Positions 1-64,000 of a stretch of DNA of 64,000 nucleotides are shown here, in pieces. The notes beneath the pieces are model-generated. The model was not told the DNA's origin. It saw only the letters and a program-made list of their open reading frames with translations, and made no database searches. Origin of the DNA: Candidatus Heimdallarchaeota archaeon. GTDB taxonomy: Archaea; Asgardarchaeota; Heimdallarchaeia; Heimdallarchaeales; Kariarchaeaceae. Each line of letters opens with the position of its first letter. Position 1 is the first letter of the stretch. Where the stretch lies: assembly GCA_015523565.1 (NCBI GenBank), contig WAKA01000056.1, positions 1,861 through 65,860 on the forward strand, read 5' to 3'. A program made the position numbers and the translations under genes.

Positions 1-294
1 CCCCCAGCAGAAACACATATTGGAGAACCAAAGAAGAAAAAGGTTAGAACCCTTGGGGGAAATTTCAAGATCAAAAACCTAAGAGTAAACAGAATCAATG
101 TCCATGACAAGGAAACAAAAACCACAAAAAATGTGGAAATCAAAGGACTTGAGATAAATCCCGCTTCAAGGGATTATACAAGGAGAAAAATCATCACAAA
201 AGGTGCAATTGTCATTACTGAGTTAGGCAAGGTTAAGGTCACAAGTCGACCAGGGAATGACAGTGTAGTCAATGGGATTCTGATTAAAGAGTAG
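1..294 (+). CDS. rps8e: 30S ribosomal protein eS8, C-terminal part (5' end lies outside the window)
   Basis: Frame 1 is open from nt 1 to TAG at 292-294. The translation ...GGNFKIKNLRVNRINVHDKETKTTKNVEIKGLEINPASRDYTRRKIITKGAIVITELGKVKVTSRPGNDSVVNGILIKE matches the conserved eS8 C-terminus (ASRDYxRRxIITKGAI...VTSRPGxDG). It is absent from the ORF track because there is no start codon in the window. Confidence 0.8.
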   Translation, partial: PPAETHIGEPKKKKVRTLGGNFKIKNLRVNRINVHDKETKTTKNVEIKGLEINPASRDYTRRKIITKGAIVITELGKVKVTSRPGNDSVVNGILIKE

Positions 295-304
295 GAAGGC
301 TACA

Positions 305-706
305 ATGCTCCGACGAAGAAAATATTATGTGATTTATCCAGAATATTTTGATAAAGGAAGGTCACGAAATCAAGGCAGACGAGTTCCACTTTCAAAGGCA
401 TTTGAAAATCCCAGTCTACCCCGCATCGCCAAGGCATGTCAACTTCTAGGTCTTGAATATCGAAAAGAACCAGACAAGGCATTCCCTTCGAATTGGTGGA
501 ATAAACAGGGAAGATTGCTTATTAGGATTGATAAGAAAGATAAAGTCCCAAAAGAGAAATTAATCAAGGAAATTGCAGAAAAAGCCAGAAAACTCGTTCC
601 AAAGAAAAAGAAGACTGTGGGAAAGAAAAAAGAAGTTAAGACGGCAGTAAAGACGACAAGGGCAAAATCCATCTCTGCAAGAAAGAAGAAAAGGGCAAAG
701 AAGTAA
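305..706 (+). CDS. srp19: Signal recognition particle 19 kDa protein (SRP19) with a Lys-rich C-terminal tail
   Basis: YVIYPEYFDKGRSRNQGRRVPLSKAFENPSLPRIAKACQLLGL matches the SRP19 core (IYPxYxxxxxSxxxGRRxPxxxAxxNP). It sits in the conserved archaeal eS8-SRP19 neighbourhood. Confidence 0.9.
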   Translation: MLRRRKYYVIYPEYFDKGRSRNQGRRVPLSKAFENPSLPRIAKACQLLGLEYRKEPDKAFPSNWWNKQGRLLIRIDKKDKVPKEKLIKEIAEKARKLVPKKKKTVGKKKEVKTAVKTTRAKSISARKKKRAKK

Positions 707-707
707 G

Positions 708-1019
708 ATGACAAAACAAAAAAAACTTAGGGTCAGGAAGTTGGGTCAACCGATGCATATTATTGATAATCAAGCAATCATAAAGAACCCAAATTTTATT
801 CCAAAAAGAGGAGCCAAGGTAATTGTCAAGGGGGAAAAGGGACAATTGTTTGTTGGAGTTGCAGAGTTCCCTTTTGGACCTGTCAACAATCCTTATTTTG
901 CGGTTAATCTTGATGAGACACTGGATGGAGACATCAAAAAGAAATTACTTTCAAAAGAGCTTTATGCAGAACGATATGTGCATTTCAATAAAAAGAAAAG
1001 AAGCCATTCTACCCGTTGA
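708..1019 (+). CDS. gar1: H/ACA ribonucleoprotein complex subunit Gar1
   Basis: LFVGVAEFPFGPVNNPYFAVNL matches the Gar1 signature (hGxVxDVFGPVxxPYhxV). The size is about 100 aa and the gene starts 2 nt after the srp19 stop. Confidence 0.75.
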   Translation: MTKQKKLRVRKLGQPMHIIDNQAIIKNPNFIPKRGAKVIVKGEKGQLFVGVAEFPFGPVNNPYFAVNLDETLDGDIKKKLLSKELYAERYVHFNKKKRSHSTR

Positions 1020-1068
1020 AATGAAGTGAAACGGGAATAAATTTAATTTATTCAGATAATTTGCCAAT

Positions 1069-2115
1069 ATGGCAGAAACAATGAAAGCCGCATTAATAGA
1101 GGCACATGGCGATTCATCAAATATTGCAATAAAAGAGGTTCCAATACCAAAAATTGGAGATAATGACGTACTTATTAAAGTTAAATATTGTAGCTTGAAT
1201 AGACTGGACATATTTGTTCGAAAGGGTTCCCCTGCGTTGAAAATACCTTTGCCACATGTGAGCGGGTCTGACTTTGTAGGGGTTATCGAAAAGACGGGAA
1301 ACAATGTCATTAATGTTTCTGTTGGAGATTGGGTGGTTGTTAATGCAGTTTGGTACTGCAATAGATGTGAAAGATGCCTTCAAGGAGAACAAAGCCTATG
1401 TGATGAATTCAAAATGATTGGAGAACATCTATGGGGCGGGTTTGCCCAATTTGCCAAAGTTCCCGCAAGAAATGTCATAAAAATCCCAGACTATGTAGAT
1501 CCAAAAGCTGTTGCGACATTAGGACTGACTACCCTCACAGCTTGGAGAATGCTAAAATCAAAAGCGAAATTGAAACCAGGAGACGTTGTTGTGATCCCAG
1601 GCGCAGGAGGAGGATTGTCAACCTCAGCCATACAGATTTCAAAATTACTTGGGGCAACGGTAATTGCAATTACAAGCACGGAAAGAAAAGAAAAACATGT
1701 GAAATCATTGGGGGCAGATTATGTCATCAACTACAAATCAAATCCAGAATGGGCAAAAGAGGTAAAAAAGATTACAGGAGGGAAGGGAGCAGATATTGTC
1801 TTCGAATCTGTGGGAGAGGCAACTTGGAAACAAAGTCTTCGTTCCTTGAAAAAAGGAGGGAAGCTCGTAACAGCGGGCGCGACTACTGGTTTTAATGGGC
1901 AAACAAACATTGGGGCAATTTTCTGGTTTCAATTGGAAATATTAGGTTCAACAATGGCAAATATGCAAGAGTTCAGGGAGGCAATGAGCTTGATCTTCAC
2001 TGGAAAAATCAAGCCGATAATTGATCGTATTTATCCTTTGGAAAAGTTGGCAGAAGCAGAAGATTATCTAGATGAAGGAAACCATATCGGGAAGATACTC
2101 ATTGAAATTTCATAA
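1069..2115 (+). CDS. Medium-chain (zinc-type) alcohol dehydrogenase / quinone oxidoreductase family protein
   Basis: It has a GroES-like N-domain with structural-zinc cysteines (CNRCERCLQGEQSLC), a Rossmann motif (VIPGAGGGLS), and an MDR-typical length of 348 aa. Confidence 0.85.
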   Translation: MAETMKAALIEAHGDSSNIAIKEVPIPKIGDNDVLIKVKYCSLNRLDIFVRKGSPALKIPLPHVSGSDFVGVIEKTGNNVINVSVGDWVVVNAVWYCNRCERCLQGEQSLCDEFKMIGEHLWGGFAQFAKVPARNVIKIPDYVDPKAVATLGLTTLTAWRMLKSKAKLKPGDVVVIPGAGGGLSTSAIQISKLLGATVIAITSTERKEKHVKSLGADYVINYKSNPEWAKEVKKITGGKGADIVFESVGEATWKQSLRSLKKGGKLVTAGATTGFNGQTNIGAIFWFQLEILGSTMANMQEFREAMSLIFTGKIKPIIDRIYPLEKLAEAEDYLDEGNHIGKILIEIS

Positions 2116-2169
2116 AATTATCTGAAACATTGAAGATAGATATTAAAGGCAGAAAATCAAAACAAAGCT

Positions 2170-2997
2170 GTGTCGGTTCCATTCTTAGTTGGATTGAAAG
2201 CGAAAAAGATTGAGGATGATGCAACCATTGTAGAAATAGAATATTTGGTGCATAAAGACCATATAGGAATTGAATTGTTGGGAACTGGAGCAGGATTATC
2301 GAAAAATCCAGAAGAATCATTGCTCATGGAACCGACAGATGAAACAATTCAAGACATGATATTCTATAGAACGGATTTGCCGATTCGGGATGAAGTCGCA
2401 TTTTTGGGAAGGGCATTCAATTCCCTTGGAGAGTCATTTTATGAGCCAGGAGATTATCATGTAGTCAGAAGAAAACCAAATGGAGCCATTGAGTTGGATG
2501 CGCCAAAAGAATACATTAAATCGATTGAATTTCAACCATATATTCCATTGGATTGGTCGCCAGATATAGATGAATTATCCAAGAAAATGTTAAAAATTAG
2601 AAAAGTGGATAATTTCCCACAGTTTTGTATAGATTTCATAACTTATGTGCACCATTGGATCTATCATCCTCAAGTACTCATTTTGAAATTGGACAATTTA
2701 ATCAAGCTGTTGGTAACAGAATTGAGAAGATTAGACAGTTATTCAGTTGATGAGATCATGCGACCAGTGGCAATCATAAGCTATAAGATATTGGATGAGA
2801 TCAGAACATTTGACAAGACACAGGATGAGTCATTATTGTCAGAACAACTGGAAAAGGGACAATATAGAGCCACACTCAAGAAAAAGCTTGAGGAATTGAA
2901 ACAAAATCCAATCATCAACCCATCTGCTGATGATGCAGGCTTTTCATATGAGGAAGACTCAATTAAAAGGTTAAAAACACTCCTGAAATACCTTTAG
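2170..2997 (+). CDS. Hypothetical protein
   Basis: A 275-aa ORF with a GTG start that fills the gap between flanking genes. I recognise no motif. Confidence 0.5.
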   Translation: MSVPFLVGLKAKKIEDDATIVEIEYLVHKDHIGIELLGTGAGLSKNPEESLLMEPTDETIQDMIFYRTDLPIRDEVAFLGRAFNSLGESFYEPGDYHVVRRKPNGAIELDAPKEYIKSIEFQPYIPLDWSPDIDELSKKMLKIRKVDNFPQFCIDFITYVHHWIYHPQVLILKLDNLIKLLVTELRRLDSYSVDEIMRPVAIISYKILDEIRTFDKTQDESLLSEQLEKGQYRATLKKKLEELKQNPIINPSADDAGFSYEEDSIKRLKTLLKYL

Positions 2998-3653
2998 GAA
3001 TCCATTACTTCCCATGAAAGCAATGTACCGATTGTGGAAAGATCACCCCATTTTTTGCATACCTGACGGGCTTGGGAAACAGAAGGAACTTCTTTCAGGC
3101 TGTAAAGCTGCTGTATTCCTTTTCTGACTACCAAATCATTGACAGCCAATACATCCAATCTACCAAGATTGAATATCAAAAACATGTTGACTGTCCAAGG
3201 TCCAATGCCCTTGATTTGAGTATAATGCTGTCTAATATCTTCAGAGGTAAAGTTGGAGAAGTCAGTGATATGTTTTCCTTCCAAATGAAATTGGGCAATA
3301 TTATAGAGATAATGGCTTTTGCTTTTTGAAATGCCAATCTTTTTGTATTCTGACAAGTGAATTTCTCTAACACGTTCAGGTGTAACAGTACCACATAGCA
3401 ATCTAAAACGGTTGATCAAGAGGTCTGCAACTCGACCATTTAGCTGCTGTGATATAATCCAATAAGTCCAACTTTCAAAATGGGAAAAGTCAATTGGACT
3501 TAATTTGATTTCATATGAATTGAGGAAATCACTCAATTCAGGATTACGCCTTTTGAATTCTTGAAGATGGAATTCTGTGATAATATTTTTCCCAGATTGT
3601 TTTTCATAAAATCTTTCAAGTGAAAACTCTTCCATCCAAAGACATGTCATCAA
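2994..3653 (-). CDS. HhH-GPD superfamily DNA glycosylase (AlkA / 3-methyladenine glycosylase II-like)
   Basis: It carries the helix-hairpin-helix signature IKGIGPWTVNMFLIFNLGRLDVLAVNDLVVRKG (IxGIGxWTAxxxLhF...DhhPxxDhGhxxG). Confidence 0.75.
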   Translation of the reverse strand: MMTCLWMEEFSLERFYEKQSGKNIITEFHLQEFKRRNPELSDFLNSYEIKLSPIDFSHFESWTYWIISQQLNGRVADLLINRFRLLCGTVTPERVREIHLSEYKKIGISKSKSHYLYNIAQFHLEGKHITDFSNFTSEDIRQHYTQIKGIGPWTVNMFLIFNLGRLDVLAVNDLVVRKGIQQLYSLKEVPSVSQARQVCKKWGDLSTIGTLLSWEVMDS

Positions 3654-4570
3654 GTACGAATATAACCTTCTTCATTCATTACACAATTGCCATTTTCATC
3701 GCGGCAGTTGATTCGCTCAATCTGGAATGTTGTATGGTTAAATCCATATTTAGAGGATATGTCTTCAAGCAATTGACGAAATTGATCTACATCCAATTCT
3801 TCATCTATCAAGATATGTGCGGTCAACAAATTTGTTTCATCATCCAATTTCCATGCATGAAAATCATGTATTTCCAATACCCCTGCCATGTCATGAATTT
3901 CAAACAATAATGATGCTGTATCTATGCCTTCAGGAGATGATTCGATGAGAACATTTAGACTTTGTCTTGTCACCTCTATTGCAGATTTCAAAATCAAAAG
4001 TGAAATAAAAACAGACGTTACAATATCAAGCCAATACCATTTGAACAACAAAATTCCAACACCAGTTATGACTGCAGCAACAGACCCTAACAAATCAGCA
4101 AGCACGTGGTGTAAGGCTGCTGAGATATTTACATTTTTTTCACCTCTACTTAAAATAAAGATACCGACTAAATTAACAATTAAACCAACAACTGAAGCAA
4201 TTAGCATGATCCCGCCTTTTATTTCAATTTTATTTAATTCCAGAGTCCGTTTTATGGCCTCCATTAATATATATCCAACAATCAAAAATAAAGTTAGACC
4301 ATTGATAAAAGCAGCAACAATTTCCACTCGTTTATATCCATAGGTATAGTCTACATTTTTTGTTTTTTCACCTATTTTGACAGCAAACAGGGCAAGGGCT
4401 AAAGAAAACACGTCATTTGCCATATGACCTGCATCGGACAAAAGGGCAAGGGAATTTGACATTATACCGACTATTATTTCAACAAGCATAAACCCAAATG
4501 TAAAAGTTAAGACAATAATTAGCTTAAACTTTTTATTATCCGTTACAGTATGTTTGTGGTCATGTCCCAT
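3650..4570 (-). CDS. Cation diffusion facilitator (CDF) family divalent metal efflux transporter
   Basis: There are six predicted TM helices. The CDF metal-site motifs are present (LALLSDAGHMANDVFSL and HHVLADLLGSV), along with a C-terminal cytoplasmic domain. It overlaps the upstream gene by 4 nt. Confidence 0.9.
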   Translation of the reverse strand: MGHDHKHTVTDNKKFKLIIVLTFTFGFMLVEIIVGIMSNSLALLSDAGHMANDVFSLALALFAVKIGEKTKNVDYTYGYKRVEIVAAFINGLTLFLIVGYILMEAIKRTLELNKIEIKGGIMLIASVVGLIVNLVGIFILSRGEKNVNISAALHHVLADLLGSVAAVITGVGILLFKWYWLDIVTSVFISLLILKSAIEVTRQSLNVLIESSPEGIDTASLLFEIHDMAGVLEIHDFHAWKLDDETNLLTAHILIDEELDVDQFRQLLEDISSKYGFNHTTFQIERINCRDENGNCVMNEEGYIRT

Positions 4571-4624
4571 GCAGTTAAATACGAAAGTCTATATTTAAAC
4601 AATTATTTTATGGAAATTATTAAG

Positions 4625-5395
4625 TTATTTAAATAAATTAGTTTTTGAGATTTCCCGTATTTCTGTTGCTGACAATTCTTCAAGATCCTTCCTTGTCAAT
4701 TCCAAAACTTTGGAAGATGTAAATGCATTTAAACTGCCAACAATGGGAATTAAACGATAAATATCAATAGTGGTTTGTGAATCTAAGGGAATCCCCGTTG
4801 CATCCTTTACATAGCCAAAAAGATTTCTGCGTGCCTCTAATTCAAAGATACTGAATTCCAATATGTCATAGGTTTTATCAAGCCATTTTTCTGCATTGAA
4901 ATCAGTTAACCAAACGTGGATTGATTTATTTCCAGTGAATACAAAGCGAAGCTTTTCCTCTAAAACATCATCGATTTGTAGAGCGTGGATAATTGATTCC
5001 TCTAGATTTAAATCGCTTTCCAAAACAGCGATGCCAGAATTGATCATGAATGATGAAAAATCTTTTTCTTTCCCAACCTCCCGAGGATTTAACCATTGGG
5101 TAGAGGAATAAAATATTCTTATTGGAAAAAAACCCTTGCTGATGCCAATTGGGATTAGGTTCTTTAATTTTTCTTGGGTAAAAGTCCGTTTGTTAAAGAG
5201 ATTATGAAGAGAGCGCCAAAGATATTTCTGTGTGTTTGCATCAAAGTAAAATCCCCTGAAAAATCTAAATTTAAATGAAATCATCGGATCTGGAGTAAAA
5301 GAATCAGCATAATAATTACTTATAATTTCCAAGGTTTCAGAATCTATGCATTTTACAGCCTTCTTTACCCAAGGGGATGTGATTTTCATTCGCAT
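4625..5395 (-). CDS. Archaeo-eukaryotic primase (AEP) fold protein, compact PriS-like
   Basis: PriS-like landmarks occur in the correct order: IFYSSTQWLNP (cf. vYySsAxYxxP), VLESDLN (motif I position, reading E-x-D), FTGNKSIHVW (motif II, SGxxGxH) and TTIDIYRLIPIVGSLN (motif III, vTxDxxRLhRhPgSLh). At 256 aa it is shorter than typical PriS. Confidence 0.45.
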   Translation of the reverse strand: MRMKITSPWVKKAVKCIDSETLEIISNYYADSFTPDPMISFKFRFFRGFYFDANTQKYLWRSLHNLFNKRTFTQEKLKNLIPIGISKGFFPIRIFYSSTQWLNPREVGKEKDFSSFMINSGIAVLESDLNLEESIIHALQIDDVLEEKLRFVFTGNKSIHVWLTDFNAEKWLDKTYDILEFSIFELEARRNLFGYVKDATGIPLDSQTTIDIYRLIPIVGSLNAFTSSKVLELTRKDLEELSATEIREISKTNLFK

Positions 5396-5553
5396 TCATA
5401 TTTGGTGATCATCTATTAATTCCTCCTATCCGTGTCACTTAATTAAGGAAATAATGGCAACGAAAAAAGATAATCAGACAACATTAACAAATCATTGTCT
5501 TTCTTCTAAAAATTAAAGGGTAGTATCACAATTCTTTAGAAATAAACAAAACA

Positions 5554-5940
5554 ATGTTGGTTATGACTTACCCTAAAGGGGATTTCAAGAAATTCTTTCT
5601 TCCAGTTTACATAATTTGGGCAGTTGTGAACCCAACTTTGTTGCTATTACCTGAATCCTATTATGGAATTTTGATTTCTTTTTCTGCAGACAAGCTTATA
5701 CGCATTATTTCATTTTACCTGATGTTTGGGCTCATTTGGCCATTATCCATTATTGTTTATCCCGCGTTTCTGTCATCCCCTTCAATTAAAGAAAATCCGT
5801 TTTATGTTGCACTAACCTATTTTGCAATAATTGGACCAATACTGTCATTTATTGGTCAAGCGGCAAGACACAAGAAATATGTAGAAAAAAGATTGAACAA
5901 AAAAATGTCAGTTGAAGACTATCTTTGGGATTTTATATAA
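5554..5940 (+). CDS. Small integral membrane protein (hypothetical)
   Basis: A 128-aa ORF with about 4 hydrophobic helices. There is no recognisable motif. Confidence 0.45.
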   Translation: MLVMTYPKGDFKKFFLPVYIIWAVVNPTLLLLPESYYGILISFSADKLIRIISFYLMFGLIWPLSIIVYPAFLSSPSIKENPFYVALTYFAIIGPILSFIGQAARHKKYVEKRLNKKMSVEDYLWDFI

Positions 5941-6048
5941 ACAACAACCTAAGTTTTTCATTTTTTATGTGTGACAATCCCGAATTGTTTTAATTAATTC
6001 CTTTCGAGGCAAGATTAGTTTAGGTAGACCTATTATATGGTGATGTAA

Positions 6049-8250
6049 ATGGCAAACGATATTAATTTTAGCTTATTGATACTCCCCATCATAGTGTCCT
6101 TAGGGTCTATTGCCTATGCTTTTTTCTTGAAAAAGAAAATTGAGAGCATGGACAGGGGCAATGAGAAGATGGTAAAGGTGTCTGATGCTATCAAAGAAGG
6201 ATCACACGCGTTTATTAGAACCCAGTATCGGACAATCTTCATAATTGGCACATTGTTGGGTATTCTTATCATGGTCTTTCTGGATTTCTTTCCAGATGGC
6301 AAATTTAAGTTTCAATTCCCATTCAATGCATTTGCCTTTCTTGCAGGAACCTTGGCATCATTGCTTTCTGGTAGAACTGCAATGATGATGGCAGCAGAGA
6401 CCAATTCAAGAACGACGCAAGCTGCAAAAAATAGTAGGAATGATGCTTTGAAGACAGCCTATAATGGCGGCATGGTAATGGGATTAATTATTGTTTCTGC
6501 AAGCATCTTGGGCATTTCGATTCTTTATGTCCTTTATGGAAAGGATAACCCAATCTCAGTAATTGCCTTTGGCTTTGGTGCTTCATTCGCGGCATTGTTT
6601 GCTCAGCTTGGGGGAGGCATTTATACTAAAGCGGCAGATGTTGGGGCAGATTTGGTTGGGAAATTAGAAGCAGGAATTCCTGAAGACGACATCAGAAACC
6701 CAGGTGTTATCGCGGACAATGTGGGTGACGCAGTAGGAGATTGTGCAGGAAGAGGGGCAGACCTATTTGAATCCGTCACAGGAGAAACCATTGGTGGAAT
6801 GATTGTAGGATACACTTTTTTTGTTGCCATGACTGCTTCAAACAATCCAGAAGCCGCTAAATTTGCATCTGCATTCATTCTGTTCCCATTGATCACAAAT
6901 TCAATTACAATTCTTGGAACACTTGCAACCACATTTCTTGTCAAGTTGAATGATGACGAAAAGGACAACCCAATGGACTCAATGAAAATGGCATTCTATG
7001 TTACAGTATTAATCAATTTCGTTATCATTGTTGCAATTCTTGTCCTGTTGTTTGGGCAGATTTGGCAGTTTATTGTATCTGCCGCAATAGGGTTGATTCT
7101 TGCTCTTATTACCTTGGTCGCGACTGAATATTATACATCAGACAAAAAAAGACCAGTTTTGTCAATTGCAGAAGCATCAACAACAGGACCAGCTACAAAC
7201 ATCATTGCAGGTCTCTCCGTGGGAATGGAGTCAACTTGGGCACCAGTGCTAGGAATAGTGGTTGCATTGATTAGTACATTCACATTAGGTGCCAATTTCG
7301 CCCAAAATTCAAGTCATCCCATTGTACAAGCAATGTTGGATTATTACGGCAATAATTCAGCATTGGTAACAACATTGTTTGGAATTTTCGGCATAACTGT
7401 AGGGACAATGGCAATGCTTTCCGTAACCCCTATTGTTTTGGCACTTGATGGATATGGTCCAATTGCGGATCAAGCAGGCGGAATAGCAGAAATGGGAGAA
7501 GCAGGAGAGGAAATCCGTGAAAGAATTGATTCCCTTGATGCTGTGGGGAACACAACAAAAGCTCTTGCAAAAGGTTATGGGATGACATCTGCTGGACTTG
7601 CGGCATTGTTACTTTTCCAAGCTTATCTTGAAGATTTTGCAAATAAAACAGAAGGCGCATTGAAGAGCATTCCTTCAGTTAATCTTGCAACACCAGGGGT
7701 ATTGGCTGGTTTGTTTATTGGAGCCATGCTCCCATTCCTTTTCTCATCAATGTCCATGGGAGCTGTAGGAAGGGCGGCAAACAAAATGGTTACAGAAATC
7801 AGAAGGCAATTCAAAGAAATTCCAGGAATTATGGAATATGAAAATGATCCAGACTATGCCTCATGCATTGATGTTTCCACAAGGGCAGCATTAGCTGAAA
7901 TGAGAAATCCTGCCTTGCTTGTCGTATTTTTGACAATCATTGTAGGATTTGCCTTTGGTCCAATACCTTTGGCAGGTTACCTTGTTGGAGCAACCGCATC
8001 TGGCATTATGCTAGGATTAACTTTAAATAATGGAGGAGGAGCTTGGGACAATGCGAAGAAGGCTATTGAGGCTGGACTTCATGGAGGCAAGGGAAGTGAA
8101 GCACACCATGCCGCTGTTGTTGGAGATACAGTCGGTGACCCTTCAAAAGACACATCAGGTCCTGCAATTCATGTCCTCATCAAATTGATCAATACAATTG
8201 CTCTTACACTGTTACCATTGTTCATCATAGTTGATGGATTGTTCCTTTGA
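6049..8250 (+). CDS. hppA: Membrane-bound proton-translocating inorganic pyrophosphatase (K+-independent type signature)
   Basis: Diagnostic motifs are GGGIYTKAADVGADLVGK, DNVGDAVGDCAGRGADLFES and DTVGDPSKDTSGP. It has about 16 TM helices over 733 aa. Confidence 0.95.
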   Translation: MANDINFSLLILPIIVSLGSIAYAFFLKKKIESMDRGNEKMVKVSDAIKEGSHAFIRTQYRTIFIIGTLLGILIMVFLDFFPDGKFKFQFPFNAFAFLAGTLASLLSGRTAMMMAAETNSRTTQAAKNSRNDALKTAYNGGMVMGLIIVSASILGISILYVLYGKDNPISVIAFGFGASFAALFAQLGGGIYTKAADVGADLVGKLEAGIPEDDIRNPGVIADNVGDAVGDCAGRGADLFESVTGETIGGMIVGYTFFVAMTASNNPEAAKFASAFILFPLITNSITILGTLATTFLVKLNDDEKDNPMDSMKMAFYVTVLINFVIIVAILVLLFGQIWQFIVSAAIGLILALITLVATEYYTSDKKRPVLSIAEASTTGPATNIIAGLSVGMESTWAPVLGIVVALISTFTLGANFAQNSSHPIVQAMLDYYGNNSALVTTLFGIFGITVGTMAMLSVTPIVLALDGYGPIADQAGGIAEMGEAGEEIRERIDSLDAVGNTTKALAKGYGMTSAGLAALLLFQAYLEDFANKTEGALKSIPSVNLATPGVLAGLFIGAMLPFLFSSMSMGAVGRAANKMVTEIRRQFKEIPGIMEYENDPDYASCIDVSTRAALAEMRNPALLVVFLTIIVGFAFGPIPLAGYLVGATASGIMLGLTLNNGGGAWDNAKKAIEAGLHGGKGSEAHHAAVVGDTVGDPSKDTSGPAIHVLIKLINTIALTLLPLFIIVDGLFL

Positions 8251-8283
8251 ACCAAATACCAATTTCAAAAAGTTAACAACTAA

Positions 8284-8306
8284 TTTTTTCATTATCTCAA
8301 TTTTTT
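8284..8306 (+). terminator. Oligo-T tracts in the convergent hppA/elp3 intergenic region (putative archaeal terminator)
   Basis: Two T6 runs (8284-8289 and 8301-8306) lie 34-56 nt after the hppA stop. Archaeal RNA polymerase terminates at oligo-T tracts. Confidence 0.3.
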
Positions 8307-8321
8307 ATTATCTCATTCCAT

Positions 8322-9923
8322 TTACAGCTTTTTGGTCATATAAAATCGATTAAGGGTATAGCCAAATTTTTCGTAATATTTGCGAACACCCACCCCAGAA
8401 ATTATTGATAGATATTCAAATCCATTTTCTAGCGCCATCCGTTCTGCTGCATTCAAGAGTTTTCTACCATAACCCCTGTGTTGGAAGCTTTCATTGTCTC
8501 TACCACCAATTTGAAGAGAAGAACCATAAACATGCAGTTCTCTTACAATTGCGGATCCTTCAAGTTCAGGAATGAAAATATCGTCACTTGGAAAACGCAG
8601 TCTCAAAAATCCGATAAGGATATCATCAGGATTCTCATATGAAAGGAAATGTTCCATTCCATCGGAAGCTTCATAAGAACGAACCCTTAAACTAAAGCTT
8701 TCTGGATCTGGAATTGGGTTACCCTTGTAGACATAATGACCGATTTCTCGGCATCGGATACATCGGCAAACCGCATTAAGTTGATTCATTTGTTCTTGGA
8801 TGCGTTTACGCATGTCTCCCCAAGTTGCTCCTGCGACAACAAGATTAATGGGTAGGTCACGTAAGGCACGCTTGATTCTCACATATGGAGGGGTCATCTT
8901 TTTTGCTTCCAATATGATGCGGAATGTCTCCTCATTGCTCAGTGCACGATATTTCCCATCAACAACCATTTGTGCAAGTGGCGTGTTTTCTATGACTTGG
9001 GTAGGATAAATTTTCATTTCATCAGGAATAAAACGAGGGTCAGTATAAAGCTTCTTGAAATCTTCAATGTCCATTTCAGGAGTGGTTCCAGGCAATCCAG
9101 GCATCATATGAGCCGTTATTTTCAATCCTGCATCACGCAATGCCTTGAAGGCATCAACTGTTTCCTTGAGCCCATGCCCCCTATTGACAAATTGAAGAAC
9201 TTCTTCACGCAACGTCTGCACTCCCAACTCAACACGGGTCACACCGTATTCCAACATAGGCACAATATGCTTTTTTGTAGCCCAATCTGGTTTAGTTTCA
9301 AAGGTTAAGCCAACACATCTGTATTTTGCAGTTTCATTCTTCCTTTTTGCTTCTTCTATTGTTTCAGACCTTTCACCATTAAGAGCCTCATATATCCCAA
9401 GCATAAATTCATCTTGGTATGCCTTTGGGGTGCTGTTGAAAGTCCCGCCCATGACTATCAAGTCAATTTTTTCGGCGTTATGCCCTGTTGCTTCCAGTTG
9501 TTTGATACGAGACCGTAATTGAAGAGTTGGGTCAAAACCGTTCTGAATTGCCCTCATTGAGGCAGGTTCACGACCTGTATAAGACATTGGCGTACCCCAT
9601 GCCGGTCCACCAGGACAGAAAATACAAGCACCATGGCGACAAGGGAATGGGGCAGTCATTACAGAAATAACATTCACACCAGAAATGGATCTGACATTCC
9701 GTATCCTTAGAACTTTCTTGAATTCATCAATATTGTCCCTTGTATGCATTGCATAAGTAAGCAAATCAGAGTTACGGGGAAATCGCTTGAGCCTGTATTT
9801 AGTTGAAATGTTTCTTTTTATTGCCTCTAAACGATCTTTGTTTGGTTTTTCTTTTTCAACTAGATCAAGGATTTCTTCATAAGCCTGTTTGGAAATTGCG
9901 TCTAACTCTTCTACATTAAGCAA
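8322..9923 (-). CDS. elp3: Elp3-type tRNA U34 carboxymethyltransferase (radical SAM plus GNAT domains)
   Basis: It has the radical-SAM cluster motif PFPCRHGACIFCPGG and a C-terminal GNAT motif (HRGYGRKLLNAAERMA). The 533-aa length is typical of archaeal Elp3. Confidence 0.9.
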   Translation of the reverse strand: MLNVEELDAISKQAYEEILDLVEKEKPNKDRLEAIKRNISTKYRLKRFPRNSDLLTYAMHTRDNIDEFKKVLRIRNVRSISGVNVISVMTAPFPCRHGACIFCPGGPAWGTPMSYTGREPASMRAIQNGFDPTLQLRSRIKQLEATGHNAEKIDLIVMGGTFNSTPKAYQDEFMLGIYEALNGERSETIEEAKRKNETAKYRCVGLTFETKPDWATKKHIVPMLEYGVTRVELGVQTLREEVLQFVNRGHGLKETVDAFKALRDAGLKITAHMMPGLPGTTPEMDIEDFKKLYTDPRFIPDEMKIYPTQVIENTPLAQMVVDGKYRALSNEETFRIILEAKKMTPPYVRIKRALRDLPINLVVAGATWGDMRKRIQEQMNQLNAVCRCIRCREIGHYVYKGNPIPDPESFSLRVRSYEASDGMEHFLSYENPDDILIGFLRLRFPSDDIFIPELEGSAIVRELHVYGSSLQIGGRDNESFQHRGYGRKLLNAAERMALENGFEYLSIISGVGVRKYYEKFGYTLNRFYMTKKL

Positions 9924-9940
9924 GAGGAATTAATCCTCCA

Positions 9941-10111
9941 TTACATTCTTTTTGTGCCTTGACCAACAGGTTTCATTTTGATCATTCTATTGTAGTAATT
10001 TTTCCTGTTCCTCATACGGGGAGAGGGATGTTTCCTGTTGGGATACTTCTTTTCAACTTTTGGCGTCCTTTTACGGACAATACCTGCATTTTGTAGTCTT
10101 CCGTGGGTCAT
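9941..10111 (-). CDS. rps30e: 30S ribosomal protein eS30 (56 aa, below the ORF-track cutoff)
   Basis: The reverse-strand ORF runs from ATG at 10111 to TAA at 9943-9941. It translates to MTHGRLQNAGIVRKRTPKVEKKYPNRKHPSPRMRNRKNYYNRMIKMKPVGQGTKRM, which matches the eS30 signature HGSLxxAGKVRxQTPKV with a basic tail. Confidence 0.75.
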   Translation of the reverse strand: MTHGRLQNAGIVRKRTPKVEKKYPNRKHPSPRMRNRKNYYNRMIKMKPVGQGTKRM

Positions 10112-10200
10112 TATATTCTACTCCTTGTCTATCCTATTCCCTGATTCATCTATTTAAAATGTTCAGATGGATACAACGGATGAACTGGAAACCTTAAATT

Positions 10201-10223
10201 CAAGGGAAACACACATTCCCTTG
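10201..10223 (+). promoter_or_regulatory. Perfect 8-bp inverted repeat (hairpin) ending on the first base of the nop5 GTG start codon
   Basis: CAAGGGAA (10201-10208), then a 7-nt loop ACACACA, then TTCCCTTG (10216-10223). G10223 is nt 1 of the GTG start. Confidence 0.3.
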
Positions 10224-11386
10224 TGGCTATTATCGCATCAAATGCATTCGGGATATTTCTGTTATCGGAAACTGGTGATTTGCTCGGACAATTCTCTTAT
10301 GGAGATCTCAATAAACAGTCATTTTTGGATGCTATCAAAGATCAAGAAAAAATCATTGTTGACAATACGCATGTTGCGTCTTCCATCCGAGAAAATGTAA
10401 AAGTACAAGTAGATTTGAACAATCCTGTACTGAAAGAATGGCGGTTGGACAGATATTCAAACTTACTAGAAAAAACAGGGGTTACAATTGATCATCTGCA
10501 GTATATAGAAAAAGTAAAGGCATTTGCTGTTCAAAGATCAAGGGAAACTGTCAGAAAACATGCAGAAGGAAGGGATACACTAATTGCACAGGCAATCCAC
10601 GCCATTGACGAAATTCAAAAATCATTTGTCCTCCTTTCGGGAAGGCTCAAAGAGATCTATTCACTCCATTTCCCAGAATTGACAAATAGGGTTAGAAATC
10701 CAGCGACATTAGCTAAGCTAATATTAATGAAGCCAGAAAGAACCGAAATTACACTAGATTTGCTTACATCATTGGGAATTGATGAAGAACATGCAAAATA
10801 CATTATCAGTTACAAAAACGAATCACTTGGAGGAAGCTTTAAGAAAGAAGATTTAATCATTATTCAATCCCTTGCTGATAGCGTTCATAACTTGTACAAA
10901 AGAAAACAGGAATTAGAGGACTGGGTGACGAATACCATGAATGAAGTTGCTCCAAACCTTGCAGCAGTTGCAGGAACCAATGTAGGGGCGCGGTTGATTG
11001 CACATGTAGGGAATCTTAGAGACCTTGCATTTCTTTCCAGTGGCAAGGTTCAAACATTGGGGGCAGAAAAGGCATTGTACAAGGCATTGAGATTTAATGG
11101 CAAAACTCCAAAACACGGAATTATATTTCAAATCCCTGAGGTCGGAACCATGCCATTTTGGTTAAGAGGAAAGATGGCACGAGCTTTTGCATCCAAAATA
11201 GTCATTGCGGCCCGCCTAGATCTTTATGGCGGTTCTTTTTTGGGAGACCAATTAAGGGAACAGCTTAAAGAAAAAAGCAAAAAATTAAGAGAGCAATTCC
11301 CAAACCCACCAAAGCCCAAAGAAACAAAAGGTACTTCAAAATCAAGAAAGAAATTCAGAAAAAATAGAAAAAGGAGGAAGAAATAA
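10223..11386 (+). CDS. nop5: C/D box RNP core protein Nop5 (Nop56/58 homologue) with a Lys/Arg-rich C-terminal tail
   Basis: The Nop domain is present (APNLAAVAGTNVGARLIAHVGNLRDLAFLSSGKVQTLGAEKALYKAL). It precedes fibrillarin with a 1-nt TAATG overlap. The start codon is GTG. Confidence 0.9.
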   Translation: MAIIASNAFGIFLLSETGDLLGQFSYGDLNKQSFLDAIKDQEKIIVDNTHVASSIRENVKVQVDLNNPVLKEWRLDRYSNLLEKTGVTIDHLQYIEKVKAFAVQRSRETVRKHAEGRDTLIAQAIHAIDEIQKSFVLLSGRLKEIYSLHFPELTNRVRNPATLAKLILMKPERTEITLDLLTSLGIDEEHAKYIISYKNESLGGSFKKEDLIIIQSLADSVHNLYKRKQELEDWVTNTMNEVAPNLAAVAGTNVGARLIAHVGNLRDLAFLSSGKVQTLGAEKALYKALRFNGKTPKHGIIFQIPEVGTMPFWLRGKMARAFASKIVIAARLDLYGGSFLGDQLREQLKEKSKKLREQFPNPPKPKETKGTSKSRKKFRKNRKRRKK

Positions 11387-12081
11387 TGGAAATTGAAATC
11401 AAACCCGCAAAAAAACAACAGGGAGTCTTTCGTGTTCAAGGCATTCCAGGAGTTTTGCTTGCAACTGTAAATGCAACACCAAGTTTATCGGTTTATGGAG
11501 AACGATTAATCCCGTATAAAGGAAAAGAATATAGGGAATTCTCGCATAAAAGATCAAAGATTGCTTCGAGCATTCTTGTTGGACTTAAAATACCTTATCT
11601 TAAACCCAACGCCAAGGTTCTTTATTTAGGGGCTTCAACAGGGACAACCGTTTCCCATGTCAGCGATTTGCTCACAAAAGGGGTGGTTTATGCAGTTGAG
11701 TTTGCCCCAAGACCAATGAGAGATTTGCTGGAACTTGCAAGTCTCAGAAAAAACATTGTTCCAATCCATGATGACGCGAGATACCCTGAAAATTATTCCG
11801 ATATCGTTGATGGCGTGGACTTCGTATTTTGTGACGTCGCCCAGCCAAACCAATCGGAATTGTTCATTAAGAATATTCAGACCTTCTTGAAAAAGGGAGG
11901 GGGCGCAATGATCGCCATCAAGTCCAGATCCATTTCCCAGTCAAAGACACCAGAACAGGTTTTTGATGAGCAACAAAAGTATTTGAACAAGAATGGACTT
12001 GAAATAGAAAGAAGCGTGAGTATTTCAAAATATCATAAGGAACATCAGGTCTTTTTGGGAAAATGGTTTGGAAAGAAGTGA
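11386..12081 (+). CDS. flpA: Fibrillarin-like rRNA/tRNA 2'-O-methyltransferase
   Basis: The SAM-binding motif VLYLGASTGTTVSHVSD is present, followed by VYAVEFAPR and DVAQPNQ. The length of 231 aa fits. Confidence 0.95.
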   Translation: MEIEIKPAKKQQGVFRVQGIPGVLLATVNATPSLSVYGERLIPYKGKEYREFSHKRSKIASSILVGLKIPYLKPNAKVLYLGASTGTTVSHVSDLLTKGVVYAVEFAPRPMRDLLELASLRKNIVPIHDDARYPENYSDIVDGVDFVFCDVAQPNQSELFIKNIQTFLKKGGGAMIAIKSRSISQSKTPEQVFDEQQKYLNKNGLEIERSVSISKYHKEHQVFLGKWFGKK

Positions 12082-12151
12082 ACAAAGATAGATTGTAATA
12101 TCCAATGCTTAATAAAGGGAATAATGCAACTGTGTATGAGAAACAAGGTCC

Positions 12152-12769
12152 GTGAATGCCATGAGCGTAACATTGTCAAGAACACCAGAAGTAACCCCTG
12201 AAAGAGGTAATAACATACTTAATAAGATCTTTAGGTTTTTTCACGTAAGACCAATTTATGTTGTTTTGAGAACCATGTTAAGAGTTCCAACAACAAACCT
12301 TTACCATCCAATCCATGTTTCGCATTCCCAATACCCTTATGTTGCAGAACGATATAGAGGACTGCTTGCATTATCTGAAGAGGCTTGTACTGGATGTAAA
12401 AAATGTGAAAGAATCTGTCCAAACAAGACAATCATCATGCAGACAAGGGAAATCAATGGCAAAGAATACCGATTCCCAGCTTATTTTGCAGGAAGATGTA
12501 TGAAATGTGGACTTTGTGAAGAGGTTTGCGATAGACAGTTTGCCATACGACACACTGATCAATTCGAGGACGCAGGGTATATAAGAGAACAATTGTTCTA
12601 TTCCGCAGAAAGAATGTTTGATATGTGGGAAAAGCATATCCAACCCAGAATTGATGCAGGAATTGCACATGTTGCAGTGCCTGACAAAAGAAGAGTGGAA
12701 AAGGAATATTTTGCAGAGCAAGAAGAGAAAAGGAAGGAACAAGACAAAGCAGATCCAAGAATTTACTGA
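12152..12769 (+). CDS. 2x[4Fe-4S] ferredoxin-domain protein (NuoI-like)
   Basis: It has two cluster motifs, CTGCKKCERICP and CMKCGLCEEVCD. The start codon is GTG. Confidence 0.7.
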   Translation: MNAMSVTLSRTPEVTPERGNNILNKIFRFFHVRPIYVVLRTMLRVPTTNLYHPIHVSHSQYPYVAERYRGLLALSEEACTGCKKCERICPNKTIIMQTREINGKEYRFPAYFAGRCMKCGLCEEVCDRQFAIRHTDQFEDAGYIREQLFYSAERMFDMWEKHIQPRIDAGIAHVAVPDKRRVEKEYFAEQEEKRKEQDKADPRIY

Positions 12770-12779
12770 CACCAGATGA

Positions 12780-13259
12780 TTATTTTACCTTTTCAAACTG
12801 GAAAACAATTTGCTTGACAGTCTGGTTTTCCCATTTGCTGAAAACCTGTTTTGCAGAAATTGCAAGCTGTTTCCACTTATTGGGGAGATACCAAAGGAGC
12901 CATTCAATCTTTTTTAGACTTTCCTCGTTTTGACTTAAGGCGTCATCAACAAGTATGGTAATGTCCCCCTCATCCCAATCCCCTTTTTGGACTTGAGGAA
13001 TGTTTTTGGACAATTCAGATTTAAGGCGTTTCAAGACAAATCGCTCAAATTCATCACCCAAATCCAAATTGATGTGAATAAGAACACTATTAACGGTACT
13101 TTCAATGAGCATGTTTTCTTCAAATGTTTGAGTGACAGCACCAATTTCACATTCCCGACATATTGCACAAGGGAAGTTTATTCCCCCTCTTGAAGGACAT
13201 TCAATAGGCTTTAATATTCTGAATTCTTCCAATGTTATGATCTCACCCATGTGAATCAA
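12780..13259 (-). CDS. Hypothetical protein with an N-terminal Cys cluster
   Basis: A 159-aa ORF containing CPSRGGINFPCAICREC. I recognise no family. Confidence 0.45.
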   Translation of the reverse strand: MIHMGEIITLEEFRILKPIECPSRGGINFPCAICRECEIGAVTQTFEENMLIESTVNSVLIHINLDLGDEFERFVLKRLKSELSKNIPQVQKGDWDEGDITILVDDALSQNEESLKKIEWLLWYLPNKWKQLAISAKQVFSKWENQTVKQIVFQFEKVK

Positions 13260-13324
13260 AAGAATTTATGGCATGATGATATTTAAATTCTGGTTAACCT
13301 ATCTCCATAATTATATAAGTTGAC

Positions 13325-14083
13325 ATGGTGGAAGACATAGTGAACAAATCTGGTGAGTTTGCAGAATTTGAAAAAGCAAGAACGGTTGATTCTGTTTTAG
13401 TTTGGACTAGACTTGATTATTTGAAAGATGAATTGAAAAGGTTGAGAACGAAATTTGAAACTTTTGAGAACACCATTGTTGAAGAGATGGAAATGAAATG
13501 GAAAGAATTCAAGAAATCCATGAAAAGAGGCTTAAAAAAAGATGAAAAGTTTAAGCAAATGAATGCATATATTGGGACACTGAGACAGGAGATACTCAGT
13601 AGATTAACAGATGAGTTGTTCAATGACCTTTGGAATTATAGGGCAAATGTGGAACTGCTCATTGCAACATTTAGGTATGGTCTTGTTTCCGATTATGTTG
13701 CCAGGGACTTGAAATGGGAAGAGAAAATATCAAGCTCACAAAAACCTATTGTTTTGCGGATGGGGAGACCAAGAAAAAATGATATGAGATCCTTTAAAAT
13801 TACTGAAGAGATAAGGAAAATGTTCAAACCGTTACATGAAGTATTTGAAGAAAGCAGAAACATATTGAAAAAACAACCAACCCCACAAAGAATCCTATTA
13901 TTGGAAAAAGAAATCATTGAAAAGGCAAATGATGTGAAAATTGCACATGAACTACTTGAACCAATCATCTATGAGTACTCAGATCAAAAATTACAGAAAA
14001 GGATACAATCAACATATAAAAGTCTATACAAATTAAGGGAACAATCAACTTTAATCACTCAAGCATGTGCTCCACGAATTTAG
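13325..14083 (+). CDS. Hypothetical protein, predicted all-helical/coiled-coil and charged
   Basis: A 252-aa ORF rich in K/E heptad-like stretches. I recognise no family. Confidence 0.5.
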   Translation: MVEDIVNKSGEFAEFEKARTVDSVLVWTRLDYLKDELKRLRTKFETFENTIVEEMEMKWKEFKKSMKRGLKKDEKFKQMNAYIGTLRQEILSRLTDELFNDLWNYRANVELLIATFRYGLVSDYVARDLKWEEKISSSQKPIVLRMGRPRKNDMRSFKITEEIRKMFKPLHEVFEESRNILKKQPTPQRILLLEKEIIEKANDVKIAHELLEPIIYEYSDQKLQKRIQSTYKSLYKLREQSTLITQACAPRI

Positions 14084-14150
14084 AGGTTTACACCCTAAGT
14101 TTTTTTAACAGCGAAATTGACTTTTAGCTAATCAAAAGAGGAATGTACTA

Positions 14151-14381
14151 ATGCCAAGCTGTCCAGATTGTGGAGAAACAAAGATGAAAAAACATGCGCC
14201 CTTTTATGTATGTACAAGATGTGGATTGAGTTTTAAACCAACAGAAATCCAACAGGCAAAAGATCGGGCAAGGAGAGAATTACAACAAATCAGCAGAAAC
14301 AAAACAGCAGAAATGGAAGAAAAAAGAAAGAAAAAAATAAAGGATTATCGAAGATGGATTGAAGGACGAGATGAATTTTAA
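14151..14381 (+). CDS. Small zinc-ribbon protein with a basic helical tail
   Basis: CPDCG...CTRCG forms a 4-Cys ribbon in the first 25 aa. It is followed by a K/R/E-rich helix. Confidence 0.5.
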   Translation: MPSCPDCGETKMKKHAPFYVCTRCGLSFKPTEIQQAKDRARRELQQISRNKTAEMEEKRKKKIKDYRRWIEGRDEF

Positions 14382-14393
14382 ACGTGAAGAATC

Positions 14394-15578
14394 GTGAGCA
14401 TTGAAATTGAAAAGAAATTATTTGGAATGGCAAGATACTCTACCAAATTTGCTGGCGTTGGAGGAAAAATCAAGATAATCCCAGAAGATTTTATTGTAAC
14501 TGAATTAACAGAAAATGGAATACCCGCAACTGAAGAAAAACTGCACGAGCAGGGAGGATTGTACCTGCATGTTTTAGTCAAAAAAAAGAACATGGATCAC
14601 CATACCATGACCAAACACCTCACAAGATTTTTCTCCGTAAGAGAAGAAGATATTGGAACAGCAGGAATTAAAGATAAGAAGGCAATAACCTACCAAGTTG
14701 CATCCATCTTCAACCCAAAAAAAAACATGAGGTTCAGCTATGCAAAACCCATATCCCATCTTGAAATATGGAATTTAGGAAAAAGGAAAAAAGGAATTGT
14801 AAAAGGTCATTTGAAAGGGAATGCATTTGAAATTAAAATAAGGGATGTGGATTTTGTTGCAAATGAAAATGAAATAAAAGAATCCCTTCAAACTAATAAA
14901 ATTTTTAATTATTATGGACATCAAAGATTTGGATGTCTACGCCCCATCAATCCGTTGGTAGGATATGCAATCCTGAAGAAAGAACACAGAAAAGCAATTG
15001 ATTTAATCATTGGCACAGAATGGCTGGATGATCGAGATGAGAACAAATTTAGAAGAATTTGGAATGAGGACAATAATGCTCAGAAAATATTGGATGAATG
15101 GTCAAATCCGCCATTACATGAAAAGCTTATCCTGCAGTGGCTTTCAAAAAGACCAAATGATTATTCAGGCGCAGTTTCAAGACTCCCAAAAAATTTAATT
15201 AATCTATTTAAGAGGTCCTTTATCTCTTTACTTTGGAACAAATACCTCTCAAAAAGAGGGAACCATGAAAACCCCTTGTCGGGAGAGAGAACATGCAAAA
15301 CAATAAATGGTAAGAATTTGGAAATTGCCTTACCAAGCAAGGAATGGTCAAGACCACTCAATGAAATTTGGAAAGAAGTTTTTGAAGAGTATAAAATCGA
15401 CATGAAAGTATTCTCAAATGAAAAGCATAGTTCAAGATTGGCTTATTTGGATATTTCAAACCTCGAAATTATTTTGGGGAATGAAATGATGTCTTTAAAG
15501 TTTAAGCTCTCCAAAGGTCAATATGCAACAATTCTTCTCAGAGAAGTCATGAAAACAGATTTCAAGAATTATTGTTAG
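14394..15578 (+). CDS. truD: tRNA pseudouridine synthase TruD/Pus7 family
   Basis: The catalytic motif GTAGIKDKKAITYQ (GxKDxxAxTxQ) is present, as is the downstream YGHQRFG motif. The start codon is GTG. Confidence 0.85.
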   Translation: MSIEIEKKLFGMARYSTKFAGVGGKIKIIPEDFIVTELTENGIPATEEKLHEQGGLYLHVLVKKKNMDHHTMTKHLTRFFSVREEDIGTAGIKDKKAITYQVASIFNPKKNMRFSYAKPISHLEIWNLGKRKKGIVKGHLKGNAFEIKIRDVDFVANENEIKESLQTNKIFNYYGHQRFGCLRPINPLVGYAILKKEHRKAIDLIIGTEWLDDRDENKFRRIWNEDNNAQKILDEWSNPPLHEKLILQWLSKRPNDYSGAVSRLPKNLINLFKRSFISLLWNKYLSKRGNHENPLSGERTCKTINGKNLEIALPSKEWSRPLNEIWKEVFEEYKIDMKVFSNEKHSSRLAYLDISNLEIILGNEMMSLKFKLSKGQYATILLREVMKTDFKNYC

Positions 15579-16084
15579 GTATATGAATAATGTGCCTTTA
15601 CCCCAAAAAGTTCTTCCACAATGTTGGATAGGGTTTCTTGTGGAAAACTAAGCTTTCCTTGGTCTTCTTTTTTTATTTGTATTTTTATCTCTTTTTCACC
15701 AAATGGGGGGATAAACACTGTGCTTATCGAAACTGGTTCCACAGGTGATATGAGATTTTCTATAAATTTTTCCGCTTTCTTGTGCTTTTCAATAATGAAA
15801 ACATCCGTCCCAATTGCATCACTTAACTCATTAAGAAGAACAAAACCAGATCTGTCAAAGCGTTTTTTGTCTCCTTCATTCACAATCAGAAATGCACCCA
15901 TTGGTGTTAAGATGATCTTATTCAAGGTTATTTTGTTTAGTTCTTTATTTTGCTTTGATGCATGGATAATGACTTTTCCGACTTTTATGTCAATATCACT
16001 CGCCTCGCCCGATTTCATCTTTTTTGAGCAGGTCAAACAGAGATCGTTTGTAGTAATGCACATTCTGTCCAAAGTTAATTTCAC
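15575..16084 (-). CDS. NusA-like KH-domain RNA-binding protein with an N-terminal Cys motif (putative)
   Basis: LNELSDAIGTDVFIIEKHKKAEKFIENLISPVEPVSISTV follows the NusA KH pattern (L..eLgGekIDIhxxxxdxxxFIxNALsPAxVxxV). The N-terminus has CITTNDLCLTC. The opposite-strand ORF 15621-16109 is low-complexity and was rejected. Confidence 0.45.
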   Translation of the reverse strand: MKLTLDRMCITTNDLCLTCSKKMKSGEASDIDIKVGKVIIHASKQNKELNKITLNKIILTPMGAFLIVNEGDKKRFDRSGFVLLNELSDAIGTDVFIIEKHKKAEKFIENLISPVEPVSISTVFIPPFGEKEIKIQIKKEDQGKLSFPQETLSNIVEELFGVKAHYSYT

Positions 16085-16258
16085 AAAGGTTCCTCCTCTG
16101 TCGTATTGACAGCATTAATATAAATGTAAAAGTTATCCCTTTTTAACTTTACATTACCACTTTTCAACAATTGAAATAATGGCATAATATAGCCTATTTA
16201 GTTCAAAATTGGGAAATATCTACTTTTAGTTAAACAAGGTTGATAAAGGAGAAAATTA

Positions 16259-16861
16259 ATGTCGGAACAATTAATGACTGAAAGCATACCAAGAACAAGT
16301 CCAGGACGGACATATGTTTACAAAGTTGTGCTGATTGGAGACGGTGCTGTCGGCAAAACCAGCCTTCGAAGAAAATATATGGGAGAAGGCTTTCAAGTGG
16401 AATACCTCAACACAGTTGGCGCTGACTTTGCGTATTATAGTGAAAAAATTGGGAATAATATATATAAGTGGAGCATTTGGGATCTTGCAGGTCAACCAAA
16501 ATTCGAAAATGTTCGACCAATGTTTTATCAAGGCGCATTAGGGGCTTTGGTTTGTTTTGATAGCACACGAGTTCAAACCTTCAGGAATTTGGATAAATGG
16601 GTTGACGAATTGGTAAGAAACACATATAGTGAAGGAACTCCAATTGTTGTCGTAGCAACAAAAATGGATATTTATGATTCAAATGCAGAAGGACATGTCA
16701 ATTTTGATGAAGTTGAGGAATATGTCAAAAAATTGCAGGAAAGATTCAAGAACAGGTTTGACGTGGGAATGATAAAGACATCTGCATTAAAGGGAACAAA
16801 TATCAAGGAAGCATTCAACATGTTAAGGGAAGCCATTATTAAATGGCATGAAAATAATTGA
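16259..16861 (+). CDS. Ras/Rab-like small GTPase
   Basis: All G boxes are present: G1 GDGAVGKTS, G2 NTVGADF, G3 WDLAGQ, G4 TKMD and G5 TSALKG. It is 200 aa with no C-terminal Cys prenylation motif. Confidence 0.85.
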   Translation: MSEQLMTESIPRTSPGRTYVYKVVLIGDGAVGKTSLRRKYMGEGFQVEYLNTVGADFAYYSEKIGNNIYKWSIWDLAGQPKFENVRPMFYQGALGALVCFDSTRVQTFRNLDKWVDELVRNTYSEGTPIVVVATKMDIYDSNAEGHVNFDEVEEYVKKLQERFKNRFDVGMIKTSALKGTNIKEAFNMLREAIIKWHENN

Positions 16862-16913
16862 GAAAACGAACCCATATCCTGAATTTTATCAATAATCAAC
16901 AAAAAAAAGACAT

Positions 16914-17675
16914 GTGACAGAATTAATAGCAACAAGAGAAGAAGGCATTTTGCTGTTGGAATTAGTTGACAACACATTTAAGCTTGAAACATTGAAATCA
17001 TTGGAAATGTGGTTGAATCAGTCAAAAAATGACCACAGGCTTTTTGCAATAATCCTTACGGCAAGGGGAAAACTATTTTCTGCTGGAGGGGATTTGCTTG
17101 AAATGAAAAAGGAACTGGATGCAGGAAGAAAATCAGGGTATGTTGAAGAAATAGTTCCACTTGTCAATAAAGTGATTAACCTTATGCTCACCCATCCGCT
17201 TCCAATTATTGTCGCACTGAATGGAAGTGTTGCAGGTGGCGCTATTGGACTATTTCTTGCAGCTGATCATAGAGTGGCAATTGAAAAGGCAAAAGTTGCC
17301 TTCGCATTTGGGGGAATTTCATTGACACCAGATTCTGCAACTTCCTTCCTTGTACCTATATATTTTGGATATAATTTTGCAACAAGCGCCTTTTCACTTG
17401 CCAAAACAGTCCCATTACGTGAATACCCCCATATTGTAGATAAATTCGTGGAAAATAAAGATCAGTTGATTGAAGAATCAAAAAAGCTTGCAAATCAATA
17501 CAAGAACATGGATCGTTGGGTATACCATAAAACAAAGCTTCTAGTGAAAAGACCAATAATAGATCAATTGGAGATTCAAACAAAACTGGAACTAGAAAAT
17601 ATAATTCAAGCTTGCCAAAGACAAAATTTCGAGATGAAATTAAATGAAACGATTAATAGATTGTCAAAATCATGA
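16914..17675 (+). CDS. Enoyl-CoA hydratase/isomerase (crotonase) family protein
   Basis: GKLFSAGGDLLEM and ALNGSVAGGAIGLFLAADHRVA match the crotonase oxyanion-hole segments. The start codon is GTG. Confidence 0.8.
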   Translation: MTELIATREEGILLLELVDNTFKLETLKSLEMWLNQSKNDHRLFAIILTARGKLFSAGGDLLEMKKELDAGRKSGYVEEIVPLVNKVINLMLTHPLPIIVALNGSVAGGAIGLFLAADHRVAIEKAKVAFAFGGISLTPDSATSFLVPIYFGYNFATSAFSLAKTVPLREYPHIVDKFVENKDQLIEESKKLANQYKNMDRWVYHKTKLLVKRPIIDQLEIQTKLELENIIQACQRQNFEMKLNETINRLSKS

Positions 17676-20108
17676 AGCAAGATTCATGTTTCCAAGATTA
17701 TTACTTATTGATCCGAATTTTGTTTGCATAAACGATATGGAATCACTCAAATCTGTAAGGGTTTGCGAAATTCCATTATCAATAATGTATTGATTTGGAT
17801 CAGCCATAATTGTTTTGATTTTTCCTAGACCTTGGGGACCTTGAATATCCCTGATATCGTCAATGATTGCATTCATTGATTTATTCACGTTTGAGAGTTG
17901 GGTCATTCCTCCTTTCACATATGCAAGAGTGAAATTATTTTTGGCATTAGTAATATAAATTATTGAATCATTAAGTGAACCATCTGCTGTAGTAATATTA
18001 CCATCAATATTTGGTGCTCTCGCAATAAGCTCAGTTGCTTTTGAAGCGTCATCGGGTTGAGAGTCGATTGTTTCAAAATCTGATTTAATATTGTCAACTG
18101 CGGCATTTACCTTCTTTAGTTCCTGGGCTGTTAAAATAACGTTCCTAAATGCATGTCCAAGGTATATGAAGTTTTGTGCATTTTGAGTGACATTGAATTT
18201 TTCAAGCATTGCAGTGAATTGTTTTGCGGGTTCAGTAAACAGACCATAATAGCCAGGGTTTTCCGCATTTGCGGACATATTCTCCAACAAACCATTTAAT
18301 TCAAATGCAGTCTGATTAAGTACAACAGCATCTGTAATTACATTGCCCAACGAGGTATATGATTGGTTATATTCTGCATCTGAAATCGTTGTGAAGTTCT
18401 TTGATGGATCCGTGAATATACTAAGTGACGTGTTTGTTTCATCTAGAATGGGAACTATTTGTTGACCGAAATCTCCCAATTTAATAGAGACATCGCTTGA
18501 ATCTCTTAGGAAGTTAATTGATGAGGAAATCTGTGACTTCACTTCAGTCATGGTTTGATCATTGAGTTCAACATTGTTAAATGCATCAAAAGCGGGATCA
18601 TTTAATGCAGTTCTGAAAACAGTGAGATTTGAAACGACATTTGCAAAAAATGTATCTGTCCCAGAAAAGTCAGTATTGTTACCAATTTTTCCAGCTACCT
18701 TGTTCAGTACTCTTGTCCCCAGCAAAAGATGAATAAGAGGTGCATGGGTGGAATTTTGACCGTTGATATCAATTGGATTTATGAGAACCTTGAACATATC
18801 CAATGTTGCATTAAACAATTTAGCACCATCTTGGATCTGTTTGATCTGATCTGCTGAACCACCACCCATAGCCTGACTTATTTCATCTGCTTTGAGTTGT
18901 GCCAGTTTGGAAACACCTGCCTTAATATCGTCCAAGGAATCACTAATGTTTTTCATGCCGATTTCAATGTATCTCAATCCCTCTTCAAACGTGTCATTGG
19001 ATTGCAAAAGAGCCAATGCACCAACTCCTCCAAGGGTACCAAATTCAGAAAAAGCTTTTTCAAACCCAATTTTTAGATTTCCAAAACCTACAACCAATGG
19101 AGCCAACCCATTTGAGATATCAACAATCGCATCAACAAGGGTAAATCCTTGGTCTACAATAACGAAATATTGTGGAGCCGCTAAATTTACAAGGCTTTTG
19201 ATTCCCAAGCCGTCTAAACTTCTCAAGACACTTCGTGCATCCTTATACCAAATTGTGGCATTTGAAAGGTAATCATCAACAAGTGAAAAGTTTCCTGTAT
19301 TGAAGTTATCTTGCATTTCTTGAACTCCTTGCAGCATATATGCAGACCCAATTGCCATGTCACTACCGAATTGGGTTAGACCAGACGTTACAGTCATTGC
19401 ATATGGAAGGACAACAACACCAATAAGTAGGAATATTATCGTAAAGACTATTGAAAAAATAATTAAAATGTTTGGTTTCTTAGAAAACATCCTGACTAGC
19501 AGGGTCAATCCAATGCCTGCAAACATCATTACAATTAAAGCCACAACGATATCGACAACAAATAGAAAAGGCAGGTACTGATTTGCCAAATCAATTGTGC
19601 TCTGACCAATGCTGTCCCGAATTTGTGGGTTTGTTTGTGCAACCTGAAGAATTGCAGTAAGGACATCTGACAAATACAAAAACTGACCAAATAAATCTGT
19701 GAAAATACTTGGAGCAACTCTTGGAGGTACAAAACTCACAACTGTTACAACAGGAATGCCAAGAAAAATCATTTTCAAGATGGATTTAGTGAAAAGTGCC
19801 AAAAAGAATATCACTAAAATACCCAAGAAATATGTGATTAATCGATGAACCAAATTTGATTGGGGATTTAAAGTAAAGGTAACCACTACTTCTAAAATGA
19901 GAGTCAAAACAATTGCAACTGCATATCCTTTCAGTAATGATCCCTTGATTTTTCCCTTTCCTCCCGATTGAGTTTCGAATTCTTGAAAGTCCATTTCGTC
20001 GGACATATTTTTAAATTGGTGAAACACATTAATAAACGTTTTAGAGGAAATCCCTTTGGGTTGTTTATTTATTACCTTAAAGCAATTTAAGTTGTTTTGT
20101 GATGGCAT
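17670..20108 (-). CDS. Polytopic membrane protein with a large sequon-rich extracellular C-terminal domain (hypothetical)
   Basis: It has about 6 N-terminal TM helices followed by a roughly 560-aa helical domain with about 19 N-x-S/T sequons. The track start at 20108 overlaps pth2 by 32 nt. The ATG at 20006 (MSDEMDF...) is a more likely start. Confidence 0.6.
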   Translation of the reverse strand: MPSQNNLNCFKVINKQPKGISSKTFINVFHQFKNMSDEMDFQEFETQSGGKGKIKGSLLKGYAVAIVLTLILEVVVTFTLNPQSNLVHRLITYFLGILVIFFLALFTKSILKMIFLGIPVVTVVSFVPPRVAPSIFTDLFGQFLYLSDVLTAILQVAQTNPQIRDSIGQSTIDLANQYLPFLFVVDIVVALIVMMFAGIGLTLLVRMFSKKPNILIIFSIVFTIIFLLIGVVVLPYAMTVTSGLTQFGSDMAIGSAYMLQGVQEMQDNFNTGNFSLVDDYLSNATIWYKDARSVLRSLDGLGIKSLVNLAAPQYFVIVDQGFTLVDAIVDISNGLAPLVVGFGNLKIGFEKAFSEFGTLGGVGALALLQSNDTFEEGLRYIEIGMKNISDSLDDIKAGVSKLAQLKADEISQAMGGGSADQIKQIQDGAKLFNATLDMFKVLINPIDINGQNSTHAPLIHLLLGTRVLNKVAGKIGNNTDFSGTDTFFANVVSNLTVFRTALNDPAFDAFNNVELNDQTMTEVKSQISSSINFLRDSSDVSIKLGDFGQQIVPILDETNTSLSIFTDPSKNFTTISDAEYNQSYTSLGNVITDAVVLNQTAFELNGLLENMSANAENPGYYGLFTEPAKQFTAMLEKFNVTQNAQNFIYLGHAFRNVILTAQELKKVNAAVDNIKSDFETIDSQPDDASKATELIARAPNIDGNITTADGSLNDSIIYITNAKNNFTLAYVKGGMTQLSNVNKSMNAIIDDIRDIQGPQGLGKIKTIMADPNQYIIDNGISQTLTDLSDSISFMQTKFGSISNNLGNMNLAS

Positions 20109-20463
20109 CTATTTGGTCTGATGGACCAGGTCCTATTGCTATTGCGGTGGTAGTGCCAGGTTCCAATTGTGTCAAGCCAGCATCATTGATGATCGCACAT
20201 GGAAGCCCCTTGGAAATTCCCATTTGAAAAAGGGCTCTAAGTTCCTCTTCTGAATTGACTTTACACACTATTTTTTTGCTTCCTTGTCGATCCCATCTTT
20301 GAAACCATTCTTTTCGATTGGTCAATGATTTAAGAGCCGCTTTGACAGATGCATGGGCACCCTGAGCAACCATTTTTCCCTTTCCCATCTTGAGATCAGT
20401 TCGTAATACAATGACTTGTTTTGCTTCAAAATTTGATGGGTCTCGTCTAAGTTTTATTCGCAT
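20077..20463 (-). CDS. pth2: Peptidyl-tRNA hydrolase, archaeal/eukaryotic Pth2 type
   Basis: KQVIVLRTDLKMGKGKMVAQGAHAS and AIINDAGLTQLEPGTTTAIAIGP are Pth2 signatures. Confidence 0.9.
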   Translation of the reverse strand: MRIKLRRDPSNFEAKQVIVLRTDLKMGKGKMVAQGAHASVKAALKSLTNRKEWFQRWDRQGSKKIVCKVNSEEELRALFQMGISKGLPCAIINDAGLTQLEPGTTTAIAIGPGPSDQIDAITKQLKLL

Positions 20464-20517
20464 TAAGAATCACTGATCTTTCTTGAATATAGTTTATTTT
20501 AGACTTATGGAAACATG

Positions 20518-20841
20518 TCATTCCAATAAATCCAGCAATATTCCGTCTTCAGGAGGCCAACGACGATCCTCAACTTCCGTTCGGCAAATGAGACAGCGAT
20601 AAATCACCCGTTCAGCTTGCTCCATTTCATCATATACGAAATCCTGAATCAATCCCCTATCACATAGGATATCATGCTTACATGAGGGACAATAATAGTA
20701 GAAACGAGGTTCAGAAGGCCTTCCAGGTTTCCAAAGGTATATTGAGCATTGTGAGCAAACTTTTCTTGAATCACACCTTAGATGGTGAGCTATGACAGTC
20801 ATTAGCAAAACATTCTTTTCAGATAAATTAAATCTTCCCAA
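20518..20841 (-). CDS. Cys-rich small protein (putative zinc finger)
   Basis: It contains CSQC, CPSC and CLIC pairs. The track start is TTG, and an internal ATG (MTVIAHH...) is an alternative. Confidence 0.4.
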   Translation of the reverse strand: MGRFNLSEKNVLLMTVIAHHLRCDSRKVCSQCSIYLWKPGRPSEPRFYYYCPSCKHDILCDRGLIQDFVYDEMEQAERVIYRCLICRTEVEDRRWPPEDGILLDLLE

Positions 20842-20875
20842 ATAATTTTAGAAATCTATAGGTATTATTAATAAT

Positions 20876-22126
20876 TTGGAAGAATTGTTAATGATAATGG
20901 ATGATGATTATGACATCATTGTAATCGGGGGTTCTGCAAATGGTGCGCAAGCCGCAAGAATTGCAGCAAAAAAAGGTGCACGGGTACTGATAATTGAAGA
21001 CCATCCAACCATTGGAATACCAGAACATTGCTCTGGATTATTCAGTTATTATGGTCTTGAAAGACTGGACTCAATGCCACCACCCAATATTGTGTTTAAT
21101 CCAGAGATATACGGGTCAAGATTAGTTGCACCAAATGGAAAGACAATAACAGTTCGAAAAAAAGAAAGACATGCACTTGTTTGTGATAGAGCTAAATTTG
21201 ACCAATTCCTTATTGACAAGGCAATTGAAGAAGGGGCTGAGTTGTTGAAGCCTTTCAGGGCATTTCAGGCAGAGAGATCAGAAAATAAAGTTTTTGTGAA
21301 AGCAAAAAGCAAAGATGGGGACACCATTAGTCTAAGTTCAAAAATCATAATTTCTGCTGAAGGAATAAGGGGAGAAATTGCAAAACAGTTGGGACTGTCA
21401 CCGCCAGAAAAAAAGGCATTAATCAATGCAGCGCAGTTTTTCATGAAAGATATTGAGGATATCGATCCACAATTGGTGGAGTTATTTCAAACACGAGAAT
21501 TTGCACCTGATTTTTTTGGCTGGATCATACCTATGTCAGACAGTTCTGCAAAGGTAGGATTAGGAACTTCACGACCAAGAGCCGCAAAGGAATTGGAAAA
21601 GTTATTGAACAATCATAAAGTGCTTAAGGATAGAGTGAAAAATTCGGATACATATTATAAAATTGCAGGAAGAATCCCAATAACGGGACCTGTGAAAAAG
21701 ACGTATGCGAACCAATTGCTATTGGTTGGAGACGTGGCAGGTCAAACAAAGCCAACGACTGGTGGAGGGGTCATATTAGGGGGGATTGCAGCACAAATTG
21801 CAGGGGAAGTTGCCGCAGAGGCAATCAAAAATGACAGAACTGACTCCAAATATTTGAGAAGATATGAAAAGCTTTGGAAAAAAGAGATAGGAAGAAACCT
21901 TTGGATACAAAGAAAAGTAAGGAATTACATTAACTTGCTAAGTGATAAGGAGATGAATATATTTTTTGAAAAATTGGAAAAGAAAGGAATAATTGCACAA
22001 ATTGAAAAATATGGGGATGTTGACAACCAAGCAAAACTGGCGTTTAAGCTTCTCAGAACTCTATCACTTTATCCATATTATTTAAAGACAAGTGTCAAGT
22101 TAATTAAGGCGTTAATGCAAAAATAA
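20876..22126 (+). CDS. Geranylgeranyl reductase family FAD-dependent oxidoreductase (archaeal lipid saturation)
   Basis: It has the FAD fingerprint YDIIVIGGSANGAQAARIAAKKGARVLIIE and the downstream LLVGDVAGQTKPTTGGG motif. The true start may be the ATG at 20891 or 20897. Confidence 0.85.
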   Translation: MEELLMIMDDDYDIIVIGGSANGAQAARIAAKKGARVLIIEDHPTIGIPEHCSGLFSYYGLERLDSMPPPNIVFNPEIYGSRLVAPNGKTITVRKKERHALVCDRAKFDQFLIDKAIEEGAELLKPFRAFQAERSENKVFVKAKSKDGDTISLSSKIIISAEGIRGEIAKQLGLSPPEKKALINAAQFFMKDIEDIDPQLVELFQTREFAPDFFGWIIPMSDSSAKVGLGTSRPRAAKELEKLLNNHKVLKDRVKNSDTYYKIAGRIPITGPVKKTYANQLLLVGDVAGQTKPTTGGGVILGGIAAQIAGEVAAEAIKNDRTDSKYLRRYEKLWKKEIGRNLWIQRKVRNYINLLSDKEMNIFFEKLEKKGIIAQIEKYGDVDNQAKLAFKLLRTLSLYPYYLKTSVKLIKALMQK

Positions 22127-22199
22127 GTCTTGAATATTCACTCTTTGAAAATTCGGATAAGAGACAGTTTATTTAATATTTTTTTCACATCATATCAGA

Positions 22200-23159
22200 T
22201 TGCAATCAGAAAACACCCCAATAATCCAGACATTTAACTTATCCAAGTTTATTCAGACAAAGCCGATTGTGTTTAGAATGAATCTGTCTATCCCTAAAGG
22301 ATCCATGTTTGGGTTACTTGGTCCAAATGGTGCAGGAAAGTCAACTGCATTGAAATTACTGACTGGAAGGATTAAACCGACAAGTGGACGTATTCAAGTG
22401 CTGGGACTCGATCCATGGAAACAAAGAAAGGAGGTGTTCAAAAGGGTAGGATATCTTCCACAGAATCCAACACAACCTCCTGAAAAAACAGTTTTGCAAT
22501 TTATGCACTTGATGGCAAGGTTGAAGGGGTATGACAAGAGGAAAGCATTGGAAATTGCAAGAGAGATACTTGCACAAGTAGGGTTGGGAAGACTTGAAAA
22601 CCTTAATGTTACAAAGCTCAGCGGTGGGCAGAAACAAAGGCTTGGTTTTGCAAATGCATTAATTGGTGAACCTGAGGTTTTGATTCTTGATGAACCCACC
22701 GCAAGTTTAGATCCAGAAGGAAGAATATACGTGATGGAACTGATTGCAAATTATGCTAAATCGGGAAACAGAACAGTTATCATTTCATCACACATCCTTC
22801 CAGAAATACAGAGAATGACAAATCATATAGCCATATTGGCAGATGGTCGTGTTTTAACGGCTGGACCAATGTGGAAGCTGACAAGCAAAGTGTATGACAA
22901 TGAATATGAGGTTCAATGCTCCCATCCTGAAGAGCTACTTTCATATTTGAAAAATGAGGGATTTGAATGTATTTTTGAGAATGGAATAATCTATGTGACA
23001 GATATAGATGATTTGTCTGAGTTTTGGAAAACAGTCCCATCCATATGTTCGCAAAATGGCTGGGAGTTGCAATCCTTAAAGCCAGCACATGACGCATTGG
23101 AACAGGTTTTCCTGAATTATGTCAAAAGAAATGAAATGGAGGTAGTGATCCAAAATTGA
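22200..23159 (+). CDS. ABC transporter ATP-binding protein
   Basis: It carries Walker A (GPNGAGKST), the signature motif (LSGGQKQR) and Walker B (LILDEPT). Confidence 0.9.
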   Translation: MQSENTPIIQTFNLSKFIQTKPIVFRMNLSIPKGSMFGLLGPNGAGKSTALKLLTGRIKPTSGRIQVLGLDPWKQRKEVFKRVGYLPQNPTQPPEKTVLQFMHLMARLKGYDKRKALEIAREILAQVGLGRLENLNVTKLSGGQKQRLGFANALIGEPEVLILDEPTASLDPEGRIYVMELIANYAKSGNRTVIISSHILPEIQRMTNHIAILADGRVLTAGPMWKLTSKVYDNEYEVQCSHPEELLSYLKNEGFECIFENGIIYVTDIDDLSEFWKTVPSICSQNGWELQSLKPAHDALEQVFLNYVKRNEMEVVIQN

Positions 23160-24001
23160 AACTCCAATTGCCAAACAAAAAAATAATTAAAGAATTAATT
23201 GAGAATCTGGAAGAGATTCATATAATCTCTTCAGATGTGTTTTCAACAAATATTCATGAACGAAAAATGTTGCTGGCAGTATTGTATTATGTAATCGTCC
23301 CGTTAATTAACTTGCTAATACTTTCCTTGGCACCCATTGTGCAGAAGGGAACAGGCATCGCCATTTTTCAGGCTCAATTTGCAACAACTGAGTTGGTCAA
23401 AAATTATTTTGTCAGTTTCTTTTTGGGGCAGATTTTGATTGCATTACTCACAGCAGATCAAATAGCAGGTGAGTTTGAAAGGGATACTTTCGCTTTGCTT
23501 AGAAGCAAACCAATACATGATTTCTCAATTGTCATTGGAAAATTCCTTGGAATGATCTATACATTGATTGTCATGATATTGCCTGTCTCCATTGTATATT
23601 ATTATTCATTGCTGGGTATTTATGGAGCGGAATGGCCTTGGACATATTTAAAAAGCCTAGATGAAATACTGGCAATTTCCTTGTTAATAGTCCTGATGCT
23701 AGGCTCTGTTGTGGGAATTTCTTTATTGGCATCATCTATTTTTTCAAAAAGCCTTCATGCAATTATAGCAACATTGTTGGGATTGTTTGGGATAAATCTC
23801 ATGGGAGATGCATTATTTGGGAAAAATAATTATTTAGCCCTTTCATGGTATGTTGATGCCATTTTTCCAGACATATTCTATAATCTGGAACCACTAAAAG
23901 ACATTCCCAACGCAATCTCACTTGTCCTTATTCTATTGACTGCAAATGTGTCTTTTCTTTTGGTCTCATCAATAATACTGATGAACCGGGAAGTATATTG
24001 A
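23156..24001 (+). CDS. ABC-2 type transporter permease
   Basis: It has six hydrophobic helices and a 4-nt overlap with the ATPase gene. Confidence 0.7.
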   Translation: MKLQLPNKKIIKELIENLEEIHIISSDVFSTNIHERKMLLAVLYYVIVPLINLLILSLAPIVQKGTGIAIFQAQFATTELVKNYFVSFFLGQILIALLTADQIAGEFERDTFALLRSKPIHDFSIVIGKFLGMIYTLIVMILPVSIVYYYSLLGIYGAEWPWTYLKSLDEILAISLLIVLMLGSVVGISLLASSIFSKSLHAIIATLLGLFGINLMGDALFGKNNYLALSWYVDAIFPDIFYNLEPLKDIPNAISLVLILLTANVSFLLVSSIILMNREVY

Positions 24002-24453
24002 GGTTGATGAAAGCATATTTCCTTGAAAAAGAGAAAATCCCCGACAACTTTCTGATTGAATTGCAGAAAGAAATATTGGAAAATGATGGCGAGAAAAAAA
24101 TTGGCGCACTGTTAAGTTTTGTAGGAGTTGTCCGTTCCACATCACATGATCCTAATAAAAAAGTGGTTGGAATGGAAGTTGAAACATGGGAGGAAATGGG
24201 GAATGAGAAATTAAATGAAATAGTTTTACAGGTATTTGAAAATTCAGGGATTCATGATGTAAGGCTTGTACATGTATATGGAACCCTAAATCTTGGAGAC
24301 CCGATTGTTTTCATTGTCATTGGAAGTGAACACAGAAATGAGGCATATCAGGCAATGGAAAAATTCATAGACGCGTACAAAAACAAGGCGCCTGTCTGGA
24401 AAAAGGAAATCTATGCAGATGGGTCTGAACAATGGATTAGGACAGCACATTAA
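23998..24453 (+). CDS. moaE: Molybdopterin synthase catalytic subunit MoaE
   Basis: GALLSFVGVVR and PVWKKEIYADGSEQW match MoaE. The ATG at 24007 is a likely alternative start. Confidence 0.85.
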   Translation: MRLMKAYFLEKEKIPDNFLIELQKEILENDGEKKIGALLSFVGVVRSTSHDPNKKVVGMEVETWEEMGNEKLNEIVLQVFENSGIHDVRLVHVYGTLNLGDPIVFIVIGSEHRNEAYQAMEKFIDAYKNKAPVWKKEIYADGSEQWIRTAH

Positions 24454-24977
24454 TTGTCTTTTTCAAGTTGTTGGATGACATGACCCAAGATTGAACAGGC
24501 AAGTCGAACACCTGTTTGGGTGGCATCTGGAGAACCAGGTAGGCCAATAACCAATGATTTGTTTAATGTGCCTGCTATTGCACGACTTAACATGCCATAG
24601 CTTCCAATCTTTTGGATTGACAACCGACGAAATTCCTCGCCAAAACCAAGAATCTCCTTATCTATTACACTTTTGATGGCTTCATATGTCACATCCCGTT
24701 TTGAAACACCAGTTCCTCCAATTAAAACAATGAGATGAGTCTTTTTGGACGCCTCCTGCTCAATCTTTGCTTTAAGACCAGACAGGTCATCTGGAAGATA
24801 ATCCAAATTACAACGTCCAATACCCATGTCTGTTAACGTCTCAACTGCAATGGTTCCACTTTGATCATTTTCCAATAACTCAGGATGAGAAAATAAAGAA
24901 TCACTGACAATGGTAACTGAAACATTCATTTCCTCTAGATTCTTCGCAGTATGATTTTTCCATGAAATAAAAATCAC
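24450..24977 (-). CDS. moaB: Molybdenum cofactor biosynthesis protein MoaB/Mog family
   Basis: The MoCF_biosynth motif LIVLIGGTGVSKRDVTYEA is present, followed by GLPGSP. Confidence 0.85.
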   Translation of the reverse strand: MIFISWKNHTAKNLEEMNVSVTIVSDSLFSHPELLENDQSGTIAVETLTDMGIGRCNLDYLPDDLSGLKAKIEQEASKKTHLIVLIGGTGVSKRDVTYEAIKSVIDKEILGFGEEFRRLSIQKIGSYGMLSRAIAGTLNKSLVIGLPGSPDATQTGVRLACSILGHVIQQLEKDN

Positions 24978-25432
24978 CCCTTAAATTCTTCTTTCTCTTT
25001 TTCCAGCACATAAATATTCTGAATTCTTGCAACAGGGTAATTGCCTGTCTCATCTTTCTCATATCGCTTAGACACATCAAAAATGGCAAGAAGAGCCGCC
25101 ATTACACCATTTATCGCCTCTATCTCTACACCAGTCCGATCCAATGCCTGAACTGTGACAAAAACCTGAACACGGTCATCAAACAGCTCAAAGTTAACTT
25201 TGACACTTGTAATTTGAATCGGATGACACATGAAGACAATCTCAGGAGTTTTTTTGACGGCATTAATTGCCGCAAGTTTCGCATTTTCCAGTACATCCCC
25301 TTTTGGATTGGTATTTTCCCTGATGTGCTGTAATGAAAGACGGGAAAGAATTACCTCACCTGTTGCAATCGCCTTTCTTCTGACAATCGGCTTTGACGCG
25401 ATGTCAATCATCCCTTGTTCTTGAACACTCAC
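24974..25432 (-). CDS. moaC: Cyclic pyranopterin monophosphate synthase MoaC
   Basis: KGDVLENAKLAAINAVKKTPEIVFMCHP and TGVEIEAINGVMAALLAIFD match conserved MoaC blocks. Confidence 0.9.
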   Translation of the reverse strand: MSVQEQGMIDIASKPIVRRKAIATGEVILSRLSLQHIRENTNPKGDVLENAKLAAINAVKKTPEIVFMCHPIQITSVKVNFELFDDRVQVFVTVQALDRTGVEIEAINGVMAALLAIFDVSKRYEKDETGNYPVARIQNIYVLEKEKEEFKG

Positions 25433-25575
25433 GGCTTTCCATTATTGACAGCCTTCAAAAGCACTGAGGTTTATCTAAGAACATTTTCCTTGTTTTGTCA
25501 AGAATAAGGACAAATAAGTCCAACAAATTAATTATGAGAAGAAGGTTACATAAACTGTCAAAAATTTTATGCATC

Positions 25576-25785
25576 ATGGGAAAACAAGAAGATGAAATAC
25601 TTGACGGAATTATGTCAATTCATATGGAAGGTTATGAGGTCATCGAAAAAAAAGTAAAACAGTCTGGAAATTCTGGAAGGGTTTACTTACCTGTTTCATG
25701 GGTTGGAACCGTTGTTAAGGTGGTCAGATTAACTCCATTAAAGAAAAGCGAAGATCAAAATACTGAAGAAAACACAAAAGAATAA
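25576..25785 (+). CDS. DUF2080-like small protein (AbrB/SpoVT-like; family often labelled 'putative transposon-encoded protein')
   Basis: YEVIEKKVKQSGNSGRVYLPVSWVGTVVKVVRL matches the family core (VKxxGNSGRVxLPKxWxGKKVKVV). I prefer the ATG at 25576 over the track's TTG at 25495. Confidence 0.55.
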   Translation: MGKQEDEILDGIMSIHMEGYEVIEKKVKQSGNSGRVYLPVSWVGTVVKVVRLTPLKKSEDQNTEENTKE

Positions 25786-25958
25786 TGAAATGGCATTTCC
25801 TTTTACTTATACTTGTCTCAGAAATCACTCCCATCATTGCAGAAGATAATAATGTGATTAAGGAAAGAATTTCTGAACATACCGTTTTATCATTTCCAGC
25901 ATTTGTCGTGATTATTTTGGTAATCTATGCAAGAAGAAGAAAGTATAAGAAAAAATGA
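25785..25958 (+). CDS. 57-aa predicted secreted/membrane mini-protein (hypothetical)
   Basis: The ORF runs from ATG at 25785 to TGA at 25956-25958 and overlaps the preceding stop (TAATG). It translates to MKWHFLLLILVSEITPIIAEDNNVIKERISEHTVLSFPAFVVIILVIYARRRKYKKK. That gives a hydrophobic N-terminus, one TM helix and a basic tail. It falls below the ORF-track cutoff. Confidence 0.3.
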   Translation: MKWHFLLLILVSEITPIIAEDNNVIKERISEHTVLSFPAFVVIILVIYARRRKYKKK

Positions 25959-26119
25959 TATATAAATATATTGATCCATAATTCAAGGAATAGTTGAACC
26001 AAATCAAGCACTATTTTGAAATTCGATCAAACAAGAGAAAAGTAAAAGCAAGAAATCCTTGTATCCAAAATTGAACTTTGTTTATTTTTTTTGCATTCAT
26101 ATCTTCGAATTAAACATTG

Positions 26120-26127
26120 TTTAAATA
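26120..26127 (+). promoter_or_regulatory. TATA-box-like element upstream of the giant gene pair
   Basis: TTTAAATA lies in the 290-nt AT-rich intergenic region, about 120 nt upstream of the ATG at 26249. This rests on sequence pattern only. Confidence 0.2.
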
Positions 26128-26248
26128 GTGAAAGAAACATTTCCAATCAAACGAAGAGTGCAAACCATCAAAATTATCGGGCAATAGATTTCATTCCCGG
26201 TATTTTTGATTGCACGAGAAATTGATATCAGAGGTGACATCTCACAAA

Positions 26249-29200
26249 ATGAAGGTAAAATCAAAAATCAAAACTTTTCTAATCGTTGGACTGTTAATCA
26301 TGATGAGCGGTGCAACATTCGCAAATGCATACACTGCGTCATCAAATACTGAAGCAGTTCAGCAACAAATAGAGGAACAGGCACATTATTACACATTCAG
26401 GTCAAATTTGATTGGAGTGTTTTATGATTACAAGGATGAACTTACAAAACAAACAGGTGAAGCCCTTGTAAATTCTTTAGGGCTAATGACACCCAATGTT
26501 GAGGGATTTGCCATCAAAAGATTGGAGGCAATACCAGAAATATTTGATACCAAGGATTTTGACATTGCGGTTTACATATTTCAAACAAATAGCAAGGGAG
26601 TCATTATACACGGTGATTCCAAAAAGGCAACGATATCTTGGGCAAGGTCTGCAAATGTTTTCAACAAAGTTATCGACAGAAATCCAGATGTTGAACATAT
26701 CTTTGCCATGGGAAATACCTACCAATTGTTGAATGCATTGCATGACACAAGAAAGGTTCATGCTTCAAATGAGGAAAAGGTGGATGCCAAAATCATTTAT
26801 TTGTATTCACTGTGGACAATTGCAGATATATTGGAGGAAAGGGGAGGAAAGCAAGCAGCACTTGGAAAAGACATTAGAATGGCTTCATTGAAATTCTTTG
26901 CAAATGAATTCAATGATATTGCCGCAAGAAACATTGCCCCAGAGAGCCCATTGGGAGAAGAATCTCAAGCAACAATTGAAGCTAGAAAGAAAAAATTCTT
27001 TGAAAAGCACCCCGTAAAAGTTGAAAAAATCGCAAGAGACGGATATGTTATTGATCCCAAAACAAAAAGGGAAATGAATCCGGAAACGGGTGAGTTAAGG
27101 TTAGACGGATATGGAGGAGATATATTTCCACAAAGTGCCGTAAGCCCTAGCGACTTTATTGTAAACTTGATTCCAAAAGAGACAGGGCTTAGAGGTCCAA
27201 TTGGTGGAATTGTTGATGAGTTATTAGGGTATTTGATTGACAAGATTGGAAATGTTATTGGGCTGGATTCAAGCACAGTCCAAAAAATTGTTGATACGCT
27301 TCTTAAAATTCCTGATTTAATTGGAATCGTTACAAATCCCTCATCAAGTGCAATTAAGTCATTCATTAATCAATTGAGACCTATGCTTCCAATTCCAGAG
27401 AGTCTAGACCCTTACATAGACTTACTTATCGATGGGATTTTTGCACTTAGAGGAAGTTTCAATGATATTCAAAATTTTATCTTCACTGCTGTCGAAAAAC
27501 TTGTTCCAGACAATATCATCGACCCCTCTGTCATCACAATTATGAAACAAGTGTTGACACTAGGTCAGAAAGTTGCAGATAGAATTTCACAAGGAGGAAA
27601 TGTAATTGATATTATCTTCAGCATTTTGACAGAACAATTGCTTTATAATGTCACTTCTGCATTAGTAGGAAATTCAACTATTTTTGGATTGACCACACAA
27701 CAAATCCAAAAGTTTATTGTAAAAGCAAATGCAACCATTTCTACGGTCATTAATCTTATCTCTACAAAAGATATCAATGGATTGATAAAAACATATGGTC
27801 CAAGCCTTCTTAATTTAGCATTTAATGAATTCAATCTTACAAAGGATCAATCTGAAATGGTCATGCTTGTAGTTAGCATTGTTCTGACTGCAACAGGCGT
27901 TTCCAATGAAAATACGTTGGAAGACCTGCTTTTTGATCTAATTAAGAAATTAACCAATGTGGATGTTGAGACAATTAAAAACAAAGTAGAGGAAATGATC
28001 AAGAAAGTTGGTGAAGCTGTTGAGCAAAAAGTCTCTTCACTGACAGATTTGCAAAATTCAATCAATACGATATTGACGGACCTTAATGTTCCAAACAAAT
28101 ATAAACAGACAATAAAAGACCTCATGGGAATTGTAGTTGCAATTAAAAATGTCAACTTAAACAACTTCCCAGATTTCGCAAACATGATCATTAACTTTTT
28201 GGGAACCTTAGGTGTCCCAAACAATTATCTTGATTCTGCCAAAGAGGTCATTAAAATCCTTATGGGCGTTGTTCAATTTGTCATGAATCCTCCAAGGATG
28301 GAGGACATTCTTAAACAATTGTTGGGTAACCAAGATCTACAAAATTTGATTAACAGCGGACTTAATTTCATCATCAATTTTGTCAAGGGAATTTTCCCCT
28401 TGGACAATTCCAAAACAAATGACAAGATTTCTAACGGCATGGTAAACACGGCAGGACTGACTGCTGATGACTTGATAAATCAAGCATCAGAATATATGGC
28501 CATTGTTTTCAAAGTTATTGATTCAGTGAAAGGCAACTCGATAGAAGGGGTTTTCATGACCCTTATGCAAACAGGAATTGCCATTTTCAGCAAGTTTGCA
28601 CCTGATGATTTCACACCAATGCTTGAACTGGCCAAGTCCGTTTTTGCAACAGTAGTGGATTTCATTAAGAACCCTCCCTCTTTAGAAGATCTATTGAACA
28701 AAATTGTCCCGTTGATACCATCTTCTTACCAAGATCTTGCCAAGCAATTGATTCCATTCATCCTGAAAATCAAGGATGTGTTCACAAATGGTTTCAAGAC
28801 TATTTTCTCACAATTGATAGGATGGGTATCGGGTCAGGTCAAGGGACTAATTGACAAACTCGTGTCTTCAATTTCCAACGCAATGGACAGTGCAAAAGGA
28901 ATAAGCATTGATTTGGACGCACCCCTAGGAGTAGGGGATTTCTCGTTATTCACCATAAAGTTGCATTTTGGATTGGATTTCGGGTTTGAGTTTGATTCAG
29001 AAGCATTTGGAAATATGCTCTTTGATCTTATTTTCAAGGGGCTCTCGATATTTCAAAATAGCGACCCTCTCTCCGTATTAAAAGAATTAATATCATTCTT
29101 TTCAATTGTACCTATTTTTGAAGCCAGTTTTGAGATTGGAGATTTCGGATCTGGCTCAGACGGATTCTTGGACTTCATGCTTCAATCACTTGGAGTTGAA

Positions 29201-32200
29201 CTTTCATTTTCTGGAAATGGGTTCTTCAAATTACAACTGTTCTCATTCAAGAATGGAGTTTTCAATTTTGACGATTTCTTCAAGGTTCTTGAATGGGGGT
29301 TTGGATTTACCATTACAATTAGCAGAACATTCACCCTCCTCGATTTCTTGACAGGTGGAGCAGGTGGTAGCCTCAATGCAATTGGAAAATACATCGGACT
29401 TGATGCCATAAGTATCACCATTGCTTTTTCACTTGCTTTTTCAATTGTAAAACGGGCGGCAACTGCAAATCAGCCAGAAACAGGGTCAATGACGATCACA
29501 ATCACGATTGGTTTCACAGTCTCACTTGGAATTGATATCATAATTGCAAAGCTAGTGCTAACAGGGTCATTAGAAATAACCTTGACATTATTGCAGGATC
29601 TAGTTGCACCTACGCCGCTTCAGGTCTTTATTATGATTGTCCTGACAATAACGGTCACAATTGGCTTCTTGCTATGGGATTGGGACTTTGACTATAAGTG
29701 GTCACCAGATGATTTTGGACCGCCCAAAGGTTATGAAGTTACAAAAACAGATCCGAAAGAGGCAGTTAAAAGCGGTGCTCTTGGAGGAGATTCAGACAAT
29801 GACGGACTTGGTGACGAATATGAGAAACAAACACCAGGACTTGATCCCAATTCAGAAGATTCAGATGGGGATACATTAAGCGACAAATATGAAACGCAAA
29901 CTCTGAAGACTGACCCATCAAACAAGGACACAGATGGTGACGGACTTGATGACAATGTGGAGCTTGACATTTCCACAAACCCACTGGCGCCAGATACAGA
30001 CTTTGATGGATTGACAGATTACGAGGAAAGCGTCATTTATGGAACAAACCCATTGTCAATGGATACCGATGAAGACGGGTTGGACGATAAGTATGAAATT
30101 ACACATGCCTATAACATGACTGGAATCACGCCTTCTGTAAGCCAAGTCATAATTGGTGGAGTTCCGTATACTGACAGGACTGACCCATTAAATCCTGATA
30201 CAGACGGTGACGGATTATTGGATGGGGAGGAAGGACCTAGGGGCATTTATTACGGACCAGAGTTGATAGGAACTGAGGAAGACTATGGATATGTCCCTGA
30301 TCCCCCTCTCATCTTCAATGGAGGTTATACGCACCCACTGGACAATGATACAGACGATGACTCGTACTGGCAATTATATGATGGATCAATCGCCCCTGTT
30401 GAAAATCCCTATATTATGAATTTGGGAGATAAGGTCGAAGTTGAAGGTTTGACAGTTATTCTAATTGATCCATTGACTGGAGAGCCTGAACCTCCAAGAC
30501 TGATTAGAACCAATCCAGTAAACCCAGACTCCGATGGAGACACAGGGGTTACAGCAGACCAAAGAGAGAATCCACCATTTGGATTTTTCTTGAATTCAGA
30601 TGGATATGAACTCGGAATTGCACATACAGACCCATTGGACGGAGATACAGATGATGATGGACTTATTGATGGACTTGAAGGAATTTTAAGACCAGATTCC
30701 AATCATACGGATCCATTGAATCCAGACACAGATGGTGACGGTTTGGGTGACATGCAGGAATCATTGCTGGGAACAGATCCGAGAAGTGTTGACACAGATT
30801 TGGATGGGGTGTCAGATTCTGATGAATACTTCAAGTATGGAACAAACCCATTCCTCAATGACACTGATTCAGACGGATTGGAAGATGGAGAAGAGCTGTT
30901 TTATTATCATTCATCCCCATTTTCACAGGATAGTGATGGAGACGGGTTAAAAGATTATGATGAAGTTTGGGTCTATTTCTCGGATCCAGTCGACGAGGAC
31001 TCCGATAATGATGGATTAACGGACTTTCAAGAAATAATAGTATATTACACAGATCCATTTAACGATGATACCGATGGAGATGGATTGTTGGATGGTGAAG
31101 AGGTAATAGGACTCCCCTATTATGATGAGAATGGAACCCAATACTTGATTAAGACAGACCCAACAAATTGGGATACTGATGGGGATTCCCTGACAACCCT
31201 CAATCAATTTGGGGAAATGAGCATGCCTATGTCCGATAAGGACGAGTTTCTCTTGGGAACGGATCCAACCAGAAAAGATACAGACCTTGATGGTCTTGAG
31301 GACGGATGGGAATTGTGGCTTGGTAAAGGAGAGATCCCCAATTTCACACCCATTAAGATTGATCCATTGTCAAATGACACAGATGGAGACGGATTGTTAG
31401 ATGGACAAGAGCTCTACATTAACAATATCAGTACTCTGCTATATCCGTATGTTGGTAATTTCATTGTAACGCCGTATAATACATCGGCGACCAATCCAGA
31501 CACGGATGGTGACCAACTGTCCGATCTGGAGGAATTACGGGTCACGTTTACGTCTCCATCAAATAATGACACGGACAATGACACCTTAACGGATTATGAA
31601 GAATATGCAATTTATGGCAGTCTACCATACAGAAATGACACAGATGGAGATGGACTTACAGACGATCAGGAAATCCTTGGATTTGAATTCCCAGCCAATA
31701 GCACATCTGGAAATGGAACACTTGGGCTCAGTAAAATACTCTTCACAGATTTCAACAACAGTGATTCTGATGGAGACCTACTACCAGATGGATTTGAGGT
31801 ATATTACTACAACAAGGATCCGACAAATCCAGATGAAAATGGAAACAAAATAGTTGATGGAATGGAAATAGATACAGATGGTGACGGACTTTTCGATGGT
31901 GAAGAGTTCTATGTATATGCAACAATGGAAACACCCGAAGGTGGAGGAATAGAGCAGGTAGACAGTGACCATGATGGATTGTTTGATGGTCAGGAAGTCT
32001 ACGAAACACTAACCTTACCCAATAAATGGGACTCTGATGGGGACAACTATTCCGATGGGCTAGAGATTTATTGTAACACAGATCCACTATCAAATACATC
32101 CAAATCAGAAATGGATGCATGTTTTGCAGGTCTTGAAAGGGTTGTTGTACTGTCCCCAGCAAGAACAACATATCGAACCAATGCAATACCAGTGATTGTC

Positions 32201-32863
32201 TATGATGCCACAGGAAACATGACCTCAATGGAGTACCGCTATAAGAAAGGCAATGGCACCTTTGGTGCATCGACCCCATTGTTGCCCATAACAAACAAGC
32301 CAGGATATTGGGAAGGTACTGCATTGTCCCTGCCATTGGAAAATGGTACATACACATTGGAAGTGACAATTACAAGACCTGACGGAACAACATTCACTAG
32401 ATCTGTAACATTCACAATTGATCTGGGTCCTGGATCCATAAACATAGTTTCACCCGAAGCAAAAACGTATTCATTCAATGAATTGCAGACTCCATCCTTG
32501 CCTATCCAAGTAGAGGCAGGCATAGAATATACAGATGTCTGGTTTAGAATTAGATGGGATAATGGAACCATAATGGCAGACAATACAACATTGAATTTTG
32601 AAGCGGGATTGAATGCATACTACCTGCAAAGCTTCGAATTCCCCAAGATCAGAGGAACAACCAACTACACAATCGAAGTGTTTGGACGTAAGACAAACGG
32701 TATAGAGGTTGTTAAAGCACAGATATTTGCGATCAGATTACCGACCGTAATGGAAAATGTAGTTTATGTGGCTGTACCTGTCGTATCGGTAATAGCCATC
32801 GGTGTAGTCGGTAAAGCAGCGGTAGGAAGTGGGTTCAAGAACCCCTTCAAGAAAAGGAGCTAG
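26249..32863 (+). CDS. Giant (about 2200 aa) membrane-anchored surface protein with TSP3-type Ca-binding repeats
   Basis: I prefer the ATG at 26249 (MKVKSKIKTFLIVGLLIMMSGATFANA, a signal peptide) over the track's TTG at 26210. The order of modules is: a long helical N-terminal region, a Phe/Gly-rich hydrophobic module, about 25 DxDxDGxxDxxE repeats, two Ig-like beta domains, and a C-terminal TM helix with a basic tail (VVYVAVPVVSVIAIGVVGK...KKRS). Confidence 0.85.
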   Translation: MKVKSKIKTFLIVGLLIMMSGATFANAYTASSNTEAVQQQIEEQAHYYTFRSNLIGVFYDYKDELTKQTGEALVNSLGLMTPNVEGFAIKRLEAIPEIFDTKDFDIAVYIFQTNSKGVIIHGDSKKATISWARSANVFNKVIDRNPDVEHIFAMGNTYQLLNALHDTRKVHASNEEKVDAKIIYLYSLWTIADILEERGGKQAALGKDIRMASLKFFANEFNDIAARNIAPESPLGEESQATIEARKKKFFEKHPVKVEKIARDGYVIDPKTKREMNPETGELRLDGYGGDIFPQSAVSPSDFIVNLIPKETGLRGPIGGIVDELLGYLIDKIGNVIGLDSSTVQKIVDTLLKIPDLIGIVTNPSSSAIKSFINQLRPMLPIPESLDPYIDLLIDGIFALRGSFNDIQNFIFTAVEKLVPDNIIDPSVITIMKQVLTLGQKVADRISQGGNVIDIIFSILTEQLLYNVTSALVGNSTIFGLTTQQIQKFIVKANATISTVINLISTKDINGLIKTYGPSLLNLAFNEFNLTKDQSEMVMLVVSIVLTATGVSNENTLEDLLFDLIKKLTNVDVETIKNKVEEMIKKVGEAVEQKVSSLTDLQNSINTILTDLNVPNKYKQTIKDLMGIVVAIKNVNLNNFPDFANMIINFLGTLGVPNNYLDSAKEVIKILMGVVQFVMNPPRMEDILKQLLGNQDLQNLINSGLNFIINFVKGIFPLDNSKTNDKISNGMVNTAGLTADDLINQASEYMAIVFKVIDSVKGNSIEGVFMTLMQTGIAIFSKFAPDDFTPMLELAKSVFATVVDFIKNPPSLEDLLNKIVPLIPSSYQDLAKQLIPFILKIKDVFTNGFKTIFSQLIGWVSGQVKGLIDKLVSSISNAMDSAKGISIDLDAPLGVGDFSLFTIKLHFGLDFGFEFDSEAFGNMLFDLIFKGLSIFQNSDPLSVLKELISFFSIVPIFEASFEIGDFGSGSDGFLDFMLQSLGVELSFSGNGFFKLQLFSFKNGVFNFDDFFKVLEWGFGFTITISRTFTLLDFLTGGAGGSLNAIGKYIGLDAISITIAFSLAFSIVKRAATANQPETGSMTITITIGFTVSLGIDIIIAKLVLTGSLEITLTLLQDLVAPTPLQVFIMIVLTITVTIGFLLWDWDFDYKWSPDDFGPPKGYEVTKTDPKEAVKSGALGGDSDNDGLGDEYEKQTPGLDPNSEDSDGDTLSDKYETQTLKTDPSNKDTDGDGLDDNVELDISTNPLAPDTDFDGLTDYEESVIYGTNPLSMDTDEDGLDDKYEITHAYNMTGITPSVSQVIIGGVPYTDRTDPLNPDTDGDGLLDGEEGPRGIYYGPELIGTEEDYGYVPDPPLIFNGGYTHPLDNDTDDDSYWQLYDGSIAPVENPYIMNLGDKVEVEGLTVILIDPLTGEPEPPRLIRTNPVNPDSDGDTGVTADQRENPPFGFFLNSDGYELGIAHTDPLDGDTDDDGLIDGLEGILRPDSNHTDPLNPDTDGDGLGDMQESLLGTDPRSVDTDLDGVSDSDEYFKYGTNPFLNDTDSDGLEDGEELFYYHSSPFSQDSDGDGLKDYDEVWVYFSDPVDEDSDNDGLTDFQEIIVYYTDPFNDDTDGDGLLDGEEVIGLPYYDENGTQYLIKTDPTNWDTDGDSLTTLNQFGEMSMPMSDKDEFLLGTDPTRKDTDLDGLEDGWELWLGKGEIPNFTPIKIDPLSNDTDGDGLLDGQELYINNISTLLYPYVGNFIVTPYNTSATNPDTDGDQLSDLEELRVTFTSPSNNDTDNDTLTDYEEYAIYGSLPYRNDTDGDGLTDDQEILGFEFPANSTSGNGTLGLSKILFTDFNNSDSDGDLLPDGFEVYYYNKDPTNPDENGNKIVDGMEIDTDGDGLFDGEEFYVYATMETPEGGGIEQVDSDHDGLFDGQEVYETLTLPNKWDSDGDNYSDGLEIYCNTDPLSNTSKSEMDACFAGLERVVVLSPARTTYRTNAIPVIVYDATGNMTSMEYRYKKGNGTFGASTPLLPITNKPGYWEGTALSLPLENGTYTLEVTITRPDGTTFTRSVTFTIDLGPGSINIVSPEAKTYSFNELQTPSLPIQVEAGIEYTDVWFRIRWDNGTIMADNTTLNFEAGLNAYYLQSFEFPKIRGTTNYTIEVFGRKTNGIEVVKAQIFAIRLPTVMENVVYVAVPVVSVIAIGVVGKAAVGSGFKNPFKKRS
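29789..32066 (+). repeat. Intragenic array of about 25 thrombospondin type-3-like (bacterial TSP3-type) calcium-binding repeats
   Basis: The recurrent peptide is (T/N)DP(L/T)xxDTDGDGLxDGEE, for example NPDTDGDGLLDGEE, NKDTDGDGLDDNVE, SNDTDGDGLLDGQE and EIDTDGDGLFDGEE. I counted the copies by eye. Confidence 0.8.
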
Positions 32864-32878
32864 GAGGTCGTGAAAAAA

Positions 32879-35800
32879 ATGAACGTAAAAACAGTTAAAC
32901 TTCTTCTTCTAAATATCTTCCTTGTCGGAATTCTTACCCTTTCTCCATTGGTAGGGGTAAATTCAGCTATTTTTGGCAGTCATAAGACCAGCCAAGAGCC
33001 AAGCCTGTCATCCGATTGGAAAGATGGAATAAATGATAACCCACCTGAAAAATTCAATGACTTGGCAGGGTATAATGAATCGACAGATTTAGGAAAAATA
33101 CTTTCCGACAACGAAAACAATTACGGCCTTAAATGGGACCCATGGGTAACAAAAGCGGCAATCCATGCGATTGCTACCTATAAGGACGGTGATTACCTTG
33201 CATTGGCTGGTGGATATCTCTATGATAACCAAATTCACCTATATAGGTGGAATTACCAGACAGATCAATATGATTTGGTTTCTGAGATCGGTAGCGGTGT
33301 TTTCAAGTCAGACGTAATGAGCCTTCAATTCGCGGATACCGACTACAATAACTTGACTGAGATTATTGCAGGCAGTATGGATGGACGCTTCTATGTCTTC
33401 GAACAAAGGCATCTATATGACCCATATACAAACAGCGAAAATACCTTTGACTTGGTTTATCAAAGTCCAAGACTCGGAAGGGTCTTTGACATTATCGTGG
33501 CAGACCCAGACATGGACTTTAGAAAGGACATAATTGTAGGTCTTGGAGATACAGTCAAATGGTACGAGTATGATACACATGGATCCTATCCATTTGGACC
33601 AGATCATTTTATCGATTATAGGGAAGTGTTTTCATATCAGTTACCATCGCAAATCACATCGTTGGGAATTACTGATGTTGATTATGACGGACTACAAGAA
33701 GTCGCAGTCGGGATGAGGTCTGGAGAAATCCAATTGTTGGAAAACAATGGTACAACACTTGACATCAACGGTTACCCGTACCCAATTGTCCAAGACAACT
33801 CCTATCGGTTTTCATGGTCTTCTGGAACATTGATTCAAAGACCAATTACCGATATTGAAGGAGGAGACATAGACGATGACAATCAAGCAGAACTTATGAT
33901 CGCAGTTCAAGGACAAGGTGCATATGTCTTGGACAATATAGATGGCACGATTGCACCATTCCGAATTGAAAGACCTTTTGCAAGTTGGGAAAGCAACCTT
34001 ACCGCATTTTATTCATTGGACTACTATATAGATTCCATGGTCAATTCATCAAGTCTGGACAATGGAACTTTGTTAAGCTATCCAAACGCAAATGTGTACT
34101 ATGCAAATCTTACAGGAATATTTCCTGAACCACTAAATTATACTCTAGGTAATTTTGCCATCTACCCATATAACTCATACGTTGTAAGGGTTCCAGATCA
34201 AAGATATACATACTTTGAAGCATTGATAAAACCTGCATGGGCGGTTCTGGATTTCGGAAATGATGAGGAAGCCGCAGGAAATGGAGCCCCCACACTTCCA
34301 GAGCTGTTTGTTTACGCCAAAAAAGGAACAGGAGTTCCTGTTCAAAATATTGAGCTGTCAATTTCCGCAGATGGATCTAAATTTTATAAGGTCAATAGTT
34401 CGTATATAAGCCTTGAAACAGAAGGAGTTTACGATGTTTACAAGATTGAAGTTGATCCTACACTAGCAGCGGCAAAACTGAATTATTACAGGTACATCAA
34501 TTGGACAGTTACCTCTGGCATTGTAATGATAGATTATATAGAAACAACAGCAATTAACAATCCAATCTATGATGCACAATCAGTGGAAGTTGGTCCGCTT
34601 CAATTGAAAGATAAAGCGGCCAATACTGTCGGTTTCATTGGAACAATTGATGGAGCAATTTTGGCAGTGGATTGGAATGAAACAAAGGGCAGGTATGAAA
34701 TAGTTTGGGACAGCTGGAGAGATGAACGATATAAAATGGGAACTAATCTATTTGATCTTGAAATCATCAAAAAGAAAGGAACATTTCCAGCATGGATATT
34801 CAATGATCTCCAAAGTAAAGTGGGACAATTCCAATATGGAGTATACAATCCTGAAAACTATACGAATTATGGAAAGGTTGTCTCATATGAAACGGCCAAT
34901 TTCTATAATTATCATTCTGAATCTGTTCCTGAAACAATACTTGTAACTGATCAAGACAAGGTATTGGTTGCAACACAAGCATCTCCACAGGCAGATTTGT
35001 CCATCAACATACCTCTAACAGAGATGTTCTTTGAGACACCCCAATATAACTATATTGTTGGAAAATACATGCCTTCAATCCAAAGTTATATTGATTCAAG
35101 AAATGCTGCAACTAGTGCAGATCTTTATTTTTCAATTTCATTGGTGCCAATGGAAACTTCATTTGATGACCAAGGAACAGGGAACTACCTGAATTTGCAG
35201 GATAGTGCATACCTGTTATTCTTAAGTGAATGGGGTGGCACACTTGGCTCGGTCAAACCAAATTCAGGAGTACCTGAAAAACCAAGCGCCCCAACACAAA
35301 TTACAATATGGTATTTGGATAATATTTATTCAGGTTGCCCACCAGGAGTTGATCAATGTGCAGCATTTATTCCAATGGTTGAACCAAATACAGTGAATGT
35401 AAAAACATTCAGCAAAGAAGAAATTTCAGGACAGCTCGCGGGAGTCCTTAGAGAATCGACATGGATGCCAAAAATTACAGCAGGTGATTTTATTGGATCT
35501 AGATTTAAGGACTATGTTCTTACCAATGGAAAGGTTCATCTCATTGAAGTTGAATATGGACTTATAGAAAATCAGCCAATTGGAGGCGGACAAGATGAAG
35601 GAGGTTCTATACTTCCAACTGCTTTTCTGACAAAATCCAACAAGATAAGTCTTTCATATAAGGGAGACTACTTCAAGGAAATCAATGAACAGGCCAAAGG
35701 AAGACAATGGACTGACGCCAATGTTGTTGACTTTGACAATGATGGTGATTTGGATCTTATTCTTGGATTTGCAAGCTATTCTAACTCTAGGTTTGGCATA

Positions 35801-43637: not shown

Positions 43638-46600
43638 ATGACACTCCAAGTTCAAAAGGAGAAATTGCCCGACGAAATCATTTCATTGCTTGAAGGAGAT
43701 TATGTAGATAAGTTTTGGCCATACCATGAGCTGATGAAATTCAGGGTTTCTGATATTTTGGTCGTCGCCAGCCTCTATGATGATTTTGTTATGGAAGCAG
43801 ACCAAACCTATTCTGAACAGTTGACAGAAGAATATAGTAGATTAAATATCTCAACACCTCCTCCGCGTATAATAAGAGTTTCAAATACAAAACGTGCCAA
43901 AGAGAAATTGGAGCAGCAACATTTTGATATTGTTATTTTGACTTCAAGGGTGGGTCAGAATCCTTTTGAATTTGGAAAGGAAGTCAAGGAAAAATTTCCT
44001 GGCATTGTTGTTGTTCTTTTGCTTACATCTACTGCGGATATAGCAGGCTTACCCCCTATAGGAAACAGATTGGGGATAGACCATATATTCCTTTATTCAG
44101 GAGACAGTGACATTTTCCTGACAATCATCAAACAGGTTGAGGATCTGAGAAATCTAGAAAGAGACACCAAAGTTGGAAAAGTTCGAATAATCCTTATGGT
44201 TGAGGACACAATCACGTATTATAGTGTTTTCTTGCCAATGATTTACCATTTAATGGTAAAACAAACTAGAAGATTGATAGCAAAAAGTGTAAATCACTTG
44301 CATCGGCAATTATTGGTAAGGGGGAGACCAAAAATCCTTCTTGCAAAGAATTATGAGGAAGCAATGTATTACCTTGACAGGTATGGGGAAAACATATTTG
44401 CCGTTATTTCAGATATTGGTTTTCCCCGTAATGGGGTAAAGGATACTGATGCAGGCATTAAACTAACAAAATATATCAAAGAGAAGTTTCCATTCACTCC
44501 AATTCTGTTGCAGTCTTCAGAAAAATCAAATAAGCAAAAAGCAGACGAGCTTGGAACATTTTTTGTGTATAAGCTTTCTTCCAAATTGCTTAAGGAGCTT
44601 AGCGACTTTTTTGCCAAAATAGGATTTGGCGATTTTGTATTTAGGCTTCCGAATGGACAGGAGGTCGGGAGAGCAAAAAATATTGCAGAGTTTCAGAGAG
44701 TCATAAAGAAAGTGCCTTTGGAGTCAATTCTATACCATGGTGCCAAAAATGATTTCAGCAGGTGGCTTTTTACCCGAAGCGAGTTTGACTTAGCTATTGA
44801 ATTGGAGAAAAAAAGTGTCGAGGATTTTGAAGATGCGGAAGAGATTCGGACATTCCTGATCAACTTCTTTACCAGAACCAGATTTGAAAAAAAGAAAGGG
44901 GTGATTAGTGAATTTGATCCTGAAGAATTCTCAACGGCACCATTCAGTAGAATAGGCAATGGCTCACTTGGAGGAAAGGGAAGAGGATTGGCTTTTGTTT
45001 CATCTGTTTTGGAGAAAACAAATGAATATTTCAGACAAAAATACCCGAATGTTGAAATCAAAGTACCAAATACTTTGGTCATATCCACAGATATGTTTGA
45101 CAAATTTTTGGAACAGAACAATTTAGAGGATTATGTTCTTGATGATACAACCACAACAGAGGATATTGTCCGAATTTTCTTGGAAAAACCTTTGCCAAAA
45201 GAGCTTAAAAAAGCAATACGTTCATATGCCAAGACAATTAAAAAGCCAATTGCAGTCAGAAGCTCTAGTCTTTTGGAGGACAGTCAATTTCAACCTTTTG
45301 CAGGAATTTATGAAACATTTCTTCTGCCAAACATCGCAAAAAAAACAAAACAACGTGCTGAAGAAATAGAGAAGACAATAAAACTGATTTATGCATCAAC
45401 TTATAGTACAACCGCAAAATCATATATCAGGACTATCGGACAAAAAATTGAAATCGAAAAAATGGCTGTAATACTTCAACAGGTGGTGGGGAGGGTACAT
45501 GAAAACAGGTTATACCCCTCTTTGTCAGGAGTTGCCCAATCCTATAACTATTATCCAATTGCACCTGCAACTTCAGAAGACGGAATCGTTCACTTGGCAA
45601 TTGGATTGGGGCCATCAATCACGGCAGGGAGGAAATATCTTTCATTCTCCCCAAAATACCCAAAAAGATTGGTACAACATTATTCTGTTGAATCTTCACT
45701 CAAAAATTCGCAAACTGAATTTTTCGCATTGAAGCTTGACCAAGATTATGATTTGACAACAGGAGAATTGGCAACATTGTCCCTCTGTGATCTGGAAGTG
45801 GCGGAAAAAGACAATGAACTTATTTGGTCAGCGGCAACTGTGGATATCCAAAATTATAGAATCTTGGATGGAGTCAGAGGTGAGGGACCAAGGGTCATTA
45901 CTTTTCCGTTTCTCTTGAAATATGAAAAGTTCCAGTTCAGCAAACTTTTGTCCGAATTGCTTCAACTTTGGAAAACAGCATTCGGATGCGAGGTAGAAAT
46001 GGAGTTTTCCGTTAATCTTGATTATTCCAACAATAATCATGAATTTTATATCTTGCAGGTTCGACCATTGATAACTGAAATTACACCAATCCAAGTGGAC
46101 CTTTCGGTTTATTCGAAAGAGGACATTGTTATTCTTGCAGAAAAAGCCTTGGGGAATGGAATTTTCACAAATCTGAATGACGTCATTGTTGTCCCGCCAG
46201 ACAAATTTAACCAAACCTTAACCTTGAACATTAAACAGGAGATTGGAAGGTTCAATGAAAAGCTCAAGAAAATGGGTGTAAATTATTTATTGATTGGACC
46301 TGGAAGATGGGGGACTTCAGACCCATTTTTGGGAATCCCAGTCAGATGGGAAGAAATTGAAAATGCAGACATAATCGTTGAATACGGTTTGCCCAATTTT
46401 CAAATAGACCCTTCGTATGGGTCTCATTTCTTTCTGAATATCACCAGTACCCGAAAGGCCTATTTTTCCATACCGGCAAATGGACCAGGATGGATCGACT
46501 GGGATTGGCTGAAAAAAATTGAGCCAGAAGAGGAAGGAGAGTTCGTGATCCACTATCACCTTAAAAATCCATTGAAGACAATTGTGAATGGAAAAGAAAG

Positions 46601-46655
46601 TAAAGGAGTTGTCCTCAAACCAGATGTGGAAATTGAAGAAACAACCATTTTGTGA
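43638..46655 (+). CDS. Multidomain protein: receiver-like domain, response-regulator receiver, and a PEP/pyruvate-binding (PPDK_N, pyruvate-water-dikinase-like ATP-grasp) domain
   Basis: The first REC-like region contains ILVVASLYDDF...FDIVILTS. The second contains RIILMVEDT...FAVISDIGFPRNG...PILLQSS. The PPDK_N signature is IGNGSLGGKGRGLAFV...VRSSSLLEDS. I saw no phosphohistidine swivel or PEP-utilising C-terminal domain. Confidence 0.7.
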   Translation: MTLQVQKEKLPDEIISLLEGDYVDKFWPYHELMKFRVSDILVVASLYDDFVMEADQTYSEQLTEEYSRLNISTPPPRIIRVSNTKRAKEKLEQQHFDIVILTSRVGQNPFEFGKEVKEKFPGIVVVLLLTSTADIAGLPPIGNRLGIDHIFLYSGDSDIFLTIIKQVEDLRNLERDTKVGKVRIILMVEDTITYYSVFLPMIYHLMVKQTRRLIAKSVNHLHRQLLVRGRPKILLAKNYEEAMYYLDRYGENIFAVISDIGFPRNGVKDTDAGIKLTKYIKEKFPFTPILLQSSEKSNKQKADELGTFFVYKLSSKLLKELSDFFAKIGFGDFVFRLPNGQEVGRAKNIAEFQRVIKKVPLESILYHGAKNDFSRWLFTRSEFDLAIELEKKSVEDFEDAEEIRTFLINFFTRTRFEKKKGVISEFDPEEFSTAPFSRIGNGSLGGKGRGLAFVSSVLEKTNEYFRQKYPNVEIKVPNTLVISTDMFDKFLEQNNLEDYVLDDTTTTEDIVRIFLEKPLPKELKKAIRSYAKTIKKPIAVRSSSLLEDSQFQPFAGIYETFLLPNIAKKTKQRAEEIEKTIKLIYASTYSTTAKSYIRTIGQKIEIEKMAVILQQVVGRVHENRLYPSLSGVAQSYNYYPIAPATSEDGIVHLAIGLGPSITAGRKYLSFSPKYPKRLVQHYSVESSLKNSQTEFFALKLDQDYDLTTGELATLSLCDLEVAEKDNELIWSAATVDIQNYRILDGVRGEGPRVITFPFLLKYEKFQFSKLLSELLQLWKTAFGCEVEMEFSVNLDYSNNNHEFYILQVRPLITEITPIQVDLSVYSKEDIVILAEKALGNGIFTNLNDVIVVPPDKFNQTLTLNIKQEIGRFNEKLKKMGVNYLLIGPGRWGTSDPFLGIPVRWEEIENADIIVEYGLPNFQIDPSYGSHFFLNITSTRKAYFSIPANGPGWIDWDWLKKIEPEEEGEFVIHYHLKNPLKTIVNGKESKGVVLKPDVEIEETTIL

Positions 46656-46865
46656 AAAGAAATGTTTAATTAACAAAAAAAGAAACATCCATTGACAAGG
46701 TGATTAGTATAGTCAATCAATATAGCAAATAACGAAAAAAAGACAAAAACAGCGAATTTTGGATTCCAGAATAATTATTCCCCCTTAAGGATAGAGCAAT
46801 CAATCCTTGAATTATGGAAGAAAGAAGAAGCATTCAGGATTGATCATTCTTGGGATCCTGAAACA

Positions 46866-49121
46866 ATGTATATCATCGATACACCACCACCATACACCAA
46901 CGCAAATTGGCACATGGGCAATGCACTGCATTATGCACAAATCGATATGATAGCTAGGGCTATGAGACTATTGGGGAAGAAGGTATATTTTCCAATGGGT
47001 CTTGACAGAAATGGTTTGCCAATTGAAATTGCCGCTGAAAAGGAATTCAAGGTGAACATGCATGAAATTCCTCGTGAAATATTTTTGGATTATTGTAAGC
47101 AAATTCTAGATAGATTGGCAGACAAGACCCTAGACATTGCGAAGAGACTTGGATTAAGTTGTAACTCCTTTAAGTGGGAAAACATTTATCTTACAGATTC
47201 CCCAAAATATCGGGCATTGACCCAAAAAAGCTTTGTGGAGCTATGGGAAAAAGGGTTGATCTATGAGGCAGATAAACCAACCAATTGGGACATTAAACTG
47301 CAAACTTCAATTTCCGATGCTGAAATTGAGTACAAGCAGTCAATGCATGAACTTTATGAAATAGAGTTTCAAGTAAAGGAAACTCAGGAAATACATGCAT
47401 TTGCCACAACCAGACCTGAACTGTTACCTGCCATCCAATTGATCATTTTCAATCCTGACGATGAAAGATATCAGCATCTAAATGGGAAAACTGCTAAAAT
47501 CCCAATCTTCAATAAAGAAACCAAAATTGTTGCAAACCAAAATGCCCAGAAAGAATTTGGAACTGGATTGGTTCAAATTTGTTCTTTTGGAGATACAACA
47601 GACATCCGTATTCTTAGGGAATTAGGAATCCAAGCAGAATATGCAATTTCCCCAGATGGAACAATGACAGATTTAGCAGGTCCATATCAAGGACTTACCA
47701 TTGCGGAAGCTCGTAAAAGAATTGTTCAGGACTTGCACAAGATAGGGAAAATAAGAAAGATTTCAATGGTTGAATACCGACAACCCATTTCAGAACGGTC
47801 TGGAGCGCCAATCGAATTCATTGGAATGAGAGAATTCTATCTCAAACAAATCAAGTTCACTGAGATTCTCAAAAGATATGCCGAGCAAACATCTTTTTTC
47901 CCAAAGAAAAACAGGCAGTTATGGTTGGATTGGCTTAATGGCATCAAAGAAGATTGGTGCATAAGCAGAAGAAGATTCTATGGAACTGAAGTACCCATTT
48001 GGTATTGTTCCAAATGCCATGAACCGCATCTCCCAAAAGACGGGGCATATCATAAGCCATGGCAGGAACCAGCCCCATTTGAGAAATGTCGAAAATGCAA
48101 CTCCACGGAATTTTACGGCGATACACGAACATTGGATACTTGGATGGATTCATCAATCAGTGCACTTTACATTGTTTTGTACCCTTTCAACAAAGAAAAC
48201 AAGAAATTTCTTGAGTTTTCAATAAATAGGGGTTATCTTGCAGATTTGAGACCTCAAGGGAAGGACATTGTCAGAACATGGTTGCACTTTTCCTTTTTGA
48301 GAATCCATCAACTGCTTGAAATTCCTGCATTTAAGCATACATGGATTTCTGGACATATTGTTTCCGAAAAAGGAGAAAAGATGTCGAAACGGAAGAAAAA
48401 TGCAGTTGACCCTAAAGAATACCTGCAAAAATATGGAGCCGACGCATTACGGCTGTTTGTTGCATTTGAAGCTTTGAACGGCTCAGACATCAGATTTTCA
48501 GAGAAGAGAGTCATAAGTGCTTCAAAGTTCCTGAGGAAGATTTTCAACTTGGCCAATTATACAAGAAAATTCGATATACCTCAGGATTATGTATTGCTCC
48601 CATCAGATCATTGGATATTGCATGAATTGAATTCATTGATTGAAAAGACAAGAAAGAATTATCAAGAATTAGAATTTCAGCCAGTGATGAGAAGCTTGAA
48701 ATCATTCACAATAGAGATTTTCGCGTCCCATTACATTGAATTAAGTAAGGCACGTGCTTACAACAACCAAGGCTTGTTCTCAGACCTAGAGACCAAGGGC
48801 GCACGCTGGACCTTATGGAAAGTATTGGAAACATTATTGATTATCCTTTCGCCAGTGGCACCATTCATAACAGACTACCTATTTAGAGTTCTGAGAAATC
48901 AAAGTGTCTTTGCCCAAAAATTCCCACGAAACATAGAAACTGATTCGAGATATGCAAAAATGGGATCAAGACTCCTAGAATTCAATTCAATGATTTGGCA
49001 AATGAAAAAGACCATGAAATTACCTCTCAACAGTCCAATCAGTGATGTAACAATTCCTGGAGACCTAAAACCATTTGAAAGAGATTTGTTGGCAATGCAC
49101 AAGATTGAGTTTTGCGTTTAG
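46866..49121 (+). CDS. valS: Valyl-tRNA synthetase (archaeal type); the true N-terminus is probably upstream of the first ATG
   Basis: IDTPPPYTNANWHMGNALHYAQIDMIARAMRLLGKKVYFPMGLDRNGLPIE matches the archaeal ValRS catalytic core. The TTRPE block and a GTGLVQICSFGD editing-domain segment are present, along with KMSKRKKN (KMSKS). The in-frame upstream sequence encodes the conserved NYSPLRIEQSILELW peptide. Confidence 0.8.
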   Translation: MYIIDTPPPYTNANWHMGNALHYAQIDMIARAMRLLGKKVYFPMGLDRNGLPIEIAAEKEFKVNMHEIPREIFLDYCKQILDRLADKTLDIAKRLGLSCNSFKWENIYLTDSPKYRALTQKSFVELWEKGLIYEADKPTNWDIKLQTSISDAEIEYKQSMHELYEIEFQVKETQEIHAFATTRPELLPAIQLIIFNPDDERYQHLNGKTAKIPIFNKETKIVANQNAQKEFGTGLVQICSFGDTTDIRILRELGIQAEYAISPDGTMTDLAGPYQGLTIAEARKRIVQDLHKIGKIRKISMVEYRQPISERSGAPIEFIGMREFYLKQIKFTEILKRYAEQTSFFPKKNRQLWLDWLNGIKEDWCISRRRFYGTEVPIWYCSKCHEPHLPKDGAYHKPWQEPAPFEKCRKCNSTEFYGDTRTLDTWMDSSISALYIVLYPFNKENKKFLEFSINRGYLADLRPQGKDIVRTWLHFSFLRIHQLLEIPAFKHTWISGHIVSEKGEKMSKRKKNAVDPKEYLQKYGADALRLFVAFEALNGSDIRFSEKRVISASKFLRKIFNLANYTRKFDIPQDYVLLPSDHWILHELNSLIEKTRKNYQELEFQPVMRSLKSFTIEIFASHYIELSKARAYNNQGLFSDLETKGARWTLWKVLETLLIILSPVAPFITDYLFRVLRNQSVFAQKFPRNIETDSRYAKMGSRLLEFNSMIWQMKKTMKLPLNSPISDVTIPGDLKPFERDLLAMHKIEFCV

Positions 49122-49692
49122 GGATTGTTAAATGCAAATCTTTTCAAGAAAAAGAATACCTGAGATAGAAACATTTATTTTATGAGTATTAAAGGACAAA
49201 TAGGGAGTATTTTTTGAACAGATATGTTTTATAAAAAAATAATTTGAAATAACCTCGTTTGGACACTAATAAACCATTGTATGTAAAATTAAGAAAATTT
49301 CATTTAACGAAATGTAAGTATATATTACACTACATCCCAGACAATTCCAGAAAAAATCTGGAAAATGAAAATATAGTGAAAAATCAAATTTTGAGGGATA
49401 TATAATTGGAATTTAAGGACAAGACGTTGACCTTGGGGATAAAAACGATGTACCTTAAGAATTCTTGAAGAAGACAATTAAACGATACTTTCCTATAGGA
49501 TATTGTAAGATATTTGGCACCAAAATCGATACGATTATCGGATGGCAAATCAATTTCTTGAAAAATTAGGTCATCCCCTAGTTCGATTTTTCTTTGAGAA
49601 GAAACGTTTTTTCAATAAAATTTTACAACTATGGAACAGATGTTGCTTTTTTTGGAAGAATTATTTAGCTTTAATTCGATGACAGCAATTAG

Positions 49693-49700
49693 ATATAAAT
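49693..49700 (+). promoter_or_regulatory. TATA-box-like element about 31-38 nt upstream of the surface-protein ATG (would give a very short leader)
   Basis: ATATAAAT at 49693-49700 precedes the ATG at 49731. This rests on sequence pattern only. Confidence 0.25.
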
Positions 49701-49730
49701 ACTGTTTATGTTTTGGTCAAATGGGATACT

Positions 49731-50942
49731 ATGAAGATCCGCGCATACACTATCTCATGGTTACTTATTGCTTTCATGTTTATGGCAGCAGGCTCATATG
49801 CAGTTGCCGCTGACGTGAAAACACAAGATGATGGAGTTAAAATTGCTTATTTTGATAACTCCACAAGAGATTTCAGTGTAGACATCACTTTCGTGGGTAC
49901 AACCACATTACCAGGCGACGACCTTGGTGTTGACGGTTCAGAAGGTGGAATGGATGTCTACAACTATGTAACAAACACTGCTGTTCCATTTGTGAACGTG
50001 AAGTTCAACTATTCTGGTTTGATAACTGTCAATGGGTCTGACGCAGCAGGACAAGCGTTTGTCATAAGCAACAACTTCTTCAAAATGGCTACATCTGGAC
50101 TTGAATGGACATCCTCTGGGTTTGGAGTTCCTCTGAAACAGGGTGACAATTTCATTTCAGTCCTTTATATTGCTGTTGACGACAATGGTGCTTTTTCATA
50201 TGCATATGACACTGTTATCGTTAGAGTAAGAAGCTCCGATGCAGACTTGTCAAATGTTCCTACATACAAGTCATTCCCAGTTGATTTTGGATTTGTTGAC
50301 GAAGCAGTTAATGCAACAACATATCCATTGGACTATCCAGCATATGATTATAATGATCCTGTGATGGACTTGAGCTTCACATCAAATGGAACAGATATGG
50401 GTGGTCAAACATTCGGTACAAGCGCACTTGCATCCACTGGTGTTGATGTATCTGGAATGGTAAACAGTACAGGTACTGTCGCAATCGATGCAGATCAACT
50501 CAATGGTACAGATGCCGTTGAAGGAATGAGCTTCTTTGTTGATGATTATGGTATCCATCCAATAGCAAGTGGAGCAAATGCAACCTTCAAGACATATGCA
50601 AGCTCAAGCGATGCACAAATTGGAGGTGAATCCTACTTCGGAATTGCAACATTTGCACCAAATGGTATTTTCACCTTTGATTATGAGAGCTCTGACGCTG
50701 AGGCAACCTATTTCTCAGAATTTGGAGCATCTGTTGCTGACACCTCATTCTTTGTCGTTGATGAAACAGTTGTATCGACAACAGTCACAGAGACCAGTGT
50801 TACATCTGTTGTATCAAACATTACAGAAACAGTCAATGAGACAACAACAGTGCAACAAAACCCAATCAATGCATTTGCAGTTGGTTTTGCAATCTTTTCA
50901 ATGACCTTTGTCACATATGTGATCCGTAGAAAAGAAGAGTAA
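49731..50942 (+). CDS. Secreted, C-terminally anchored surface glycoprotein candidate (S-layer-like architecture)
   Basis: I prefer the ATG at 49731 (MKIRAYTISWLLIAFMFMAAGSYAVAADV, a signal peptide). The body is acidic and rich in Thr, Ser and Val, with about 10 N-x-S/T sequons. A Thr-rich stalk (TVVSTTVTETSVTSVVSNITETVNETTT) precedes a TM helix and an RRKEE tail. Confidence 0.65.
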   Translation: MKIRAYTISWLLIAFMFMAAGSYAVAADVKTQDDGVKIAYFDNSTRDFSVDITFVGTTTLPGDDLGVDGSEGGMDVYNYVTNTAVPFVNVKFNYSGLITVNGSDAAGQAFVISNNFFKMATSGLEWTSSGFGVPLKQGDNFISVLYIAVDDNGAFSYAYDTVIVRVRSSDADLSNVPTYKSFPVDFGFVDEAVNATTYPLDYPAYDYNDPVMDLSFTSNGTDMGGQTFGTSALASTGVDVSGMVNSTGTVAIDADQLNGTDAVEGMSFFVDDYGIHPIASGANATFKTYASSSDAQIGGESYFGIATFAPNGIFTFDYESSDAEATYFSEFGASVADTSFFVVDETVVSTTVTETSVTSVVSNITETVNETTTVQQNPINAFAVGFAIFSMTFVTYVIRRKEE

Positions 50943-51046
50943 TTTGCATAAATCAATTATACAAAAATAATTTCAGTTTTAATTAACAGGGTAATATACA
51001 TATTTATTAAAGGAAACAGGAATCACTATTTACTAGAGGCACTTCC

Positions 51047-51538
51047 ATGTCAGGAATGAAGATTACAAAGCCAGATGGAACAGTTGTGGAGATAGACAAG
51101 AGTATGCTCAAGTCACTTTCTCCAGAACAACTAACGGCTTTGATTTCTTCATTGACACAGCCAGTGCAGACACAGGTTCCAAGTAAGCCACAAGAACCAG
51201 CTACAAAAATCTTGCGTACACCAGAAGAAATTTGGAATAGTGGAAAGCGTGAAAGAGTTGGATTGTTTTTGGCAAATCAATATGCAGTTGGAGTGGTTTT
51301 GGAAACAACAGACATCCATAGGGATTGGATGGAAAGTCTTGTGTCCAAAAATTATGATCTTTATATAGAAAAATCACATTTGACCCAATATTTGACACGT
51401 CTTGCTGAAATGGGCTATCTCAAGAAAGAGAAAATACAGGGACGAGGCATTCGTTGGACAATCCTGCAAAAACTCCATGATGATTACCCACAAGTGCCAA
51501 TAGAGAACTTTCACAAGATTGCATTGGAAATTACATAG
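51047..51538 (+). CDS. Hypothetical protein with a possible C-terminal winged-helix domain
   Basis: [25 protein letters not shown] looks like a wHTH recognition helix followed by a wing. The assignment is weak. Confidence 0.4.
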
Positions 51539-53096
51539 GCATGTTTGCATGTTTTTTGGGAGGGACATGTTCTCTTTTGCTAAGGGTGAAATTCAAAGCC
51601 TTGATAAGCACTTCACGAGTTTCTTCTGGGAAAATGACGCCATCAATAAGTCCAAGTTCTGCCGCCACATATGGGTTTGAAAACTGTTCCTCATACGATT
51701 TGATCAATTCCTGTCTTTTCTTGTCGGGATTGGAGGCGGAAGAGATTTCTTTTCTGAAAATTATATTTGCCGCACCTTTAGCCCCCATAACCGCGATTTC
51801 TGCGGTAGGCCATGCAAACACCTGGTCAGCACCAGAATGTCTACTTCCAAGAACATCATAAGCACCTCCAAAATCTTTTCTGAGAATTATTGTCAATTTG
51901 GGAACAATTGCTTCACAATAGGCATACAAGAGCTTTGCACCATGACGGATAATGCCACCAAACTCTTGGTCTGAACCAGGGAGAAAACCTGGAACATCAA
52001 CAAAAGTTATAACTGGGATATTGAATGCATCACAAAATCTAATGAAACGGGCGGCCTTATCTGAGGCGTTTATATCTAAGGCGCCTGCCATAATTTTTGG
52101 CTGGTTGGCAACTATTCCAACAGGATAACCATCCAATCTAGCAAAACCGACAACAATGTTTTGTGCATATTCTTTTTGAACTTCAAAAAATGAATGATGG
52201 TCAACAACACGAGTAATAACATCCTTTACGTCAAATGGTTTGTTTGGGTTGTCTGGAATAATGTCCCTAAGTTCCATCGGGTCAGTTGGAGGAGCAACAG
52301 GAGCAGATCGGGGGGGATCTGACAGGTTGTTTTGTGGAATGTATTCCAATAGTTTGCGAATATATGCAAGGGCAACTTCTTCATTTGGTGCCCTGAAATG
52401 AGCTACACCGCTGGTCTTATTGTGCGTCTGTGCACCACCCAATTCTTCAAAGCTTATTTCCTCGCCAGTGACTTCCTTGACAACATTGGGACCAGTTATG
52501 AACATGTAGCTGGAATTTTCAACCATGATAATGAAATCAGTCAAGGCGGGGGAGTAAACGGCACCACCAGCACATGGACCCATGATAACAGAAATTTGTG
52601 GAATGACCCCTGAAGCCAAGACATTTGCCCTGAAGATTTTTCCATAACCTGCTAAAGAGGCAACCCCCTCTTGAATTCGTGCACCTCCAGAATCATTCAA
52701 TCCGATAATCGGCAAACCATTTTTCATGGCAAAGTCCATGATCTTCAATATCTTTTCTGCATGCATTTCTCCCAACGCACCCCCGAAAACAGTGAAATCT
52801 TGGGCAAAAATACAGACTTTCCTTCCATTTATTGTGCCATAACCAGTGACAACCCCATCACCCAATATTTTTTTCTTGTCCATTCCAAATGCATTAGTTC
52901 GGTGAACAACAAATTTGTCCATTTCCACAAATGAGTTGCTGTCCAACAATGTCTCAATTCTTTCCCTTGCAGTCATTTTGCCCTTATTGTGTTGTGCCTC
53001 AATTCTCTTTTCACCGCCACCCAGTTCAGCAAGGAGGTTTTTCTCTTTCAAGACCTCAAATTTTTCTTCCTTGTTCACATGATAGGGGATTATCAC
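51531..53096 (-). CDS. Acyl-CoA carboxylase carboxyltransferase subunit (propionyl-CoA carboxylase beta / methylmalonyl-CoA decarboxylase alpha family)
   Basis: It matches over the full length: [50 protein letters not shown] and [10 protein letters not shown]. Confidence 0.9.
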
Positions 53097-53179
53097 TTAG
53101 AAAAAAAGATTGCCAAATAAGCATGCACATTAGTTGTACAGGAACAAATATTCATTAGGAAACAAATCATGTTTGTCAT

Positions 53180-53470
53180 GTGGTAACAGTCACCATCGAA
53201 ATTCACAGGTCTTTGAGGAAAGCAGAGGATCCAAAAGAATATGTTGTGGAAGTCAATGAATCCGACAGGACACTAGGAGAGATTATCGCAGAAGCCCTTT
53301 CGACACATCCAGAAATAAAAGATGAAGTATTAGATGGCACAAAATCCAAGCCTGGAATTTTATATATTGCCAACAAAACGGAATTGAGAAGCTTGGGGAT
53401 TGTAGATACGCCATTCAATCCTGATGAGGACTTGAAACTCAAGATAGTGCCTGTTTTACACGGGGGATGA
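53180..53470 (+). CDS. Urm1-like ubiquitin-related modifier / sulfur-carrier beta-grasp protein ending in Gly-Gly
   Basis: The 96-aa ORF has a GTG start. Its C-terminal half, KPGILYIANKTELRSLG...DEDLKLKIVPVLHGG*, parallels the Urm1 signature (RPGIxxLINDxDWELxG...DGDxIxFxSTLHGG*). Confidence 0.7.
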   Translation: MVTVTIEIHRSLRKAEDPKEYVVEVNESDRTLGEIIAEALSTHPEIKDEVLDGTKSKPGILYIANKTELRSLGIVDTPFNPDEDLKLKIVPVLHGG

Positions 53471-53516
53471 ACATAAGGAAAAGACTAAAACAGGTCGGGA
53501 TTGTCTCTTAATTGGA

Positions 53517-54254
53517 ATGGAAGAAAAAGGTACCGTTGTAGCAATAATTAGTGGCGGCTTGGATTCGACATCAATGCTTTGGTTTCTCCATAGTAAAGGA
53601 TATTCAATTGTAGAGGCAATCTCATTTGATTACGGACAAAAACATGTCAAGGAACTTGATGCCGCGAAAAAAATCATTCGACGTTTTAATTCAGAATTTT
53701 CGCAAAATGTCAAGCACCAAGTGGTTGATCTTCGAAATGTTGGAAGATTGATTGCAAAGGGCGCTTTGACAGGAAATGAAGAAGTACCCGCAGAAATGTA
53801 TGATAAAGAAAGCCAGAGAATTACAATCGTTCCAAATAGAAATGGAATTATGCTCAACATAGCCGCGGGAAGGGCAGTAACCCTTGAATCCAGATTTATT
53901 GCTTACGCCGCACATGCAAGTGACTACAGCGTATACCCAGACTGTAGACCTGAATTCATAGAGGCAATGGATAAGGCAATCTATTTGGGAAATTTATGGA
54001 CGCCAGTAAACATTATTGCCCCATTCCAAAAGATGACAAAAAAAGAGGTTACGCAACAAGGGTTGGCATTGGGAGCCCCATTAGAGTTGACGTGGAGTTG
54101 TTATAAAGGACAGGATAGACCATGCATGGAATGTGGAACTTGCCTTGAGAGAACCGAGGCATTCTTGCTCAACAATACAAGGGACCCCGCACTCTCAGAA
54201 GAAGAATGGCAATTGGCAATCCAAAAATATGAAGAGCACAAGCAAAAAGGGTAA
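53517..54254 (+). CDS. queC: 7-cyano-7-deazaguanine (preQ0) synthase QueC
   Basis: The PP-loop (VAIISGGLDST) is present, followed by SFDYGQKH and YPDCRPEFIEAM. The zinc-site cysteines are WSCY...CMECGTCLER. Confidence 0.9.
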   Translation: MEEKGTVVAIISGGLDSTSMLWFLHSKGYSIVEAISFDYGQKHVKELDAAKKIIRRFNSEFSQNVKHQVVDLRNVGRLIAKGALTGNEEVPAEMYDKESQRITIVPNRNGIMLNIAAGRAVTLESRFIAYAAHASDYSVYPDCRPEFIEAMDKAIYLGNLWTPVNIIAPFQKMTKKEVTQQGLALGAPLELTWSCYKGQDRPCMECGTCLERTEAFLLNNTRDPALSEEEWQLAIQKYEEHKQKG

Positions 54255-54393
54255 AAGAAGCATGAGAAATTCCAAAAAAAGAGAATGGGATTTTTCTACC
54301 GCAAATGCAACGAACATTTCAAAAATAAGGGAAAATGTTATCCTTTGAAGGGTAACCAATGAGAAGGATTTTTATAAAACAATTCCAATATTA

Positions 54394-55188
54394 TTGTTGA
54401 TGAGCAAAGAGGCAGTGCCCCGTATTAATTTTTATTATACACTCCTTTCACTAATTTTCACAGTCTCTTCCTTTATCTCCATAATTAGGGCATCGTTGAA
54501 AACCCTTGAAGAAACACCGATGCAACCGACAACGATTGTTTCAATAACCATTTCCTCAATTCTGTTTTCTATTTCCATACCTGTAACGGTTTTATTGTTC
54601 TTATCCACTCAGGGCAAATTTCTTGATCAGATAAGTGTGATTTTACCTAAAAACGCAGTTAATTCTGCCAACAAATGGGTTGAAAGTTTCATTTTTAATG
54701 CATCGCCTGTCCAACAATTCATATTTATTATAGGATCTGTCGGAACCGTTGCATTGTTAGGGCAGAGTCCAGTGGGGTTTGACACTGGCTTGTTTATTCT
54801 TATGTTGGGAGCAACTGTTCTTACAATCCATTCTGTTGAACAAAAGAACAAATTAAAAAAGAGAATACTGGCAATTGTTGAAAAAGAGAAAAGAATGGAT
54901 CTAAGAGCACTTTCTAAAATGACACGTACAAGCAGGCAAAATTTGACGAGCCTCATATTGGATCTCGCAGCAGATGGAAAGCCAATAATGATAGACTACC
55001 ATGAGGGAACAGTATACTTGACAAATCTGATCAAACCAGTTCAGGAAACATTTCCCATACCTTCAGAAATTGTACAACCTAGACAGACACAGACAGGAGA
55101 AATCTGTGCCTATTGCGGAGAGACAAATCCAGTTCCTGGAGCAAAGTTTTGCATTAAATGTGGAGCATCAATGGTACCCGCCAAGTAA
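54394..55188 (+). CDS. Membrane protein with a cytoplasmic wHTH-like segment and a C-terminal zinc ribbon (hypothetical)
   Basis: It has about 4 N-terminal TM helices and then the segment MDLRALSKMTRTSRQNLTSLILDLAADG. The C-terminus has CAYCG...CIKCG. Confidence 0.5.
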   Translation: MLMSKEAVPRINFYYTLLSLIFTVSSFISIIRASLKTLEETPMQPTTIVSITISSILFSISIPVTVLLFLSTQGKFLDQISVILPKNAVNSANKWVESFIFNASPVQQFIFIIGSVGTVALLGQSPVGFDTGLFILMLGATVLTIHSVEQKNKLKKRILAIVEKEKRMDLRALSKMTRTSRQNLTSLILDLAADGKPIMIDYHEGTVYLTNLIKPVQETFPIPSEIVQPRQTQTGEICAYCGETNPVPGAKFCIKCGASMVPAK

Positions 55189-55191
55189 GGT

Positions 55192-56202
55192 TTGAGTCAC
55201 ATGACAGAGGAAAAAGTAATTGATTTGCTAACCAATATATCTTCCAAGGGATTCACCTTACTTCAAGCAAAAGCATATATTGCAGTTTTAAAATTGGGGG
55301 AGGCAACAGGTTCAGCCATAGCCGAACAGGCAGGAATTAACCGTTCGAAAATCTATGATGTTCTTGGTGACCTTGAGCTAATGGGTGCAGTTCAGAGAAT
55401 ATCTCGAGAAGGAAAGACAAGATATATTGGTGTGGATCCAAAAATAGTCTTCAAAATACTGAAAGAGCGTTTTGTTGAAGATCTGGACAATTCGATTGAA
55501 ATCTTGGAAAATGTGATAAGTGCTAAGGAGTTGATAGATGAAAAGGCTGTGACATTTTCAAGGATCCAAATCAAGAATTTAAACGTAAATGAATTCAAGA
55601 TGATGATTTCTACTACGGAAAAAGCAAGATCACAATTTTTGGAAATGCTTTCTCCCGAAAATCGACCGAAGGAACATGTTATCCTGTTGGAACTTGAGCA
55701 AAAAAGAGAGGAGGACTTTATCCTTTTAATAGGAGATTACGAAGCTTTGCTTTTCAACCCCCCCACATCCAACCAGATCAAAAATGCATTAAGGTTTTTG
55801 GGAAGGGACTTTTCTTTGTTTTTGCAGGGAGTTGTTCAACACCTCTGGGATGAAAGAATTCCAGCACATATAGACGAAGAAATTAGAGAAGGAGAAAGGA
55901 AGCTTTTGGCAAAGGGAGTGGCAACTAACATGCATTACATCCTAGCCAACGGCACAATTCGCCATCAACACCTAAGACCAGTTCCTGTTCTGATAACAGA
56001 CAGTCATATCTCTTTCCTTTATCAAGGTGAGGAAGATCCCAAAATCCCTATAAGGAATATCAGAAACATAAAGACAGAAGGAAACTTTATAGAATGTGAA
56101 ATATTCAGTGCAACAGGAATGTTTTTGGCAAGGCTGACATTTACGCTATTGACAAATGCCATGGCAATCTCAAATTTAATTGACCTTCTTTCGAAAAGAT
56201 AA
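55192..56202 (+). CDS. TrmB-family transcriptional regulator
   Basis: The N-terminal wHTH is GFTLLQAKAYIAVLKLGEATGSAIAEQAGINRSKIYDVLGDLELMGAV. The track start is TTG, and the ATG at 55201 is an alternative. Confidence 0.75.
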   Translation: MSHMTEEKVIDLLTNISSKGFTLLQAKAYIAVLKLGEATGSAIAEQAGINRSKIYDVLGDLELMGAVQRISREGKTRYIGVDPKIVFKILKERFVEDLDNSIEILENVISAKELIDEKAVTFSRIQIKNLNVNEFKMMISTTEKARSQFLEMLSPENRPKEHVILLELEQKREEDFILLIGDYEALLFNPPTSNQIKNALRFLGRDFSLFLQGVVQHLWDERIPAHIDEEIREGERKLLAKGVATNMHYILANGTIRHQHLRPVPVLITDSHISFLYQGEEDPKIPIRNIRNIKTEGNFIECEIFSATGMFLARLTFTLLTNAMAISNLIDLLSKR

Positions 56203-56613
56203 AATCTCATGAACCAACCATTCCATTGTTTCCTCAAAATTTTCAAGAATGGAATGTTCCCAGATACGGATTACCTTCCAATTACAGTTTCTTAAAAGTT
56301 CATCATCCAGCTTGTCCCTATTTCTATTGCGATTTATTTTATTTCGCCAGAATTCCACATTGCTTTTTGGTTCCTTGTAGCATTTGGGACAACCATGCCA
56401 GAAACAACCATCAACAAATATTGCGATTTTATCTTTTGGGAAGGCTATGTCGGGCTTGACTATTTTTTCACCGCAGTCAATTTTATAATGAATCCGGTAC
56501 CTGAATTTCATGTGCCAAAGGAATCGCCTTACATTCAGTTCTGGTTTTGTATTCTTACTGCGGATATGACTCATGATTTTGGAACGAATTTCTGGACTGA
56601 ATTTATCAGGCAC
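56176..56613 (-). CDS. vsr: Very-short-patch repair (Vsr) endonuclease
   Basis: IRSKIMSHIRSKNTKPE...RPDIAFPKDKIAIFVDGCFWHGCP...FWRNKI matches Vsr over its full length. Confidence 0.85.
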   Translation of the reverse strand: MPDKFSPEIRSKIMSHIRSKNTKPELNVRRFLWHMKFRYRIHYKIDCGEKIVKPDIAFPKDKIAIFVDGCFWHGCPKCYKEPKSNVEFWRNKINRNRNRDKLDDELLRNCNWKVIRIWEHSILENFEETMEWLVHEILSFRKKVN

Positions 56614-56709
56614 AATAACCCATTCACGGATTTGAATATAATTAGTTCGAATGAAGAAACAACAATAGGCACAATCATACCATTCTAAATATCAAATTGC
56701 CAAAGTGAA

Positions 56710-58551
56710 GTGATGGATAACAAAATAAAATTTTATTTGGCAATAGAAAGTGCAGGAGGAGCAAGCTGGTTTCCTGATTCCAAACATTTCGCCTTTGTAT
56801 ACGACGCTATAGGATATTCACAGATATATGCTTCAAAACTAGGGAATGAACCATTATGGCCAAGAAGAATGACTTTCAGTGAAAACAGGTGCACAAATCC
56901 AAGGGTTTTGGCAAATGGAAATTTGATTTTCCAGACAGACCAAGGTGGAGATGAAAATTTTCAAATTCATCATGTGGATAAGGCAAATGAGATAGTTTCT
57001 CTGACAAAAGACCTAAAGGCAAAATACCTGATCAATTATGTCTCAAAGAATTATGTTTATGTTTCAGCAAATGTAAAGGACAAAAAGAGATTTGGAATTT
57101 ACAGGTTCAATATTGATGACCCAAGAAATACTTTTGAGGAAATAATCACTCCAGAAGAGGGATTGTTTCGACTGACGGCAGTAAACCAAGATGAAAATAT
57201 TCTTGCAATAGTCAAACCCCATTCTAATGTTTTTACCGAGGTCTTCCTGTACCATGTTGAAACAAAGGAATTAATGAATATCACAAAACAGGTGACAAAA
57301 GAAGAACATTATTGGCAACCTGTAAAATTTATGTCAGAACACTCATTGCTGGTCATTACTGATTTTCAGAATGAATTCAGACGTTTTGGAATTCTGACAA
57401 AGAATGGCGAGTTTACACCTATCGACGCTCAAAGACCATATAATATTGAAGCGGTGGATTGGAATTATGATAGTGATATTATTTTTTTCTCTGAAAACCA
57501 AGAAGGATACAGCAAACTTTATTCTGCAAAGTTGGAAGGAAATCACCTTTTAGATAAAAAAGAGATTTCTTTGCCATTACAGGGGGTTTTAATGCAAGGA
57601 GATGCAAGATCATATACAAAAGGGATGTCAAGATCTCCAGATGGAAAAAAGCTTGCAATGACAATTAGTTCGCCAACAATGCCATCCAGTGTCTGGATTT
57701 ATCAAATTGATTCAAACAATTGGATTAATGCAACAAACCCAAGCATACCTGGCATAAATCCAGATAGATTAGCAAATGCAGAATTGAAAAAATTCAAAAG
57801 TTTTGATGGGGTGGAAGTTCCTTATTTTGAATACTTACCCAAATCAGAGGTTCCAGAAGGCGGTTTCCCTGCAATATTGATGATCCATGGAGGACCAGAA
57901 GCCCAATTTAGACCTTCATTCAACCCAATCATTCAATTTTTTGTTTCTGCCGGATTTGCAATAGTTGCACCAAATATTAGGGGAAGTGCAGGCTATGGAA
58001 GAAAATACCTTGATGCAGATAACAAAGAAAAAAGGCTTGATGCAATTAGAGACATTGCAGAGCTTGCAAACCATTTGAAAAAGAACCATACAAGAGTTAA
58101 CGGCAACAAGCTGGTCATCTATGGAGGAAGCTATGGAGGATTTGCAGTGCTCTCTTCCATGACAGAATATCCAGATTTGTGGATTGCAGGAGTAGATATT
58201 GTAGGGATTTCCAATTTTGTGACATTTCTCAAGAATACCGCCCCATGGAGAAGGAAACTTCGTGAATCGGAATACGGCTCACTTGAAGAGGATTATGAAA
58301 CCCTAGTCAGAATTTCACCAATAAACAAAGTCGATCAAATCAAGGCACCTCTTTTTATCATTCAGGGTGACAATGATGAACGGGTTCCCTTATCTGAATC
58401 CATCCAAATCTACGAAAGTTTGAAGCAAAGGGGAATCAAAACAGAGCTATTAAGATTCGCGGATGAAGGACATGGAGTGGTGAAGTTAAAAAATAGGCTT
58501 GTAGCATATCCTAAGTTACTAGATTGGCTCAAAAGAATTGTAGCAAATTAA
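56710..58551 (+). CDS. S9 family serine peptidase (prolyl oligopeptidase / acylaminoacyl-peptidase-like) with an N-terminal beta-propeller
   Basis: The nucleophile elbow is GGSYGGF, the Asp block is IQGDNDERV, and the His block is ADEGHG. Confidence 0.85.
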   Translation: MMDNKIKFYLAIESAGGASWFPDSKHFAFVYDAIGYSQIYASKLGNEPLWPRRMTFSENRCTNPRVLANGNLIFQTDQGGDENFQIHHVDKANEIVSLTKDLKAKYLINYVSKNYVYVSANVKDKKRFGIYRFNIDDPRNTFEEIITPEEGLFRLTAVNQDENILAIVKPHSNVFTEVFLYHVETKELMNITKQVTKEEHYWQPVKFMSEHSLLVITDFQNEFRRFGILTKNGEFTPIDAQRPYNIEAVDWNYDSDIIFFSENQEGYSKLYSAKLEGNHLLDKKEISLPLQGVLMQGDARSYTKGMSRSPDGKKLAMTISSPTMPSSVWIYQIDSNNWINATNPSIPGINPDRLANAELKKFKSFDGVEVPYFEYLPKSEVPEGGFPAILMIHGGPEAQFRPSFNPIIQFFVSAGFAIVAPNIRGSAGYGRKYLDADNKEKRLDAIRDIAELANHLKKNHTRVNGNKLVIYGGSYGGFAVLSSMTEYPDLWIAGVDIVGISNFVTFLKNTAPWRRKLRESEYGSLEEDYETLVRISPINKVDQIKAPLFIIQGDNDERVPLSESIQIYESLKQRGIKTELLRFADEGHGVVKLKNRLVAYPKLLDWLKRIVAN

Positions 58552-58842
58552 CCCAGTAGATCGTAGTTCGCTATAAAATATTAGAAATAGCTTGTAATGC
58601 TAAAAAGTAAATAGTCCGAAATGAACCTCATAAAATGCCCATGGTGCATTAGCAAATGATTATCCTGAAATTGATGAATTTCATGATCAAAGATGCAAAG
58701 AATCGATTTTTTGAATTAGCAATAAGCTAGATAGCCATTGGATGGGAATTAATAATGATTGGCTATGAACCTGGGAATATGTTCATTTCTTTTTTCTTTT
58801 CAAAACTTGCATCAGACGTAACCGCAGAATATAGAAGAGGAG

Positions 58843-59085
58843 TTGCTTTTTTTTGATAAATGCAATGATCCTGAATTTAATGAGAAATTCTCATATACAT
58901 ATGACCCAGACACCCAGAATTGGCTATTCTTTGATAAGGAAAAAGTTATGTCAGTCTTTGGGATTGCCACTACCATAATCATAGGAGCAATTATCTTGTA
59001 TATTATTTCTAAAAGTAATTATGGTTCAATTTCTAGTTGTAACTTAGTGCGTATTGTACCAACATACGGTTTTTGTTCTGGGTGA
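58843..59085 (+). CDS. Hypothetical small membrane protein (doubtful)
   Basis: An 80-aa ORF with a TTG start and one TM helix. It sits in a gene-poor stretch that looks decayed. Confidence 0.25.
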   Translation: MLFFDKCNDPEFNEKFSYTYDPDTQNWLFFDKEKVMSVFGIATTIIIGAIILYIISKSNYGSISSCNLVRIVPTYGFCSG

Positions 59086-59090
59086 AATAA

Positions 59091-59555
59091 ATGGCTAGGC
59101 TCCTTACCCCCCTTGTATTCCTTGAAGTCATTACATCGGAAAAGTTAAAGGATCAATTCCTTTTATTTTTCCCACAATTAGATCTTGACAACATCAGCAT
59201 TCCAGTGGATAATGAGAGTTCTTCAGAAAAACGTTTTGGATTTACCGTTGATGTTTTTAATGTGAAAAACCGTATCTTAATGCGCAAAGAAATAATCTAT
59301 TTTGGTTATTTTCCAAAAAGCCCTACAATTGATCCTAAAAGCGTGAGCACAATGATATGGTTATATGCCTACCTCATTCTTGATGACGGCACATTGGACA
59401 CAGGATTGATTGATACAATACACAAGGTGCAAAAAGATTGTGATGAAGATCCATTGGGAATTCCTCCGTTATTGCATTACAAGTTAAAAGAGCTTGACAA
59501 AGATACCCTAAAAAAAATAATTGATGAAATTCATGAAGCAGTACTAATAGCTTGA
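59091..59555 (+). CDS. Hypothetical protein
   Basis: A 154-aa ORF with an alternating beta/alpha-like hydrophobicity pattern. I recognise no motif. Confidence 0.45.
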   Translation: MARLLTPLVFLEVITSEKLKDQFLLFFPQLDLDNISIPVDNESSSEKRFGFTVDVFNVKNRILMRKEIIYFGYFPKSPTIDPKSVSTMIWLYAYLILDDGTLDTGLIDTIHKVQKDCDEDPLGIPPLLHYKLKELDKDTLKKIIDEIHEAVLIA

Positions 59556-59819
59556 TATGCCATCCTGCAAGAACAATTTCCACTAATAAAATAAATAAGT
59601 CCTTGCTTAAAGTCAAAAGACAAATCTATAGGATCTTCCCTTTAAAATTAAAAAATATTGCAATCATTTAAAACGTTTATTGAGAGATAGTTGGCTATTA
59701 AAAAAAAGCATACAACAATTTCTCCATAAGATTGAATGTGACAGAAAACATATCAATGTCCGCAAGGGAGAGAAGTATTACAACGATCTCCCATTAAAAA
59801 GCTTGAAAACCCCTTCAGA

Positions 59820-60452
59820 AATTTGCTCTTGGCAGGCGTGCACCCTACCCGGTCAGGCATTCTTGTTGCAATGGCAATACCTGAAAAACAAAGAATTGAC
59901 TTTATAGAATTTGAAGAGATAGGATTTTAACTTTTGAATAAAATGGACACATCTAAAAGACAATGAACTAAAAAAATACGAGGTGGAACAATTTATGGAT
60001 ACCCTTCAGACATTGAAAATCGCATGTGATGAAGTATTGTCTCCGCTTCAAAGATTAGAACATTCAATCTCACCATACATTACGTTTGGCGTCATCCCTC
60101 TTTTTGTTTTAGCCAATGCAGGAATTGAATTTAGTGAGAGCATCATTGCAAGCTTTACAAAACCTGTTTCATTAGGCATATTTTTTGGATTGGTTATAGG
60201 GAAACCCTTGGGGATAATTATATTTTCACAAATTCCGCTCAAAGCAGGGATTGCATCATATCGTCGTGGGATGAACATTGCCACCTTATCAGCATTGGTT
60301 TTATTGCAGGAATAGGCTTCACAATGTCTACATTTATTGCATCATTATCATTCACGGAACAGGAAATAATTGAGTCCGTTAAGATTTCCATAATAGCGGC
60401 ATCATTCACTGCAATGATATTAGGGATTACAAGCACTCTTAAATTTAAATGA
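59820..60452 (+). pseudogene. nhaA: Na+/H+ antiporter NhaA remnant (N-terminal half missing, at least 2 frameshifts or stops)
   Basis: Three consecutive fragments lie in different frames. They read LLAGVHPTRSGILVAMAIP (cf. LKSGVHATLAGV), then SPLQRLEHSISPYITFGVIPLFVLANAGIEF...GKPLGIIIF, then IAGIGFTMSTFIASLSF. They are collinear with the C-terminal part of NhaA (roughly the last 40 percent). Confidence 0.75.
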
Positions 60453-60507
60453 AAAATGTATTTTATCCTGAGGCAATATTAAAGTATGGCGGAAATAATA
60501 TAAATCC

Positions 60508-61086
60508 ATGGTTGAAAAGGGACAAACTCCCTCGTATATTGTAAAGATTATTATGCTTGGATTTACAAGAGCAGGAAAGACAGCACTTTTGAAAAAGTAC
60601 CTTGATGGATCATTTCCAAATAAATATACGCCAACTCAGCCGATGAATCTTGAAAATAAAAGAATCACAGTGGGGGAAAATCTCGTTCAGGCATCAATTT
60701 GGGATATAGGTTCCCAGATGGGATATGATACACTCCTGCCATTATACTATAAGGGTGCACTTGGAGCCTTGCTTGTGTTTGACTTGACAAAGAAAAAATC
60801 ATTGGAGGTCATTCCAAAATTCATTAATGAGTTATCGAAATACGCCCCTGGCATTCCAATCTCCTTGATTGCAAATAAAAAAGACCTTGTGGAAGATAGG
60901 GAAATCACCCAAGAAGAGATTGATGAGATATTGGAGAAAATAAGAAAAGAATGGAACCAAAAAGTGACGTATTTTGAGACTTCAGCAAAGGATCCACAAG
61001 AAAAAATTGCAGTAATCTTTGAGGATCTCATTCAGAATATCATACATGAGAAAATTGAGAATATCGAGGATGAAATATTTATTTAA
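60508..61086 (+). CDS. Ras/Rab-like small GTPase (divergent switch II)
   Basis: The G boxes are G1 GFTRAGKTA, G3 WDIGSQ (non-canonical spacing), G4 NKKD and G5 TSAKD. It is 192 aa with no prenylation motif. Confidence 0.8.
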   Translation: MVEKGQTPSYIVKIIMLGFTRAGKTALLKKYLDGSFPNKYTPTQPMNLENKRITVGENLVQASIWDIGSQMGYDTLLPLYYKGALGALLVFDLTKKKSLEVIPKFINELSKYAPGIPISLIANKKDLVEDREITQEEIDEILEKIRKEWNQKVTYFETSAKDPQEKIAVIFEDLIQNIIHEKIENIEDEIFI

Positions 61087-61759
61087 TTCTAATGTCACGA
61101 ACCGTTTGAACCAAACATTCAAATGAGCCTGCCATAAATTTTTCAGCTCGAGTTTTTCCAGTCAAGACACCTACAAAAGGAATTCCAGCAGAAGTACAGG
61201 ATTGGGCATCATAAATACTGTCTCCGAAACCCAATGCATGTGTTTTTGTTGACCCTGAAGCATGCAGTCCTTTAAGGAATGGTTCAGGATCAGGTTTTCC
61301 TTTTGTGATGTCTTCTCCACTTATTATTATGTCTATATACCCATAAAGTCCAGAATTTTTTAAAAGGATAATTACAAGTTCTTTATAGGTACTGCTAATG
61401 ACAACCACTCTTCCATTGTTGTACTTGATTTGTCTTAATAAGTCGACAACACCTTCAAAAGGATTCACATGTTTAATCAGTGTTTCCAAATAGTCTTCCT
61501 TTTCTTTTGCGGCCTGCCATACTTCTTCAGGGTCTATGTCCTTGAAAAAACGAGATATGATATCATGAGGAGTCATACCCATTAGTAAACTCAGTTCGGC
61601 TTTTGATACATTCTTCCCTAGTTTTTTTAGAATCCATTGAAACGCTTCAATATGCAAATCCAATGTATTGATTAGAGTTCCATCCAAATCAAAGAGGAAG
61701 GTATCGATTCCACAAAATTCACAATTTTTGGAATAGCCGGTTATTATTACGTCCATCAA
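61079..61759 (-). CDS. HAD superfamily hydrolase (beta-phosphoglucomutase / phosphatase-like)
   Basis: HAD motif I is FLFDLDGTLINT. A cap domain follows, and motif IV is FGDSIYD. Confidence 0.8.
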   Translation of the reverse strand: MMDVIITGYSKNCEFCGIDTFLFDLDGTLINTLDLHIEAFQWILKKLGKNVSKAELSLLMGMTPHDIISRFFKDIDPEEVWQAAKEKEDYLETLIKHVNPFEGVVDLLRQIKYNNGRVVVISSTYKELVIILLKNSGLYGYIDIIISGEDITKGKPDPEPFLKGLHASGSTKTHALGFGDSIYDAQSCTSAGIPFVGVLTGKTRAEKFMAGSFECLVQTVRDIRIK

Positions 61760-61814
61760 GTTTTATGGGAACTATGTCAGTAATGAACACTTGCCATCTT
61801 TTTCGGAACAAAGC

Positions 61815-62648
61815 TCATGCATTGGCAGGATCTACTTCATCAGGATAAAATAGGAGGCGACCTTCCATTCCACCAGTCACCGCGATGTTTTGTCCACTTA
61901 TATGACCTGAAAGGAGAGGACTTAATAGGAATGCGACAGGATAAGCAATATCATTGGGAGTGGCAATTTTCCTCATCGCGGTGGTTTGCAAGACTTTTGT
62001 GACTGTTTTCAAATCTTTCAGACCGTCCTCAGCCATTTTGGTTTTTACCCAGCCAGGACTGACTGTATTGACCCTTCCATGCCTACTGATTTTAACAATT
62101 TCATTTTTCAAAGAAAGCATGAAACCATGCAAGGCCGATTTTGTCACAGAATAGTCAATATGACCAGCCTCTCCAAAAATACCAGCTGTAGAACCTATCA
62201 GGACGATAGAAGCATCTTCAATCGGATCTGATTTTAATAAACGGAGGAATTCCCTGCTACAGAGGAACATGGAAGTCAAATTTACCGCAAGGGTCCTATT
62301 CCATTGTTCAAGTGTCATTTCCACAATGGACGTATCTTTTGGAGGCCAAATGCCTGCATTGTTTACAAGACCATGCAAACTTCCACCCATGGACTTTATG
62401 TTTTCAAACATTTGTATAACTTGTTCCTCTTCACTTAAGTCAGCTTGTACAGGAAAACCATGATCATTGGGGATCCCCTCTTTTTCCATCCAATCCTTAA
62501 TTTCATTAATTCCTTGACTGGAACTGTTATAGTGAAGAAAAACAACTGCACCAGATTTCAATAAAACTTTTGCAGTGGCAGATCCAATTCCACCAGAAGC
62601 ACCTGTGACAAGTATTTTTCTTCCTGACAGACCTTCAATCATATGCAA
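61815..62648 (-). CDS. Short-chain dehydrogenase/reductase (SDR) family oxidoreductase
   Basis: The cofactor motif is VTGASGGIGSA, followed by NNAG. The catalytic motif is YSVTKSA (YxxxK). Confidence 0.85.
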   Translation of the reverse strand: MHMIEGLSGRKILVTGASGGIGSATAKVLLKSGAVVFLHYNSSSQGINEIKDWMEKEGIPNDHGFPVQADLSEEEQVIQMFENIKSMGGSLHGLVNNAGIWPPKDTSIVEMTLEQWNRTLAVNLTSMFLCSREFLRLLKSDPIEDASIVLIGSTAGIFGEAGHIDYSVTKSALHGFMLSLKNEIVKISRHGRVNTVSPGWVKTKMAEDGLKDLKTVTKVLQTTAMRKIATPNDIAYPVAFLLSPLLSGHISGQNIAVTGGMEGRLLFYPDEVDPANA

Positions 62649-62789
62649 TCTATTTTGGAAGTGGTGTTAAGGATTTCTTTTATCCCAATTGCAATTTTGG
62701 ATAATGAAAACATAACAATAGCCTTCTTTCAATAGCCACCATTTCAGGAATTGTTCTATGATTTGTATAGTTTAGTCCTAATTACAGAA

Positions 62790-63503
62790 TTACAAAATTC
62801 CGAGAAGTTCTTTTAGGTTCCCCACATGATCTGGTGGAATAGCATTCGGATGATCTGTGTTGGTTTGATGTGTATCAGTCATCCATGTTTTTATCCCCAC
62901 ACTTTTTGCGGCATTATCATAAAGAAAATCATTCCCTACCATAACTGTATTTTCTGGACGGCTATTGGAAATTTTTAGCAAGGACAGAAAGTATTGAGGA
63001 TAAGGCTTACAGAAATTTGAGTTTTCGGCATGTGTAAAATGAATGAAATCTGAAGGGGAGAGATTGGCCCACGTAATACGCTTTTCCGTTGCCAACTTGT
63101 AAAACAATGGCTGTGTTGCCAAGATTACTTTATACCCCTTTTCTTTGGCATCAAGAACCAAATCCCGTCCATGGGGTATGGGACGGGTTCTTTCCCTTAG
63201 ACGATCAAAGGTAGTCTTATAAAACTTGATGAACCGCGACTTTGCCTCTTCCTCAGTCAATCCAGTAAAGGGAGTGAAATACTCAAAAAATGCATCCACA
63301 ACGGGTCGTGGTTTTGTATTTTTTATCATTTTTTCAGTGCCAATCATCAGGTGTTTTACAAATTCATCAAATGACATGACATCCAAAAAGAATTTTGCGG
63401 CTTCAGGGATGTAAACACCTTCAAAGTCAGCATCTGACAAATCAAGAAGTGTTCCGTCCAAATCAATGAAAATAGTGTCAATATCAGTAAAATCCACAAC
63501 CAA
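62790..63503 (-). CDS. HAD-like hydrolase
   Basis: Motif I is IFIDLDGTLLD and there is a late VGNDFLYD motif. Confidence 0.65.
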   Translation of the reverse strand: MVVDFTDIDTIFIDLDGTLLDLSDADFEGVYIPEAAKFFLDVMSFDEFVKHLMIGTEKMIKNTKPRPVVDAFFEYFTPFTGLTEEEAKSRFIKFYKTTFDRLRERTRPIPHGRDLVLDAKEKGYKVILATQPLFYKLATEKRITWANLSPSDFIHFTHAENSNFCKPYPQYFLSLLKISNSRPENTVMVGNDFLYDNAAKSVGIKTWMTDTHQTNTDHPNAIPPDHVGNLKELLGIL

Positions 63504-63539
63504 GATTATTTTAATCCATATTAATAATTTTCACACATG

Positions 63540-63989
63540 CTAGATTGAAAATGTCTTATTTTGTTGACTTCGGAAGGATGTCCATTGATAGAGCCCCAAT
63601 CCTGCACCAAACAGGGCAACAGTAATTATCAATTGAATTAAAACAGCAATAGAACCAGAAATGCCACTAATACGCTGTTCAAAGAATTCTTGAAGGGATA
63701 CATTAAAAAGAAATGCAAAAGTGGCTGGCACTGCACTGACTATACTTCCAGATACGGCGAGAATTTTTGAAAGCCTATGGTCAATAACTTTTGATTTCAA
63801 ACGTATTGAATCTATCAATTCATACCCTTGGAAAAATTCAATGCGCGAATCCATCCATCCTTTAGAGAGGGGAGTCACGTAAAATGTGGTTGTAGTTTCC
63901 TCTTCTGGTTTGACAACCCTTTCAGTTGGAGTGACAATGCATCCAGGGAAATGGGGGCGGATAGTGACTGGTTTCTCTTCCTCAACCAC
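63540..63989 (-). CDS. Hypothetical membrane protein (possibly 5'-truncated by the window edge)
   Basis: It has two C-terminal TM helices. The reading frame stays open upstream of the GTG at 63989 to the end of the window. Confidence 0.4.
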   Translation of the reverse strand: MVEEEKPVTIRPHFPGCIVTPTERVVKPEEETTTTFYVTPLSKGWMDSRIEFFQGYELIDSIRLKSKVIDHRLSKILAVSGSIVSAVPATFAFLFNVSLQEFFEQRISGISGSIAVLIQLIITVALFGAGLGLYQWTSFRSQQNKTFSI

Positions 63990-64000
63990 AATCGTCTCAG

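Follow-up and report, generated by a model that had tools for sequence, protein, structure and literature searches.

Urm1 proteins serve both in thiolation and in protein tagging. Those of eukaryotes and of the Sulfolobales (PDB 4wwm) are beta-grasp proteins of about 95-100 aa that are translated in their mature form with a free Gly-Gly at the C-terminus. Archaeal Urm1 is still given as confined to the Crenarchaeota in a 2024 review, the available parts of which describe no Asgard Urm1 (PMC11354881), and among the matches listed for the Urm1/Heimdallarch/Lokiarch literature there is none holding Urm1. A second described arrangement is the SAMP1/SAMP2-UbaA-NcsA system of Haloferax volcanii, where ubiquitin-like (Ubl) proteins ending in Gly-Gly go together with one MoeB/UbaA-like E1 that lacks a rhodanese domain and with an unlinked NcsA-type thiolase. 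The same unlinked arrangement is reported for the Halobacteria in the available text of Makarova and Koonin (PMC2948915), where SAMP2 is assigned to the ThiS family. The archaeal type of MoaD (TIGR01687) shares the fold class and the C-terminal Gly-Gly. Enzymes of the QueC family are also found encoded beside small proteins in the cases of Cap9, from type IV CBASS, and QatC; the excerpts available present both as divergent paralogues from bacterial defence, acting on a partner protein.

The stretch of DNA analysed here, 64,000 nucleotides of contig WAKA01000056.1 from a Candidatus Heimdallarchaeota archaeon (the window), encodes a Urm1-type beta-grasp protein of 96 aa (53180..53470, + strand). 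The gene for a canonical QueC (7-cyano-7-deazaguanine synthase) lies 46 nt downstream on the same strand (53517..54254). An initial annotation of this DNA had noted the 96-aa reading frame with its ...VLHGG end and the closely following queC, and both are borne out. The reading frame starts with GTG and the TGA stop comes directly after the GG. Upstream there is an in-frame stop (53156-53158), with no alternative in-frame start codon from there to 53180, and the alignment of orthologues starts at the same position as the GTG. Searched with the single protein, 40 of 41 related genomes give a match (E<=1). Of 31 other order-level genomes that were sampled with the family profile, 29 have a best match at E<=3.7e-16. 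Within the 28 aligned members G95, G96 and H94 are invariant; the GG is C-terminal in 27, the remaining one being two residues longer. By its conservation this is evidently a true gene that has been kept across the order. The junction with queC is not an assembly artefact. It is bridged by a contig of a second sample, which runs from 52900 to 53577, past the stop codon of Ubl and the start of queC. Both samples belong to one study, the first run of which may be the source of the present DNA, so that this evidence is not independent.

The AF2 model of the protein has a beta-grasp fold (pLDDT 91.7, pTM 0.83). Foldseek places Urm1, SAMP1 and MoaD at the top of its matches (E 2e-5 to 6e-4), including yeast Urm1 2ax5 (2.1e-5), SAMP1 3po0 (3.1e-5, TM 0.70), mouse Urm1 1wgk (5e-5) and MoaD chains with E near 1e-4. 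The fold by itself does not separate the three. Profile matches favour Urm1. When the family profile is compared with the sequences of solved structures, Urm1 chains come first (1xo3 at 2.4e-4, then 1wgk, 4idi, 4wwm and 7q5n), with chains of the ThiS/MoaD type ranking behind them. Profile positions 37-93 align with mouse Urm1 (1xo3 and 1wgk), so that the C-terminal block, K/R-P-G-I-L followed by L-H-G-G, is matched to its Urm1 counterpart, as had been proposed from the motif. The match is modest at E 2.4e-4 and covers only the C-terminal two thirds; the N-terminal third is unaligned, which is a difference from Urm1 proper.

Curated models point the same way at the level of the family. At E<=0.1, Pfam Urm1 (PF09138) is matched by 20 of the 28 members (best E 1.1e-5) and NCBIfam Urm1_like (NF053661) by 26 (best E 1.2e-9), against 14 for NCBIfam SAMP1, three for moaD_arch and none for Pfam ThiS. 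The last of these figures also sets the family apart from SAMP2. The window protein itself is under the curated cut-off of every Ubl model, with 15.1 bits against 21.8 for Pfam Urm1, 24.5 against 60 for NCBIfam SAMP1 (NF041918) and 12.6 against 70 for NCBIfam Urm1_like. Its best individual NCBIfam match is to SAMP1, not to Urm1, and SAMP1 is a close structural match. These comparisons support the view in the initial annotation that the protein is nearer to Urm1 than to plain MoaD or ThiS at family level, below the curated cut-offs. It is a Urm1-type protein, for which certified membership of the Urm1 family is not claimed. Also unlike Urm1, the family is narrow. A word-indexed protein search found the protein itself and one relative at 89% identity and nothing else, and an exhaustive HMMER search found 18 proteins at E<=1e-3 among 1.84 billion representatives.

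The initial annotation had stated that the window (contig C56) has neither an E1 nor an Ncs6 gene, and this holds; the candidates are on other contigs. ThiF matches were found genome-wide on contigs C97, C95 and C104. The candidate E1 on C95 is a stand-alone ThiF/MoeB-type protein of 350 aa, MoeB/UbaA-like, in which Pfam finds no rhodanese domain, in contrast to eukaryotic Uba4 and in agreement with the Haloferax system. The sole PP-loop (PF01171) match above the cut-off in the genome is on C202, and the best NCBIfam match of that enzyme is to NcsA (7.6e-63), under the cut-off of that model. The genome thus resembles both the Urm1 systems, in having an Ncs6/NcsA-type and an E1-like enzyme that are known here from their genes, and the Haloferax system, in which these genes are unlinked. 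No thiolation partner is found beside the Ubl gene in any of the lineages examined, so the assignment of a pathway rests on homology and gene inventory.

The most likely role, on this analysis, would be the usual one of Urm1 and SAMP2, that is thiolation of U34 in tRNA, possibly together with protein tagging. By analogy with those pathways, the E1 from C95 would adenylate the free C-terminal Gly-Gly, the activated C-terminus would be converted to a thiocarboxylate, and the sulfur would pass to the PP-loop enzyme from C202 for the formation of 2-thiouridine at position 34 of the tRNA. Attachment to proteins through this activated end may also occur.

A different role, suggested by the window itself, is that of a MoaD partner for MoaE in the synthesis of the molybdenum/tungsten cofactor. 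As had been noted, moaE (23998..24453, + strand; Pfam MoaE 9.1e-25) has no moaD beside it. Around it lie an ABC-2 permease gene, a MoCF_biosynth gene and moaC. The best single NCBIfam match of the Ubl protein is to a MoaD-type protein, SAMP1, and functional redundancy can occur among the Ubl sulfur carriers of Thermococcus, according to the portion of the text available (PMC11323500). However, moaE is outside the Ubl-queC locus, with 29 kb between it and the Ubl gene. A separate MoaD-type protein of 91 aa is encoded on C117 and exceeds the cut-off of the archaeal MoaD model (TIGR01687, 67.1 bits against 49.5). This is the only ThiS/MoaD-family match above cut-off in the genome, and the Ubl gene is not among the matches of a genome-wide search with PF02597 (ThiS/MoaD) at E<=1. 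With the Pfam counts for Urm1 and ThiS/MoaD standing at 20 and 0 out of 28, a role as the partner of MoaE is very unlikely, and the Ubl protein is in any case not the sole MoaD-type candidate for it.

It is also conceivable that the protein is mainly a tag that feeds substrates to the proteasome, rather than a carrier for thiolation. Sulfolobus Urm1 has been tied to the proteasome pathway, as stated in the available part of PMC4569737, and a homologue of the PAC2 family of proteasome assembly chaperones adjoins the Ubl gene at five sister-genus loci, mostly head-to-head. The PAC2 gene of the present genome lies on a different contig (C9), and a ubiquitin gene with an E1, as well as an E1-E2-JAB-RING cluster, is already available for tagging. 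A mainly proteasomal role is therefore unlikely, and it would be compatible with thiolation, since Urm1 proteins do both. In Heimdallarchaeum-type genomes the upstream neighbour of the Ubl gene is a protein of 300-314 aa. This was considered as a divergent PAC2, an identity that would have made the link between Ubl and PAC2 order-wide, but it was ruled out with an hhalign probability of 1.5%; the protein matches an Asgard gelsolin-like domain.

The QueC encoded next to the Urm1-type protein is canonical. The match to Pfam QueC is at 2.8e-60, with the equivalog-level model TIGR00364 the protein reaches 189 bits against a cut-off of 150.3, and it aligns with PDB 3bl5 and 2pg3 over the PP-loop and the zinc cysteines. 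The motifs are SGGLDS and C-x7-C-x2-C-x2-C and are of the same kind in relatives in which the Ubl gene is not adjacent. The spacing C-x7 is one residue under the C-x8 form given in the available text of PMC13082051; it is the same in the four relatives checked that have sequence reaching that region, irrespective of adjacency. There is one full QueC match in the genome and no other true QueC was found. TGT and QueD are encoded on contigs other than that of QueC. By its sequence, then, this is evidently an ordinary, single-copy enzyme of the preQ0/archaeosine pathway, which would need no carrier. In this respect it differs from Cap9 and QatC, being a housekeeping enzyme with a neighbour that is not conserved.

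The genome under study (G000) and three relatives (G001, G002 and G003) represent four species of one genus. Taking 41 genomes together with a sample of the phylum, Ubl is near QueC only within these four species. In G001 and G002 the order is Ubl, DUF72, QueC, a protein with a C-terminal zinc ribbon (ZnR) and TrmB, all on one strand. In G003 the genes from DUF72 to TrmB are convergent with Ubl and about 2 kb separate Ubl from QueC. QueC lies within 1.5 kb of Ubl at three of 20 loci, namely those of G000, G001 and G002, and within 5 kb at three of 29 public loci, these three all belonging to this genus. A QueC-centred collection yielded nine loci, most of them bacterial, which were too few for use; coordinates were compared genome-wide instead. 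In this comparison there was no linkage in the 37 other order-level genomes. Only the four species and two single-contig genomes of the 41 have both genes on the same contig, and in the single-contig genomes they are separated by 176 kb in one and by at least 380 kb in the other. Linkage was also absent from the 15 Asgard genomes of the phylum sample that carry both genes and are outside the order.

The presence and absence of the two genes are discordant by Asgard family as well. In one family (f5) all ten genomes have a Ubl-like match and none has QueC, and in another (f13) one of 40 has a Ubl-like match and 25 have QueC.

Other genes around the locus form part of what the genus shares. An acyl-CoA carboxyltransferase (51531..53096, - strand; Pfam Carboxyl_trans 3.7e-206) is divergent from the Ubl gene and adjoins it in G001, G002 and G003 as well, as part of a genus-level synteny block. 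Downstream, the gene for the ZnR protein (54394..55188, + strand; Pfam Zn_Ribbon_1 5.7e-05) comes after queC in all four species, and a TrmB-family regulator (55192..56202, + strand; Pfam TrmB 5e-16) ends the (DUF72)-queC-ZnR-trmB block. The most persistent neighbour of Ubl in this genome family is a 163-aa protein of no known family (51047..51538, + strand) with weak winged-helix matches only, homologues of which adjoin the Ubl gene at eight of 29 loci. An atlas search with this protein gave no lead, every score being below 0.9.

The way in which Ubl and QueC came together can be read from the spacer that separates their reading frames (53471..53516, + strand). Its 46 nt align with the spacer between DUF72 and queC in G001 and G002, the relatives that retain DUF72. 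All three spacers have a run rich in purines and then, some 30 nt ahead of the queC start, an A/T-rich box, which in the present genome lies at roughly 53483-53492. This box could be a promoter element of queC. The spacing between Ubl and DUF72 is 2-3 nt in G001 and G002. Neither tblastn nor a family search found DUF72 in this genome, which is 90% complete. A copy may be present on DNA that was not assembled; from the Ubl-queC locus it is absent regardless. Judging from the gene order in the relatives, the aligned spacers and the missing DUF72, the two genes are probably direct neighbours because the intervening DUF72 was lost at the locus in this species, and the adjacency would be recent. 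Within the genus the Ubl gene lies beside a DUF72-queC-ZnR-trmB block, and the loss of DUF72 here would have brought the stop codon of Ubl to within 46 nt of queC.

The combination of a Urm1-type sulfur carrier, an ordinary and independent QueC and an adjacency by loss of DUF72 is probably the correct account of the locus. The pairing of Ubl with QueC looks like an accident of gene order, a reading favoured by the comparative evidence and one that the initial annotation had allowed for. Its suggestion of a functional pairing does not hold up, given that the adjacency is not kept beyond one genus and that within the genus either DUF72 intervenes or the orientation differs. The separate MoaD on C117, E1 on C95 and NcsA-type enzyme on C202 also count against such a pairing. 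Nothing points to a biochemical function shared by the two proteins, and read-through transcription from Ubl into queC is possible.

A looser form of coupling would be regulatory, with Ubl co-transcribed with the (DUF72-)queC-ZnR-trmB genes in G000, G001 and G002, so that the machineries for s2U34 and archaeosine are co-expressed while their chemistry stays separate. The shared strand in three species and the short spacers (46 nt in G000; 2-3 nt from Ubl to DUF72 in G001 and G002) are consistent with this. So is the statement, in the available part of PMC2948915 (Makarova and Koonin, 2010), that in archaea the neighbours of Ubl genes are often tRNA-modification genes. However, Ubl and the block are convergent in G003, a member of the same genus, there is no linkage of Ubl and queC in any other genus, and the A/T-rich box kept in three species could give queC a promoter of its own. 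Coupling of this kind is accordingly judged unlikely.

A direct link through chemistry would mean that the Ubl protein donates sulfur, or a different group, to QueC or to the product of QueC, or else that QueC modifies the Ubl protein. The latter variant would resemble type IV CBASS, in which QueC-family enzymes attach deazaguanine to protein. That enzymes of this family can modify proteins in defence systems is reported in the available portions of two sources (bioRxiv 10.1101/2025.04.06.647259; PMC13279940), and the same-strand adjacency over 46 nt fits such a link. A carrier-dependent variant of 7-deazaguanine chemistry, which the initial annotation had raised, is nevertheless extremely improbable, with an equivalog-level QueC whose standard PP-loop and zinc site are the same in relatives without the adjacency, with an adjacency that appears recent and confined to one genus, and with discordant distributions of the two proteins across Asgard families. 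Furthermore, a survey of QueC-family gene neighbourhoods contains none of the words 'ubiquitin', 'MoaD' and 'grasp' in the main text available (PMC13082051). The most specific version, in which Ubl is co-transcribed with QueC here, and perhaps also in the two closest relatives, and acts on or with it, is equally far-fetched. If true, the Ubl protein might covalently tag QueC to regulate archaeosine synthesis, or contribute a group to some 7-deazaguanine derivative not described so far, and this would be a new recruitment of a PP-loop enzyme to a carrier of the ubiquitin-like kind. A Ubl carrier that works with QueC would be a new kind of chemistry, against which the comparative evidence stands.

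The literature on Urm1 and QueC gives no sign of a link; a paper on Arabidopsis tRNA-modification genes names each once in the part available. A search of PMC2948915 (Makarova and Koonin, 2010) for QueC, queuosine and archaeosine found no mention of any of them. The locus illustrates that tight same-strand adjacency can come about through gene loss, and that the gene order of a single genome is easily over-read.

The gene adds another protein to the known Urm1-type carriers. It belongs to a lineage-specific Urm1-type family that is well kept across Heimdallarchaeota genomes and that the curated models leave unnamed at their cut-offs. A protein of the Urm1 type in the archaea nearest to eukaryotes, beside genes for ubiquitin, E1, E2, RING and JAB proteins, would be a small addition to what is understood of the assembly of the eukaryotic Ubl repertoire.

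The window contains a 96-aa open reading frame (ORF) for a ubiquitin-like protein (Ubl; 53180-53470, + strand) that has a GTG start and a C-terminal VLHGG before its TGA stop. The preceding stop in this frame is at 53156-53158, no start codon lies between there and 53180, and the orthologue alignment starts at residue 1 of the GTG-initiated ORF. After a spacer of 46 nt, queC follows on the same strand (53517-54254, +; Pfam QueC, 2.8e-60; NCBIfam equivalog TIGR00364, 189 bits against a cut-off of 150.3). The coordinates and family matches thus bear out the initial annotation of a GG-ending ORF directly upstream of queC. One contig (52900-53577) from a second sample of this study runs across the stop of Ubl and the start of QueC, so the junction does not stem from a fault in a single assembly; the window DNA may itself come from the other run. 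At window position 53461, within the His94 codon of Ubl, the window has C and the contigs of both sequencing runs have T, a synonymous difference.

The single Ubl sequence has a match at E<=1 in 40 of 41 related genomes. Of the 31 other order-level genomes sampled, 29 have a best match of E<=3.7e-16 to a profile of 28 family members, and the remaining two (G004 and G029) have none. Residues H94, G95, and G96 are invariant across the 28 members, and the C-terminal end is exactly GG in 27. On these comparisons the ORF is a real, conserved gene. The family is narrow: HMMER, run exhaustively over 1.84 billion representatives, gave 18 proteins at E<=1e-3. The window is from a Heimdallarchaeota (Asgard) archaeon, and the sources of the related loci include Candidatus Heimdallarchaeota, Ca. 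Heimdallarchaeum endolithica and aukensis, and Ca. Kariarchaeota.

The AlphaFold2 model of Ubl is a beta-grasp fold (pLDDT 91.7, pTM 0.83). Foldseek ranked yeast Urm1 (2ax5, 2.1e-5) first, followed by Haloferax SAMP1 (3po0, 3.1e-5), mouse Urm1 (1wgk), a mycobacterial MoaD, and Chaetomium Urm1. The modelled fold places the protein in the sulfur-carrier Ubl class and does not decide between its branches. At the family level, the sequence selects the Urm1 branch. Against solved structures the profile matched Urm1 chains first (1xo3, 2.4e-4, then 1wgk, 4idi, 4wwm from Sulfolobus, and 7q5n), with ThiS/MoaD-type chains ranking behind them, and the conserved P-G-I-L ... L-H-G-G of the family aligned to mouse Urm1. 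When the members were scanned one by one at E<=0.1, 20 of the 28 matched Pfam Urm1 (best 1.1e-5) and none matched Pfam ThiS; among NCBIfam models, Urm1_like was matched by 26 (best 1.2e-9), SAMP1 by 14, and moaD_arch by 3. These results support the classification as Urm1-like rather than plain MoaD or ThiS. For the window protein alone the top NCBIfam match is SAMP1, and its scores are below every curated cut-off (Urm1 15.1 bits against 21.8, Urm1_like 12.6 against 70, SAMP1 24.5 against 60), so it is named Urm1-type and is not a certified Urm1.

The position of the gene beside queC had raised the possibility of a functional partnership between the two proteins. The adjacency behind this idea does not hold up when genomes are compared. 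QueC is found inside the 1.5-kb flanks of Ubl at 3 of 20 loci (the window's own and those of G001 and G002, two other species of its genus), and inside the 5-kb flanks at 3 of 29 public loci (L041, L042, L047), all from this genus. Of 41 genomes, only the window's genome (G000), the three other species of the genus (G001-G003), and two single-contig genomes have the Ubl and QueC matches on one contig; in the single-contig genomes they are 176 kb (G015) and at least 380 kb (G020) apart. Since two genes may fall on separate contigs of a fragmented assembly without being far apart, the flank analyses carry weight here. No linkage was seen in the 15 genomes outside the order that have both a profile match and QueC, from a sample of 201 Asgard genomes. 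Presence is also discordant by family, with Ubl-like matches versus QueC in 10/10 versus 0/10 genomes of family f5, 4/4 versus 0/4 of f7, 6/7 versus 0/7 of f23, and 1/40 versus 25/40 of f13. Some of the weaker profile matches outside the order could be other beta-grasp carriers, given that the MoaD of G000 itself scores 2e-4 with this profile. With linkage confined to one genus, a partnership is not supported by the sequence comparisons, and it is highly improbable that Ubl acts with or on QueC.

The QueC itself is ordinary in sequence. Solved QueC structures (3bl5, 2pg3) align with it at the PP-loop and the four zinc cysteines, and the SGGLDS loop and C-x7-C-x2-C-x2-C site have the same form in G001, G002, G003, and G007, the motifs being alike with and without Ubl nearby. 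The C-x7 spacing falls one residue short of the C-x8 given in a QueC-family survey (PMC13082051), the main text of which does not contain 'ubiquitin', 'MoaD', or 'grasp'. The protein-modifying enzymes of the QueC family, Cap9 and QatC, are described as divergent bacterial defence paralogues (bioRxiv 10.1101/2025.04.06.647259; PMC13279940), and nothing in the window QueC resembles them. In family f13, the QueC domain is found in open frames of 520-566 aa (for example G190:C9:69875-70486, in a frame of 552 aa), suggesting that this family has QueC in a fused form.

The adjacency is most simply explained by loss of a gene. In G001 and G002 the order, with arrowheads giving orientation, is w163> <carboxyltransferase Ubl> DUF72> QueC> ZnR> TrmB>, where w163 is a 163-aa protein, ZnR a zinc-ribbon protein, and TrmB a TrmB-family regulator. 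The window has this order with DUF72 absent. In G003 it is DUF72> QueC> ZnR> TrmB> <Ubl <w163 <carboxyltransferase, with Ubl convergent with the block and approximately 2 kb from QueC. Three species of the genus thus have DUF72 directly before queC (G001 L041:5295-6095; G002 L042:485-1279; G003 L072:2833-3630), and in two of them it starts 2-3 nt past the Ubl stop. It was detected in 34 of 41 related genomes; in G000, which is 90% complete, a family search gave no candidates and tblastn nothing better than E 2.6. The 46-nt spacer of the window aligns with the DUF72-queC spacer of G001 and G002, sharing a purine-rich run and an A/T-rich box approximately 30 nt before the queC start that may be queC's own promoter. 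Loss of DUF72 would have moved the Ubl stop next to an intact queC upstream region. The DUF72-queC linkage is limited to the genus; in G007 the genes are approximately 1.6 kb apart on opposite strands. On this simplest account, gene loss inside a synteny block shared by the genus brought Ubl and queC tightly together, recently and at the level of this species. Further along the window, a Vsr-type DNA mismatch endonuclease gene (56176-56613, -) lies antisense to the TrmB gene and overlaps its end.

Elsewhere the neighbours of Ubl vary by lineage, and at the loci examined they never include a thiolation enzyme. At five loci from sister genera (L044, L045, L046, L048, L050) a PAC2-family proteasome-assembly-chaperone homologue (Pfam 4e-35; also at L006:1916-2689) is beside Ubl, head-to-head in four and on the same strand in one. 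This neighbourhood hints at a proteasome link, as has been reported for Sulfolobus Urm1 (PMC4569737). A homologue of w163 (window 51047-51538, +), for which no family was found beyond weak winged-helix matches, adjoins Ubl at 8 of 29 loci, usually convergently. At 19 of the 29 public loci (Heimdallarchaeum type, L051-L069) a protein of 300-314 aa is directly upstream on the same strand (for example L057:3906-4847, before Ubl at 5001-5165). It was considered as a PAC2 relative and rejected, being unrelated to PAC2; the match at its N-terminal end is to an Asgard gelsolin-like domain (7c2f_B, 8.6e-7). In G000, neither the PAC2 gene (contig C9) nor the gelsolin-like gene shares a contig with Ubl.

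As the initial annotation stated for the window, there is no ThiF-type E1 or Ncs6-type enzyme on its contig. The rest of G000 contains a stand-alone MoeB/UbaA-like E1 of 350 aa (C95), in which no rhodanese domain was detected, one NcsA-like PP-loop enzyme (C202; NF047749, 7.6e-63, below the model's cut-off), and a 91-aa MoaD-type protein (C117). The deazaguanine genes are scattered (TGT on C204, QueD on C95, QueC on C56). A ubiquitin-family gene overlapping an E1 gene (C97:18943-20173; L036 and L037 being the C97 and C104 loci) and a cluster of E1, E2 (UQ_con), JAB, and RING genes with a TPR/winged-helix protein after it (C104:1957-5573) make up the eukaryote-like ubiquitin set that is known in Asgard archaea. 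By analogy with the Urm1 and SAMP2 pathways, the C95 E1 would adenylate the Gly-Gly end of Ubl. Once made into a thiocarboxylate, this end would feed the NcsA-like enzyme in forming 2-thiouridine at position 34 of tRNA. Ubl may in addition be conjugated to proteins. A role in MoCo synthesis had also been proposed. The moaE gene at 23998-24453 is confirmed and lacks an adjacent moaD, and functional redundancy among archaeal Ubls has been reported (PMC11323500). Since a proper MoaD is present on C117, passing the archaeal model with 67.1 bits against 49.5, this is unlikely as the main function of Ubl.

Archaeal Ubl genes have been tied to PP-loop enzymes of the Ncs6/MesJ type, with Urm1-like proteins given only for Sulfolobales, in a study in which QueC, queuosine, and archaeosine do not occur (Makarova and Koonin 2010, PMC2948915). 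A 2024 review restricts archaeal Urm1 to Crenarchaeota (PMC11354881). Among the matches listed for Urm1 with Asgard, Heimdallarch, or Lokiarch, none describes an Asgard Urm1; the supplementary tables of Asgard genome papers may hold one. The sole co-mention of Urm1 and QueC uses each term once, in a paper with a title and abstract on Arabidopsis tRNA-modification genes. The observation of the gene pair is confirmed, the partnership with QueC is unsupported, and the Urm1-like class is supported.
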